The notes beneath the pieces were generated by a model, which saw nothing but the letters and a program-made list of their open reading frames with translations, did no database searches and was not told the origin of the DNA. The position numbers were made by a program, and so were the translations under genes. A stretch of 64,000 bases of DNA from an uncultured Nitrososphaeraceae archaeon (GTDB lineage Archaea; Thermoproteota; Nitrososphaeria; Nitrososphaerales; Nitrososphaeraceae): contig CAVXZB010000048.1 of NCBI GenBank assembly GCA_963765895.1, positions 99,474 through 163,473 on the forward strand, read 5' to 3'. This document shows positions 1-64,000 of the stretch, one piece after another (within the stretch, counting starts at the first letter, position 1; each line of letters starts with the position of its first letter).

Positions 1-343
1 TAACCGATTTGGGCCGATTGCAAACCTACGATCATGTTTTATCTGACGATGAATCTACTGTTTCCATCCACGACAAGTCTACAAGACATTAACTGTTAAG
101 ATAGATGATTTGCATTAATCATTCCAAAAACTGAAAAATGCAGTAATAATCTTCATAAGATTTACAATATTTATACATATATGTAATTTTAATATACAAT
201 GACTGGCTGCATTAACAAAGTGTCTGACATTTTAACACGTTAACTTCTTAACAAAAACAGACTAGATGTGTTAACTTATCATGATACACTTGAGATATAT
301 GAAAGGATCAAATTATAACAAGTAGTAAATAGGCGCTTCTAGT

Positions 344-364
344 GTCCAGTGGAAATAAAGGGGT
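344..364 (+). promoter_or_regulatory. Origin recognition box (ORB)
   Basis: GTCCAGTGGAAATAAAGGGGT matches archaeal ORB consensus TCCAGTGGAAAxxAAGGGG. Confidence 0.85.
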
Positions 365-405
365 TCACTATAGAGCGATTAACATAATCTATCTGACGTT
401 AACAC

Positions 406-425
406 TCCACTGGAAATAATGGGGT
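406..425 (+). promoter_or_regulatory. Origin recognition box (ORB)
   Basis: TCCACTGGAAATAATGGGGT. Confidence 0.85.
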
Positions 426-502
426 AGTTAGGTGCCGTTATCCTATATCTCTCTTGCATGTTAACAATTGATAATATCTAATAGCTTAAACCTGGCTACC
501 TC

Positions 503-522
503 ACCCCGTTGTTTCGTGTCCA
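503..522 (-). promoter_or_regulatory. Degenerate inverted ORB
   Basis: Reverse strand reads TGGACACGAAACAACGGGGT; GAAA-n4-GGGGT half conserved. Confidence 0.5.
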
Positions 523-647
523 TTAAATTTTCTCGTAAACAATAATAGTAATAATAATTATTTGATTAATTAATTAATAGATATTGATTAACGTGTTTAA
601 ATGTGGTTTGTTAATATCATGTTATAATATTATATTAACAACTCAGA

Positions 648-669
648 TCTACAATGGAAAGACTGGGGT
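648..669 (+). promoter_or_regulatory. ORB overlapping the cdc6 promoter region
   Basis: TCTACAATGGAAAGACTGGGGT, about 30 bp before the cdc6 start. Confidence 0.65.
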
Positions 670-701
670 GGGAGTTATAATGGTGATAATGGTGATAATG
701 G

Positions 702-1922
702 ATGAGTGACGATATACTTGATAGCATTTTTGAAAAAGCCGCAGCAGGACAAACCTTAATCAAGAATCGCAAGACACTTACGATTGATTATGTTCCTGAA
801 AGACTTCCGTTTAGAGATGATGAGACAGGAACGATTGCACAAGCACTATCTGTAGTGCTAAAGGGCGCAAGACCGTCAAATCTCCTACTATTTGGTAAAC
901 CTGGTACTGGAAAAACTGCAGTAGTCAAAAATGTAACCAAACGTCTCCTGACGAAAACAAGCGATCTGGGAATCGAGGTATTAATGCCATTCATAAATGC
1001 AAAGACCGCAAATACAGGCTATAAAGTGCTATATGAAATTGCTGAAAATATGGGTATTAATAAAGAAGAAAAGAAATTTCATGTTCACTTTACAGGTTTA
1101 TCAATGGGTGAAGCAACAGATAGAATTTTAGATTTTATAAAAAACAAGAAAAAATTGCATGTTATTTTAATAATTGATGAAATTGATTCGTTAGTTGATA
1201 AAAATGGAGATGATATATTATATAATTTTACGAGAGCGAATGAAAGAATTATCGGAGGATTCATTAGCTTGATTGGTATATCTAACAGTCTCACCTTTAA
1301 AGATAAACTTGATCCTAGAGTTAGAAGTAGCCTTAGTGAAGAAGAAATGGTATTTAATCCATATACTATAGAGCAGCTGCAAAAGATCTTATTAAATAGG
1401 GCCAAAGTTGCGTTTAACGAAGATTGTATCTCGGATGCAGCCATAAATCTGTGCGCAGCTATAGCTGGAAGAGAAAATGGCGATGCTAGACGTGCAATCG
1501 ATTTACTTAGAGTTGCGGCTGAAATCGCAGAAAGAGAAAGAGCGTCTAAGGTTGAAGAAAAACATATTAGACTATCCCAAGAAAAAATCGAGAAAGACAC
1601 AAATTACGAGATTTTAAAAAATTCTACTACACATACTAAAATACTAATACTTGCAATTCTTAAATCAAAAAATGGAAATACTGGTGAAGTATATGAAATT
1701 TACTCATCTTTTTGTAGACATATACAACAGGAACCGCTTACTCAGCGTCGTATAACTCAAATAATCAGCGAACTTGATCAACTTGGCTTAATAAGGAGTG
1801 ACGTAGTAAGCCAGGGTAGATATGGCAGATCACAGAGAATTAAAGTTACTATTCCGTCAATTACTATTACATCTGCATTAAGAGATGATCAGATTCTCTC
1901 TACATTATTGTTTGCTGATTAA
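702..1922 (+). CDS. cdc6: Cdc6/Orc1 replication initiator
   Basis: Walker A GKPGTGKT, Walker B IIDEID, GDARRAIDLLR, C-terminal winged helix (GRYGRS). Confidence 0.97.
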   Translation: MSDDILDSIFEKAAAGQTLIKNRKTLTIDYVPERLPFRDDETGTIAQALSVVLKGARPSNLLLFGKPGTGKTAVVKNVTKRLLTKTSDLGIEVLMPFINAKTANTGYKVLYEIAENMGINKEEKKFHVHFTGLSMGEATDRILDFIKNKKKLHVILIIDEIDSLVDKNGDDILYNFTRANERIIGGFISLIGISNSLTFKDKLDPRVRSSLSEEEMVFNPYTIEQLQKILLNRAKVAFNEDCISDAAINLCAAIAGRENGDARRAIDLLRVAAEIAERERASKVEEKHIRLSQEKIEKDTNYEILKNSTTHTKILILAILKSKNGNTGEVYEIYSSFCRHIQQEPLTQRRITQIISELDQLGLIRSDVVSQGRYGRSQRIKVTIPSITITSALRDDQILSTLLFAD

Positions 1923-3447
1923 AATCCATTTGGAAAGGCCTAAGTGTAGCAAGATTCACTAGAATTGCAATCCCTGGAGTTGGAACTATATTCATTGTAC
2001 GCTGAAAATTGGTTTGTGCTTGCCATGCCCCCGAATTAACGACCAGCGTTCCCCGATAATTCTGAACGTCTATGACGTGGACATGTCCTGAATGGAATAT
2101 GTCTGGGATTTCAGTAATTACCATCATATCGTCCTTTTCCGGAGCTAATGGAGTATGTTCTCCATATATTGGTGATAAGTGCCTTGCCTTAAGTAATATC
2201 TTCATTGCTTCTGCAGGTTTTGAGTATGTTAAACCGGGTGTCGCGGCTATGATATCATCTAAACCTTGTCCGTGATACATCAATATTTTGACACCATTTA
2301 ATTCAATAAGACTGGGGTTTCCAAGCATGGTGAAATTATTCAAAGAATACAACTTGTTAGAATCGTTTCTTGGAATGGCCGGTTGTGGAAGAGCCCTTCT
2401 ACCTGGATCATGGTTACCAGGGATTACAAATACTTTGATATGTTTTGGGATTTTGGTAAGTAAATCACTAACATGTATGATTTGTTTATCCGTATTCGTC
2501 TCAAGTAATTCTTTGTCCTGATGCGGAAATATTCCAATACCATCAATTAGATCTCCTGCTATGCATAGAAATTTGATCCTCCTTACTATATCGTCCGCAT
2601 CAGAAGAGAGCCACATTAAAAATTTAATAAATTCTTTTTCCATAAAATATTTGCTTCCGACGTGTAGATCAGAAATCAATACTGCATAGCTTTCAGATTT
2701 TGATCTAGTAGGAAGGTGTTCTGGAATATCTGGAGAAACTATATTTTTTATAACAAAACTATGCATTGCTTTATTATTCTGGTTTTCAAGTTCTAACATG
2801 ACCATTTGATCAAGTGCAAGTATTGATGCCTGTTTCCTTAACTCTTCGTTAGTTGCAATCACATTTAATATTCCAGTACAGTCATCAATTACCATTTCTA
2901 AACCATTTTTTCTAAAATGTTTAGACATCAACAAACCAGCAACTACTGAAACAGAATTTGTAACCCGATATTCAGTAGTACCACGCGACTTTGATCTAGC
3001 CGTCTGCTTTAAAGATGCAATTCTTGTTATTCTTTTACTGGAAGGGCGTAGTGCTAAAATATGAAGTAATTTTTCAAATCTACTTCTAAATAATGCAGTA
3101 TAACCCTCCACACCCTCATTTGTATTAATCTTGGATGTCGGGTCAGAAATTACTCTATATACGTGCTCATCAGAATGGGATGGATGATAATTTGTATCAT
3201 CATCATAAATTACTTCAGGGTCGACTACTACATTTGTAATTTTGTCTTTGTCTTTCATGATGATATTTTGTATGTCTTCTAATACAATCAAAGTGTCTCC
3301 TTTTTGCTTAGTTCTGATTATATCTCCTATAATTTCGGAAGCATTGATTTCTAGATTCTTAAGCATAGCAAAAGCGTCAGGATGGATTTGATAGCCCTTG
3401 CTAGTGGCTAACGTTAATGCATTAAGAATTTCTTTTTGGAAAGCCAA
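1900..3447 (-). CDS. polD1: DNA polymerase D small (proofreading) subunit DP1
   Basis: Calcineurin-like phosphoesterase motifs SDLHVGS, GDLIDG, PGNHD, YHG, HSGHVH; OB fold. Confidence 0.96.
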   Translation of the reverse strand: MAFQKEILNALTLATSKGYQIHPDAFAMLKNLEINASEIIGDIIRTKQKGDTLIVLEDIQNIIMKDKDKITNVVVDPEVIYDDDTNYHPSHSDEHVYRVISDPTSKINTNEGVEGYTALFRSRFEKLLHILALRPSSKRITRIASLKQTARSKSRGTTEYRVTNSVSVVAGLLMSKHFRKNGLEMVIDDCTGILNVIATNEELRKQASILALDQMVMLELENQNNKAMHSFVIKNIVSPDIPEHLPTRSKSESYAVLISDLHVGSKYFMEKEFIKFLMWLSSDADDIVRRIKFLCIAGDLIDGIGIFPHQDKELLETNTDKQIIHVSDLLTKIPKHIKVFVIPGNHDPGRRALPQPAIPRNDSNKLYSLNNFTMLGNPSLIELNGVKILMYHGQGLDDIIAATPGLTYSKPAEAMKILLKARHLSPIYGEHTPLAPEKDDMMVITEIPDIFHSGHVHVIDVQNYRGTLVVNSGAWQAQTNFQRTMNIVPTPGIAILVNLATLRPFQMDFNQQTIM

Positions 3448-3541
3448 GGTACTGGCTATTCATTCTATGAATACCATCTTTAATTACATTTCCATAATTG
3501 ATAAACTAATTATAACAATAAAGATAACGTTAAGTTTCGTA

Positions 3542-4093
3542 TTGCGTTTCAGTATTAAATACCGTCTAATCTATCTGGCATTTGGTATAGTCACTTTTCT
3601 AATTGCTTATTCTGCCGGTGCATCAATTCATATGAGTACAAGAGAAACAAATATTCTAAAACAACAATTTTCAGAGCAAATAAAGGATATTAATCAATTC
3701 GGGATTTTTATCAATAATGTTAAATTGGCACTTGGGATGTTCATTCCTGTACTTGGGATAGGTCTGGGAATATTTTCTGGTTTTTCAACAGGAATGGTAT
3801 TTAATGCACTTGCTATAACTTCTCCTCTTCTGAAGAATATTCCACCGTTATTAATCTTGATTACTCCGTTTGGACTTTTGGAAATTTTTGCTTATGGTTT
3901 AGCATTATCTAGAAGTGGAATACTATTTTATCAATTAATAAAGAAAAAATCATGGAAAGAATGTACAATTCCCTTACTTATAGAGTCTTCGATTGTAATA
4001 GTAGTCCTATTAGTAGGAGCAATAATAGAATGGCAGACAATATTGCGATTTGGAGGTCTACATTCGTCTCGCGTTAGTTTATATCAGCACTAG
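3542..4093 (+). CDS. SpoIIM (stage II sporulation protein M)-like membrane protein
   Basis: IFINNVKLAL...PFGLLEIFAY...GAIIE pattern; start moved to TTG 3542 to avoid overlap with DP1. Confidence 0.75.
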   Translation: MRFSIKYRLIYLAFGIVTFLIAYSAGASIHMSTRETNILKQQFSEQIKDINQFGIFINNVKLALGMFIPVLGIGLGIFSGFSTGMVFNALAITSPLLKNIPPLLILITPFGLLEIFAYGLALSRSGILFYQLIKKKSWKECTIPLLIESSIVIVVLLVGAIIEWQTILRFGGLHSSRVSLYQH

Positions 4094-4253
4094 TTTGATA
4101 TCTTATGTTAGAGTAGTAACGTAATACCATTAAATGAACCAATTTATGGATTGTGGACGAGTCTTTATAAGTGAAATAAAATGAAATTTTAGAACCTTGA
4201 TATACTGTTGCAGATTCATTGTAACCTAATATTGAGGAAGGAAAAGATGCTTG

Positions 4254-4952
4254 TTATCTTATATGATTAATTACTACTACTGAGAGATCACTAAATTTCA
4301 GTCCTTCTAAATCACTAACTTTGCCGCGGAAAACAGTCTCTTTGCTATCATTAGTTAGATGCTCAAAAACCCAGACATTTAGGTTTGAAGTATCTATCCT
4401 ATTCTCTTTTAAAAATATCGCTATTTCTGATTGCATAAAGTTCTTCTCTGAATCACTAGGCCAAGGCCGAGGTAGTAGGATTACATCTTTTCTAAGAATT
4501 ATAGATCTAACTAATTCCTTCTTTTTCTGTTCAATATCTGTGGTTACATGAAAAGTAACTATATGTGCCTTATCTAATGGTACCTTTGATTTTGCTGCTG
4601 CAATCTGAATTGAACTTATACCTGGAATAATTTCAACATTTTTTTCACCGAAAATTTCTAATAATCTATCAACAACTTCGGATTCGGAAAAATTTACATC
4701 ACCGGTAAATAGCACGGCGCAATATTCCTCGTCTTTCATCCTATCATAAATATATTGATATCGTTCTTCTTGATTTTTTAGAGAAATCACATAAATTTCT
4801 TGTTTATTTTTATCTATTAGACTCTCAACAGCCGATATAGTGTACTTGTATCCAATAATATAATGTGATTTGTAAATTGCCTCCCTAGCAATATCTGTAA
4901 TATATTTTATTGATCCAGGACCGACTCCGATAGTGTATAAACGCTTTGGCAA
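4254..4952 (-). CDS. cbiE: Precorrin-6Y C5-methyltransferase CbiE (cobalamin synthesis)
   Basis: IGVGPG, TGDxxFS and IIPGISSIQIAAA tetrapyrrole-methylase motifs. Confidence 0.88.
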   Translation of the reverse strand: MPKRLYTIGVGPGSIKYITDIAREAIYKSHYIIGYKYTISAVESLIDKNKQEIYVISLKNQEERYQYIYDRMKDEEYCAVLFTGDVNFSESEVVDRLLEIFGEKNVEIIPGISSIQIAAAKSKVPLDKAHIVTFHVTTDIEQKKKELVRSIILRKDVILLPRPWPSDSEKNFMQSEIAIFLKENRIDTSNLNVWVFEHLTNDSKETVFRGKVSDLEGLKFSDLSVVVINHIR

Positions 4953-5073
4953 TGTACAATACCATGATATTCAGCCATCCTTAAAGATTTCTTGATGTTC
5001 GTTATTCTGGTCTGCAATCTTGGTTTCTATTTTATTAGTCTATTATTTATAATAACAGGCTTATGATTACTGC

Positions 5074-7038
5074 TTATCGATTTGCTTTATGTATGTTATT
5101 GTATGCTTGTCTTATTTCTTCTATTGATGAATTGTCTTCTAATGTAGTTATATCACCTGTTACTTCTTCGCCAGTAGATATGGATTTAAGTAGTCTGCGC
5201 ATTATTTTTCCACTTCTTGTTTTTGGAAGCTTATTTACAAAGTAAATTTCTTCAGGCGTAGCTATGGGACCTACCGTATTTCTAATATGATCGATAAGCT
5301 CTTGGCGTAGCTGATCAGATTCAAAGTAATCTGTACGAAGAACTAAATATGCAATTATTGTCTCACCCTTTTTCTCGTCCTGTCTACTTGTAATAGCAGC
5401 TTCTGCAACTGATTTATGTGACACAAATGCGCTTTCTAACTCCATTGTGCCTAGTCTGTGTCCTGCTACTTTGAGTACATCGTCTGATCTTCCTAATAGC
5501 CAAAAATAGCCATCAGTATCTGACAAGGCATAATCACCAGAATAATAAACACCGCTAAATCTTTCCCAGTATGTATTCTGATATTTTAAGTCATCTTTCC
5601 AAAGCGTCATTAACATTCCAGGCCAAGGTTTTTTTATCACCAGATACCCTTTCTTGCCAAGAACTACAGGTTCTCCATTTTCATTAACTATGCTTGCATC
5701 TATTCCAGGTAAAGGAAATGTGGCAGAACCGGGCTTCATTGGTATATCCGAATCTAGACCAGTACAAGCACTTAGCATAATTCCACCAGTTTCTGTTTGC
5801 CACCATGTGTCAACAATAGGACAATTCTCTTTTCCGATAGTTTTGAAGTACCATGCCCAGACCTCTGGGTTAATCGGTTCACCTACAGTACCCAATAAGC
5901 GAAGAGATGATAGATCAAATGAACTAGGAATACTGTTTCCAAATTTCATATACATTCTTAGGGCTGTAGGAGTAGTATACAAAATTGTGACACCGTGTCT
6001 TTCAACCATTGCCCAATATCTATTGGGCTGTGGATACTCTGGTGTCCCTTCATATATCAACTGTGTAACTCCATGCATAAGTGGCGCGTACACAATGTAG
6101 CTATGACCAGTAACCCATCCTATATCAGCAGTACAAAAGAAAATGTCAGTACTCTTATAATCAAATACCCAATTTGCTGTTGCGTATAAATATGTAAGGT
6201 AACCACCTGTACTGTGTAGAACACCTTTTGGTTTACCCGTAGTTCCAGATGTATAAAGGATATACAAAGGATGTGTGCTATCTAGTATCTCGGGTTCACA
6301 AAATGAATCAGCCCTTTCAATGACTTTGTGCCACCATACGTCTATATCATCATTCATATGTAAATCGTTTGAAGTTCTTTTCACGACAATGACGTGTTCT
6401 ATTGAGGGTATAGATGGAACTGCCTCGTCTACTATTTTTTTCAGCTCGATAAATTTCCCTCTTCTAAATGTGCCATCTGCAGTTATAATTATTTTAGAAT
6501 CTGAATCTCTAGCTCTATCAGATAATGCCTTGGCACTAAATCCGGAGAAAACTACAATGTGTGTTGCACCTATTCTTGAACAAGCTAGCATTGCAATAGC
6601 GAGCTCTGGAATCATAGGGAGATAAATTATTACTCGATCGCCACTTTTTATTCCAAGGGTTTTTAATGCATTTGCAAATTTATTAACAAAATGATATAGT
6701 TGGAAATAAGTAAGTGTTTTAGTCTCGCCACTTTCATTTTCCCAAATTATAGCTGCCTTGTTTTTTATACCAGAATCTATATGCTTGTCAAGACAGTTGA
6801 CAGATGCGTTCAACTTGCCGCCAACGAACCACTTTGCAAAGGGAGGGTTTTTCCAATCTAGTACCCTTTCCCAATCTTTAAACCAGATTAGATTTTTTGC
6901 CTGTTCTCCCCAGAACTGTTCTTGATCCTCTGATGCTTTTATCTTAATTTTTTCAAATTTTTTGCCTGCAAGGGTTACTCTGATTTTTCCGCTATCTTTG
7001 TAAATCTTTGACAATTCATCAGAATCTGCTTCAGACAT
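5074..7038 (-). CDS. acs: AMP-forming acetyl-CoA synthetase
   Basis: YTSGTTGKPKG, ADIGWVTGHSY, DTWWQTETG, LPKTRSGKIMRR. Confidence 0.95.
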   Translation of the reverse strand: MSEADSDELSKIYKDSGKIRVTLAGKKFEKIKIKASEDQEQFWGEQAKNLIWFKDWERVLDWKNPPFAKWFVGGKLNASVNCLDKHIDSGIKNKAAIIWENESGETKTLTYFQLYHFVNKFANALKTLGIKSGDRVIIYLPMIPELAIAMLACSRIGATHIVVFSGFSAKALSDRARDSDSKIIITADGTFRRGKFIELKKIVDEAVPSIPSIEHVIVVKRTSNDLHMNDDIDVWWHKVIERADSFCEPEILDSTHPLYILYTSGTTGKPKGVLHSTGGYLTYLYATANWVFDYKSTDIFFCTADIGWVTGHSYIVYAPLMHGVTQLIYEGTPEYPQPNRYWAMVERHGVTILYTTPTALRMYMKFGNSIPSSFDLSSLRLLGTVGEPINPEVWAWYFKTIGKENCPIVDTWWQTETGGIMLSACTGLDSDIPMKPGSATFPLPGIDASIVNENGEPVVLGKKGYLVIKKPWPGMLMTLWKDDLKYQNTYWERFSGVYYSGDYALSDTDGYFWLLGRSDDVLKVAGHRLGTMELESAFVSHKSVAEAAITSRQDEKKGETIIAYLVLRTDYFESDQLRQELIDHIRNTVGPIATPEEIYFVNKLPKTRSGKIMRRLLKSISTGEEVTGDITTLEDNSSIEEIRQAYNNIHKANR

Positions 7039-7207
7039 TTTCTACTATAAGTCGGGGATAACTTTAAACGTTGTGATGCATAACTATTATCCCAAACTTA
7101 CCGATTGTATTGTGATATCCTACGATCAAATGTAGTATTCATTTCGAACTTTGTTCCTGAAGTTTGTGTCAATATATTAAAATAAAGAAATCCAGCGTAT
7201 CTAACTT

Positions 7208-7471
7208 GTGAAATACAGAAGTAGAACAGAAATAGTAGCAATGATCTTAGAGGCTGCAAATGGAGGCGCGACAAAGACAAAGATAATGTACAAAGCCTTT
7301 CTTAGCTATGCACAACTAAGGGAATATCTTTCAGTACTTATTGAAAATAATCTATTAGAATATTTGGAAGGCTCTCAAACATATAAAACAACAGAAAAGG
7401 GATTAAACTTCCTCAAGATGCATAATGAGATAGGTGAACTTTTACAAACCCAGATAAAACAGGGTAAATAA
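7208..7471 (+). CDS. Winged-helix transcription regulator (ArnR1-like/HTH_45)
   Basis: RSRTEI...KTKIMYKAFLS...Y...L...TEKG signature. Confidence 0.9.
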   Translation: MKYRSRTEIVAMILEAANGGATKTKIMYKAFLSYAQLREYLSVLIENNLLEYLEGSQTYKTTEKGLNFLKMHNEIGELLQTQIKQGK

Positions 7472-7509
7472 TAAGTTACCACCCTTTTTCTTGAAACGTT
7501 TTTTGTTCT

Positions 7510-8319
7510 TTATTCATTTTGGATTACGTGATTAAGCCAACTGTTTTCATCAGTTTCATTATTATTGGTATTGCTTTGAACTGCTTTCTCCTCTGTCCTC
7601 TTTCCTTCATCCGCAACTATGATGTGGGCCGCCTCATTTTGTTTACTTGTCTCAATTTTGGAAGGGGATTCTGTGTAATTAGAGCCTGGCAATTTCTGAT
7701 GTGGGGTATTAATTGCTAAATCTACACTGTCCAAGGTCTGTTGTGTTAATCTCATTTTGACATTATTGATTTCAGCCTTCTCAAGATTAACGTGCTCTAT
7801 CAAATCGTTTGTATGTATACTGATCTGTTGATATGTTTCCTCTGTCAGCTCGCTACTTCTATATTGCAGCTTTGCATCGAATAGTACTGATTTGATACTT
7901 TTGTTTTCTGCATCTAATTGATTTAATCTCTCTTGTAATAATTCAATAATGGTTTTTTCTTTTTCTTCAAGGTCATGTAATCTCTTCTGATATTTTATAT
8001 AAACCAATTCAGCATCATCTTTCATCAAATCATTCGCTGCAACCATTTCTTGTAGTGCTTTTATTCTTTGTAAAGTAAGATTCTTTTGTCTTAATAGGTT
8101 CTGTGCATCAAGTCTCCATCTTGGAATATATATTACATAATCTCCTTGAACTAATAATTGCTCATACGCTAGTTGATTTAGGCCAGATGATCCGCAGTCC
8201 ACACCAACAGATTCAATTGAACCATCAATATCTGTTATAACGCCAACTACCTTTCCCATGAATGTGCCATACATATCCTTGACTTCCTTGCCTACAAATT
8301 CGAGCTTAAATTCGCTCAT
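7510..8319 (-). CDS. cdvA: Cell division protein CdvA
   Basis: N-terminal PRC barrel (GKEVKDMYG..GKVVG) followed by long coiled coil. Confidence 0.88.
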   Translation of the reverse strand: MSEFKLEFVGKEVKDMYGTFMGKVVGVITDIDGSIESVGVDCGSSGLNQLAYEQLLVQGDYVIYIPRWRLDAQNLLRQKNLTLQRIKALQEMVAANDLMKDDAELVYIKYQKRLHDLEEKEKTIIELLQERLNQLDAENKSIKSVLFDAKLQYRSSELTEETYQQISIHTNDLIEHVNLEKAEINNVKMRLTQQTLDSVDLAINTPHQKLPGSNYTESPSKIETSKQNEAAHIIVADEGKRTEEKAVQSNTNNNETDENSWLNHVIQNE

Positions 8320-8480
8320 GTAATCCGTTTAATAAGTAGATATAATGGCAACGTTGTCAAAATTGTTGTATTATTTGGCAAAACCATTTTACCGTCTTAA
8401 TTCCAGAGAACCAGACAATCCTGACTCAAGTTTAATGATCAATATAAAATAAATACAATTATCATAATAAACTTACTACA

Positions 8481-9179
8481 TTGCATTTTTGGGTAGGATC
8501 ATTTTGTTCGATTCTTGGTATTAATAACAAACCAATAGCTCCACAGGGATTTATTGCAATATCTGATGTCATAACCTTAGTAGAAGACATGGGTAACCAA
8601 ATACCAGATAAATCTTGGATGCTTTATCTCATTGAAATCTTCAATATCCAGAATGTAGCAATCGAGCTAAATCTTATATGCCAGTTTGATAATCAAGATT
8701 ACTTTGAAGCTATATTTAATGGTGTAAATAGATATAGATTCAAACAAATATTACCCACACTGGGTCATGCATACCTTCGTCAAATTATTATTGCTCATCA
8801 GAAAAAGTCCATTATTTATATCTTGGAGGATCAGAATACAAAGCAAATTGAAAGATTTGAGCTATCTTTACTGAATATTGGAGATTTTGTATTCGAAGGT
8901 AAGACTCAGTTTACTGGAATAGAATGGTGGAATAAAATGGGCAATTTTCCGTATTCTATTAAGTATAGTGTAGAGATATCACAATTAATGTATGGCTTAT
9001 GTGACAATCCCTCTGATTCTGAATCAATTATTTATAGACCATATAATGCATTAATCCCTAATAATGAAGGATCAAATATAGAATATCCTATTTCATTCTA
9101 TGATGTTAAGATTAGAGATGATTGCGTTTGTTATAATGTTGCACCGGGTACTTGCAAAGTTGGTTTACAATATTGCTAA
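8481..9179 (+). CDS. Hypothetical beta-rich protein
   Basis: 232-aa ORF filling the gap between core genes; no motif recognised. Confidence 0.7.
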   Translation: MHFWVGSFCSILGINNKPIAPQGFIAISDVITLVEDMGNQIPDKSWMLYLIEIFNIQNVAIELNLICQFDNQDYFEAIFNGVNRYRFKQILPTLGHAYLRQIIIAHQKKSIIYILEDQNTKQIERFELSLLNIGDFVFEGKTQFTGIEWWNKMGNFPYSIKYSVEISQLMYGLCDNPSDSESIIYRPYNALIPNNEGSNIEYPISFYDVKIRDDCVCYNVAPGTCKVGLQYC

Positions 9180-9232
9180 CATTCTATTTCAATTGCATTA
9201 TACATATTTAATTACATAACAGGTGAATAATT

Positions 9233-10868
9233 TTGGTCCCATTATCTAATTATGAACACTTTTCAGAAAAAGAAAAACTCCTTCTTAATTCGCATTTTTC
9301 AAATACCGATAAATCAGTCTTTGCAATCATTACGCCTAAACAAGTAGATAGAGGAGCATTAATGTCTAGATATTCTAGAACAGATAAAACCATGCGACGA
9401 ATATTCATAGATGAATTTGTAAATAACCCAAATCGAGGAGGAGAGTTTTATAATAAAATACTATTAGAATATGGGGATGATTCTGTATCCGAACTAGGAG
9501 ACGCACAAATAGCAGTAGAATGGATTTCAAATATCGCAGCAAAGAAGATAGAAGATCATAGAATAGGACTGTCATACCTTGAAAAATCTTCTCGATATGT
9601 GGCATTTGATCAGAAGATTAATGGCCGATACAAATACCATTTAGAAAATGATATTATGTCTTCATCCTATGCTGATCTATATAAAGAAGTATGTGACTAT
9701 AGCTTTGATACATATAGTAAGAATATTCTACAAATGCAAAAATTTATTTCGGAATCTGAACCAATCGATCAGTTTCTTTTTTTTGATACTGAATCGCGAC
9801 GTGAGTTATATTATAGCGAGCTTGAAATCAGATACATCTATCGAATCTGCAAAAAGAATTTATCGTGCAACAATTAAAGCCAAGGCACTTGATGTTCTTC
9901 GCGGTCTTTTACCTGCCTCTACACTTACGAATTTAGGTATAGCAGGTAATGGTAGAGCATACGAGTACCTATTATCAACTATGTTTGTTTCAGATCTAAA
10001 TGAAATAAGATCGATAGCTGATCTACTTTATGCCGAAATTAGCACAGTCATACCATCTTTTATAAAACGTTCAAATGACAGGCATGGCAAGTCTCTTCAA
10101 TTATATGTTACTGATACAAAGAAAGCTATCTTGGAGCTATCCCAACACCATTTAAAAAATATTAAATTAGAAAAAAATCCTGAATTTGTAAAGTTGTTAA
10201 ATTTTGATGACAATTTTGATGCAGAGGTTAAAGTGTCTTCTGCAATCCTCTATGAATATGCTGTAGGTCAATCTTTGGAGGATATCATGACATATGTTAG
10301 ATCTCTTGAACCGAAGGAGAGACACAAAATCATTTGTGAGTATACAAAATTCAGGACAAATAGGAGGCATAGACCAGGCAGAGCCTTTGAAATGGTAGAA
10401 TATACATTTGAATTATTTACAAATTTTGGAATGTTCCGTGACCTTCATCGTCATAGACTTCTTACTCTAGAAAGACAATTGTTATCTACAAAGCATGGAT
10501 ATGATGTTCCTAAAGAGATCTTTGATTTGGGAATGGTTAGAGATTTTAAAGATTGTATGTATAAATCTAATGAAGCCTACACTCTTATATCAAATAGATT
10601 ACCTGAACAAGCACAATATGTTGTCAATCTTGCTTATAGATACCCATATTTTATGAAGATTAATCTACGAGAAGCAACTCATATGATTGAACTTAGAACA
10701 GTTCCACAGGGGCATTCTGATTATCGTAGCGTATGCCAGAAGATATATAGACAGATAAGAAATATACATCCAATACTTGCAAAAGGAATGCACTTTGTAA
10801 ATCTGAACACGAATGAACTTGCGAGATTCACTGAGGAAAAAAATAAAGAAAGGAAAAGACAGGGCTAA
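9233..10868 (+). CDS. thyX: FAD-dependent thymidylate synthase ThyX (one frameshift near 9815-9822)
   Basis: YLEKSSRY and RDLHRHR motifs; removing one base joins the two ORFs (...[14 protein letters not shown]). Confidence 0.9.
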
Positions 10869-10869
10869 T

Positions 10870-11896
10870 TTATTCAAACCATTTTTCCAATGACTGGTTT
10901 CGATTTGTTATTGATTTTTTTAATCTATCGAGAGATCCTGTCACTCGATCAACCGAAAAATTTTTTTCAACACACAGAAAGTTAATAATATGATCATATT
11001 TTATCTCGTTGAATGAAATGTTGTCAATATCGGGGATTTCTGATCTCAAAAATATATCTCGTATTTCTTGATATGGGACATCTGATAATCTATCTCTAAT
11101 TTTTTCTATATTTTCAAGTTTATTATATTCCTTAATTAATTTTAAGGCTGTTTTAGGACCAATGCCTGGAAAACCTTCCGGGTTAAAGTCAGTACCTATT
11201 AAAATTCCTACATCTACTATCTGTTCACGCGTTAATGATAAGTGACTGAGAAAATGCTTGAGATCTATAATCTCTGGTTCTATATCGATGTATAAATTTC
11301 TGTTCGGAATTTTTCTCTTGCCGCTGATCGTAATGTTTCGTATCAGTTTCTCTGCTCCAAATAGTAATGAATCATAATCTTGACTAGCACAACCAAATGC
11401 AATTCCACATTTTGTCAAATAAGCTCGCCGATGCTTCTCCTTCTGATTTTGCTTGAACTATGGGAATACCAAGTAACATCAAGATCGTTTTTGATTCTTC
11501 TATCATTTCACTGGTCAGGACTGATGTAGCTTGACTATATTTTCGTGCATCCTCATACTTACCGCTTGTTAATGCCGCTTCGTACTTTTCAAACGCTATT
11601 TGTTTTAAATGTCGTCTATGTTCTATCTCCTTTGATTTCAGGTTATTAGGTTCTCCATCGAAAACATATATTAGCTTAATATTCTCTGCCAATAGGCTTA
11701 CATTACGATAAAAGAGGCCGCTTAGATGACTTGTCACACAGCCTTTACTGTTTGTAAGTAATTCTCCGGTTGGCCCACGGATTGTGGCAAGAAATTGGTA
11801 TATAGAGTTGTATGCATCGATTGCAATTATCTTGTCAGAGAGTTCAGTTATATTTATAGATGATGCCTCAACAAGTGGTCTAAGATCTAAACCCAT
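10870..11896 (-). CDS. fen: Flap endonuclease 1 (one frameshift near 11425)
   Basis: AIDAYNSIYQFL, YVFDG, EGEA, SQDYDSLLFG, GTDFNP.G..GIGPKTA, PIP box QSLEKWF. Confidence 0.95.
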
Positions 11897-12971
11897 TATC
11901 TTAATTACGCATGAACTGAATTTTTACCTTTTCCATTTCTAGAATTATATTTGTATTATTGCTTTAATTAAATTCCATTCATAATAAGACATTTTATATG
12001 AATTACTATAGATTATAGAACATATGATCAATTACAGTTTTATAACCTAAAATTATATTAAGGGTCTAATTATATAAATCCTTAATTGAGTCTTGGTTTT
12101 ATCGATTACCATATTTCTAAATGTGTATACTATACAATAATATTATTTTAGTAAAAGAATCAAAATATGTTAAACTTTTGAATACAACTAGTAGCGTAGC
12201 AGAGAGAATATAATAATGTCTATATCAAATATGCTATCACATGTTAAGATCGAGAACATATTTAGATGACGTGATGTATATAACTTACGATCCTTGTCTT
12301 TATTATAATGATTTACATAGCTTCGCCTTTAACGATTACATAACTGACTTAGGAATCAGCGTTTATTCATTTAATATCATAATACTCATTTCTAGATTAG
12401 TCTATCCTAGAGTTAGACATCATATCCGAGATTGCATTAATGACAGAGGATGAGAAATTATAAATTCTGATCCTCCGTCATAGTTTGGAACGAAGCTGTT
12501 TACAGTTAAGCCTTAGCTTTATAGTATAAAATGGTTGATTAACACTGTTATTCGACAGCCGTAATCGCAGGTGAGCTTCTTAATTAATTAATATTAAGTG
12601 CTCTGGATTAAATAAAATTTCAATTTTGAATTATTATAACCTACTTATTAGCGCTTCGTTTGTAGTTACATTAATTAAATCAAATCTTGAAATGATTTGA
12701 ACATTTTGTGCCAATCAAATATTTTATAGTTAATTATTGTAATATATCCAAAATGAGCATTTAATTATGACTCATATTGTAAAGTTAATCTCGTTCCGAG
12801 GATAGTAAGCTAAATAATCTATCACCGATCAAACCTTATTTTTGGATAACTGGGTGCCGGCTATTTAGAAACATAATCTAGTATATTCTATTCAAACGTA
12901 TAAAGAATCACTTCAACTATAATTCAAGGCGAGAGGTTTTTAAATTATTAAATTAATTCTGCATAACACAC

Positions 12972-13448
12972 TTGATGGAACAGGATGAACACATTAAGGC
13001 TCACTTGATGTGGATATGGGGACAAAAGGTCGGTTTTATTAAAAGAGGCATTGAAGGTATGATGATAATCACCAATAGACGTATTGCATTCATTACAAAA
13101 ACTAGCATGACATATAGAGTACACGATGCATATTCTCTAAAACAACTTAAACGATTCAAAGACGGCGAAGATGTATTTAGACCTATATCTGGATATACTA
13201 TAAAAAATTTGGCAAGCGATCTTGCAATGAGTAATAAGAATTTGGAAATTCCATATGATAGGATTGTTGATATCCTTACGGAGGAGAAACGCTGGGGTAC
13301 TTTACTCAAAGTCAGGTTTAGTTCTGAGAGTAAACTCGAAACCTATATGTTTTCAGTTGTTAAAGGATGGGTAAAGTACCCATTAAAAGATCCTATTGGA
13401 TTTCAGCGCATTGATTGGAATCCTTTAATCAAGATCTTTAAGTGTTGA
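12972..13448 (+). CDS. Hypothetical protein, possibly PH-like fold
   Basis: 158-aa ORF; G.MIITNRRIAF motif resembles bPH/GRAM domains. Confidence 0.7.
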   Translation: MMEQDEHIKAHLMWIWGQKVGFIKRGIEGMMIITNRRIAFITKTSMTYRVHDAYSLKQLKRFKDGEDVFRPISGYTIKNLASDLAMSNKNLEIPYDRIVDILTEEKRWGTLLKVRFSSESKLETYMFSVVKGWVKYPLKDPIGFQRIDWNPLIKIFKC

Positions 13449-13731
13449 AATCTTTAAAGTGGATGATAAAAAATTTCTAATCGTATCTGAAAAAGGATCT
13501 TGGTGGATAATCCAAAAAACCAGTAAAACTATAGTATCATCACAATAAGCATTAGAATTAGGCAGTGAGATTCTTGATCCTAATATAGTATAGCAAAATT
13601 GGATGTATTCTATAGTTTCTAGCAGCAAACACTACATAAGTTTACATGTATTGAATGTTAAATATTCTTATAACTAATATCAATATGTAAAACAATGAGT
13701 TACGTTAGGGTACGCCGACTAATTATACATT

Positions 13732-14070
13732 CTATCCAAATACATTATGATAACAATTATTAACTTCCACTTTAGTGGGCTCTGTTGCAAAGTAGTTATA
13801 TTCGCTTAGATCTGTAGGTTTGCTCTCTTTAACTGTTTTCTTTATACAACTGTAAAAACTATGTATATCCTGGTCAAGTTTTGGATTACCAGTATTAATA
13901 GGTAGGAGTATAACTTGTCCTCGGGAAGTACTCTTCATAATTGTATCTGGATTTGCAACTATAGGCTCTGCTAATGCAATATTGATGATACTATTTGATA
14001 GCAACATAATTAATGTCAGAGTGAAACTAACCATTATTAATGCTGTATTTGTATTCATTAAGATTGTCAT
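13732..14070 (-). CDS. Small secreted hypothetical protein
   Basis: Hydrophobic N-terminus ending ALA; two Cys in the mature part. Confidence 0.65.
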   Translation of the reverse strand: MTILMNTNTALIMVSFTLTLIMLLSNSIINIALAEPIVANPDTIMKSTSRGQVILLPINTGNPKLDQDIHSFYSCIKKTVKESKPTDLSEYNYFATEPTKVEVNNCYHNVFG

Positions 14071-14363
14071 ATATGTATTCTTTATAAGTAGTCAGTCTAT
14101 AAATATCATAAAACAAAAATAAAATTATTCATAGATAGTTTGTTACAATAATTTATTACTGTGCGATGTATGTACATCAATTTTGCTGATCCACAATCCA
14201 ATGATACAGCACACTCAGCTATATCTCAGCCCGACGATAAGTTAACAGAACACTCCTAATAGGTGTATATTCCTCAGTACGGGTAGTCCCAATGAATTTG
14301 TTCATTATAACTGTATCTAGATCAAGTATATGTAGACGAAAGTCTATTAATTTCCGACAGATA

Positions 14364-15014
14364 TTGCTAGATGTCGCCATTGTATCATTGATCCCAGTCC
14401 ACTTCTTGGATCTTTTTGGGACTATGATATTTGCAGTTACTGGTGCTCTGAAAGCCATCGAACATAAGCTAGACATAGTGGGAGTTATTGTCCTATCTGG
14501 CATTGCTGGATTAGCTGGGGGCATCATTAGAGATGTAGTCATAGGACGAACCCCGCCATCAGCCTTAGTCGATCCTTTGTATATAATAATAACATCGATC
14601 ACCGGGATCGGTATTCTCTTTCTTTATCGTTATGTAAAAAATCTAATGAGACTATTTTTGATTTTTGATGCATTTGGTCTAGGAATATTTAGTCTACTAG
14701 GGGCTAATATTGCCTTCAGTATGTTTGGCCTTAACCTCGTCATTATGATGTTTGCAGGAGTTATTACAGCTGTTGGTGGCGGTATTATACGGGATATGTT
14801 AGTAAGTGAAATTCCTTTGGTTCTCAGGAAGGAATTATACGTATCTGTAAGTTTCGTTGGAGTTTTATCGTTCTTTATTTTGCTTTACCTGGGAGTTAAC
14901 ATACTAATTTCAACCATTATAGGAATCATCGTTATCACCTCATTTCGTATAGCCGCGATAAAATATAACTGGAATCTACCAAGAAGAGTTTTTAGAAATG
15001 CAAATGGCTTGTAA
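14364..15014 (+). CDS. TRIC / UPF0126 family membrane protein
   Basis: Duplicated FAVTGA...GGIIRD and DAFGLG...GGGIIRD repeats; start uncertain. Confidence 0.92.
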   Translation: MLDVAIVSLIPVHFLDLFGTMIFAVTGALKAIEHKLDIVGVIVLSGIAGLAGGIIRDVVIGRTPPSALVDPLYIIITSITGIGILFLYRYVKNLMRLFLIFDAFGLGIFSLLGANIAFSMFGLNLVIMMFAGVITAVGGGIIRDMLVSEIPLVLRKELYVSVSFVGVLSFFILLYLGVNILISTIIGIIVITSFRIAAIKYNWNLPRRVFRNANGL

Positions 15015-15706
15015 GAACTATCTACAATTAGGGATTTAGGTCAGTGGTATTCGGACTAAAGTTTTTTTATGAACGCGAAATATTTTGCTGATCGCTCTCA
15101 ACAATCATGTATGCATAGTAGTTACAGAGAATTTCATTTTGCAAACAAATACCAAATAATTAGCTATGTAAATTATTGCTATTTCCTAAATCAATATAGT
15201 AATATCCCAGCATTATAAGTTATGATCAAAAAGCCTGGTGTTTTATCACGCATTAGATTTACAACTGCGAATCTGGTCCTTGAAGTCGAGCGGGGCTTTA
15301 CAACGTGCAAGATCGATGGAGATCAAGTCATGTTTGTTTCAGACAGATTGAATTATTAAAATAGACAGTTAATTTCTATGATGATTTTTGTGTTCAGTTT
15401 GAAAACAAAAATTAGATTAGTAGTAACATGAGGTCAATCATCATTATTACGGTACTAAATGAATTTGCTTATAAAGCTGAAGTGCATTTAAGATATATCT
15501 TGATATCTGATCATCTGATATAATAATTTATCCTACATATCACTATTTCTAGGAAAGAGAACAATATAATATAATAGTAGGAAAATATTTAGAATCATTT
15601 TGAAATATTAAACATCTAGATACTGGTAATAGTACATATATATATCTGTATAAGTATATTATATGAATATGCGTGGTAATAACTTTTGATTCAGAATAGT
15701 TTTCCA

Positions 15707-16016
15707 ATGATGGAGTGGCATGTGAAACATTTGGAAAAGGTAGTTTTGAAATTTGTAACAGGACTAGCAGAAAATGCAACTCTTGGGAAAAAAGAATGAA
15801 TAAACGTTATGGTAGAATAATAAGGTTGCTAGACAAATAAACTATGACATAAAACAAGGTGCTACTTATGATCAAGTTCTCTTGCTTTTACAAAGAATCC
15901 GGAATGATTCCTCATTTTCTAGTCTTCGAGGTAATAATGGTTCTTTAGAAAGATTAGCCGAGTTAGAGAAACACTTTCAGCAGCAACCCCTAGAGAGAAC
16001 GAAGTGGTGGTATTAA
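15707..16016 (+). CDS. Hypothetical protein with two frameshifts, absent from the ORF track
   Basis: Reads MMEWHVKHLEKVVLKFVTGLAENA/SWEKRMNKRYGRI/KVARQINYDIKQG...KWWY* after two 1-bp corrections. Confidence 0.55.
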
Positions 16017-16129
16017 CCTCTTGGCCTCCACATGGGAGATAAATCTTTAGGGATAGGATTATAGATTAAATTGATGGCCATAGAAGAGGTCCTGATACTT
16101 TATTAATATATCAAATTATAATCAAGTAG

Positions 16130-16288
16130 TTGGTTAATTGGCTTTACATTGTAGATTGTAGCAATTGTGGATATATTTCAGTAGAAAAATTATCTAAGGA
16201 GAAGGCAAAGATACTCAAAAAGACGCATGTAAATATCACCAAAAATTGTACTCTTGGACATATCAGATTAATCAAAGTAAGGGCATAG
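16130..16288 (+). CDS. Small zinc-binding protein (52 aa)
   Basis: MVNWLYIVDCSNCGYIS...H......C...H; intact ORF with a TATA-like box upstream. Confidence 0.6.
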   Translation: MVNWLYIVDCSNCGYISVEKLSKEKAKILKKTHVNITKNCTLGHIRLIKVRA

Positions 16289-16562
16289 AACTTTATTTTC
16301 TACTGGGAAGTTGGCGCAAGGATATAAGAAATTGTACGTATCGTATCTTATTATTTTTGTGTCTTGTCACAGTATTTCACAGTGATCAATAGTTCTGCGA
16401 ACTTTGGACTCGATTTCTTACAAACCTAGCAAAGGGTGCTCATTTTATTATATTCAGAAAATTCGGCAAGGTGATATGTCAGAATAGACTTATCTGATGT
16501 TGATGATCAATCTTAGACCATGTAATAAACTGACAATCGTAGTCAAATAAATAAAGGACTGT

Positions 16563-17224
16563 CTATACTACTTGGAAGGATTTCTGTATCTTTGAATCGT
16601 AATTGTCTTTTCTGATTTCTAGATTGGTATTATAAATTCCACTACTTGATCGAGGTCCTATTTGTACAGTAAATGTCGCATGTCCATCTTTATCCGTGTA
16701 TGCAGTTTGAGTGTTGTTGTTGTTGTTGTTGTTTTGTCTATGGATGGATTGAAATTCGGTGGTTCTATGGTCAGTAGAACAAGTACATCGGAGACAGGTT
16801 GATCCGTATATTTATCTCTGACAGTTACACTCATGTAAGTTGTATCACCTACTTTTACGGGGTCTTTTATAATAGAATAGTCTATGGTATACTGTTTTGA
16901 AGACTTGCAGTTAACTATTCCACTAAACAGAGGTGCAAACTTTCCTCCAGCAATATTATCAATAGTATTACAAAAGCCCTTTCCATCTGAGGATATACTA
17001 TTTTTACCATCAAAGGCAGTTGCTTTTCCATTTCCAGAAGTATCAATATCCACGTCAGCTCTGGCAGTTTGAATGATAGTAGGTAAGAGTGATACTGGTG
17101 ATGATGATGATATTGCGGGAAGTATTGAATAATTAGATAATAATACCGAAGGTGATGTTATAGTCAAGACTACAAGTAGACTAATAATAAGTAGAAACTT
17201 GGGTTCTCTTTTCATAATCTTCAT
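16563..17224 (-). CDS. Secreted protein with C-terminal Ig-like domain (frameshift near 16705)
   Basis: Signal peptide; PVKVGDT.Y.SVTVRD...PVSDV; continues in another frame as TDKDGHATFTVQIG...QVV*. Confidence 0.65.
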
Positions 17225-17339
17225 CTCTAATACTATACATATCTCTCTACATACTTTTGTCTATTGTTGATTTCTTCAACAAATGAGTACAGGCGTTCTA
17301 TCCACATATTCCCTAATCTCACTCACAAACATCAATCAA

Positions 17340-17648
17340 TTATCTGCTACCGGCTGCTGCAGCTGCCGCGGCTGCACTGCCACCGGCTGCTGCCGCTGAT
17401 GCTGCGCTATCGCCAGCTGCTGCCGCTGATGCTGCGCTATCGCCAGCTGCTGCCGCTGATGCTGCGCTATCGCCAGCTGCTGCCGCTGCTGCCGCTGCGC
17501 CATCACTACCATGATGATGATTCTGATGACCATAATGATAGTAGTTTCTATGTGCGAACGCGGACTGCTGATCTGACATCGTTGTCGTAACTAGTGCTAG
17601 AGCTATTGTCGCTATTGCTATTCCTGAGATAACATAACTTCGATTCAT
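17340..17648 (-). CDS. Small secreted His-rich / poly-Ala repeat protein
   Basis: Signal peptide ending AFA, then HRNYYHYGHQNHHH, then (AAAAGDSAAS)n. Confidence 0.75.
   Translation of the reverse strand: MNRSYVISGIAIATIALALVTTTMSDQQSAFAHRNYYHYGHQNHHHGSDGAAAAAAAAGDSAASAAAAGDSAASAAAAGDSAASAAAAGGSAAAAAAAAGSR
17386..17488. repeat. 30-bp tandem repeat, about 3.4 copies, coding
   Basis: GCTGCTGCCGCTGATGCTGCGCTATCGCCA at 17386, 17416, 17446 plus a partial copy. Confidence 0.95.
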
Positions 17649-17853
17649 ATCTATATAATGTATAATAGATTTGAGTATACCAAGATTATGAACATAAATT
17701 ATAATATCTTGATCTGTAATTATTATCTATAAGATATTGGTACAATTAAGGGACAGCAGAAGTTAGAGCTAGATTATTATTTAGTAGTAATTGGGAGTCA
17801 AGAACCAATCTCAAATCAATAGAAATTTGGGCCGATTCGATCTGTTCATATTC

Positions 17854-18440
17854 CTAGAGCACTTTATGAACAAATGAAATAGCAATTGATCCTTCGCCTA
17901 CCGAGTACGCAGCACACTTGATGCTGCCTCCCCGCGCGTCGTCCGCCACGAAAACCTCTAGGCAAGCTTGTTTAGAGTAATTACGGCATATTTACCTGTT
18001 TCGCCACGAACGGATTGGAGGTGATTGCCCAGATATCAGTGTTAAACCGGAATACAATAGTAACGATCTCCGCTCCTGCGAATCAGATAGCGCGACATGC
18101 TCTAGGCCAAACCGGGCCGACCTGATGGGCATATACACACTTTACTGGCTTCCAAAAATACGGTAGCCTGATCGCTAAATTTACTCCGCCAACCCAGTTT
18201 ACTTCACCACCACATCATTGCACTTCCACAAAATTCGCGCCGTAATAGACGCCCTCATCTTCAAACCACGACAAGTTTTTTCAATAATGGCCTTTGGTAC
18301 TCAGCCCAGATCGCAATCATGATAGTATATACTGGAATTCGAGCACCATCCTCAACTCCTACGACAAATTTGTGCAGATGAGCGAGTTCCCTTGGTGGTG
18401 AGCATCTCCGCGCCGAACTTCTGCGGTAGCACGCCCGAGA
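17854..18440 (-). pseudogene. Decayed bacterial-type thioredoxin reductase (TrxB-like)
   Basis: Fragments QKFGAEML, EDGARIP..TIMIA..AEY, FEDEGVYYGA, VGG.N, SMSRYLIRR, VFVADDARGGSIK...VGEGSIAISFVH; GC-rich. Confidence 0.75.
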
Positions 18441-18744
18441 TGATTGTGATATTGCCAATATTATAGATTTGACGACAAGTTACCAATAGTATAAGTGATT
18501 GATTCTTTTCCAGATCGCTAGAATATGGTACAATCAAGTCTTCAATAGCCGTAAAATAGGGGTGTGATCTGGTCTTTCTGCTGTGAAAAAGTATATGGAC
18601 TGTACTCAACATGCAAGCAATACACAATAATTCGAGACTTATTACTCTTTGATACCAGTAAGGAATTACGGCAACGGATTAAATCATAACTCTAGACAAC
18701 ATGAATCAGTACAATTGTATCTACAGATAAACGTGTAGATCTTT

Positions 18745-18970
18745 ATGATTGTCATCTCTATTTCCTGCAATCTGTCTGATAGGTACACAAGTTGATCTGA
18801 TAGTTGAGCCATAATATCGTCTTTGTCACGCTGTATTTGTCTGATTTAATTCTTCCAATTCCTCTACCTTTGTATGTATATCAGTCCACAGTCTTTCTGA
18901 TAGGTATGTTTAGGAACGTTAAATAAGGCCAGATTTTACGAAATATCTTAGCTTTTTCTAACTCCTTCTT
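18745..18970 (-). pseudogene. C-terminal fragment of a tyrosine integrase
   Basis: KKELEKAKIFRKIWPYLTFLN...KVEELEELNQ...DDIMAQLSDQL..L..RLQEIE, like the coiled-coil tail of Nitrososphaeraceae integrases (from recall). Confidence 0.55.
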
Positions 18971-19032
18971 GCATGGTTAAGAGGTTTAAATAAAGATATT
19001 CGTATTTATTACTCTAGCTGTCATTACCATAT

Positions 19033-21231
<2,199 letters not shown>

Positions 21232-21611
21232 GTCTAACGCACCTTCTCAATAGCGCTTTATACACGTTTCATAGCCCATGGCCTGATCTATTTAGATATT
21301 TAGATATTTTGATATTCCAATAGAAAATTGACTTGTAGAGCTCTGTGACTGTCCTGTGAAATGGCGTAGCATGAGAAAATATGTTATACTTTTACGCCAT
21401 GATCTAGCTTTGAATGTTGTTGTTTCAGTGTCCATTCTAGTACAAGAATATGTTGTAACTTATATCTGATCCATACGATTTAGTAAAGATATGATAATCT
21501 ATGAAAAATCCTTTCAAAAAATCAAATAAGACACCCTAAGGAGAACCTCTTGAACATGTAGGATCAGGTCCAGCCATTGGGTCTAAAAAATTAGTAATTA
21601 TTGCAGCTCTT

Positions 21612-22463
<852 letters not shown>

Positions 22464-22972
22464 AGTAAAAAAAGAGTTCCACGGATGTGTAGTACTTGAT
22501 TCCTACCAGTATCTATTGTGTTAAAATGAGACTAGGCGAAGTATTGATCCCTTATAATTCAAAAGTCCTTTACCACCTGTTATATTTTGGAATGATATTT
22601 TTCTTTCTTTAACCTTATAATAGATTAATTTATTTAGCGAGTGATCTGAGCAAGATTCTTACCTAGCTTATGTATATTATAGCACCGGCAAGCAAAAGGA
22701 TACATTCACGTCATAAGCCTATGGCTTGTTTTTTTGAATGCCTCATCTAGACAAAAGCGTGAGAGGGGTTTTCCACCAGTCATGGTACTAGAGGTCTTGT
22801 TGCTACTAATAGTACACAGCTGCGATTTTTGTCCCTATGTTTGATTCCTTTGCTTGCTGGACCTTGTTGCGTGCTTTTAACAATTAGTTAGCAACAGATT
22901 ACTTATAGAGTAGAAAAATATTGTGCTGTAAATATTGTAGAAAAATCTTCTGGAAATCGTTCTTGCCGCAGT

Positions 22973-23590
22973 TTAATTTCGACATTCGCGTGGCTTTACG
23001 CCTCCTACTTCTCCTTGTTTTTCGCCATCAGCTATAATTTTTTTTACACCATTTTGTACGAGTTCATCAACGTACGTCATGATCTTTTCTTCTTGTCCTG
23101 ATGATATATATGCTGTTGACTGTAATCCTATACTTCCTCCAACAGTCTTCTTTAAGAGATTGAAATCATCAATTGTTAAATCGTTTGTTATTTTCTGAAG
23201 CGTAGGCTTTGTCACAATTGCCTTGACAATTTGCATATCGATATTAGTAAAACTAGGGCCAATTCCTTCGTTTGAAACTATATAAAGTCCACTAGTGTAC
23301 TTGTTTAGAAAGCTAGTTATTTGTTCTCTACTTCCAGTAAATACTATAGGTATAGATAAATCAGGTGATTTGATTGCATAAGATTGAAGTCTTAGCATAG
23401 TAAGCTCTTTTTGAGCTGCAAGATTAGTATACTTTTGATATGCAGACCCTACTAATTCATAGCATACACCATATAGATTTACATTTGCGTGTTTTTGTGG
23501 ATAAAAATTATAGACAATAAAGAAACTAATTATTCCTGCTACTATCAGGACACAGATACTTGGTACTACAATTTTAGATATACTAACCAT
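22973..23590 (-). CDS. Membrane-anchored hypothetical protein
   Basis: N-terminal TM helix; 205 aa. Confidence 0.75.
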   Translation of the reverse strand: MVSISKIVVPSICVLIVAGIISFFIVYNFYPQKHANVNLYGVCYELVGSAYQKYTNLAAQKELTMLRLQSYAIKSPDLSIPIVFTGSREQITSFLNKYTSGLYIVSNEGIGPSFTNIDMQIVKAIVTKPTLQKITNDLTIDDFNLLKKTVGGSIGLQSTAYISSGQEEKIMTYVDELVQNGVKKIIADGEKQGEVGGVKPRECRN

Positions 23591-23608
23591 TATGTTCCCA
23601 TTTTTCTA

Positions 23609-24134
23609 TTAATTGTTGTACTCGATCATCTTCCTGCGTCGACGTTTATTATTATCAATTACTTTCTCTTCATATTGAATGTCTTGTTGTTCATGATCAC
23701 GATCATGGAACAGATTATCATCGGATTCTTGATTATTTTTCTCTTCTACTAAATCAATAGATGTAGTGCTATCATAACATTTTTCAACAACAGATTCCTC
23801 CATGATATTTTTTGAATCATCTGATGAAGAATTATCTATATAATGTTTGTATCGTCTTTCTACCCCAATATTATTTCCTTGAAGAACCTTTTCTATCTCA
23901 TCATCTGAGTGCTTTGTTGACAATTTCTTTGAGCTTATCTGTTTCGGGGTTTTGTGGATAAGTCTCTAACAAATACTTAAATTGCTTCATATATTCAACT
24001 ACTTTATTGCGATACTGTTCTGCAGTAGGTCTATGATTCCTTATTATCTTGAACCACGTTGTGGTACATTGAGCAGGATAGGCCTTTGCAAGATCTTCAA
24101 TAACGCGTTCAATCTCGAAAAAATCAAGAGTCAT
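23609..24134 (-). CDS. Hypothetical protein (frameshift near 23905)
   Basis: The two overlapping ORFs join as ...IVNKAL/DDEIEKVLQG... Confidence 0.65.
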
Positions 24135-24722
24135 TCTAATATTTACACCACATTTCTATTCCTATGTACAAGAATGAGAAGTATGTTGTATGATTGTGTA
24201 CTAATTTTACACTCTTGTCATTATCTGAGGAAGTTGCTTCATTTCTACTGCTACATAAAAAAACCGCAGGATTTGTGCAATTTCCTAGTCGGAAATAATA
24301 TTTACCAAATTTCTCCTTGTCTTTATAACATACAAGATATATCTCAACTAAAACCACTAATAGCCTGGTTATCATCATAGAATTGTAAAAAGATGCACTA
24401 ACGTAAAGACTAGAAGAATCGGAATACCATAACTTTTCTGTTCTTCTCAAACTGATATTCATGACAAATATTAGACAATATATAAGATTTAATCGGTTAC
24501 TTTATGCGACTAGAAACGATCATAGAAGCTTAATATTTCAGAATGAAGTATTTTTGGTTATTAGCAAACAACTTTATTTAATGTTAAAACTTCGTGTTGG
24601 CAATACAAAATGTAGAATGAATTTTCCAAGATACTCGGTGTAATTAAGCAGCAGACATGTATTTCTTCCATTTACCTTATATCTGTTATATAACGGATTG
24701 TTTCAATTGTGGAGTACTTCAA

Positions 24723-25199
24723 TTATGTAAATGCATTTTTGTTTTTTAATATAAAGGGTAATACTTTATTTTGAATGGTATGAGTGACATCAGAATCCAA
24801 ATCAAACGATAAGAGTAGGTAAAGCTTGTTTTCATCGTCTTTCTTATCAATCATTACTGGAATTGTCGCGCGAATCATTTTTTCGTACTTTCCTATAGAA
24901 TATTGTAATTTGCCAATCTTTGATTCATAATCTTCTCTGGTAGCAGCACGAAGAACAGCTTTCATAGCATAATCTGAAGTTTCTTTCTCTGTCAGCAAAG
25001 GAATCAAGTTTTTTCTATAAGATAAGGCTCTCAGATTTCCAAATTTATTTGCAATACCTGCAAATCTAATAGAAGCGTCCAGTTCTTGTATTTGTTTGCA
25101 AATGTCCTCTAAAGCCGATACAGGCACGTTATTTATTAGGTTCATTCTCTTATAATAATAACGATAACCTTGGAATGTATCCAGTTTTGGGCGAATCAT
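24723..25199 (-). CDS. DUF6659 / roadblock-like protein
   Basis: IRFAGIANKFG...PLLT..E...GKLQYSIGKYEKMIRATIP. Confidence 0.8.
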   Translation of the reverse strand: MIRPKLDTFQGYRYYYKRMNLINNVPVSALEDICKQIQELDASIRFAGIANKFGNLRALSYRKNLIPLLTEKETSDYAMKAVLRAATREDYESKIGKLQYSIGKYEKMIRATIPVMIDKKDDENKLYLLLSFDLDSDVTHTIQNKVLPFILKNKNAFT

Positions 25200-25314
25200 C
25201 TAAATTACGTCATCTCGATCAAAAAATGAGAATAGATTGGGCTCTATAAATTATATCTATTTGAAAATAACGATAATAATGAAGTTTTTCTAATTATTTA
25301 TAAACTATTTAATT

Positions 25315-25755
25315 TTATATCAAGGAACCTGCGGCGTTATCTGACCCTGATGACGACGGGGATGACCCTGATGACGACGGGGATGACCCTGATGACGACG
25401 GGGATGACCCTGATGACGACGGGGATGACCCTGATGACGACGGGGATGACCCTGATGACGACGGGGATGACCCTGATGACGACGGGGATGACCCTGATGA
25501 CGACGGGGATGACCCTGATGAGTTTAATGCTGGGGTTGACGGAGTGCTTTTTGGCAATCCACAAATTTCAGATTCCGTACTATTGACGAAACTGAGCCTG
25601 GGATTATCTGATCTACAGAACTGCTTTACTTGTTCTGGAGTCAGTCCGTGCGAATCCTGACCTTGTTGAGCTTTGACCTGGCTTGTAGTTACTATAAAGA
25701 GAGCTAATATCATCATACTAAATTGCAAAATATAATTAAGGTGTATTTTATCCAT
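25315..25755 (-). CDS. Secreted protein with Ser-rich (SSSGSSP)n tail
   Basis: Signal peptide ending VKA, a two-Cys mini-domain, then 8 heptad repeats. Confidence 0.75.
   Translation of the reverse strand: MDKIHLNYILQFSMMILALFIVTTSQVKAQQGQDSHGLTPEQVKQFCRSDNPRLSFVNSTESEICGLPKSTPSTPALNSSGSSPSSSGSSPSSSGSSPSSSGSSPSSSGSSPSSSGSSPSSSGSSPSSSGSSPSSSGSDNAAGSLI
25342..25521. repeat. Perfect 21-bp tandem repeat, about 8.5 copies, coding
   Basis: Unit TGACCCTGATGACGACGGGGA with no spacers. Confidence 0.97.
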
Positions 25756-26080
25756 TTCTTTCTATTGTAAGGCACCATTTTAAAAGTTTTTGTATCACTG
25801 GTCGTTTGACAATGTATAAGTTCTTATTATTTAGAACTTTTATTTTATTTATATAATAAATTCATTATATTTATAATAACCCAAAAATTTGATAGTAATC
25901 AATGTATTATAAGTCAATGTAATATAATAAAATAATAAATCTGAAGCTAGACCATATATAACCTGCGATTCGACTTTTAATAGATAACAAGTCATATACT
26001 TTTAAAATTATCTATGCGTAATCTGATCATTATAACTTTTGGCCAATAAAGATATTTTAATTCACTTCTAATATAGGATA

Positions 26081-26245
26081 ATGAAGACCAGACAGTATCA
26101 AAAGAAAAAACAAATTATCGAGAAATTCATAAAGAAATTTGGTAAAGTGGAACATTCTGTTATTTTAAACGAGGTAGATATAGATTATGACACTTTGATG
26201 AGTATATTAACAGAATTGCGTAAAGAAGGAGTTATTAAAAAATAA
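26081..26245 (+). CDS. Small winged-helix-like protein (54 aa)
   Basis: MKTRQYQKKKQIIEKFIKKFGKVEHSVILNEVDIDYDTLMSILTELRKEGVIKK. Confidence 0.6.
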   Translation: MKTRQYQKKKQIIEKFIKKFGKVEHSVILNEVDIDYDTLMSILTELRKEGVIKK

Positions 26246-26485
26246 TAGCATTATATAGTAAGATTCTGTAAAAAAAGCAATCAAAGTAGAATATTCAAAA
26301 ATGAGTTAGATTACCGATAGTCAAGCGAAAGACATGATTTTCTATTAGATATGAAATATAATACTCAGTCTTGAAATGTAAATTTCCAACTAATAGAAAA
26401 TTTCTCATATCAATTTATTAATAATAATTAGTAAAAACTATGAGACCGTAACTATTTGTATCTATACCCATTAAGTAGTAATCAT

Positions 26486-26629
26486 ATGAAAAAAACAAAG
26501 AAAAAACAGGAGCAGAGAAAAAAAATAGTCATCAAATTGGAAAAGATTGTGGGAAAGAGCGGTAAGGACGGTCGTATATATCTGCCAGGAAAATGGATTG
26601 GAAAGAAGGTTAAAGTGACTTTATTATAG
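26486..26629 (+). CDS. DUF2080/AbrB-like small basic protein (47 aa)
   Basis: EKIVGKSGKDGRIYLPGKWIGKKVKV matches the DUF2080 pattern. Confidence 0.65.
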   Translation: MKKTKKKQEQRKKIVIKLEKIVGKSGKDGRIYLPGKWIGKKVKVTLL

Positions 26630-26993
26630 TGTTAAATATTATTCATAGACAATCATCGTTTTATCTTTATTAGATTTTGGATATTATCACTTGCATAAAG
26701 ATGATATGAGTTTACAACTTTAACTTTTGAAAACGATAAAGTACCTATAAATGCAATTTATAAGAAAGGATTTAGACTGTAACTGCATTCTTGTCTTCAC
26801 TTGTCTTCATACATCTAATATATTACACTTATTATGTTTAGATCATGTGTCTTAAATTAAAGTTCTAACGCTCCAAATGATCTAGTAACAAAATTATAGG
26901 TAGGACATCATAAAGTATAACTACAAATTAATATATTATGTAGTATTGAATAGGCAGATCTATCATCATAAATAATATTGTATAGGATAAATA

Positions 26994-27206
26994 ATGTTTA
27001 TGTACCGAATTAATGTTCAAATTTTAACTATTATATGGTGGATTGGCGCAGTAGCTGCAGCGTATTCTTTCTTCATCCCAGTATACGAACAATATGTAAT
27101 AGTCGGAACCTCCGGTTGGGTTGTCATTGCAATAAGTACGGGATTGATAATATACGAGATAAAAAGAATAAAACAAGAAGAAAAAGAGAAGTTAAGAAAA
27201 GAGTAA
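26994..27206 (+). CDS. Small two-TM membrane protein
   Basis: Two hydrophobic helices and a charged tail. Confidence 0.7.
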   Translation: MFMYRINVQILTIIWWIGAVAAAYSFFIPVYEQYVIVGTSGWVVIAISTGLIIYEIKRIKQEEKEKLRKE

Positions 27207-27214
27207 AAATTATC

Positions 27215-27463
27215 TTATTCCTTTCCGCCTTGTTCTTCGATGACAACCAAAGTTACAGTAGATGTAATCCCTGGTATTTTTCTTATCTTATTTGTTATAG
27301 TGTGATTCATTATTTCTGTATTATCAGATTTTACTTTAACAAATACATCATGAACACCATAAGTTCCTCTTACCTCCTTTACGTCATTCAAATTAGATAT
27401 CTCGTCAATAATTTTCTCCTCAGAACCTAAGGTGCAGTTTACTAAAATATATGCTGTCGGCAT
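27215..27463 (-). CDS. Lrp/AsnC ligand-binding (RAM) domain protein
   Basis: AYILVNC..G.E...TYGVHD...IRKIPGITST.TL. Confidence 0.92.
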   Translation of the reverse strand: MPTAYILVNCTLGSEEKIIDEISNLNDVKEVRGTYGVHDVFVKVKSDNTEIMNHTITNKIRKIPGITSTVTLVVIEEQGGKE

Positions 27464-27562
27464 TTATTCAATTTATACTAACACGTTATTTAGTGTTTTC
27501 TGCAAACTTTCATTATTGTACGTCCAAACAAATGCATTAAAAAGATAGTAATTATAACGAAA

Positions 27563-28399
27563 CTACATTGCATGAAGCCTATAAACTTGACCAGTTTGTC
27601 TATTAGTATACTTCCATTCCTCAGTATTGTACATAATCTCTTTAAATTTAGACTTCATTTGTGGATGGAGTGAATTATATACATCATCGCCTATCATAAT
27701 GGTATTTGGATCGGTTAATGAAGTTATTTTTGCCGCTATACTCATGCAGTAACCAAGAACATCAATAGGAGAACTTTTGTCATGTCCATATTGCACGATT
27801 ACATTTTCACCTTCATCAATTCCAATCTTGACACTAAGTTCAGGATAATCATATTGATTCAATATAGGGTTAATTCCATTTCTGATTACAGTAATTATAG
27901 ATTGAGCGCATTGTACTGTTTTATCGCATGCTAATAATTTATTATAGTCTGATGAGAAGAATGCAATAACAGCATCTCCTACGTACTTTAATACATAACC
28001 ATTATAACTCTGAACTATTGAGGATATTTCGTATGAAAATGCCCTTATTATAGTTACTAGCTTATCTATAGGTAGAGTCATACTCATATTAGTTGAGCCA
28101 ACGAGATCCGCATACATGACTACTAATGAAATTTTTGAATTCACATGTTTTAAGAGAAAATTTTGTCCGGGTTTTAATGTTGAATCATATTGATAGTGCC
28201 TTTTTAAGGCACTCCAAATTCTATTCTGGGTTTGAGATACAAGTGTTTCAGTATCAACCATACTATGTTTTAAAATATTGTTTTCATCATTACCCATAAT
28301 CATATTAACTAGAGATTCAGTATTTTGTTCGCTCCTGATACCGCTTTTACCGTTGTTTAGACATTTCCTTTTATTATTATCGTCTTCTGAGATATGCAA
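27563..28399 (-). CDS. Class III adenylate/guanylate cyclase
   Basis: YADLVGST, KYVGDAVIAFF, KIGIDEG, DVLG. Confidence 0.92.
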   Translation of the reverse strand: MHISEDDNNKRKCLNNGKSGIRSEQNTESLVNMIMGNDENNILKHSMVDTETLVSQTQNRIWSALKRHYQYDSTLKPGQNFLLKHVNSKISLVVMYADLVGSTNMSMTLPIDKLVTIIRAFSYEISSIVQSYNGYVLKYVGDAVIAFFSSDYNKLLACDKTVQCAQSIITVIRNGINPILNQYDYPELSVKIGIDEGENVIVQYGHDKSSPIDVLGYCMSIAAKITSLTDPNTIMIGDDVYNSLHPQMKSKFKEIMYNTEEWKYTNRQTGQVYRLHAM

Positions 28400-29966
28400 T
28401 TAATACCAATTTTTATATCCTTTTATTAGATTTAAACATCTACTAAAATTCTAAATCAAAGACGATAACTATTAGGTAATTCATCATATTAATTAATTCG
28501 TGTAACATCAGAATACCATTATGATTCTCCCTAACTTTACCTAAACTAATTAATTATAACTTGGAAAATTAAGTTTTTCCAAAGGTTACTAATAAATATA
28601 ATTTATATACATTTTGTAGAATCTAATTATCAGGATCTAAATATGGTCGAGGCCAGACTCAGTCGCTTTATAGAACAATATAAGGAAATGCTACAATTTC
28701 AAAATAACATCACCCAGAAATATAAAGAGCAATTTACTAATTGGTACGAATAATCCACCAACTTCAGAAAATAAAATAGTACAAATTATTATTCAATAGA
28801 AATCAGAGATGTCATTGTTATCCTACTAAGCTAATATCATATATAAAATGCCATACTGTCAATATGTATTACTCTCTAAAAGAAAATAAAGGAGTGTGAG
28901 ATAATGCATGTTTAACAATACCAGTATAACAAATTTATTTAGTAGACAAACTGATGGTATGAAACGGTACAAATGTCTTTTCTCTGCTCATTAAATAATT
29001 TCGTATTAATTACTAAATTCAACCTAAGTCCAAACGGAAGATATATTGAAGATGGGAAGCTTTTTCGATTAGATTCGTTTGGTTTAGATAGATATACCAT
29101 AATAATTATCTAATGTTTATTCATAAGATATATTCTACCTGTCCAGATATACATATATCAGGTCTTAGAAAAATTAAGAAAATATCGTCATAGCAGTAGC
29201 AATAAACTATTGTATGTAAATAGAAATGTTAGTAGCCAAACTATATCTTTATAATTAGGAACATGAAATGTCCAATTTCTGTTTTTGTATCTGATTTAAG
29301 GTACCGATTGATTTCTAAGAGCAATTCAACTTCATGCCCTACAAATAGATATAAATCAGCTGATTTTTTATAGCTATTGTAGAGATCCAACAGCAGTATA
29401 TGCCTTTTGTACAAACTCCCTTAGCTTTGATTGAATTCGGACAATTTATCTAATTTGTTAGCTATGATATAACTTAACATTCCAAATCCTACCAAGGTAA
29501 GAGTAACAAATCCTATTTCTGTTACCATTGATATTGCATTACTGTTAGATAGAAATTAGTATAAGACAACTGAGCAGTTGGCCTTATTTCTGATCTTATA
29601 AATTCATACCTATAATATATAGCTCCTGCAATGCCGATGATTACTATGCTCGTAGCCACAATAGTAACGAATTATATTTAGAATTAAGGAAGCCAATTCG
29701 TTTATTATACCTATTTTTTGATGAATTTCCCATAAACTGTATCCGCTTAGCCACTCCTAATTGAAAGCAGACTATCACATATTATCTAATGAATCTTCCT
29801 TAAGATTGATAACTCCTTAAACAGTACAATATGTGTTGATGGTATATCGACTAAGTTCGAAGGTGTTGACACTTTGATGATCACTGTTTAGGTAGCATAT
29901 TTTATAACAAGTTTCGTATCCGGTTTTAATGAGATCTTAAAATAAGGCAAAGCTTTATGTTCTTTT

Positions 29967-30278
29967 ATGGCAAAAGTAATTGTCGGAAAAACCTCTGACA
30001 TACCTGAAGGAAAAATTACCCATATAACCGCAGGTGGCAAAGAAATACTAGTTGCCAATGTAAATGGAAGCTATTATGCTACAAATAACATTTGTACTCA
30101 TGCAGGAGCTGAACTTCATGATGGTGGAGAGCTTAATGGTAAGGAATTAACATGTCCCTGGCATGGTTCAAAATGGGATGTAACTACAGGTGATCTAATC
30201 TGGTTTCCACAGAAACTTCAGTCGCTCGGATCATATAAGATTACGTTAGAAAATGATACTATTTACGTAGAGGTTTAA
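29967..30278 (+). CDS. Rieske [2Fe-2S] ferredoxin
   Basis: CTH...CPWHGS. Confidence 0.93.
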   Translation: MAKVIVGKTSDIPEGKITHITAGGKEILVANVNGSYYATNNICTHAGAELHDGGELNGKELTCPWHGSKWDVTTGDLIWFPQKLQSLGSYKITLENDTIYVEV

Positions 30279-30517
30279 TCATATTAAGTTACTAATCGAA
30301 TATCCATAGTTACAAATTTAGGGATTTTCAATACTATTCTAACTCTAATATTGAGCTTGGCCAAATTATTATGATGGAATTTGAATTTGATTACAATTGT
30401 ATATCCAGACAATAATAATGAATCATTAATATATAAAAAACACAAAATTGTTCGGCTATTCTTCACAAACGATAATTTAGATATAATGGACTGAAGATAA
30501 CAAATAAATAATTTAAT

Positions 30518-31243
30518 ATGAATGAAAAGAAGTGTTGGAATAATGATTTTATTACAATCTCAAGAAAATTTTTTGATTTAACTCATATCATAAATAAAAA
30601 TATATCAGTATATCCAGGTGATCCCAAAACAATATTTGAGTCAGTTACAAAGATAGGAAAAGATGCAAATGCCAATATTACACGCATAACGATAGGCTCA
30701 TACCGGAACACATGTAGATGCCCACAAACACTTTATACCCAATGGAATTGAAATTGACAGAGCCTCCAGATAAATTTATTGGCGAAGCAGTTGTCCTAGA
30801 TATGTCCACAATTTAAAATGGGCATGGAATTACAAGTTTGGATTTGGAAAAGTATATAAGTATAGTAAAATCCGGAGATATTGTTTTACTTTATACTGGT
30901 ACAAGTCACAAATTGTATTCGAACGGTGTGGAAATAGCAATAAAAATGAATATGAAAAGACAGGAAGTAATTTTATATATTTGGAACCTTCTGCTGTAGA
31001 CTGGATTGTAAACCACAACATAAAATGCGTAGGAATAGATATATTGAGTATAGAAAGGGAGGATTTCACTGAAGGAATAATACATAAAAAATTGTTGTCT
31101 CATGATATAGGAATAATTGAAAATCTTAACTCGAATCTACGAAGATTTGTGGTTAAAAGAATTTTTTTATCTGCTTACTATTATTATTTTGGGATTTAGA
31201 CCGATCGCCAGCTAGAGCAATAGTCTTTGATATTATGATATAA
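30518..31243 (+). pseudogene. Cyclase / kynurenine formamidase family, disrupted
   Basis: VYPGDP, HTGTHVDA, VGID, IIENL, SPARAI spread over several frames with stops. Confidence 0.85.
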
Positions 31244-32088
31244 CATAAGAAATGACGGAATTGTCTTCAATTAAATCAATACAAATGTCACCAATCGTAG
31301 ATCATAGTTTGTCTGGACTACGTCAATCCTTTGCTTTATTATCCTTAAATGCTAGCAATTTTCACCGGTGACGACCTCCTGGGGCCCCATTAATTGCCAC
31401 CTCCTCATTATCTAATTTATCTTTACTGTTCTTGTGAAATGCCGCTAGATCCAAATCTCTACAATTGTACAGATAGAAGATCGAGCATAGCGGCACTATA
31501 CCTTATCCAAGTATGTTCTGTCGCATACCATAAAACATTCTCTGCACAAGTCACACCTCTATGTGTGATACTGGTTACTAGTAGGTTCAAACCTACGACT
31601 GTCCTTGATAAGAGATCGAATTAAATACAGTAACCTTATAAGACAAAATCAGTATGATCCGGCGAGTACCTGTAGAGCAACTATAATATAATGTCTGGCC
31701 AACATCTCTTACAAGATATAAACATTTCATATTGACCTCTTGTGAAAAGAGTATCGTGTGAATTAGTCGTACGACCATTAGATTACTATTGATTTGCAGC
31801 CTGATATCATCAAACTTGGATGCACTTGATGTAAATCATTGAAAGCATTAGTCAACGTAAAGATCTAAATATGAAATCCTCAATATTGTAATTCTCTGTT
31901 CTGATAAAGATCCATTAGCAAATACAGCTATTGCAGAGCAGCATTATTCATATTCTTAATCTTTAATGTACCCATAGAATTATAGAAAGACAATATACAG
32001 TTCGTGCTCAGAAGTCAATAACAGGCAATTTACTAACATCAACTATTTATGTCTGATCTATATAGCGCCAAGTGCGGTTAGAGCTCGT

Positions 32089-32160
<72 letters not shown>

Positions 32161-32184
32161 TCAAGTTCACAAATGAAGTCTTAT

Positions 32185-32319
32185 TCATTCATTCATAGTA
32201 TAGTATGTGACCAGAGAAGCAGCATGTGCTGCTTGAACTGAGCTAGATACTGCAATTCCTAATACGCCTGCAATCAAGGCAGACAGTATTGCAAGGAATT
32301 TTCTCGTTATGAAAAGCAA
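32185..32319 (-). CDS. Micro-ORF consisting mostly of a signal peptide (44 aa)
   Basis: MLFITRKFLAILSALIAGVLGIAVSSSVQAAHA-ASLVTYYTMNE. Confidence 0.45.
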   Translation of the reverse strand: MLFITRKFLAILSALIAGVLGIAVSSSVQAAHAASLVTYYTMNE

Positions 32320-32768
32320 CTATCTGTAGCATGTAAGTCTTCTAATTGCGTACTATGCTATAATGAGCCAACTTAAGTAACATGTATAGGCTGCCACAAT
32401 TACTGACTTCATTGGGATCACTTAACCTAGTTGTAACCCAGATACGTTCTGTCTAGTAGTATTAGCGGGTTTTTATGCTCCAATCCTTATTACTTTTATC
32501 TATTTTGACCCTTATTTTAGAAAGGACTACTCATGTTCTATAGAAATCCTATAGAATGAGCTTAATTTACTATAATGAATTGATGTAAAGGATTCATGTC
32601 AGAATATTCTGTTAAATTGCCACAAAAAACCCTTCGTAACCTAAAAGATAACTATATACAATACAATATATGTTTGAGAAAAGACCTATCTGTAATTGGA
32701 TTTACAAAAAAATAGGATCTGAGCATTATAATATCTCTAAAACGTTGGTTAAGTTCAGTTCATATAAT

Positions 32769-32942
32769 ATGCCAGAAACAATTTGCAGACGATGTGGTTC
32801 AGAACTGGACATTACTATATCTACTTGTAAATTGTGTAATCAACCCTTAAAATTTGGTTGTCTGTCCTGTGGGCATATAGAAGACGAAAAGGTCCATTTA
32901 GACTGCAGAAATGCAGAATATCTGTTACCAACTAACAATTAA
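32769..32942 (+). CDS. Small zinc-finger protein
   Basis: CRRCG, CKLC, CLSCG, H..C; start at ATG 32769 preferred. Confidence 0.75.
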   Translation: MPETICRRCGSELDITISTCKLCNQPLKFGCLSCGHIEDEKVHLDCRNAEYLLPTNN

Positions 32943-33009
32943 CTATATCCTAGTTATAATTTCCTGCAGAATGTAATTTGACGTTTCTTGTTGTAATTAC
33001 TGGATGTAA

Positions 33010-33321
33010 TTACTGGGTATTGATTTCAATAATTGCATTGTTATCGTCACTATTACTACCGCTACCACCACCCTGATGTTCATGATGCTGATTGTTATTA
33101 CTACTGGTAATGTGATGTTGAGGTTGATTATCTCCATTATTAGATGATGCTGATGAAGTTGGTGTAATTGGAGGATAAGATGAATCAGAGTGATTTGCGT
33201 CTTTTTCTACGATCTTCGCATATAGCGGAGTAGTAAGGTTATGTGGTAATAAAGACGCCGCAAAAGATAATGCCACTAGCGTTAGCATAAACAATTTTCC
33301 ATTTGTAGAGATATAAGCCAA
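33010..33321 (-). CDS. Small secreted low-complexity (S/N/H-rich) protein
   Basis: Hydrophobic N-terminus then polar low-complexity tail. Confidence 0.55.
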   Translation of the reverse strand: MAYISTNGKLFMLTLVALSFAASLLPHNLTTPLYAKIVEKDANHSDSSYPPITPTSSASSNNGDNQPQHHITSSNNNQHHEHQGGGSGSNSDDNNAIIEINTQ

Positions 33322-34045
33322 TCTTATATCCTAAAGTGGGATTATTATATGTGTATTAAGATACTTATGTAGATCATAATAAACCTGCTATTTATTACAA
33401 AAGACACTTTAATAAAGAAATATTATTCGATTTAGAAGATGGCATGAATTATGCATGTCAGTTGAGATGATAATTACATTATTAATAATTAAATGTCAGA
33501 TTCAGTTAGTTTGTATTTTGATTCATAATATAATATGACTAGGTTTATCTGTGTATAAGTTGGTCGTGGATACCAATTTATTGATATGTCTATTTCTTTA
33601 AAGATAATAAATTCAATTGACCACTGTATAGTAAATTTTCAATATTAGAATCCATTATTATTATTATACTCTCATTCTGACATTTTATAGTGCACCATCG
33701 CTATCACCGGGGATAGATATAGCCATCTGTGCTCTAGTTGATGTTTATGTCTATGTTTTTAGTCTTTTATTACTTGTCTCTTGCCTAAATTCTTCTGCTG
33801 TCTCTGGCCCAGGAGTTTGTGCCTTAACTACTTCCTCTTTGCGTTTTGTTATTTTTATTCTTCGTTGGCTGATATCTTCTGTCATATCGATATCAATACT
33901 TTGGCTTTTATGATATTTTAACCAGTCGATACTTTCTAGTATGATATGAGTATAAATTTCGATTGTCTAATTACCAGTGATTTCTCGTGATACTTGAAGT
34001 TGTTGATTATTATGGCATTGGATAGCATTCATACTCTTGTTATAA

Positions 34046-34659
34046 TCACATTTTATATCCTACCAATAAAGCAAATTCAAGCCATTTCCAATAACAGTCT
34101 ACGTCTACAAAACCAATATTCATAAGCCATTGAAGCCGATTTCTACAGGTAAGAACCTATTGGTGCTGTCTCTTTTATTGGCATGACGTATAGCTTTGAG
34201 GAATTTTTATGTTGTTCCACTGAAGGTGATGATACATGATCTAAATTATAAATGCCACCAGTAGGATAAAGCATATCGTAAATTTCTTCATAAAGAGGTG
34301 TTTTCTTTTATCCGTCAAGTGATGTATTGTAAAACGTGATATTATTGCACCAAAGTATCCTATATCAGGCAATGGAATATCGAGATTGTGTTCTATGACT
34401 TAACAGTAGAATCATTCGGAAAGTTATCTTTCATAGCCTTAATCATAATGGGAGATATATCTAATGCAACTACCTCGATATTCTGAGATAAACTAGCCTT
34501 TATCAATTTAATCAATCGCCCAAAAACTTTTTTGACATCTGTAGAAATATGTTCGATTAAAACTGCTTCATGTGCGGATCTGTGCGGATATCATCTGCTG
34601 CCTCTGGATAATTTAAAAGCATGTTTATGATCAGACCATTACTTTGATTGATGAGTCAT
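34046..34659 (-). pseudogene. Class I SAM-dependent methyltransferase, disrupted
   Basis: VVALDISP.M, FTIHHL, NLDHV, GFVDVDCYWKWLEFALL; motif I missing; stops and frameshifts. Confidence 0.8.
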
Positions 34660-35643
34660 ATTTTCTTCATTTATTTATTTTTTAATAATATCGTGATACA
34701 TGATAAAGTTACCTAATGAAAAGTGGAACAAGTTTATTGATCATTATAATAGAGCGAATCTTAACTAGTCATAGATTATGAATAATGATAATGACATCTA
34801 GTATTTCTATTATTTCTTAATAGCCAAGAGCTGTAATATAATAAGCCGCCGTATACATTTGCATAATTAAATTGGAATGTAATGGAATAAAGAACACAAT
34901 GTAAGATTATTTGAAATGCCAACTTAGGCAATTTAGTATTAACAAGCCATGATCTCTGAATTTGTGAGTATAAAAGCTTAACAATCTTTTTTCAGCTATA
35001 TTGTTTGATACGCGTAATCTTGCTTGTAATGCCGCATTGGCTGTTCTGAAGTTCTTACATCGACTACTGAATCTGAATTGTATGAAAAACTTCTTCTAAC
35101 TAATATAGAAACAGTACATAGATCTGCCAAACGAGACTTAACTTGCAAATTTTGAAGTCAAAGAAAGAAAAGAAGTCTATTGTAATAAGAAAAGAATAAA
35201 ACTAGAATATTATATTATTTATCCTCAAAGTTATTTTGGGTAGCAGTTACAAATAGTTCGTATCTAGGGTAGTGGCAGATATAGTTTTAACTTCGCTGAA
35301 GCGCAGAATACTGACTGGACATATTGTGCGGAAGCTGATACTGAAATTGTTTGAAGCTAAAAGATAGATGCATGATCGAGTTTGAAAGGTTCTTAATGAA
35401 TTATTCGACCCACGATAACAGTGGAAGATCTACTGTTCATCAAAAGAGCGGGTTATTAAGTTGTAATGATTAATGATTAACGTTGTTAACTCAAGTTTAT
35501 TAGTTATGCGTCTAAAAAATATTAATGTGTCGTTAAGAAAGTATATCGTTCTGCATGTAATGAGAGAATCAAGGAGATTTTGATGGTTGAATACAAAAAA
35601 GAGAAATTGTTGCATGATCGATCTGGTAGTGATATAAATTAAG

Positions 35644-35895
35644 ATGAATATTGCTAATACTGAGATACCATCTGTAATGATAGCCAGAACTTGTAGTTGC
35701 AAAGCTAGGGTCAGAAAAGTAACATACGCATTTGTAGATCAGTATTACACAATTTGTCTCGATAAAAAGGATATATTACAAGCTGAATTGGAAGCATGTG
35801 AAAAGCTATTAAAATATTCTAGAGATGAAACTGATAGATGTGCAATTGAATCAGAAATAGGAGAATTAAAAACTGCACTAGATCTTATGTCTTAA
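35644..35895 (+). CDS. Hypothetical protein
   Basis: 83-aa ORF with CxC motif and helical C-terminus. Confidence 0.7.
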   Translation: MNIANTEIPSVMIARTCSCKARVRKVTYAFVDQYYTICLDKKDILQAELEACEKLLKYSRDETDRCAIESEIGELKTALDLMS

Positions 35896-36430
35896 CTAGC
35901 TGTTGTACATCAGCATGCGGTACAATTTTAGCTCTTATATGGATTATGCTTATAATAGAAGTGTCTTCATATAAAAATAAAGTTCAATCATACACGAAAT
36001 GTAATAGACTGGTTAATATTGTGTCTAATATTTGTAAAAAATCTAGTGTCCTAGAGGATATATTACAAATGGGTAGTAGGTGCGGACAGAAAAGTAGAGA
36101 AACTATCAGGAGTCTATAAAAAGCCCTTGTCGTGTTTCTTTATGGTTGAGGTGTGGCGATTCCATAATTCTATTATTTTATTCTGTTATGCATGTACCTG
36201 TTGATTATTTGATATATTGAAAATTCACGCTTGCAGAATATCTTAATCGTATTCGCACCATAAATTGCGGTTTAAATAAGATTATGTAGTCAATATTTCT
36301 TCACATCTAAAGATGATACATTTTTCAATATTATGTAATCTCTTTTTAAATATATATAGGAAGTGTTATCTTTTACTGTTATTTTCAACCCAATAGTTAA
36401 TATTGTTGTTTATTAATTTTAAAAGAAGTA

Positions 36431-36877
36431 ATGGAAGAGAGGGACTTCCTTTATGAGATGTGTTTAGCTGCGTTATGTATGAGTAGAGACGTAAAGTTCG
36501 CGGCTGTTATAGACAATAATGGAAAACTAATTGTTGGTAGATATAGAAAGAAAATTCAAAATAAACCAGCCCGGCTATCAGACGATATAACAGCAACTGC
36601 CGCCTTTTGTCAATATAATACTAATTACGTTTTTTATACCAAGTACTTAATTCCCTCAATAAAAAATATTAACGATGGAAAACGATCTAATGCAGATAAT
36701 ACAGAGACTGTTCATTTCGGACTCGCAGAAGTTCATGGTAGTCTTAAGATAGCTATAACACCTTTGACTGAAAGTAATGATAGATATCTTTGTATATATT
36801 TAGAATCTTCTTCGCCGAACCAAGAACTACTTGCAAAGCTGAGCAGTTACCATTTAACTCATATTAACTCATATTAA
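36431..36877 (+). CDS. Roadblock/DUF6659-like protein
   Basis: VKFAAVIDNNGKLIVG...YLCIY. Confidence 0.7.
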   Translation: MEERDFLYEMCLAALCMSRDVKFAAVIDNNGKLIVGRYRKKIQNKPARLSDDITATAAFCQYNTNYVFYTKYLIPSIKNINDGKRSNADNTETVHFGLAEVHGSLKIAITPLTESNDRYLCIYLESSSPNQELLAKLSSYHLTHINSY

Positions 36878-36883
36878 CTCATA
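36854..36883. repeat. 10-bp tandem repeat x3 over a stop codon
   Basis: TTAACTCATA x3. Confidence 0.85.
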
Positions 36884-37199
36884 TATAGCTATCTTAGTCA
36901 AAATCACTTTATATCTTAATCTAAATTCGGTCAAATCAATCAATCGACACATCTGCTATCTGTTTAAATGCTTTTGTAGTTACACAGAATTGTGTAAGCA
37001 ATATAGGTTGGCTATTACCAAACGCTCTAATCTATCTTGTGAAAAAATTGTGTTCTAATCTAAAAAAATGTCTATATTGATATATCCATTTTGTAAAATC
37101 GTGACTAATTGGTAAGACTGGATTTTGAATATCATAATCATGATTATTTACAATAGAACATGTTCATATATGCGTTCTTAAAGACTCGGCAACTATAAT

Positions 37200-37960
37200 A
37201 TCACGCGAATGCGAATGCTCAAATATCATAAAGACCATCAGTTGATATTATAAATAGAGAAAATACCTGGGTCTTCTTAGACAGTTTACAGAAAAGAGAC
37301 TCTAATTTACTGCACAAATTGATAAGGATTTCTCTATACAGATTCATTTACTAAAAATTTATTAGATGGCTATATTATCTGATGCAGAATATAGCAAAAA
37401 ATCTAAACCAAAAGTTATAGAGAATATTCTCCATCTGAAAAGAAAAATCAATCTATATACTTGATTTATGGGCTATATAAGATGATCTTCTCTTTCTATG
37501 GACTATCCTACAAGAGAGAACAGACTCTTTTAATGCCATAACACATGATACTAGATACATATAACATGAATTATTAAAACTAAGAATAAGAGTTATCGTT
37601 TTTAAGACTATCTGAGATAGACAGTACGCCGAAGATCTAGTTAACGGAAAGGCTGATTCAAACGAATTACTATTCATATATTCTACTATATATCAATGAT
37701 TACTTGGACCATGAATACACACAATCAGAAAATCTAAATGCTATTCTCATTTGTGGGATTGGAAAAAGCTTAGGAAGAGTTGGATATTAATCTCTTTACA
37801 AGATTATGCTAGTGATTACAAGAAATCATTATTTCATATTGTTAGAAACAACATTTCATTTGAAGACAAGCAAAAGATTAGAGAGGACTGCTAAATAAGC
37901 CATCGAACCCAGACCTGACGACAGAAAGATACAGTACCTTATTACCATGGCTGCAGTAAC
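37200..37960 (+). pseudogene. Heavily decayed tyrosine recombinase/integrase
   Basis: Fragments VFLDSLQK, RWLYY, KPKVIENI, DDLLFL, HELLKLRI..IVFKT, RQYAEDLVNGK, DYLDHE, NAILICGIGKSLGR, EDKQKIR. Confidence 0.7.
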
Positions 37961-37987
37961 AATTAAAAAATGTGGATATATATTTTA

Positions 37988-38230
37988 CTAACCACCCACC
38001 TTACTTTTGAGGCCTCCACCAACTGTTTTGTTAGCTGTTTGATTACCACTCATGACCTGTCCCGCAATTTTTTGTGCAGCCTGTCCAACTTTTTGACCTA
38101 TAGGACCAGCAGTAGTCTGAGCCAGTGTTGTCTGTAGAATCCGACCTATTACCAATGTCCCTGCCATCACAATTATTATTGTAAGCAGGGACACTGTCAA
38201 ATATTTGTGATTCTCTCGGTTATTGTACAT
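37988..38230 (-). CDS. Small secreted/membrane-anchored protein
   Basis: Signal-like N-terminus ending TLA; G/Q/K-rich tail. Confidence 0.65.
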   Translation of the reverse strand: MYNNRENHKYLTVSLLTIIIVMAGTLVIGRILQTTLAQTTAGPIGQKVGQAAQKIAGQVMSGNQTANKTVGGGLKSKVGG

Positions 38231-38678
38231 TATTATAGAAGTCTCTTAGTTGTATTTATATTTTAGTTCACATCTCTATGCCAATCTAATTTAACGAGAT
38301 AATCATGTACGTCGTTAGCGATTTTACACTTGGACTAGAACATTTCTATTGATTTCTTAAGTTAATCTTTTCATCCAGACAGAGATCTCTATATTGCTAG
38401 TTAACTAACAGATTTCCTTTTTGAGAGACACAATATCAAGATATAATCTTCACTATTCCAATTTTTGTGCAAGGACGGCCAAGAAATCCCTACCATATAT
38501 TATGTCTAGATATTTCGTTATTCATTATCTTGTTTTTAATCTAATACCATGATATTTATATTTAGTTATTTTTGTTTCTATTATACTTGATCTAGTAGAT
38601 TTCTATTTTACTTACTCTCAAAGTTATCTTTCTTATTGATTTATATATTAACAAATTTGCCAGGCCAACATAATGTCA

Positions 38679-39029
38679 CTATAGATTTAATTCTCTCACG
38701 CCGCTAATTATTTTTGAATGATCAGCGCCAACTTCTGTTGTTATATATAAAAGATAGTTATCAGCTAATGGCATAGTTATCCGCTTTATCTTTTCATATT
38801 CCGCCAAAACATACCTACCTTTTCCTATTTTTGATTCAAGCTGGCTACGTGTTTTCCATGAATTAACAGCAAGCTCGAGTGATCTCTTACTTTCATCCTG
38901 AGTGAGAAGATTTTTTATACCCTCTCTATGACTTGAATACATTATCTTTCCATTAGGATCGCAAATAGTAACCAATCTTACATTTGGATCTGTATTCATA
39001 ATTTTTTCATAAATTTGCTTATAGTCCAT
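38679..39029 (-). CDS. DUF6659 / roadblock-like protein
   Basis: VRLVTICDPNGK...LLT.DES...GKGRYVLAEYEKIKRIT.P. Confidence 0.85.
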   Translation of the reverse strand: MDYKQIYEKIMNTDPNVRLVTICDPNGKIMYSSHREGIKNLLTQDESKRSLELAVNSWKTRSQLESKIGKGRYVLAEYEKIKRITMPLADNYLLYITTEVGADHSKIISGVRELNL

Positions 39030-39460
39030 TCTTTATGTAATAATAGAAGTACTTCTATAAAAAATATGCTACTCTTTGGCATTACTTATTAGAAAATATT
39101 TTATGATTAATCATTATGTATTTTTATTATCAAAAATCCCATAATTCGCTCAACAATGATAATAATGATAATAATCCATTCATTCTATAATAAAACTATG
39201 GCAACCTTATGACGAAGTATGAATTAGAGCATATATGATGAATTTAAAGTTTATATTGACATTATTAAAAGCCGATTTAAATTCGTAAGAACACTAGTTC
39301 AACATTATGATGCAGTCTAAGATTTAAAGCTGTAAATCGACCAGCGTCTAAACATGATTCCTATACTATCTATGAATAGCATTTAATCTACTACACTCTA
39401 CTGCAGCACATATATTATCAAATACTTGTTACCTTATTGACAGATATAGAAGAAGCGTAA

Positions 39461-40704
39461 CTAGTCTCTATAGCCGTTCTTGATCTTATATGTTGTAATT
39501 CGAAGTGAGGGTAGTATAAATAAAAGACTGAGTATACCTCCAAGTAACCATGCAATAGTATAACCTATATGTTGAACAACATATGTAAATACAATTGGGA
39601 CCCAAAATGCTCCAAATAATGATAACCCATTAACCCAGCTTATCGCCAAGGTATCATATGATCTTTTTGTTATTGCCCCTGTGTTTTCTTCGTTTCTCAT
39701 TGCCATTCTAGTCTTTCTGTATGATTCTTTGGCTGAGGTATATGCTATAGTAAAAACACCAGCTGAAAAGGCTCCCACCAAAACATTTGATATTCCAATT
39801 ATGTATATTCCTGATGGTGTTGTCGCAATAGCAATCCCTGCTAAACCAGCGGACATTACTAGGCCGCACACAAACAAGAGTTTCTTTACGTTTCTTATAG
39901 TATCGTATATCCTTCCAAAGATAGGTGCTGATACGACACCAGATATTAAACCTAAACCAACAATAAAGCTAGCAGTTGATGAATTTACTTTCAAATAATC
40001 TTCCAAATAAAATACTATGAACGTCAAAGGTAAACCCCATGCTATTTGTGCTCCAAGTAATACTAATCCAAAAATAAATAGGGATTTATTAAATAATACT
40101 TTGCGAATGTCTGACATATTAATTTGGAAACTTTTTCCTTTTGCACTTTGTGGACTTCTCTGATCTTCTCTATCCCAATCCTGCATTTTTGGTAAAAAAG
40201 CAATTAAGAATATGCCGCTAATCAAACCAAAGCCTCCGCTTAACAATAAGCTTTGTCTCCATCCTACTACTTCTGTAAGAATTACCCATCCAAATATCCC
40301 TATGATTCCCCTATTGAATGAGCCGAGTTTAGTGATGCTATTGCGAATCCTTCTGATCCTCTTCCGAAGTATCTTGTAATCAAAGTGACACTTGAACCAA
40401 AAAATAATGCCATGCCAAGGCCAACGATAAACCGTAGTACTTCCATTTGTTGTATTTGCGAAGATAGACCACAAAGTAATGCTGCTGACGAAGCTATTGT
40501 TATTCCATATATTGCAGTCCTCCTCGAACCCTGTACTGCAGCAAGAATTCCACCAGGTACCTGAAATAGACCTATACCTATTAAGAAGCTCGTAGTAAGT
40601 AATCCTAGCAAAGTGACGTCTTGTTTAAAGTCTGAAGCTATATGTGAAAATATAGAAGCTATATTAAACCAATTTATCGCATATATCACTCTAGCAAATA
40701 GCAA
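39461..40704 (-). CDS. MFS transporter (frameshift near 40305)
   Basis: Multiple TM helices, LRFIVGLG, GRIYD; two ORFs join. Confidence 0.88.
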
Positions 40705-40929
40705 TCTCGCAATTGCAGAATGATTGGTTTTATTCAGTTTTATCTCATTTTCTGCTTCAATAATTAATATAGATATACATAAATTAAATTTGCACCAGAC
40801 ATAAAGTATTGAGAATAGTCCATCTTATAAAGATAATATATTCAATACTTTGAATCACTTATCATTATTTATATTATTTATGGAATAAAATATGTTACCT
40901 CTAATTGTTTCTGTTATCAAATATTCCCT

Positions 40930-41410
40930 TATTAGGCCTATGAAACCAGTCTCTGGAAGAATTTGTATAGACGTTAAATTAAACCGATCCATAAGTGGAG
41001 ATAAAAATATTACAATGTGGAGTTACAAGTACGATGATACATACTAATGCATTACAGTTTTTGAATAAGACTGTGAATCTTTTATACTTATTAATAGGCT
41101 TCTTTTGAATACTATACGAGGTTCATTCAGAGGGGTTATAAGCTGCAATGATCAATTCGACTACAATTGATTAAGAAGATGTTACAAACTCCAATAGACG
41201 ATTCTAGGAAGTTTGCAATGAGGCGTGTCTTGATCCTGTATTTTATTAACATTAGAAAATCTTTGTACTGATGAAGCTTCTAATACAATAAGGGAATTGG
41301 CTCGATGTAGTTCTCTACGACAGCTAATCCTAATTATAAATTAAACATAATATTAAGACGGCAAAGAGGAGTGGTTATTTATCGATAAGCCTAGCGAAGT
41401 TAAAGATAGA
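40930..41410 (+). pseudogene. Decayed primase-X (PriX-like) domain gene
   Basis: KMLQTPIDDSRKFAMRRVL..YFINIRK..TDEA...I...CSSLRQL.NPNYK...KTAKRSGYLSISL.KLK. Confidence 0.6.
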
Positions 41411-41494
41411 TTATTCTTATTTATATAATAGGCTTACAACATGATTTGCTTTTATATTCTGTAGATACCAGTTAAAAAACTCACCATATCCTAA

Positions 41495-42057
41495 TCATTT
41501 TCTCAGTCTTCTAGTCCAATCAGCAAGGTTTTGTAGCAGATGCCTCAAGAATTTCTCAGTATTCTCATCCGTTAGCTTACCATTCGCGTCAAATTTATCT
41601 TGTGAGAATGAAAGTATCACCTCTGGCCCGTTTATCGGATACATATTTAGAAATACGAATATCTGTCGTAAATGATACTGTGCTCTAGCACCGCCCAGCA
41701 TACCCACTGAGGCACTCATTATAGCAGCTGGCTTCCCTTCAAATGCATTATCTCCGTAAGGTCTTGAGGCCCAATCAATTGCGTTTTTAATACTCCTGGT
41801 ACTGAATAATTATATTCCGGAGTTGCAATAAGTATGGCATCTGCTTCCCTAATTTTTGATTTGAATTCTCTTACCTTGGTTGGCATATCTTTCTCAATAT
41901 CTTGATTGAATGGAGGAATACCCTCAATTTCAAAAATTTCTAGACTAACACCTTTTGGCAACAGTTCTATGGCAGCACGTAGGAGAGCCTTATTATAAGA
42001 ACCATCTCTTAAGCTTCCTGCAAAACCAAGAATTTTTAATTCATTATTGCTTTCCAA
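41495..42057 (-). CDS. NADPH-dependent FMN reductase (ChrR/SsuE-like; frameshift near 41785)
   Basis: GSLRDGSYN, ATPEYNYSVPGVLK, GGARAQYHLRQ. Confidence 0.92.
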
Positions 42058-42738
42058 CTTTGCTTATCTATCAAGTTAATTTTATATTACATAACGGTTA
42101 CGTTTCAGAATTGAGTTAGATATACAAGACCATCATAATAGTAGTAGTTGTGTAACGTATAAAATAGTAAATTTGATTGTGGGGTCATTGCAAATTATAG
42201 ATATTTTCTAAAATGAGGCCTCAGACTTATAGATTGGCATTTTGGTATAGATAATGATGAAAAATGGAGCGTATCTGTTATGGGGAGCTATATAACGTAT
42301 TCCAAAAATAAGTAAAACATAGCGGTGAGATGGAAAGCTAAGGAAGTGTTGAGCTGGGGGCCTACTGATGTTCCATGTCATCAACCAATTCAGCTATACA
42401 AATTCAAGACAAAACTAGTTGAGCTCAATAAACAATTCCTTTTGCGATGATCCAAATCTACAATGTGTGCCACTTTAAGAACACAATCAGGAGTAAAGTC
42501 TATGTCATGCAATAATCACCATAAATCAGGGATACCCCCTTACTGGAGATTGCATCCTGACGTACTAAATATACATCTAGAATCCGTAGAGTACCCAAGT
42601 GCAAATCCGAGAATCATAAATGTGTTTATAAAATGCTAAATATTTCCTTTTGTATTCGCTTTATATTTATTTAATAGAGAAAAATAGAAATTTTCTTCCT
42701 AAAGTGTCAATTTATAAAAGATTGAGAATAGTAGAAAT

Positions 42739-43113
42739 TTAGGTAATATCTGCACTAATCACTTTTTGCTTATTTTTTTCAGTGTCAGTAGTATATGAAG
42801 ATGCACTAGATTTTCTTGTGTCATGTAATTTATCATAGTTAGGTTCATAACCAGCGCAGCATCCATGTGGTGCAATAACGTCAGAAACCTTTCCCATAAC
42901 ATCTGGACCATCATCTTCTACAAGCATACATTTTCCACCACTCGTATTTATCCAGTATATACAGTTATAACAAAAGTATCCCTCATGCAAATTAGAATCA
43001 GAAAATTTATCAAATTCGATGTATGATGCCTTTAATTTGTTGAACTTTTTAAATTTGATAATATTGTCTACTGCACCAGCAGCCTCTTTAATTTTATTTG
43101 TTATATTTGTCAA
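42739..43113 (-). CDS. HiPIP-like 4-Cys iron-sulfur protein, copy 2
   Basis: KASY...CYNCIYW......CMLV...IAPHGCCAGY; SD-like AGGAGTAGGAGTGAT upstream. Confidence 0.7.
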   Translation of the reverse strand: MTNITNKIKEAAGAVDNIIKFKKFNKLKASYIEFDKFSDSNLHEGYFCYNCIYWINTSGGKCMLVEDDGPDVMGKVSDVIAPHGCCAGYEPNYDKLHDTRKSSASSYTTDTEKNKQKVISADIT

Positions 43114-43145
43114 TCTGAATAATCACTCCTACTCCTTTCATTCTG

Positions 43146-43442
43146 CTAGCGAGTCTCCGCGTTTGGAAACCATAACGTGCACACACCGCTTGGTGCTATG
43201 ACACCAGATTCTTTTTCATTTACATCAGGTCCAGTATCTTTTACTATGGCACAGTGACTATCCTTAATAAAATATATACAGTTATTGCAAAAATATCCAG
43301 CATTCAAATCTGCATTTTTAAAATATTCGTTCTCTAAATATCCTGCAGTAGCCTTTGACAGCTTTGGATATGGTCTGTCAGTAGGTATGTTATTGCCGTT
43401 ATTTTTGGTATCTGTAGTAGTATATGTTATCTGGTCAGACAT
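43146..43442 (-). CDS. HiPIP-like 4-Cys iron-sulfur protein, copy 1
   Basis: KLSKATAGY...CNNCIYF.....CAIV...IAPSGVCTLW. Confidence 0.75.
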   Translation of the reverse strand: MSDQITYTTTDTKNNGNNIPTDRPYPKLSKATAGYLENEYFKNADLNAGYFCNNCIYFIKDSHCAIVKDTGPDVNEKESGVIAPSGVCTLWFPNAETR

Positions 43443-43750
43443 GATCTACTATTTTTTTGGACATTATTATATTAAGAGGTATATGAATTCTGCAATAAGA
43501 ACATCTACCATTTTAGATTTTTCTCTCTAAATATTGCTGTAGACAGTATTGCTATTAAGAGTTGATGGATGGCTCACGGTTCTAAACTTTAGAAAATGCG
43601 TCGGCAATGAAAAGACCTAGACTGCTTTTCATGAGTCATAACATGCCCAGATCAAATTATGAGGTTATAATTCCATCAACTGGCCTTACTTATATTCCAT
43701 AATATCTTCTCATTCTTCACACAAAAATTACTTCAGATTAATCATACCAT

Positions 43751-44688
43751 TCATGCACCATTGAAACTGCTCGCCATTCCCCCTTGATAAGCCGCGGTAA
43801 GTGCGCCTATCGACCCCCATCCCTGAACATCTCCTGCTGCAAAAAGTCCTTTAACATTTGTTTCTTGCCTTTCATCTGTCTTAATATTGCCTTGCTCATC
43901 TAATTCCAAATTCAAGTTCTCAACTAGTCCTTGTATCAACTTAGATGGTTTTACTGGGGGGATCCACCAGAGAGTATCAATCTGAATAGTTTCGCCAGAC
44001 TCAAGTGAGATTGATCCTACTTTGGCATTAGTAAGATTTACTTTTGCGGGAATTCCTTTATAAACAGGAATATCTAGTTTTGATAATTCCTTTTGGTAGG
44101 AAGGCTTTATATCTATGTTTGGAGGTATGAAAACTTTAATTTTAGAAGTCCAGTTTTGTGCCATCTTCGGAAACCAGCTAAGTTCCTTTTTGGAATTCAC
44201 CACAATACCCCAAACACGGTCTCTATTTTCGTAACCGTCACAAAATGGGCATGAAATAATCGAATCTGCCCAGCATTCTATAAATCCAGGGATATCTGGA
44301 TATACATCGCGGCATCCTACCGATAGAACAACTTTCTTTGCTTTAATCGAGGTTTCATTATCGTCTGTAATTACAAATATTCCATCTTCATATTCTTCTT
44401 CTTTGTTGACATCTACTATATTTCTATTGCGGAATTCAACAGAATCATATTTATCAATCTGTTCCCATGCAATTTCACGAATTTTTATTGGTAAAAGTCC
44501 ATCTAAGCCAAGAAAATTATGAATACCATGAGAAGCTGCATTTCTAGGTGATTCTGAATCATCAAAAACTATAGTTTTTTTCTTGTGCGAGAAAAAACTA
44601 GTGCAGCTTGTAAACCTGCAGGTCCACCTCCTACTATAGCAATGTCTATTTGTTCTTGTTCTAAATGACTTTTTCTTTTATTTGTCAT
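43751..44688 (-). CDS. Thioredoxin-reductase-like FAD/NAD(P) oxidoreductase (frameshift in A-run near 44578)
   Basis: IVGGGPAGLQAAL, PRNAASHGIHNFLG, CPFCDGYE, TNVKGLFAAGD. Confidence 0.9.
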
Positions 44689-44851
44689 TCTGGTCTGTCA
44701 GGATCCTTTCGGCATGCACATGTGTATATAACTATCGAGTAAACTTCAGCATAGAGGAATCTGGTCAGCAGTTTCCAGCAATATTCAGTCATTTCTATGA
44801 GATTCATGTGTTATGGAAAAATACTATAGTAGTGGTCATTCATGCACTTTT

Positions 44852-45034
44852 TCACTCAGAGATTAGCATCTCTTTTACGAAGTAATGTTCGTTATCTTCC
44901 CACCAATCGCTAGGTTCAGCATTAAGAGAGTTGCAGAATTGCTGGGCTTGGCTTTTATCAAGAAATACCTTTGAGTCTTCTAGTATCTTGGACCCGTGTG
45001 CATATTCTTCGAACACAACGATATAAATTTTCAT
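44852..45034 (-). CDS. Small hypothetical protein of a type common in viruses/MGEs
   Basis: MKIYIV....VF..K..A..F......YFVKE pattern; SD GAGGGAG upstream. Confidence 0.6.
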   Translation of the reverse strand: MKIYIVVFEEYAHGSKILEDSKVFLDKSQAQQFCNSLNAEPSDWWEDNEHYFVKEMLISE

Positions 45035-45628
45035 TAATTACTCCCTCATTCTTTTACTTACAAATTCATGGTTATGTCCAGGAACACACAGGTCGATCCA
45101 ATAATAACTTTTACCGTCGTCAAGTTTTTTCAATAGCGGCGCTTGTGGTAGTGAACAGTATATACAACGTTTCATTCCGATTGTCACCTAAGTTACCACA
45201 TTATTTAGTCTTTGATCTATTTTTTCGATAAGATGATGCTTGAGTTCTATTCCTATGTAAGTTGAGTGCTACATTTCCCAATTGTTCTTGTCCCACAGAA
45301 CTGGCCCAATACTGGGCCATTTGGTGGACATGTTGCGATTAGTGCCGGCGCTACTAGATCTTCAGAAAAAGTCAGAATCAATACTCTATGTCTAGGTGCA
45401 GCAATCAACATTACCTGATAATGCAATCTTCCACGTTTTCTTTGATTTTCTTAATATCTTGTTTACCCTTGATAGTAATATAGTCTGCAAGTAATTATTA
45501 AGTTGTCAGGGGATGCACAATTTATGCAATATATTGCACAAAACTGAACCTCAAGGTTAAGAACAATCTAATTTGGAAGAGTATAATAAAGAATTACGAA
45601 AAACTCTTTTGTAGTGCTCGGTGGAGTA

Positions 45629-45844
45629 TTATTGTTGTTGTTCAACAAGTTTCTTCAAAAATTTGTCAAACTCTGTTCTAAAATAGTCTAACATCATCTT
45701 TCTATTCTCTGGATGAGACTTTCCATATCTTTCTGAAATAAAATATAATACGCTAAGTAACGATGCTGAGGCATGTCCGAAGGGCGCAGCATGTTTCTCA
45801 AAAACAAACATAATTTCTTGGTTCAACTGTTTGACTTTTCTCAC
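45629..45844 (-). CDS. Hypothetical protein
   Basis: 71-aa helical ORF. Confidence 0.5.
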   Translation of the reverse strand: MRKVKQLNQEIMFVFEKHAAPFGHASASLLSVLYFISERYGKSHPENRKMMLDYFRTEFDKFLKKLVEQQQ

Positions 45845-46632
45845 TTCTTCCTTATCTTATATGGTATTATCATTTTGGACACCTTTGGTGTGCATTGTTT
45901 GATCAGACATGACTAGCCTAGCATTTTTTGAGCTTTATTGTATTAATAAGTATATCACGAAATTCGCTATGAAAGGGTTTACACTTTAACAAATAAAGAG
46001 GAATTTATAATAAATCCTTTTTTACCTAGTCAGATTGATTAAAGGTCAAATTAGTTAACGACTGCATTCTAGTTAAAATATAAACGGACGGTCGTTATAG
46101 AATTCAGCCTTTCTTCCGGCAGAATTAGTATAGTATGGTGGTAGCATCTGTCTCTACCTGTGTAACAGTAGTAGATAGATGATATGGCTGAATTCATGAC
46201 AGTCAACGACCGTAGTTTCGAATGACAATATTATAATGGATTCTATCAATATTATAGGTGTCAATAAGCAAAACTTATCTGATAGTATAAAGCGCAGACA
46301 GAGGAGCTCCTAGCAGAAATCAGAAAACTGGAAAATGAGTGAATTGAATCATTTGCAACGAGTAGTCAAAGAGGTATTAGTTAAGGCACAAGACGCATCA
46401 TCCAATGATTGAAGAAATATTTAAACAGGAGACAAGTGATCAGGCGATAAGAAAGATAAAAAACCACAGACATATGAATCGAATAAAAATACTTATACCA
46501 TATCATATAGCTAGCTAAATAAGATCCTGTCCAAGATCTGACTATGTTCCGTATTCTGATCTGCTAATCTTATCAACGACTATTTCGTAATGTAGTCAGG
46601 AAATCATAAATAATTCTATATTTATTGGGTAG

Positions 46633-47004
46633 ATGATAGATGACTTGTTATTAGTAGTTGATGATGATTATGATATTGCATTTCTAATTAGGATCTGTAT
46701 TGAAAATATGGGTCTTTCTGTGTCTTCTTTTACCGATCCCTTGTTAGCCTTAGAAGAGTTTAGAAAGAAACCATCAGATTATGAACTTGTAATCTCAGAT
46801 ATTAGGATGCCTAGTATGAATGGCTATGAGTTTGTAAAACAAGTAAAGAAAATCAACCCAAAAGTAAACGTAATCCTTATGACTGCATTTGAAATAGAAG
46901 ACAAGGAGTTTAACAGCATCCTGCCATTAATCAAGATAAATGGTTTTCTTCGAAAGCCATTTTCCATAACAGAGTTAAGTGATATAATAAGGAAAATCAG
47001 ATGA
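46633..47004 (+). CDS. Stand-alone response regulator receiver domain
   Basis: VVDDD, SDIRMP, MTA, KPF. Confidence 0.95.
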   Translation: MIDDLLLVVDDDYDIAFLIRICIENMGLSVSSFTDPLLALEEFRKKPSDYELVISDIRMPSMNGYEFVKQVKKINPKVNVILMTAFEIEDKEFNSILPLIKINGFLRKPFSITELSDIIRKIR

Positions 47005-47095
47005 AATCGGGTTAAAATGATGCTAATATTTATTGCAGGCTACTATTCACAACGGTTATTATAGTTTTTTGTCCAGCATTTATGTAACAGTCAAA

Positions 47096-47668
47096 ATGAC
47101 ACAGGATCCAATAAACTTTCATGTTACTGATGCTTTAAGCCAGATAAACCAAGCAGAATATGGCGCACACCATATCATAATTTACCCAGATTTACTTACA
47201 CTAAGAGAATTGTATTCCAATTACATAAAAAAACAAATTGAGGAGAACAATGAAATGATTCTTATAAATCCATTTTATGAAACTACTGACTCTGTTAGGC
47301 AAATTCTTTCTAAGAACGGCGTAAATGTGTCCAAATATGAAAAAGAAAAAATGCTTGTAATTATTGATTCTCTCAAGGTGTATTTTAGTCAACAACAACC
47401 AAATATACTTTTTGTGAAAAGCCTAGCTAAATATGCCAAACAAATGGGAAAAAGCTGTCTTTCAATTCTGGGTGATCTAGGCGCCTATCCTCACAGATCC
47501 AAGTATGATAATCTTGTCGATTATGAACTGTCTTTGCCGTTAAAGTATGATGTTGATATGAAAGGGTTTTGTCTATACCACCAAAAGGATTTTGACAAAT
47601 TCTCAGTTGAGCAAAAGCAAAAATTAATTAAACATCATGGCAAGGCTCTAAAAATAGAAAGATCCTAA
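47096..47668 (+). CDS. MEDS domain sensory protein
   Basis: GAHHIIIY, LVIIDS, LVDYE..LP, GFCLYH..DF. Confidence 0.85.
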   Translation: MTQDPINFHVTDALSQINQAEYGAHHIIIYPDLLTLRELYSNYIKKQIEENNEMILINPFYETTDSVRQILSKNGVNVSKYEKEKMLVIIDSLKVYFSQQQPNILFVKSLAKYAKQMGKSCLSILGDLGAYPHRSKYDNLVDYELSLPLKYDVDMKGFCLYHQKDFDKFSVEQKQKLIKHHGKALKIERS

Positions 47669-48052
47669 ACACTGTCTATAAACAGAGGTATAATCAGAGA
47701 TGGTTCTGGTATTCGTCTAGATCAGATAATAACAACAAGACATGCATCAGTCCTAGGGTGTTATTTTTACTTGGTAATCAACTAGATCCAAGTATGGAGT
47801 CTTTGCACAAATTCTTTACCATAAATGTATATCGTATGTTCTGGGTTTGAATTGACTAATTTATTAGCAGGGATGGCACGTTGGCAAAGCATTCAAAGGG
47901 AAATCCAAAACAAAAACCAAACCGGAATCAGAATGAGTCAAAGCCAGACAAAATTAGCCAACTATCTATAGCAGGACTCCCGCTCAAATTTTGTCGCACA
48001 ATACATGACGACAAATAACAGTTAAACATCATATGTACGTAATGATATTAGT

Positions 48053-48379
48053 ATGTCACATGATTCAAAAAAAATAGAATATAGAAAGCTATCCCAAGAT
48101 GAAATAGGAATTGAAGTTACTAAGATTAAAGGATGGAATACTACTGAAACTGGAAAAATTAGTAAAGAATTTCAGTTTAAAAATTTCGTTCAAGCATTCG
48201 GTTTTATGACAAAAGTAGCTATGGAAGCAGAAAAGATGAATCATCATCCGGAGTGGTTTAATGTTTATAATCGTGTAAAAATTGAATTGGTGACTCATGA
48301 CCTTGGAGGCATAAGTACATATGATATCAAATTTGCCGATACTATCAACAAATTGTATGAAAATAAAGAGCAACAATAA
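48053..48379 (+). CDS. phhB: Pterin-4-alpha-carbinolamine dehydratase
   Basis: [11 protein letters not shown]...[12 protein letters not shown]...THD.GG. Confidence 0.95.
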
Positions 48380-48797
48380 CAACAGAGAAGATATTCTAGT
48401 TTAGAATTTTAGCAATTATAGCATTACTTAAGATAAATCAAGCTATAAGACATATGTACTTGAAGTAGCTGAACTTTCTAATAATTATTTATATCATACA
48501 GCCTAGTCCATTGAGCCCTCTGTTTAATCCCGCAAATAAAAAATAGTAAGAAATCTATCGTGAACAATTATTTTGGACATCAACATGTAAAGGCTTCTCT
48601 GATAGTCTTGTCTCAAAATTCGAGCAAAGGTGCAAACCGACCGAATTAAGAATGCCGTATAATCAAACAGATACTAAAACATGAGGATGCTAACCGCTGC
48701 CCGAATGCACGAGTTTATGGCATCAACAATAACTAATTCATCAAAGCAAATCTTAGCCGAAATTACTAAAGCAGCATCAAGTGGTTAATGCTACTCA

Positions 48798-50744
48798 TTA
48801 TGTTACGCCTTGTACCGCCTCCATGAACCAATTTGGTAGTCTATTATTTCTTACAAATTGACTGAATGCTGAGTCCAACACATAAGTTATAGCCCAGTCG
48901 TCTTGAGACCTAATAGATCTCCCACATGTCTGTACAAGTCTTAAGGCAGTTTGCCAGTTATACCAACTAGGGTCTTGTTGTCGTTTCGTATCAGTCCACC
49001 TATCACCTTTGCTTGGGTATGGAACTTTAACTAATATCTGAAACCTTGCATAATCATCTTTTAGGTCTAGGCCAGTGTGTAAAGAAGGCGAAATTAAGAC
49101 AGTTGGTTTTGTTGATTCAAAGTGTTCGAGTAGGACTTGATCTCTAGATCTAGACAGGTCTCGTGATTTATTATTATAACTCTCTTTTTGCTCAGTAGAT
49201 ATCAGCCTTCGTCTATTTTTCAGACTAAGGAATTTTTCTATAAACTCTAGTTGAGCGTACGATGTAGTATGTATGATGCCTTTCTCATCTTTATGCTTTG
49301 ACATTATTTTGTCTATAGCGTTGGCAATTGTTTGTTGTGTAGTCTTGGACTGAAGACTCTGATAATTTAGATACGCCGTGTTTAGTGGATATACTGGTCT
49401 ATTTTCTGGTGGAAAGTCTGAGCTTGCTTGTATGAATTTTACCTTATCCTTTTCTTTGTCAAGTCCTATATTCCTACAAAATGTATTCTCATCTAATATA
49501 GTTGCACTCATTATGAGATTATAGATGCATTTTTCAAATAATTTTCTGCAATGACTTGAGATATCAAGAGGTTTAAATTCTAGTTTTGTTACCTTGTTAC
49601 TAACACTATCCCTTGTAATATTTGATACAATCCAATTTTTAGGGTTTGACTTCATATTCTCTATAACAGAATTAATTCTCTCCACATCGTCTTTAGCATC
49701 CTGAGCAATTTCTTCAGATTTCATATCTGGAATTGCATCGTCGATTTGTTTTACTAGAGTTCCAAGGAAGACTATCCACTTATCCATGGAATCGTCATAA
49801 CCATAAGACACCTGCTCCAACTTATATGGCGCAATATACTGCTGTAATATCCTTTTTGATATAGATATGCTCACGCGCCCTACTGTTTGGGTCTCGATCT
49901 GGTGTCCTTCATCGAGTATCAGCAGCTCTTTAGATGGTAAAGCACTTGGGCTAGCCTGTGATATTCTCAAGAGTAATAGAAAGTTGGCATAGTTAAAGAT
50001 CGAATGCTTTGCTACTTTACCTTTGTTTAGCTGATCATAATATGGGCATGATACAAATTTTTGCTTTCTCTGGTATAAAACGTCTGGAGTTAGATTGGCA
50101 AGGTGCAGCCAGCCTCTTAGGCTCTTGGTTGTGTTGGTACTATACTCTAGGTATTCCTGAGATCGTTCAGGAGTAAGATTTAATGATGGTAATGCATAGT
50201 CGTCTACAAAGGTTCTATACCTACATCCCTCGTGGAAGTTGCAATGTCCGCCACAGCGGCCAGAATGCAGGCATTGTTTGTGATCGTGTGTATAACCTTG
50301 GCGGTCTTGCCTGCATGGACCGTATAATGTGGTTGTATGGGAACATTCGGTCGTGCTCTGGTCATCACTGCCGCATTTACTACATCTGAACAATTCACTT
50401 GAAATGAGATCTTCCTTAACCAAACATGGAAATTCACTCATCCCTTTCACGGTCTGTATAAATGGGAAATCCCTAGCGTACTGTGTCTGCAAATCTTTTG
50501 TAGCCGAGCAGATATAACTAGAGCCTAATGTCTTACCCACTGCCACAGCTACTGGTGATTTACCAAATCCAGTTGGAGCCTCGAGTACTATAGTCTTGTA
50601 GCCTTGGTTGAATGCCTCACAGATCTTTCTTAGTATATCTAGTTGCTTGGGTCTAATATGTTTAAATGGAAAGTTTGAGGTAAACTCTTGCAGGGTGAAT
50701 TGTCGGCTTTGCCTTAATTGGTTTAACTCTTCCATGCCTATCAA
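48798..50744 (-). CDS. DinG/XPD-family SF2 helicase with Cys/His-rich insert
   Basis: Q motif, APTGFGKS, DEGH, MSAT, KVPYP, QTCGRSIRS.DD. Confidence 0.92.
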   Translation of the reverse strand: MIGMEELNQLRQSRQFTLQEFTSNFPFKHIRPKQLDILRKICEAFNQGYKTIVLEAPTGFGKSPVAVAVGKTLGSSYICSATKDLQTQYARDFPFIQTVKGMSEFPCLVKEDLISSELFRCSKCGSDDQSTTECSHTTTLYGPCRQDRQGYTHDHKQCLHSGRCGGHCNFHEGCRYRTFVDDYALPSLNLTPERSQEYLEYSTNTTKSLRGWLHLANLTPDVLYQRKQKFVSCPYYDQLNKGKVAKHSIFNYANFLLLLRISQASPSALPSKELLILDEGHQIETQTVGRVSISISKRILQQYIAPYKLEQVSYGYDDSMDKWIVFLGTLVKQIDDAIPDMKSEEIAQDAKDDVERINSVIENMKSNPKNWIVSNITRDSVSNKVTKLEFKPLDISSHCRKLFEKCIYNLIMSATILDENTFCRNIGLDKEKDKVKFIQASSDFPPENRPVYPLNTAYLNYQSLQSKTTQQTIANAIDKIMSKHKDEKGIIHTTSYAQLEFIEKFLSLKNRRRLISTEQKESYNNKSRDLSRSRDQVLLEHFESTKPTVLISPSLHTGLDLKDDYARFQILVKVPYPSKGDRWTDTKRQQDPSWYNWQTALRLVQTCGRSIRSQDDWAITYVLDSAFSQFVRNNRLPNWFMEAVQGVT

Positions 50745-50970
50745 CTGCTGCTACTATTATTACAACATCTCTTTAAACTAGTCTGCAAATATGCGTAAGT
50801 CAGGTTATGTAACGCTCGTTTGCTATCCATACCTTCGTAATTAGGCTATTATTTCACTATTGAAAGTAAACGTATTATGATAAAATGATTCAATATTTCA
50901 TGAATAATAATTGTGCAAACTAATTTCCAGGCTATTCACAGTTGAATAAATATGTAGCTAATAGTATATT

Positions 50971-51687
50971 GGTCCTGTTAATTTAGCGATAAAGCTATAG
51001 CTGCGAACATTCTCTCATATCCTATGAACTTATTTGAATGTGAGAGAACATCCGCAGAGCTGATGCTGTATGCATTGTACTTATATTTTCTAGGTCTGAG
51101 TTTCAGAAATACATCTAGAGCAATCCAACCATTCGAAGGAGGAAGGAGTCATGTTTGCTATATGGAAATGGGTTCAGAGATTCAACCCTAGACGTCTATA
51201 CTGTTGTAAAAGAGTATCTACTTTTCTGATTGATGAAACCATGTTGCAGATTGGCACTGACCAAGCGTGGTTATGGGTTGCTGTAGAACCAGTGCACAGA
51301 CAAATTCTTGGAGTTTATGTACATCTCAAGACATAGGAATATGATTGTAGCAGAATCGTTCTTGCGAACGTTGATCATGATTTATGGTAAACAGATTGTA
51401 TATTCAGATGGAGGTACTTGGTATCCTGAGGAATGCATATCGTTAGGACCTGAGCATAGGTTGCATTCACGATATGAAAAGAGCATAGTTTGAAAGAATG
51501 TTCGAATATCTCAAAGATGGAACTTAGGCATTTAATGATTACTATCCATGTATAAGAGATGGGTTATGCAATCTTAGACATGTTCGCAAATGGCTAATTC
51601 TGTTTGTCTTCATGTATAATAGTGTAGTCAAATACGCTACTAAATTTGCTAATTTAAGGAGGTGGAAATATTTGAGTTAACAGGGCC
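50971..51687 (+). mobile_element. IS6-family insertion sequence with disrupted transposase
   Basis: Terminal IRs GGTCCTGTTAATTTA / GGCCCTGTTAACTCA; 717 bp; IWKWVQ, IDET, SDGG.WY motifs; frameshifts and stops. Confidence 0.88.
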
Positions 51688-51707
51688 TAACTATTAGTAG
51701 AAAAACT

Positions 51708-52214
51708 TTAATCCTTCAAATATTTAACATTATTAGACATGCCATAATCATCTTCTTTAAGCTTGATCACAATTGTATTACTTATTCTACTAAATATCCT
51801 CTGTCTCCTCTTGTTAGTAAATATCCATCCTAATACTACATCGAAAGGAAGTAAAAATGATTTACCAAAGCTTTCTATTGCGGCAGTCTTTACATCTATA
51901 AGCTTGCCTGATAGATCAGTTGTCCTTAAATGCAATAGTCTTTTACCAATGGATTGTCCTGTTTTAAATTCGAAGTAAGTCCAATATCCCAGAAATACAA
52001 TACTTGAAATGAGGTAATGTAAGGGTTCTATACTTTTGTATGCCCTAGTCATATTATTATCAAACCAAAATGGCAAGGATAATGCAGCAAAAAGTATTGC
52101 AAGGCCAATTGATACAATAATAAAATCTATTAGCCAAGCAAGGAATCTGTCTGTCCAGCTAGCAAGAAGTAGGTTAGAAGGAACGTCCATCTGTTCACTT
52201 GAAAAGTTTGACAT
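51708..52214 (-). CDS. RDD family membrane protein
   Basis: RFLAWLIDF, GQSIGK, RQR......T.V. Confidence 0.9.
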   Translation of the reverse strand: MSNFSSEQMDVPSNLLLASWTDRFLAWLIDFIIVSIGLAILFAALSLPFWFDNNMTRAYKSIEPLHYLISSIVFLGYWTYFEFKTGQSIGKRLLHLRTTDLSGKLIDVKTAAIESFGKSFLLPFDVVLGWIFTNKRRQRIFSRISNTIVIKLKEDDYGMSNNVKYLKD

Positions 52215-53178
52215 TTGATCTAGCTTATAGATACGTGGTTGAGATATAAAAGCATGTAATCGTGATACCATTCAATAAATAGGCATTATGAGATTAAGGA
52301 ACCAAACAAACAGTACAATAGTTAGACAAAACCAACACACTATATCCACTGATGATAAACAACTTTAATTGCAGTCTGCATGCCCTCTGTATAAGAAATG
52401 AACTACTGATTTTTGTCATATCCGCTATTGCTGAAGATTCAGATTGCTTACTCGCATAAGTGAATAGGTAATGTACTCAATATTTACGTACAAATTATAA
52501 TATCTGTCCTTAATCTTATTAACTGATAATTTAAAAATCAATCAATATCAGCACTGATCCGGCCAGGCAGAATTGCCAGATATTTATGACCATGTATTAT
52601 ATGTACTTCATGGGGTGGGAAGCATTCTGGGTTGATTTTTCAGAGGATGCTTACGTATAGCCCAAGTTTTCAAAAATTATGACATTTGAGAGACGCGACA
52701 TTGAGATTGATGGATACTCCCCATTCTTGCTCCAGCTTACAAATACTCTACCTGTAATTTGCCGTTAGTTATTTTTAGAAGTATGGTTTTGCTTGTTGGG
52801 TTATTGATAACAAGCACCCGTTTCGTCATCGTGTTTTTCGAATTGCTGCGGACTCGGCTTATAGGGAAAACAAAGCTCGTTTTTATAAGTCCCAATGGAT
52901 ATTTGCCAGTTATTTGATCTGGCTTGCATTTCCTGCTCTATATGAAATAAGCAACTATCATCAGGTTTTGGTTCTTGATTTACTTGTAATTACTGTTGGG
53001 ATTGGCACGCGCTATCAACCAGACTTGGGTCGCAAGCATTCAAGGATTATGGCTCTGACAGTACATGTATTATGGCCAAAATTATTTGATGAGAAATTGT
53101 CGATGCTATAGAATCAATTTATATTTGATCGAAAATTAGCAATTGTTACATATTATGATTCATTTATACATTTAATAT

Positions 53179-53520
53179 ATGAAAGATCTTGAACCATCTC
53201 AATTCGACAAATTACTGTCCTCGCATGAAAAGGCGCTTGTGATGTTTTACGCAGACTGGTGTCCTTATTGTCAAAAATTTAAACCAATGTTTGAATCAGT
53301 CGCAAAGCAAGAGCATAAAAAAACTACTCGGAAAAAATACAAAATGTATGGCTCTAAAGTAAATGATGATGATAATCCATTATGGGACAGATTTTCTATA
53401 AACGCTGTTCCGACTATGATAGCCTTTGACATGGGCGAAATTACATCAAGAAGAGATGCTAAACGCGGGATTGGCCTTAGCAAAACAGATCTCGATTCTA
53501 TATTAGATGAAATAGAATGA
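53179..53520 (+). CDS. Thioredoxin-family protein
   Basis: FYADWCPYC, VPT. Confidence 0.92.
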   Translation: MKDLEPSQFDKLLSSHEKALVMFYADWCPYCQKFKPMFESVAKQEHKKTTRKKYKMYGSKVNDDDNPLWDRFSINAVPTMIAFDMGEITSRRDAKRGIGLSKTDLDSILDEIE

Positions 53521-53637
53521 GTCTGATTTAATTAGTTGGTTTTGCCAGTTATGGCTTACCTTTTTATTTATTAGCCAATTGCAGTTGATCGACAAATCTT
53601 CGATTAAATATGATCTATATAACCTAATTACACATCA

Positions 53638-54621
53638 TTAGTGTGCTAATTTTGTAAATGAATTTGAAGGTACATAGAGATCTTTGAAAAGCTTTGGATT
53701 GATAATTTTTGCCAGTATTTCTAAACCAACTATTGTCCTAGGTCCTGGCTTGCTAAAATATGCATTGGCATTAACCAAATAGACTTCATTATTCTGAACT
53801 GCTTGTAGTGATTTCCAGTCATCATTCTTATCTAATATTTGTGCTTCTCTCAAGGTTCTATGCAAATCAAATCCACAAGGCATAATAATTATTTTATCAG
53901 GACCAAATAATTTGATTTCGTCTATGGACATGAGACGTGATGGTTTTCCACGCGAGCTTATACCGTTTATCCCTCCTGCAATAGTTACCATTTGAGGAAT
54001 CCAATGACCTGCTGTATAAAATGGATTGATCCATTCAATGCATACCACTTTTGTCTTTAGATTTTTTACGGCGTTATTCGCCTGATTAGAGACTCTTTTG
54101 ACTACATAATCGATTCTTTTTTGTAAAGATGCTACCACCCTATGCCCTTTATTGGCCTTGTTCATCTTTTCTGCAATGTTTATTATACTTTGTAAAATAT
54201 CGTCAAGATCGTGTGGATCGAGAACTAAAACGTCTGGTTTATATCCTAAAATGGTGACGGCACGATCTATTTCTTTAGCAGATGGCGCGCAAACATCACA
54301 AATACCCTGGGCAATAATGATATCTGGTCTTGATTTTTTTAGCTTTTCGTCATCTATAACATAAATATCTCGACCTGCTCTCATCATTTCTGCTATTCTT
54401 TTATCGATATCAATGCTTTGTAGGATTGCAGTGTCGAAGGAAGAATTGATTAGATTGGGTTTTATTTTGGCTTCTTCAGGATAATTACATTCATGTGTTA
54501 CACCTACTATTTGATCTGCTAAATCAAGCTCATATAAGATTTCAGTGGAACTGGGCAGAAAAGAAGCCACTCTTCTTTTTTGCAATCCATCATTATCCTT
54601 CTTATGCAAGCATTTGTTCAA
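53638..54621 (-). CDS. Cobalamin/iron-chelate ABC substrate-binding protein (BtuF-like)
   Basis: SFLPSSTEILY.L, VGVTHEC.YP, EW..P....GHW.P, FSKPGPR. Confidence 0.88.
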   Translation of the reverse strand: MNKCLHKKDNDGLQKRRVASFLPSSTEILYELDLADQIVGVTHECNYPEEAKIKPNLINSSFDTAILQSIDIDKRIAEMMRAGRDIYVIDDEKLKKSRPDIIIAQGICDVCAPSAKEIDRAVTILGYKPDVLVLDPHDLDDILQSIINIAEKMNKANKGHRVVASLQKRIDYVVKRVSNQANNAVKNLKTKVVCIEWINPFYTAGHWIPQMVTIAGGINGISSRGKPSRLMSIDEIKLFGPDKIIIMPCGFDLHRTLREAQILDKNDDWKSLQAVQNNEVYLVNANAYFSKPGPRTIVGLEILAKIINPKLFKDLYVPSNSFTKLAH

Positions 54622-54779
54622 TACCTAAGACCTGTTAAGTATGGGTAATGGAGGTTATATAAGATCACCTCGCCTAGTGTAGAATTTTTCCTCTACAGCA
54701 CCCTCATACTGAATTTCACGTATATTCATTTTATCAGTCTACTTCGTTCCTGGGAAAATTGTTGATTCTATTATAACAG

Positions 54780-55244
54780 TTATTTAAAGAGCTTTACTAT
54801 TTTAATACCTGTATTAATTAACACGAGGAAGATTACCCAAGCTGTTAGTTCTGCAATTGTTAGAGCCTGATACGGTTGAAAATTTAATTCCAATAATGAA
54901 TAATGAATGTATAGTTTTGTTACTATGAAAACGACTTCAGAGATACTAAATGTTCCAAATAATTTTATTACATCTTCCCTTATATTCTTAAACTTCTTCT
55001 TTTTTGTTACTGGGTCAGTATATCTTGCTTTATTATCCCTATAAAAAAGAAATGTGAAGAACGGAATATAAATACAATATCCCACTATTAGTGTAATAAC
55101 TACATTTGAGATGTTATTGCTGTCTAATCTTGTATAAATTTGGGTAGTTATTACTCCAATAAGAAATGATACACTTCCTGATAGAAGTAGGTTTTTATTA
55201 AAAAGTATGGTTCTTTTATATTTTATAAAAATATCTGATTTCAA
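54780..55244 (-). CDS. Hypothetical membrane protein
   Basis: About four hydrophobic helices. Confidence 0.75.
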   Translation of the reverse strand: MKSDIFIKYKRTILFNKNLLLSGSVSFLIGVITTQIYTRLDSNNISNVVITLIVGYCIYIPFFTFLFYRDNKARYTDPVTKKKKFKNIREDVIKLFGTFSISEVVFIVTKLYIHYSLLELNFQPYQALTIAELTAWVIFLVLINTGIKIVKLFK

Positions 55245-55347
55245 CTTGGAATATGTATTAACATTTGTCTAGTCAGTAGTCTAAGTTTAATGTTTAATGA
55301 TATTCAAAACGATCCTACTCGTTGCTGTCATATGCATATTATACGAA

Positions 55348-55653
55348 TTATGGCAAAGAGATCCCAGAAGCTTTTAATTGATTCATTACGTAGTTGACCT
55401 GATTAGGCGTTATTCTATGGATAGTTAAATTTTTAGTATAGGATAACATTGCGTTAATAAGCGAAGATATCATTTCTGAATCATAAAACGTACTAGACTC
55501 TGAAAGTAATTCCGCAATTTTTCCAACATCCATACTATTGGTTATTTTTCCACTCGTAATTAATCCTCCGAACTTCTGAACAGATTCATATACTCCAATA
55601 TTATATGCAATAAAAGCGACTTTTTCAGCAGGCATAATATCTATGGGTTCCAT
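55348..55653 (-). CDS. Hypothetical protein
   Basis: 101-aa ORF. Confidence 0.75.
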   Translation of the reverse strand: MEPIDIMPAEKVAFIAYNIGVYESVQKFGGLITSGKITNSMDVGKIAELLSESSTFYDSEMISSLINAMLSYTKNLTIHRITPNQVNYVMNQLKASGISLP

Positions 55654-55879
55654 ATTCTTAATGGATAATAATAATTCATAGATAATAAACAGTGTCTTTA
55701 TTTCTCTTTCACTTGCAATTTATTTAAACTACTGATGGAAAATGTTTCAATGTTACTTCATTCCTTATGATGATAGTTAATAGTTGATAATTGATATCCG
55801 AAAATCTAGTGATTGATGGTGAATATTAAACTGTAAATATAGAACGTATATATAAGTTTGAGCGTAATAAAATATAGTT

Positions 55880-56776
55880 TTGAATTCAGATTATTTAATC
55901 TCAGAATATGTCTCAGATGTAAGCATGATGAACAAATTGACCGCAAGGGAATACCATGCAAGGCTTAAACCTTTCAAGAAATTTGTGGAGGATAAATACT
56001 CTTTGGGTTTAGCAGATTTGATTTCAAAAATCAAGAAGAATAAAGAAGATGTTTACTCTCTTCTCAATAGATATGCTAGATATTTAAGTGAAAACAGAAT
56101 TTCAACAATTACATTGAAGCAGCGAGTCGTAACGATAAAAAAACTTTCTTGAGTATCATGACATAGATATTAGTCCACGTAGATTCAAACTAAAGGTAAA
56201 ACTACCTAGGACAGTCAGAAGAAATAAAGAAGCGATATCTAAAGAGGATATCGTAGAGATATTAAACGCCGCGTCTGACATCAGGCTAAAAACTTTCATC
56301 ATGTTGTTAGCAGCTACCGGGATGCGCGCAGGAGAAGCTTTGTCAATACGTGTAAAGGACTTGGATTTCGATTCAAATCCTTCAAAATTATCTATAAGAG
56401 GAGAATATACAAAAACTAGAACAGATAGAACTATTTTTTTAACTGATGAAGGAGCCCATCAATTAAAATCGTGGCTAGATTATAAATATCGAACCAGGAG
56501 AGTATGCTACAAAGACAAGCAAGATGGCAAAACTATTTCAGTATACCGAAGTCCCACTATGATTAACACTGATTTAGTATTTGCAGTTTACCAGGATATT
56601 GAAAGACCAATTATTTGTGGCTCTATAGCGATTTGCTTAAGTCTTTTCAAATGACTCTAGATCGTATTGGTAAGGGTACAAGAGAGGATGGTAACGAACG
56701 GCATAGGCAGATAACCCTGCATTCATTTAGAAGATTTGTAAAGACTACCATATCTGATCTTGGTTATGCTGACTAT
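55880..56776 (+). pseudogene. Tyrosine integrase, frameshifted and 3'-truncated
   Basis: ATGMRAGEA, TKT, LHSFRRF; ends at SDLGYADY, before the catalytic H/W and Tyr. Confidence 0.88.
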
Positions 56777-57300
56777 TTGCAATTAAATAAAACCATAGAG
56801 CAGCAAACAGGGTTTAAAGTATCGTTTGAAGGTATCTACAAATGGATCGTCTTTGTTAGTTCTAAACAAATGATATTTTGCCAGTTCCAAATCGTTACTT
56901 TGGTGCATTTGAAGATGGTAACAAATTGAAAATAAGAGGAATAGAAGCAAGAAGACATGATACGCCTCTTTCTAAATTCCAAAATGAAATACTAGAAATT
57001 ATGGCTACCGGTAATATCATTAATGAAGTAATAGCGTTAATGCCAAAAGTTAAGGATACTTTCAAAAAGTATGTAATGATTCTAAAGGAAAGGAATGTAC
57101 CGCTTGAGCAACTGATATTTACTAAACGGCTTTCAAAAGACTATAGTAAATATCAAATAAAAAGAAATACAGTGGAAGGCTCTGCAATAAATCTCCTTGC
57201 CAGTGAGGGGAAGACTTTGAAAGCTGGAGAACTTTTAAGATACATTATTACAGATTTCTATCAAAAATCTTCTACAATTAGAGCTGTTCCTATATTGATA
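56777..57300 (+). pseudogene. Internal fragment of a family B (PolB2-type) DNA polymerase
   Basis: SFEGIYKWIVF, NRYFG.FEDG..KIRGIEARRHDTP, L.FTKRLSK. Confidence 0.85.
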
Positions 57301-57655
57301 GTCTCTCACTTAATATTATTGTGTAGTTATATCTGACTGCTCATACTATAATAATAAAAATTAAGCCTAGTGCACAAACACAAAAAGTAGGACTAGTGAG
57401 AAAGTCATACTCCTATTGCATTATTAAACATGAAAGGGGAATGATAATTTCCAAATGGTAACATCAAATTCAATGGAGAAATGAATTCTAATTGAAAACA
57501 AGGGGAAACCTAACCATTCATGGTCCTGTAGAGCCTTTTGCAATATCAGATATGAATTGACCTAAGCCCGAACAGACAAAAAGTGCTGAGAAATCAAATG
57601 TATCTGAGAGAAATGAGGAAAAAATTTTGATATTAGACAAATCTGATCTATAGCT

Positions 57656-58210
57656 ATGGATTTTGATGAAGTTGTAAAAAGAAGAAAGATGATACGAGAG
57701 TACAGATTTGGATAGGCAACAAATTCCAGATCAAATAATTACAAAGCTAATTAAAAAGCCCATAAAGCTCCTAGCGCCGGTCATACACAGGTTCAGGAAT
57801 TTATAATAGTAAAAGATGTTTCAACAAAGAAGAAATTAAGAAAAGCAGCTGTTAACCAGAAATATGTAGAAAAAGCTCCTCTATTAATTATAGTGTGTTC
57901 TAATACTTCTCGCTCGGTAGGCCGTTATGGTAGCCGTGGAAGACAATTCTACAGCATAATAGACGGTGCTTTCGCTTCTATGCTTATTCTGCTCTTATCT
58001 GTAAATGAGGGAATTGGTGCTTGCTTTGTCGGAGCATTTCAAGACAATAAAGTATCAGAAATACTTGAATTACCGAAAGACGTCAGACCCATAGGTATTA
58101 TCTGTATAGGCTATCCTGCAGAAGAACCTGAAAAGCTTGAAAGGATTGATATAGATGCATTGGTTCACTATGAAAAATATAGTAGTAATAGGGTGCATAG
58201 TAATAGTTAA
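57656..58210 (+). CDS. Nitroreductase family protein (frameshifts in 5' half)
   Basis: RRKMIREY, APSAGHTQ, GIGACFVGAF, IGYP. Confidence 0.85.
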
Positions 58211-58542
58211 TGTATGTGGGGTCAATATCTAATAAAGATACTAACTCATTATAATATGATCGTCATCAACTTAAGTCTATACACGCTTAGTGGCCCCTCT
58301 GCATTATATTGGTTGGTTGCCGTAATCCCATTATAATTAAATACTATTGTTAATAGAGGAAAAAATCGAATAAAGTTTCTTGAATGACCTGAATAAAAAA
58401 GGAGAACTAGCAACATCATCAACAATAATAACAAAAACTGAGAAAACAGATTACCTATAAACGAGCTCAATTCAAATTAATACGCAATTATTACATTCTG
58501 TATGTGCTCTGAACAAATTAGATTAGATATATAATATATCAA

Positions 58543-59136
58543 TCATTTTTTTAGATATTCATTCGGATATTTTCTCACAGCAGAATCTAGCGGTACCCCA
58601 TTAAATGAATAATGTTGTTCTAGTATCTTTTTATAGGCAGGAGCTGCTTCTATTCCTGCCTTATATATCAAATCAGTTTTGGATAAAAGATCAATCAAAG
58701 TAAATATACTTTGTCGGTATTCTAAAGTTATAGGAGCTTCAATTACTTGTCCCTCCCTAAGCCCAGCCACATAAGTGAAACGAATTGCCTTGGCTGCGTC
58801 AATGCAACCAGTCCAAAGGCGTAATAGAATATTCTTTCTTATCATATCATCTAATTGCTCAGTTAAATAAGACACACTTACCTTAGATATATTACTCAAA
58901 CGATGGCTTTTTTCATTGTTGTCTAAATCCATCAATATTGCACCTGCAGAGGTGCCTTCTCCCTGGATTAACTGTGTGTTCATTTCAATTACTAACTCTG
59001 CCCTTTTCTTCACATCTGTCAAAGAAGGAGGTAATTCCTGTTGAAACAATAATCCTGCCGCCCATGAATAAGCAGTAATCACGTTAGGATCTGACATATT
59101 CAGAATTTCATTTGTCCTTGATTTCATATATTCCAA
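58543..59136 (-). CDS. Hypothetical protein
   Basis: 197-aa ORF, no motif recognised. Confidence 0.65.
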   Translation of the reverse strand: MEYMKSRTNEILNMSDPNVITAYSWAAGLLFQQELPPSLTDVKKRAELVIEMNTQLIQGEGTSAGAILMDLDNNEKSHRLSNISKVSVSYLTEQLDDMIRKNILLRLWTGCIDAAKAIRFTYVAGLREGQVIEAPITLEYRQSIFTLIDLLSKTDLIYKAGIEAAPAYKKILEQHYSFNGVPLDSAVRKYPNEYLKK

Positions 59137-59522
59137 AGGATTACCCTTATAAATTATTATGGAAAAGCCTAACTCTAGTTGAAAATTTTGGGCTAAAAAT
59201 CTTCTAATGTAGTTGGAATATAAAAGAAATGAAGAAAATGTAGAAAGACTACTTATCTCTACAATTAGTTATATGTAATTTTAGGAGCTGCGAAATTAAG
59301 TCAAATTTGATTCACAACCCTTTCGGCCCATATCAAACTAGCCACTTTATTTGGACCTGCCTTTAATGTTATATATCAACAACTAATGATGTACAATATT
59401 GAAGACAAAGACCTCTCGTTATGTTCAGATATGATTAAGAGCTAATGATACCAGATCAATTTGTTCATGAAAAGTCTTATCGTTATTCGCAGATAATATT
59501 GGATCGTAGCTAACAACCTCAT

Positions 59523-59895
59523 CTAATTATTACCATAAGTCGTCAGCATGTCAGCAATTCGTTGAACCTTTATAATGTCATTGTTCGCCAACCTAGCAAT
59601 TCTGACACATTCCCTAATATTTGAGCTCAATTTATCAAATACTAATTCGGCTATAAATTTAGCCACTTCTATCTCGATTCCTTCATCTCTATTCAAGACA
59701 TTAACAGCAATTTCTACAAATTCCTCTTTAGTATAGGGTTTAAGATGAGTGGCTGTAAACCTTGTTAGTAACTGAGGTAATAATTTGTCTGCATCATTAG
59801 CACTAGCAAAAACCCATGTCTTTAATTGAGTTGTTCTTTGTTGCCTATGTTTTAATTCAGATAGCAAGCCAGATTCCATTAGGTTCAGTAGACTT
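59523..59895 (-). pseudogene. C-terminal fragment of an AAA+ ATPase
   Basis: LLNLMESG, VFASAN, LLTRF, lid NIREC; Walker A/B absent upstream. Confidence 0.75.
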
Positions 59896-60293
59896 TATGG
59901 TGAACTACAGTCAGGTACACTTGTCATAAAGGGGTTCGAGTTATGAGTTCACGTTTTAATTTATCAATAACTTTGCTTCTTTTCACTTGATCGGAAGAGT
60001 CCCAAAGATGTTTATCCATGGGTTCTTATTTCTGGTGTGAGGCCATTCATTATCAACTTCAAGTCCATAAGTTAACCTCAGTCGTCCTCTACCATCAGTT
60101 GATCACAAGTGATAATGTTTAAACATGTTTTGATTATAGTTTAATCGACAAATAATGTCTGTATAATTTTGTGTTGGTCTTTTTCTGAATCTATCAGATA
60201 AGAAAGCAATCCTTATCTGAGCTGATGTTTGCGACATAATAACCAGTGTAAGCTTTCTAATCAATAGTTTCTGCAGTAACCTTTATAGTATTT

Positions 60294-61240
60294 GGCTGTG
60301 TAGAAACCATCTCATACAGTCAAAGCTTTGTAAGAGTATAATACCAATAGTCTATTGAAAGAATCAATGTACGTCAGACTTGCAGGTACTATGTTCCGTG
60401 TTTTGAAGCATGCAAGGATTCCTCTATTTTCTAACAGGAAAAGTAATCACATATTTACAATATGGAGCACATAGTTCTAGTTGCTATACGACAGTATGAA
60501 GGTAAGAGTTATAGAATGTTTGTCGAGTGGTTAATTGAAGCCTATTACCTAAGGTCATTTCTACGGTTGTCACGTATTCCTCATTTTACAACATTGCAAA
60601 AGTTTACAGATAGAATCAATAATTCATTGCTTGAAAAGATAATTTCGTCATTCATTGTAATTAGTGGTACCAAGCATATCTTTGCAGGAATAGATTCAAC
60701 AGGATTTAAGATAACTCATGCATCACAATATTATACTGATCGAACAGAATTGAGAAGAAAATATGCGAAATTATCTATTGGAGTAGATGTATTACAACAA
60801 ATCATATGTACAATTAAGATAAGACGAGCTCCAACAAGGCATGATAATGTAGATTTCAGGCCAATTATAACAAGGACATCAAATATTCTTCCATTATCTG
60901 TAGTTACAGCTGATAAGGGTTACGATAGTGAAGATAATCACCTTCTCGTAAGAGAGGACTTACATGCATTCAGTATTATTCCTGCTCGATATGAACATGT
61001 ACCGATGTGGAGAACACATGGTAAGTACAGAAAGCAGATGAAGCGTGGTTACTCCAAATTGCTGTACAATCAACGAAACAAAGATGAAACCATAATATCA
61101 GTTATAAAACGACTATTTGGAGAGCATCTTATGTCTAGATTGACTAGAATGCAGAACAGAGAGTTATCATTTAGATGTATCACCTACAATATGCATAGAC
61201 TGACTAATCTTGTAATATTGATGACGTTTTCTACATAGTC
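60294..61240 (+). mobile_element. IS5-family insertion sequence
   Basis: Imperfect IRs GGCTGTGTAGAAA / GACTATGTAGAAA; 947 bp. Confidence 0.85.
60367..61238 (+). CDS. IS5-family DDE transposase (frameshift near 60466)
   Basis: IDSTG, ADKGYDSE, Y..R...E...S.IKR. Confidence 0.9.
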
Positions 61241-61263
61241 TAGTATTTATATTGATTTTATAA

Positions 61264-62786
61264 TCAACTATGTCGTTTTTCATTCTGCTCTCGCTGGTCG
61301 CTAGAAATTGTTGTCGAGGATGTTCTTATTCTTGTTCTTGATACAGAAAGTGCCATAGCAACAGATGCTATTGACACTAGTGCTGCAGTGATAAATATCA
61401 AGTTGTACGCATGGTCAGTTGGGAAAAGGCCAATAATTCCAGGCGCTGTTCCTTTATATGCCTCCTGGAACACTCCAGAAAGGGCAGGCCCCACTGACAT
61501 TCCAACAAGGTTGAGTAACAGAGTCATTCCCAATGCGATTCCAGTCATTTGTATGGGCACTGAAAGAAGTATTAAGTTAAATGCGCCTGTAATCGAAAGA
61601 GATAGACCCGCAGAGAGTATGGCAAGTCCAATAGAAACTGTATTTTCGGTGGAATGATATAACAGTAGGACAAAGAATCCGATCGTGCTGATTGCGGTGC
61701 CAAATAGCATCAGCTTAGTATTCTTGACTATATTTAAAATAAAGCCTGACATGATTGTTCCAACTAATAGAACAGTCATAAATGGCAACTGTACCCTTGC
61801 GACTGTAATTGCATTGCCTCCAAATCCAAATGGATGCGGACTTCTTACCATGATAGGGATCGTCAGGTACACCATGAAAATAGACATAAATACCAGCATT
61901 AGAATAATAGTTGGAGCCAGGAAACTTTTGTTTCTCATTAAATTGAAATCAAGCAAGGGTGAATACACTCTTTTTTCAATAATTACAAATGCTGTGAGTG
62001 ATATTCCAGACGCAATAAAGAGTCCTATAACCTTGTACACTTCACCGTAACTATTGCCTTCAAGTAGGGTTATACCAGCCAGAAATGTGATTATCGTGGT
62101 CGCTAGAGCCAGCGTTCCTTTTAGATCAAATTCAGTACCGGATTTTATGTTATTATCATCATTAGTAACCTTAATTCCAGTATCAATTGATGCGGGATCG
62201 GCAATTCGTATGAATTTTGCTATTATAAACCAGAGTACATTGGAGCAGGAAGAATAGCCAGGAATGTTGCCTGCCAGCCAAAATTTTGGATTATGGCTGC
62301 ACCACCAACCAGACCTACTACCGCGCCCCCAGAAAAAGTCGAGGTAAATATAGTCTGGCCTATCGCAAGTCTTTTCTCAGGGAGTACTTCTCTAATGATT
62401 CCAAATGCAATCGGGAACATAGCCATTCCGACTCCCTGCGCTGCCCTTGCTGCGAGCATAAATTCTATATTAGTAGCAAATCGTCCTGCCAAGATACCAA
62501 CTGTATAGACTGCCATTATTATGAGCAATATTTTTTTCTTGCCATAGATGTCAGACAGCTTCCCTCCAATTGGCGTCATAACTGCTGTTGCAATTATATA
62601 GGCAGACAGCAGTCAATGATGTGCTGTATGAGGTATTAAATTTATGAATAAAAATCCGGAATGGCTGGCAAAATCATAGTCTCGTCAAACATAACGATAA
62701 GTCCTAGGGAGGTCAAGGATGATTAGTATTTTCCATCCTGAGCTACGGCCCTCTTCTTCCTTTTCTTCCTCACCTAGACTAGGCAT
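61264..62786 (-). pseudogene. DHA2-type MFS transporter with several frameshifts
   Basis: GKLSDIYGKK, ARAAQGVG, EKR...PLLDF; broken into at least three frames, possibly by assembly error. Confidence 0.8.
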
Positions 62787-64000
62787 CTTTATTCATCAAC
62801 TCGCACTAGGTTATCCACTAATATCTATTTAATTCTAAATGAGTCTATGATTTACGTCAATCTCTATTGCTGTTAGTTCATGAACTAGCACATTAGTTAC
62901 GTCTTCCTAAAATCTTTCCCACAGTAATTACAATTGATCAATTACGTGGATTCCTATAGCAGTAAAGAATGGAGAGGATCCGAGTGATAACATAACTTTT
63001 ATAGAGGAAATTGCTTGCACCTAAACTTCACAGCAAGTCAATCGAAGCATTATTTCAAAATATAACATCTTGTTTTGACAGGGTCTTTTCTCCAATAATA
63101 GAAGTAGTCTCAAGCATACGACTATGAGAGACAAACAGTTAAGTAAAGGAAGTAACTATCTCCTAGTAAACTAGTTACGGCATTAATAATACTATTCATT
63201 TACATTTTTCTCCTCATTCGATAATTATTGCCATTGCAGACAAACTCTACGTCATTATGTTAAGTGCGGTACACTACGGTTGTTAGTAACTGTTAAGTAA
63301 CCTAGTTACTATATGTACTGTATAATTGTACTCAATATGACATATTTTCTGCATTACTTGTTTGTAAATTGCGTTCAGAAATTTCTTATTAAACTCGTAA
63401 TATTTCTAAAGCAGTATGTCTTATGTATCGAGGTTTCTTTCCAAAGGCATATATTATAACATATATGATGTACACACAATCGTCAATTAATTTCATGATC
63501 GCTTTTCTACGGTTCATAGAATTAGATTATGGCTTCCTGCCCTGACTCGAATCAACGGAATCTACCTATTATATGGAGTAACAACGATATCACTGGAACC
63601 TTAATTGACACAGACTTCTCAGAGATCTTGAATGGTCATCGTTACTATTGCCCAGTATCGCTTACTTAAATCTCCACTTTGATTGAGTGCTAATGTCACT
63701 ATTAAGGATATAAAAACATCAAAAAGCCTTACTGTAAATGGGGTAGAAATTGTTAAATTGCCAATACCCGGTGAATTAAGCCTTTTAGTTAATATTACTT
63801 TCAGGCAGCAACTATATAAAATCAGAGAAAATAATAATATCGATAATATTGCACCGAACAAATTGGAAATATTAGTTTTAACATCAGGATGTCACCGATT
63901 AATGTCCATATTACAAATTCAAGCGCTCAAATATGATTCTCGAATTACTGATCCTACTTATAGAATTTACTTTTGGAAGATTAAAATAGATTTTATACAT

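Follow-up and report, generated by a model that had tools for sequence, protein, structure and literature searches.

HiPIPs are Tat-exported periplasmic carriers of bacteria. To our knowledge, cytoplasmic electron routing and the balance of iron and copper in ammonia-oxidising archaea are poorly understood. Two small cysteine-rich genes lying side by side in a 64,000-nt stretch of DNA (hereafter, the window) raise the question of what their products are and where in the cell they act. A first-pass annotation of the sequence had proposed a cytoplasmic, possibly heterodimeric HiPIP subfamily in an archaeon. The host indeed carries amoA and its relatives are named Nitrososphaeraceae, which agrees with the archaeal assignment. 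As set out below, the conserved operon formed by the two genes, A and B, devoid of export signals, points to a putative and so far undescribed cytoplasmic iron-sulfur redox module.

A tandem of paralogous genes

Gene A (43146..43442, minus strand), the first of the pair, has an ATG start and encodes a leaderless protein of 98 amino acids with four cysteines. Its paralog, gene B (42739..43113, minus strand), starts with TTG and encodes 124 amino acids. Between them lies a spacer of 32 nt (43114..43145, minus strand) with a Shine-Dalgarno-like AGGAGTGAT at 43130-43122, upstream of the TTG of B. Two GGAG cores are discernible in the spacer, at 43135-43132 and at 43129-43126 (the latter within AGGAGTGAT), and we take the motif to be complementary to the 3' end of archaeal 16S rRNA. 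BLASTP aligned A and B with 34 identical residues out of 72 (47%; E 4e-21). Frames, spacer and identity thus bear out the earlier description of two co-oriented paralogs 32 nt apart, the second preceded by a Shine-Dalgarno-like sequence. Upstream of A, a TATA-like TTAATATAATAA (43464..43475, minus strand), read from the sequence, is centred ~28 nt before the ATG, a position that would suit a transcript of A with a short leader or none, with the caveat that AT-rich boxes are common by chance because the host genome has a G+C content of ~34%.

A and B are real genes under purifying selection. Median dN/dS amounted to 0.13 for A (18 pairs, dS 0.05-2) and 0.10 for B (12 pairs), and the TTG start of B aligned with the ATG starts of its orthologs. 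A 1253-nt contig from a soil metatranscriptome library covers positions 42836-43511 including the A/B junction, which is no proof of transcription or of a single transcript; RNA run X15 contained no contig on the pair. Co-transcription of A and B appears probable.

Homology searches returned 90 close homologs and 124 cluster representatives, while scans for relatives yielded 166 in genome contigs (one scan) and 435 in metagenome contigs (another scan). Soil metatranscriptome libraries likewise have contigs that carry the family, and the members we saw were named 'hypothetical protein' or had no name at all. The survey of homologs and synteny suggested by the first-pass annotation revealed the A-then-B order to recur, namely at 48 of 80 related genome loci. 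Since only 20 of the 39 sampled genomes of the host family possess it, the family is not a core function. Nor is it core to ammonia oxidation: none of the 180 genomes sampled from sister family f2 has it, half of the host family lacks it, and it occurs in sister families in which amoA was not found. The family is not specific to ammonia oxidisers.

A second, divergent tandem, D-then-E, was observed at 51 of 54 metagenome loci, with gaps of mostly 0-21 nt, in sister families without a detected amoA. In one protein, P0223, D and E are joined in a single ORF of 206 aa. Phylogenetic analysis placed the second-gene types B and E in one clade (support 96/99). Given that the A and B types diverged anciently and were kept side by side, we propose that they work together, possibly as a heterodimer. 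Complex prediction with A (residues 20-98), B and two 4Fe-4S clusters scored 0.01 against a mark of 0.32, which is no evidence either way.

Cysteines, leader and predicted fold

The cysteines of A are C52, C55, C64 and C88, spaced C-x2-C-x8-C-x23-C, and those of B are C48, C51, C62, C85 and C86, spaced C-x2-C-x10-C-x22-CC. In translation, A reads KLSKATAGY...CNNCIYF...CAIV...GPDV...IAPSGVCTLW and B reads KFNKLKASY...CYNCIYW...CMLV...GPDV...IAPHGCCAGY; all motif elements claimed as common to the two, GPDV included, are readable in both, and so is the extra cysteine noted in B (GCC). These positions are under strong constraint. C52/C55/C64/C88, Y35 and W91 are invariant among 38 orthologs of A, as are C48/C51/C62/C85/C86 in all 38 orthologs of B, the C85-C86 doublet included. 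Within a set of 25 homologs chosen before any motif filter was applied, C52, C55, C64 and Y35 were invariant and C88 was at least 90% conserved. Conserved aromatic residues flank each cysteine of A, and B ends in a conserved, charged C-terminal tail (KLHDTR...EKNKxKVxxADx).

Neither protein has a hydrophobic or twin-arginine leader. Ahead of the first cysteine, the maximum 12-residue Kyte-Doolittle mean is -0.23 in A and 0.69 in B. In the family alignments, N-termini with a mean of at least 1.6, taken as hydrophobic, were seen in 2 of 91 rows (A2), in a single over-extended ORF among 38 (A3) and in 0 of 38 (A4), and a twin-Arg-like motif in 1 of 91 rows. The scan, which covered 38 orthologs of each protein and found no leader bar the one over-extended ORF, upholds the claim that A and B lack an export signal. 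For lack of a leader, a classical Tat-exported HiPIP was rejected. Being leaderless, both proteins are therefore probably cytoplasmic.

A further claim, that the cysteine/aromatic motif is a signature of PF01355, did not survive comparison with the databases. Neither A nor B matched any Pfam or NCBIfam family at E ≤ 10, PF01355 included. The same PF01355 model (gathering score, 22 bits) had no match at E ≤ 10 in the whole host genome, where 14 candidates were scored, and exceeded its cut-off in none of the 301 genomes examined from the phylum. Sequence searches of the PDB that used A or the profiles A1 and A2 as query recovered no HiPIP (best E 0.75-2.1), the chance matches being an uncharacterised protein, LS-24 and an antibody heavy chain. 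Running the family HMM against ORFs at sub-threshold PF01355 matches of other archaea established no credible connection; the strongest match was a 12-residue CxxC stretch at E 0.022. A scan of viral contigs yielded three pattern matches, none of them confirmed, and tblastn against phage records a single chance match (E 3).

Whether the family had been described before received a split answer. We found no published description of it in the literature, in line with the first-pass annotation. Against novelty stands an automatic label: the two ESM-Atlas clusters closest to A (Nitrososphaerota/Thermoproteota; scores 0.94 and 0.93, with 77 and 51 members) are both auto-named 'putative High potential iron-sulfur proteins family profile domain-containing', which we treat as a lead only. 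With B, the Atlas search of named clusters returned scores all below 0.9, among them viral clusters at 0.84-0.86, one of which has PF01355 on 11% of its members.

Structure prediction was more informative. For gene A only, AlphaFold2 produced from a 91-row alignment a model with a pLDDT of 82.5 and a pTM of 0.70 (block means of 82-96 from residue 21 on); three of the five models stayed at 58.6-63.3, and from a 25-row alignment the pLDDT was an unusable 38.8. When this model was compared with 48,161 PDB representatives using VIA-align, only 11 chains reached a Z of at least 2. Ranks 1-7 are all HiPIPs (Z 5.4-3.7; rmsd 2.1-3.9 Å over 47-57 residues), including the top match 1isu_B (Z 5.4, rmsd 2.6 Å over 51 residues), 3h31_A (Z 5.3) and PioC, 6xyv (Z 5.0, 33% identity over 52 residues). 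Ranks 8-11, at Z 2.4-2.6, are small subunits of glycyl-radical enzymes, namely benzylsuccinate synthase (BSS; two chains), a 4-hydroxyphenylacetate-decarboxylase-type glycyl-radical enzyme and methylalkylsuccinate synthase. These fold scores are modest (Z ≤ 5.5), and a Z under 8 can mean a mere common arrangement. Foldseek placed HiPIPs at ranks 1-10, 12 and 13, albeit at E ≥ 0.095 and with no match at E ≤ 0.001; in a repeat structural search, all 12 listed entries were HiPIPs. With every chain at Z ≥ 2 being either a HiPIP or a glycyl-radical-enzyme small subunit, the predicted model of A supports the HiPIP-like fold that had been proposed.

In the superposition on the Chromatium vinosum protein, model residues 28..96 align to chain residues 12..85, and C88 falls on residue 77, a cluster ligand according to the title of 1js2. 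Y35 corresponds to residue 19 and W91 to residue 80 only if the end segments are ungapped; Tyr19 is presumably the conserved HiPIP tyrosine. We take HiPIP ligands to be spaced within the range C-x2-C-x(8-16)-C-x(12-15)-C. Iro, in the part of its description that concerns the ligands, uses Cys24/27/36/49 with x12 between the third and the fourth (PMC10654088). The C-x2-C-x8-C of A is thus identical to the Cys24/27/36 spacing, the first two spacings of B (x2 and x10) fall within the range above, and the gap from the third to the fourth cysteine, x23 in A and x22 in B as against x12, accommodates the insertion that the earlier reading had placed there. A rubredoxin or zinc-ribbon type was rejected, as the second cysteine pair is not a CxxC knuckle; no such chain appeared at Z ≥ 2, an absence that is no proof.

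If the fold holds, each protein would most likely bind one cubane [4Fe-4S] cluster. Candidate ligands are C52/C55/C64/C88 in A and C48/C51/C62/C86 in B. The cluster of A would sit under a conserved aromatic shell (Y35, Y50, F51, Y57, F58 and W91), with an 11-residue 'GPDV' loop presumably inserted between ligands three and four. Four cysteines are also compatible with zinc or with a [2Fe-2S] cluster, and A and B could be zinc-binding or other non-Fe-S small structural proteins that resemble HiPIPs in the predicted model only. Such a reading draws on the missing sequence-level link to HiPIPs, the modest fold scores and the association of the family with C2H2-like fingers (see below). We consider it quite improbable: 11 of 11 chains at Z ≥ 2 belong to [4Fe-4S] protein classes, the first three cysteines are spaced as in Iro, conserved aromatics lie beside each cysteine, and the sister D/E lineage has a Rieske ferredoxin gene in tight linkage.

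Neighbouring genes, fused forms and candidate roles

A thioredoxin-reductase-like flavoprotein gene (43751..44688, minus strand; Pyr_redox_2 E 3e-17; GGGPAG and CPFC motifs) is co-oriented with the pair and lies 308 nt upstream of A. It is frameshifted in the assembly at an A7 run (44575-44581); at one related locus, L019, an intact 316-aa ortholog, 94% identical, precedes the pair, and another thioredoxin-reductase-like paralog (25-28% identical) does so at 4 of 49 loci. On the other side, ~680 nt downstream of B and likewise co-oriented, lies an NADPH-dependent FMN reductase gene (41495..42057, minus strand; Pfam FMN_red E 5e-26 and 6e-7). The assembly has it as two ORFs, and contigs of relatives from three runs have one extra base after 41783, where its frame breaks. 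Beyond the pair itself the A/B neighbourhood is variable, with a flavoprotein neighbour at only 6 of 51 pair loci. Around D/E, a Rieske [2Fe-2S] ferredoxin gene begins 25-61 nt after E at 30 of the 36 loci with at least 350 nt of downstream sequence; none adjoins A/B.

Taking these observations together, we think it reasonably probable, with some room for doubt, that the A/B family consists of cytoplasmic, Nitrososphaerales-specific Fe-S proteins of HiPIP fold that act as a two-protein redox module. Its likely role would be one-electron transfer between soluble cytoplasmic redox proteins. Gene neighbourhood suggests candidate partners: for D/E a Rieske-type ferredoxin, for A/B flavoproteins of the thioredoxin-reductase-like or FMN-reductase kind.

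Several solo paralogs carry additional domains. Among those of the C type, a C-terminal C-x2-C-x12-H-x4-H finger was seen at five of the loci examined and in P0109, which represents 27 members clustered at 90% identity; against Pfam zf-C2H2 the finger scored E 6e-4 to 0.04. In P0145 and P0172, a winged-helix-like N-terminus is joined to a D-type domain; P0145, a 198-aa ORF in genome G608, matched TrmB (E 0.0015) and MarR_2 (E 0.0019). All finger and winged-helix matches fall under the Pfam cut-offs. Fusions of 187-206 aa do exist, then (P0145, P0172 and P0223), and searches for longer proteins with the family domain were negative (A2, 348-2000 aa; A, 173-2000 aa), which is weak evidence. As a separate matter, N-terminal extensions of D-type proteins (121-226 aa) were discarded as fusions; they matched nothing in Pfam and look as if the ORFs had been called too long. 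The solo paralogs fused to C2H2-like or winged-helix parts suggest that the domain was also recruited as a redox-sensing input for regulators.

Could A and B themselves be stand-alone sensor subunits for redox state, O2, NO or iron, with a labile Fe-S cluster controlling the binding of DNA or of a transcription factor, in function much as WhiB-type proteins do? The finger and winged-helix forms lend themselves to this idea, as do an HTH_45 winged-helix gene located two genes downstream of the pair at 21 of 49 loci and the Usp and KaiC-like signalling genes that flank D/E pairs. Yet the domain matches in question are sub-threshold, A and B have no DNA-binding part of their own, and the HTH_45 neighbour, being conserved synteny of one clade, may simply be carried along. 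The closely packed D-E-Rieske array resembles an electron-transfer set rather than a regulator, and no operator or regulated target is known. We thus hold a sensor function of A and B to be unlikely.

The glycyl-radical-enzyme subunits, the sole non-HiPIP chains at Z ≥ 2, raise another scenario, in which A and B are accessory Fe-S subunits that dock on a catalytic partner encoded elsewhere and stabilise or gate it. The pertinent sections of PMC12590467 describe BSS beta and gamma as cytoplasmic, paralogous small [4Fe-4S] proteins, and as a pair in which both adopt HiPIP-like folds. The conserved charged tail of B could serve as a docking peptide, and a Ferritin-like PF12902 protein is part of the D/E array at 18 loci. 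Against this scenario, no conserved large-enzyme gene adjoins A/B at the 49 pair loci, Pfam scans of the neighbours in the window, and the conserved neighbour clusters of those loci, revealed no glycyl-radical enzyme, and the Z to these subunits is low. An accessory-subunit role is, in our estimation, very unlikely, and we retain the two-protein redox module as the preferred reading.

Relation to known iron-sulfur systems

A leaderless, paired archaeal branch of the HiPIP fold would widen the known uses of this fold, and the family would fill a gap left by Pfam and NCBIfam. It is common in soil Thaumarchaeota, occurs beside soluble redox proteins, and its members are small and easily expressed. 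In a bolder and rather doubtful version of our proposal, the cytoplasm of Nitrososphaerales houses a HiPIP system of ancient origin, an obligate heterodimer of type I and type II subunits that each hold a [4Fe-4S] cluster. Together with the Rieske ferredoxin or the thioredoxin-reductase-like flavoprotein, it might form a new high-potential electron wire or redox switch, in which the invariant CC doublet of B would place a redox-active thiol next to the cluster. If true, archaea would gain their first HiPIP system, which would at the same time be the first pair of stand-alone HiPIP carriers to act in the cytoplasm.

Like the bacterial HiPIPs 1ISU (Rhodocyclus tenuis), 3H31 (Rhodothermus marinus), PioC (6XYV) and Iro, the predicted protein is small with little regular secondary structure, and A appears to share with them aromatics after the second and fourth cysteine and a conserved tyrosine in the N-terminal segment. 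Unlike HiPIPs, A and B have no Tat or Sec leader and no PF01355 match at E ≤ 10, belong to archaea of a single order, and come as a tandem of two paralog types, the second of which, B, has a charged tail as well as the CC doublet.

In Actinobacteria, the WhiB-like [4Fe-4S] regulators are small cytoplasmic four-cysteine proteins, multi-copy within their lineage, with a helical fold. The forms fused to C2H2-like or winged-helix parts may be likened to them in logic alone, the fold being unrelated and no sequence or fold match having been seen. A closer parallel in organisation is offered by the beta and gamma subunits of BSS and X-succinate synthase, which, as far as the relevant portion of PMC12590467 describes them, are likewise leaderless, small paralogs of HiPIP-like fold encoded together. 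Unlike these subunits, A and B adjoin neither a glycyl-radical enzyme nor a conserved large partner, reside in a different, aerobic host group and, judging from the model of A, appear closer in fold to true HiPIPs.

Two adjacent four-cysteine genes

Genes A (43146..43442; 98 aa, ATG start) and B (42739..43113; 124 aa, TTG start) are intact ORFs on the minus strand, and their products are paralogs, identical at 34 of 72 positions (E 4e-21). The first-pass annotation had described them as co-oriented, 32 nt apart, with a strong Shine-Dalgarno (SD) sequence before the second, and both points hold: the minus-strand spacer (43114-43145) contains AAAGGAGTAGGAGTGAT, whose two GGAG cores lie 12-18 nt ahead of the TTG of B. 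On the same strand, a TATA-like TTAATATAATAA, read from the sequence, precedes the ATG of A by 22-33 nt. A leaderless first gene followed by an SD-led second gene is a common pattern in archaea, and the two elements would fit it. A Nei-Gojobori script returned a median dN/dS of 0.13 over 18 ortholog pairs of A (dS 0.05-2) and of 0.10 over 12 pairs of B, which indicates purifying selection on both genes.

Six soil metatranscriptome runs contain ~0.4 of the sampled words of a 901-nt stretch. In X18, the one run whose contigs covered the pair, a 1253-nt contig aligned to 42836-43511 with 12 differing letters and takes in the whole of A, the spacer and 278 nt at the start of B. Contigs from an RNA library prove neither transcription nor a single transcript, and this one hints at co-expression of A and B.

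All elements of the motif proposed to be shared (K.(S/N)K..A.Y, C-x2-C-x2-F/W, C..V, GPDV and IAP.G.C..W/Y) are present in both translations. Among 25 homologs picked before any motif filter, C52, C55 and C64 of A are invariant and C88 is at least 90% conserved, the two exceptions being C-terminally garbled records. The 38 A orthologs, which were selected by HMM score, retain all four cysteines, Y35 and W91 without exception. The additional cysteine noted in B, part of a GCC doublet, is likewise retained: C48, C51, C62, C85 and C86 are invariant in 38 B orthologs, and the HGCC doublet recurs in all of them, as does a charged tail (KLHDTR...EKNKEKVTTADV). As originally noted, A and B have neither a hydrophobic nor a twin-arginine N-terminus; none was found in the 38 orthologs of each either, and both proteins are probably cytoplasmic.

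Relation to high-potential iron-sulfur proteins

The motif had been taken as the signature of high-potential iron-sulfur proteins (HiPIPs; PF01355). This was not borne out, as the PF01355 model itself matched neither A nor B, nor anything else in the host genome, at E<=10, and A and B are not members of the family by Pfam model. Scans of both proteins against Pfam and NCBIfam gave no match at E<=10, PF01355 gave none above cut-off in 301 genomes of the phylum, and neither phmmer nor two family profiles reached a HiPIP among all PDB sequences. The 90 close homologs and the members of ten clusters that we examined were all 'hypothetical protein' or unnamed, with no precomputed Pfam domain. The sole sequence-derived hint of a HiPIP for A comes from ESM-Atlas labels, which serve as leads only: automatic annotation has labelled the two nearest archaeal clusters (scores 0.94 and 0.93) 'putative High potential iron-sulfur proteins family profile domain-containing', and PF01355 is assigned to 11% of members of a viral cluster scoring 0.88 against A.

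The commonest cysteine spacing, C-x2-C-x8-C-x23-C, occurs in 82 of 121 motif-bearing sequences. According to PMC10654088, the ligands of the HiPIP Iro are Cys24, 27, 36 and 49 (C-x2-C-x8-C-x12-C), so that the first three cysteines of the commonest pattern have exact HiPIP spacing. The same comparison agrees with the reading of the GPDV segment as an insertion before the fourth cysteine, of ~11 residues (x23 versus x12 in Iro).

A model of A built from 25 aligned rows was unusable (pLDDT 38.8). A 91-row family alignment (A2) raised pLDDT to 82.5, at pTM 0.70, and from residue 21 onwards the block means are 82-96; of the five models from A2, however, three scored just 58.6-63.3. The rows of A2 were chosen by a four-cysteine regular expression, which 121 of 211 fetched proteins fit, so that 'invariant cysteines' within A2 are circular.

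Searching the PDB with this model by Foldseek placed HiPIPs at ranks 1-10, 12 and 13 (E 0.095-1.6, none at E<=0.001); in a second look at Foldseek's 31 chains, the 12 entries listed were all HiPIPs. VIA-align, which is independent of Foldseek, tells more: of 48,161 representative chains, only 11 reached Z>=2. Ranks 1-7 are HiPIPs, with Z falling from 5.4 to 3.7, led by 1isu_B (Z 5.4, rmsd 2.6 A, 51 aligned residues), 3h31_A (Z 5.3) and PioC 6xyv (Z 5.0, 33% identity over 52 residues); these scores are modest, and Z<8 can reflect a common arrangement. Ranks 8-11 (Z 2.4-2.6) are small subunits of benzylsuccinate synthase (BSS), glycyl-radical decarboxylase and methylalkylsuccinate synthase. For ranks 8-9, PMC12590467 describes BSS beta and gamma as HiPIP-like folds around a [4Fe-4S] cluster. 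Nothing unrelated stood beside the HiPIP class among the matches, which covered the whole domain (model 27-96).

Judged by the ranges aligned to C. vinosum HiPIP (model 28..96 to chain 12..85), C88 falls on residue 77, a cluster ligand according to the title of entry 1js2, and Y35 would fall on residue 19 if no gap interrupts the terminal segments. The HiPIP fold anticipated from the motif is thus favoured by the class of the matches in both searches, although their scores are modest and no Foldseek hit has E<=0.001. Judging from the model of A, we consider it probable that A and B are HiPIP-fold Fe-S proteins.

Separately, 23 of 25 sampled genomes of f9, another archaeal family of the phylum, encode small four-cysteine ORFs (49-77 aa) scoring E 0.003-0.1 against PF01355, below the cut-off. 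They are of two types (L001, L005, L008 versus L002, L003, L007), with examples such as MTCKDCGLF...GYCRK...KACN and CKDCEYWYG...GPCS...HECDE. The A/B family HMM did not match them, and they may be further unrecognised HiPIP-like mini-proteins.

Ancestry and distribution of the tandem

The host assembly (4.9 Mb, 88 contigs, 88% complete) encodes an archaeal AmoA, and the nearest public records with the pair are named Nitrososphaeraceae, Nitrososphaera or Nitrosopolaris, which identifies the host as a soil-type ammonia-oxidising archaeon, as first assumed. Many of its genes are disrupted by single-base frameshifts, some at homopolymer runs: amoA (G000:C24:168102-168652) is read in three frames, and one family copy (G000:C73:1552-1829) is split in two. 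The pattern suggests that the assembly is prone to indels, not that these are genuine pseudogenes.

Five family copies are present in the host: the A/B pair, two intact solo paralogs (C-type; contigs C42 and C78) and the split one on C73. A scan of genome contigs recovered 166 relatives, of which 80 were kept; in 48 of these loci A is followed by a same-strand B ortholog, which begins between a few nt and 46 nt further on, or overlaps A where its ORF has been called too long, and several more stop just past A. A metagenome-contig scan that used a divergent subgroup as query returned 435 relatives. Of the best 54 loci examined, 51 hold a corresponding tandem, whose first and second genes we call D and E, with gaps mostly of 0-21 nt. 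In one metagenome record (P0223), D-type and E-type domains stand serially in a single 206-aa ORF, explained either by natural fusion of the two genes or by loss of a stop codon.

A maximum-likelihood tree was built from 71 core sequences; with 69 columns, it leaves many forks unresolved. It unites the second-gene types, B and E, in a single clade (support 96/99), recovers B and D at 100/100 each, and separates C plus D from A, B and E at 95/95. The groupings indicate that the split between first and second genes is older than the divergence of the lineages and that both types have been kept adjacent since, which indirectly supports A and B working together, possibly as the heterodimer first suggested.

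Across 300 genomes of the class, the A2 profile detected the family in 20 of 39 genomes of the host family (f1), in none of 180 of its large sister family (f2) and in none of 81 from thirteen other families. The D/E profile (A5), applied to 200 genomes of the order, was positive in 19/40 of f1, 4/13 of f66, 2/40 of f51, 0/40 of f2 and 0/67 of the rest. In the genomes searched, the family is therefore restricted to three families of one order. The search that detected AmoA in the host found none in five genomes from f66 and f51 that carry D/E, two of which are single contigs. Occurrence of the family is patchy and shows no tie to ammonia oxidation.

Gene neighbourhoods and comparison with known systems

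The surroundings of A/B vary among 49 pair loci. One clade has TruD and a Cas4-like gene upstream and, downstream, an unknown helical 162-aa protein, an HTH_45 winged-helix protein and a DUF3108-like protein (21-22 of the 49). In the window, a minus-strand gene for a thioredoxin-reductase-like flavoprotein (Pyr_redox_2; GGGPAG and CPFC motifs) lies upstream of the pair, and minus-strand genes for an NADPH-dependent FMN reductase and an MFS transporter (39461-40704, two overlapping ORFs) lie downstream. The flavoprotein frame is broken at an A7 run (44575-44581); the FMN reductase gene is also broken, relatives' contigs in three runs showing one extra base after 41783. An intact flavoprotein ortholog, 94% identical, stands upstream of the pair in a close relative (L019), and a different paralog (25-28% identical to that of the window) in four of 49 other loci. 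On the opposite strand, 3 kb from the pair, 46633-47668 encodes a response-regulator receiver protein (123 aa) and, 29 nt on, a MEDS-domain protein (211 aa).

The D/E loci say more about function. In 30 of the 36 with at least 350 nt past E, a gene starting 25-61 nt after E encodes a soluble ferredoxin of the Rieske [2Fe-2S] type (Pfam Rieske E 3e-18 to 4e-19); Usp, Ferritin-like PF12902 and KaiC-like ATPase genes lie beyond it. D, E and Rieske thus form a tight co-oriented row of three small Fe-S genes, like an electron-transfer set, which favours a redox-module role. The whole co-oriented array, through universal stress protein, PF12902 and KaiC-like genes, is seen on peat and soil metagenome contigs (L105-L152, e.g. 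L150:3911-8214), with further KaiC-like genes upstream; its PF12902 protein weakly resembles the C-terminal part of VioB. The window itself has a plus-strand 103-aa ORF (29967-30278), 42% identical to the D/E-linked Rieske ferredoxin, 13 kb from A/B.

The main rival is a sensor or regulator role, kept because some paralogs are fused to putative nucleic-acid-binding modules: C-type proteins from five loci and a 27-member cluster carry a C-terminal C-x2-C-x12-H-x4-H finger (zf-C2H2 E 6e-4 to 0.04, below cut-off), and two D-type proteins, one an ORF in genome G608, have a winged-helix-like N-terminus. In our view, parts of the family were co-opted for such a role, the redox-module reading being favoured by the D/E loci. 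A less probable third role would be that of accessory subunits. The host's solo C-type copies at L014:424-1815 (G000:C78) and L017/L018 (G000:C73) are each followed immediately by a gene for a luciferase-like oxidoreductase (Bac_luciferase E 1e-48; a gap of 36 nt in L014), an arrangement that resembles a duplicated two-gene module.

A full-text search, with subscription journals outside its reach, found no paper on such archaeal or cytoplasmic HiPIP-like proteins. The suggestion of an undescribed subfamily stands in that no study or curated family was found, although an automatic profile-based HiPIP label exists in ESM-Atlas. At the level of predicted structure, the A/B family would constitute a branch of the HiPIP fold that is leaderless, paired and specific to Nitrososphaerales. 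Bacterial HiPIPs, the closest known kind, share the fold and the cysteine pattern, but differ in being exported, in occurring singly and in matching PF01355. Next closest are the HiPIP-like small subunits, beta and gamma, of benzylsuccinate synthase: paired and cytoplasmic, they follow the same logic as A/B, with a different partner.
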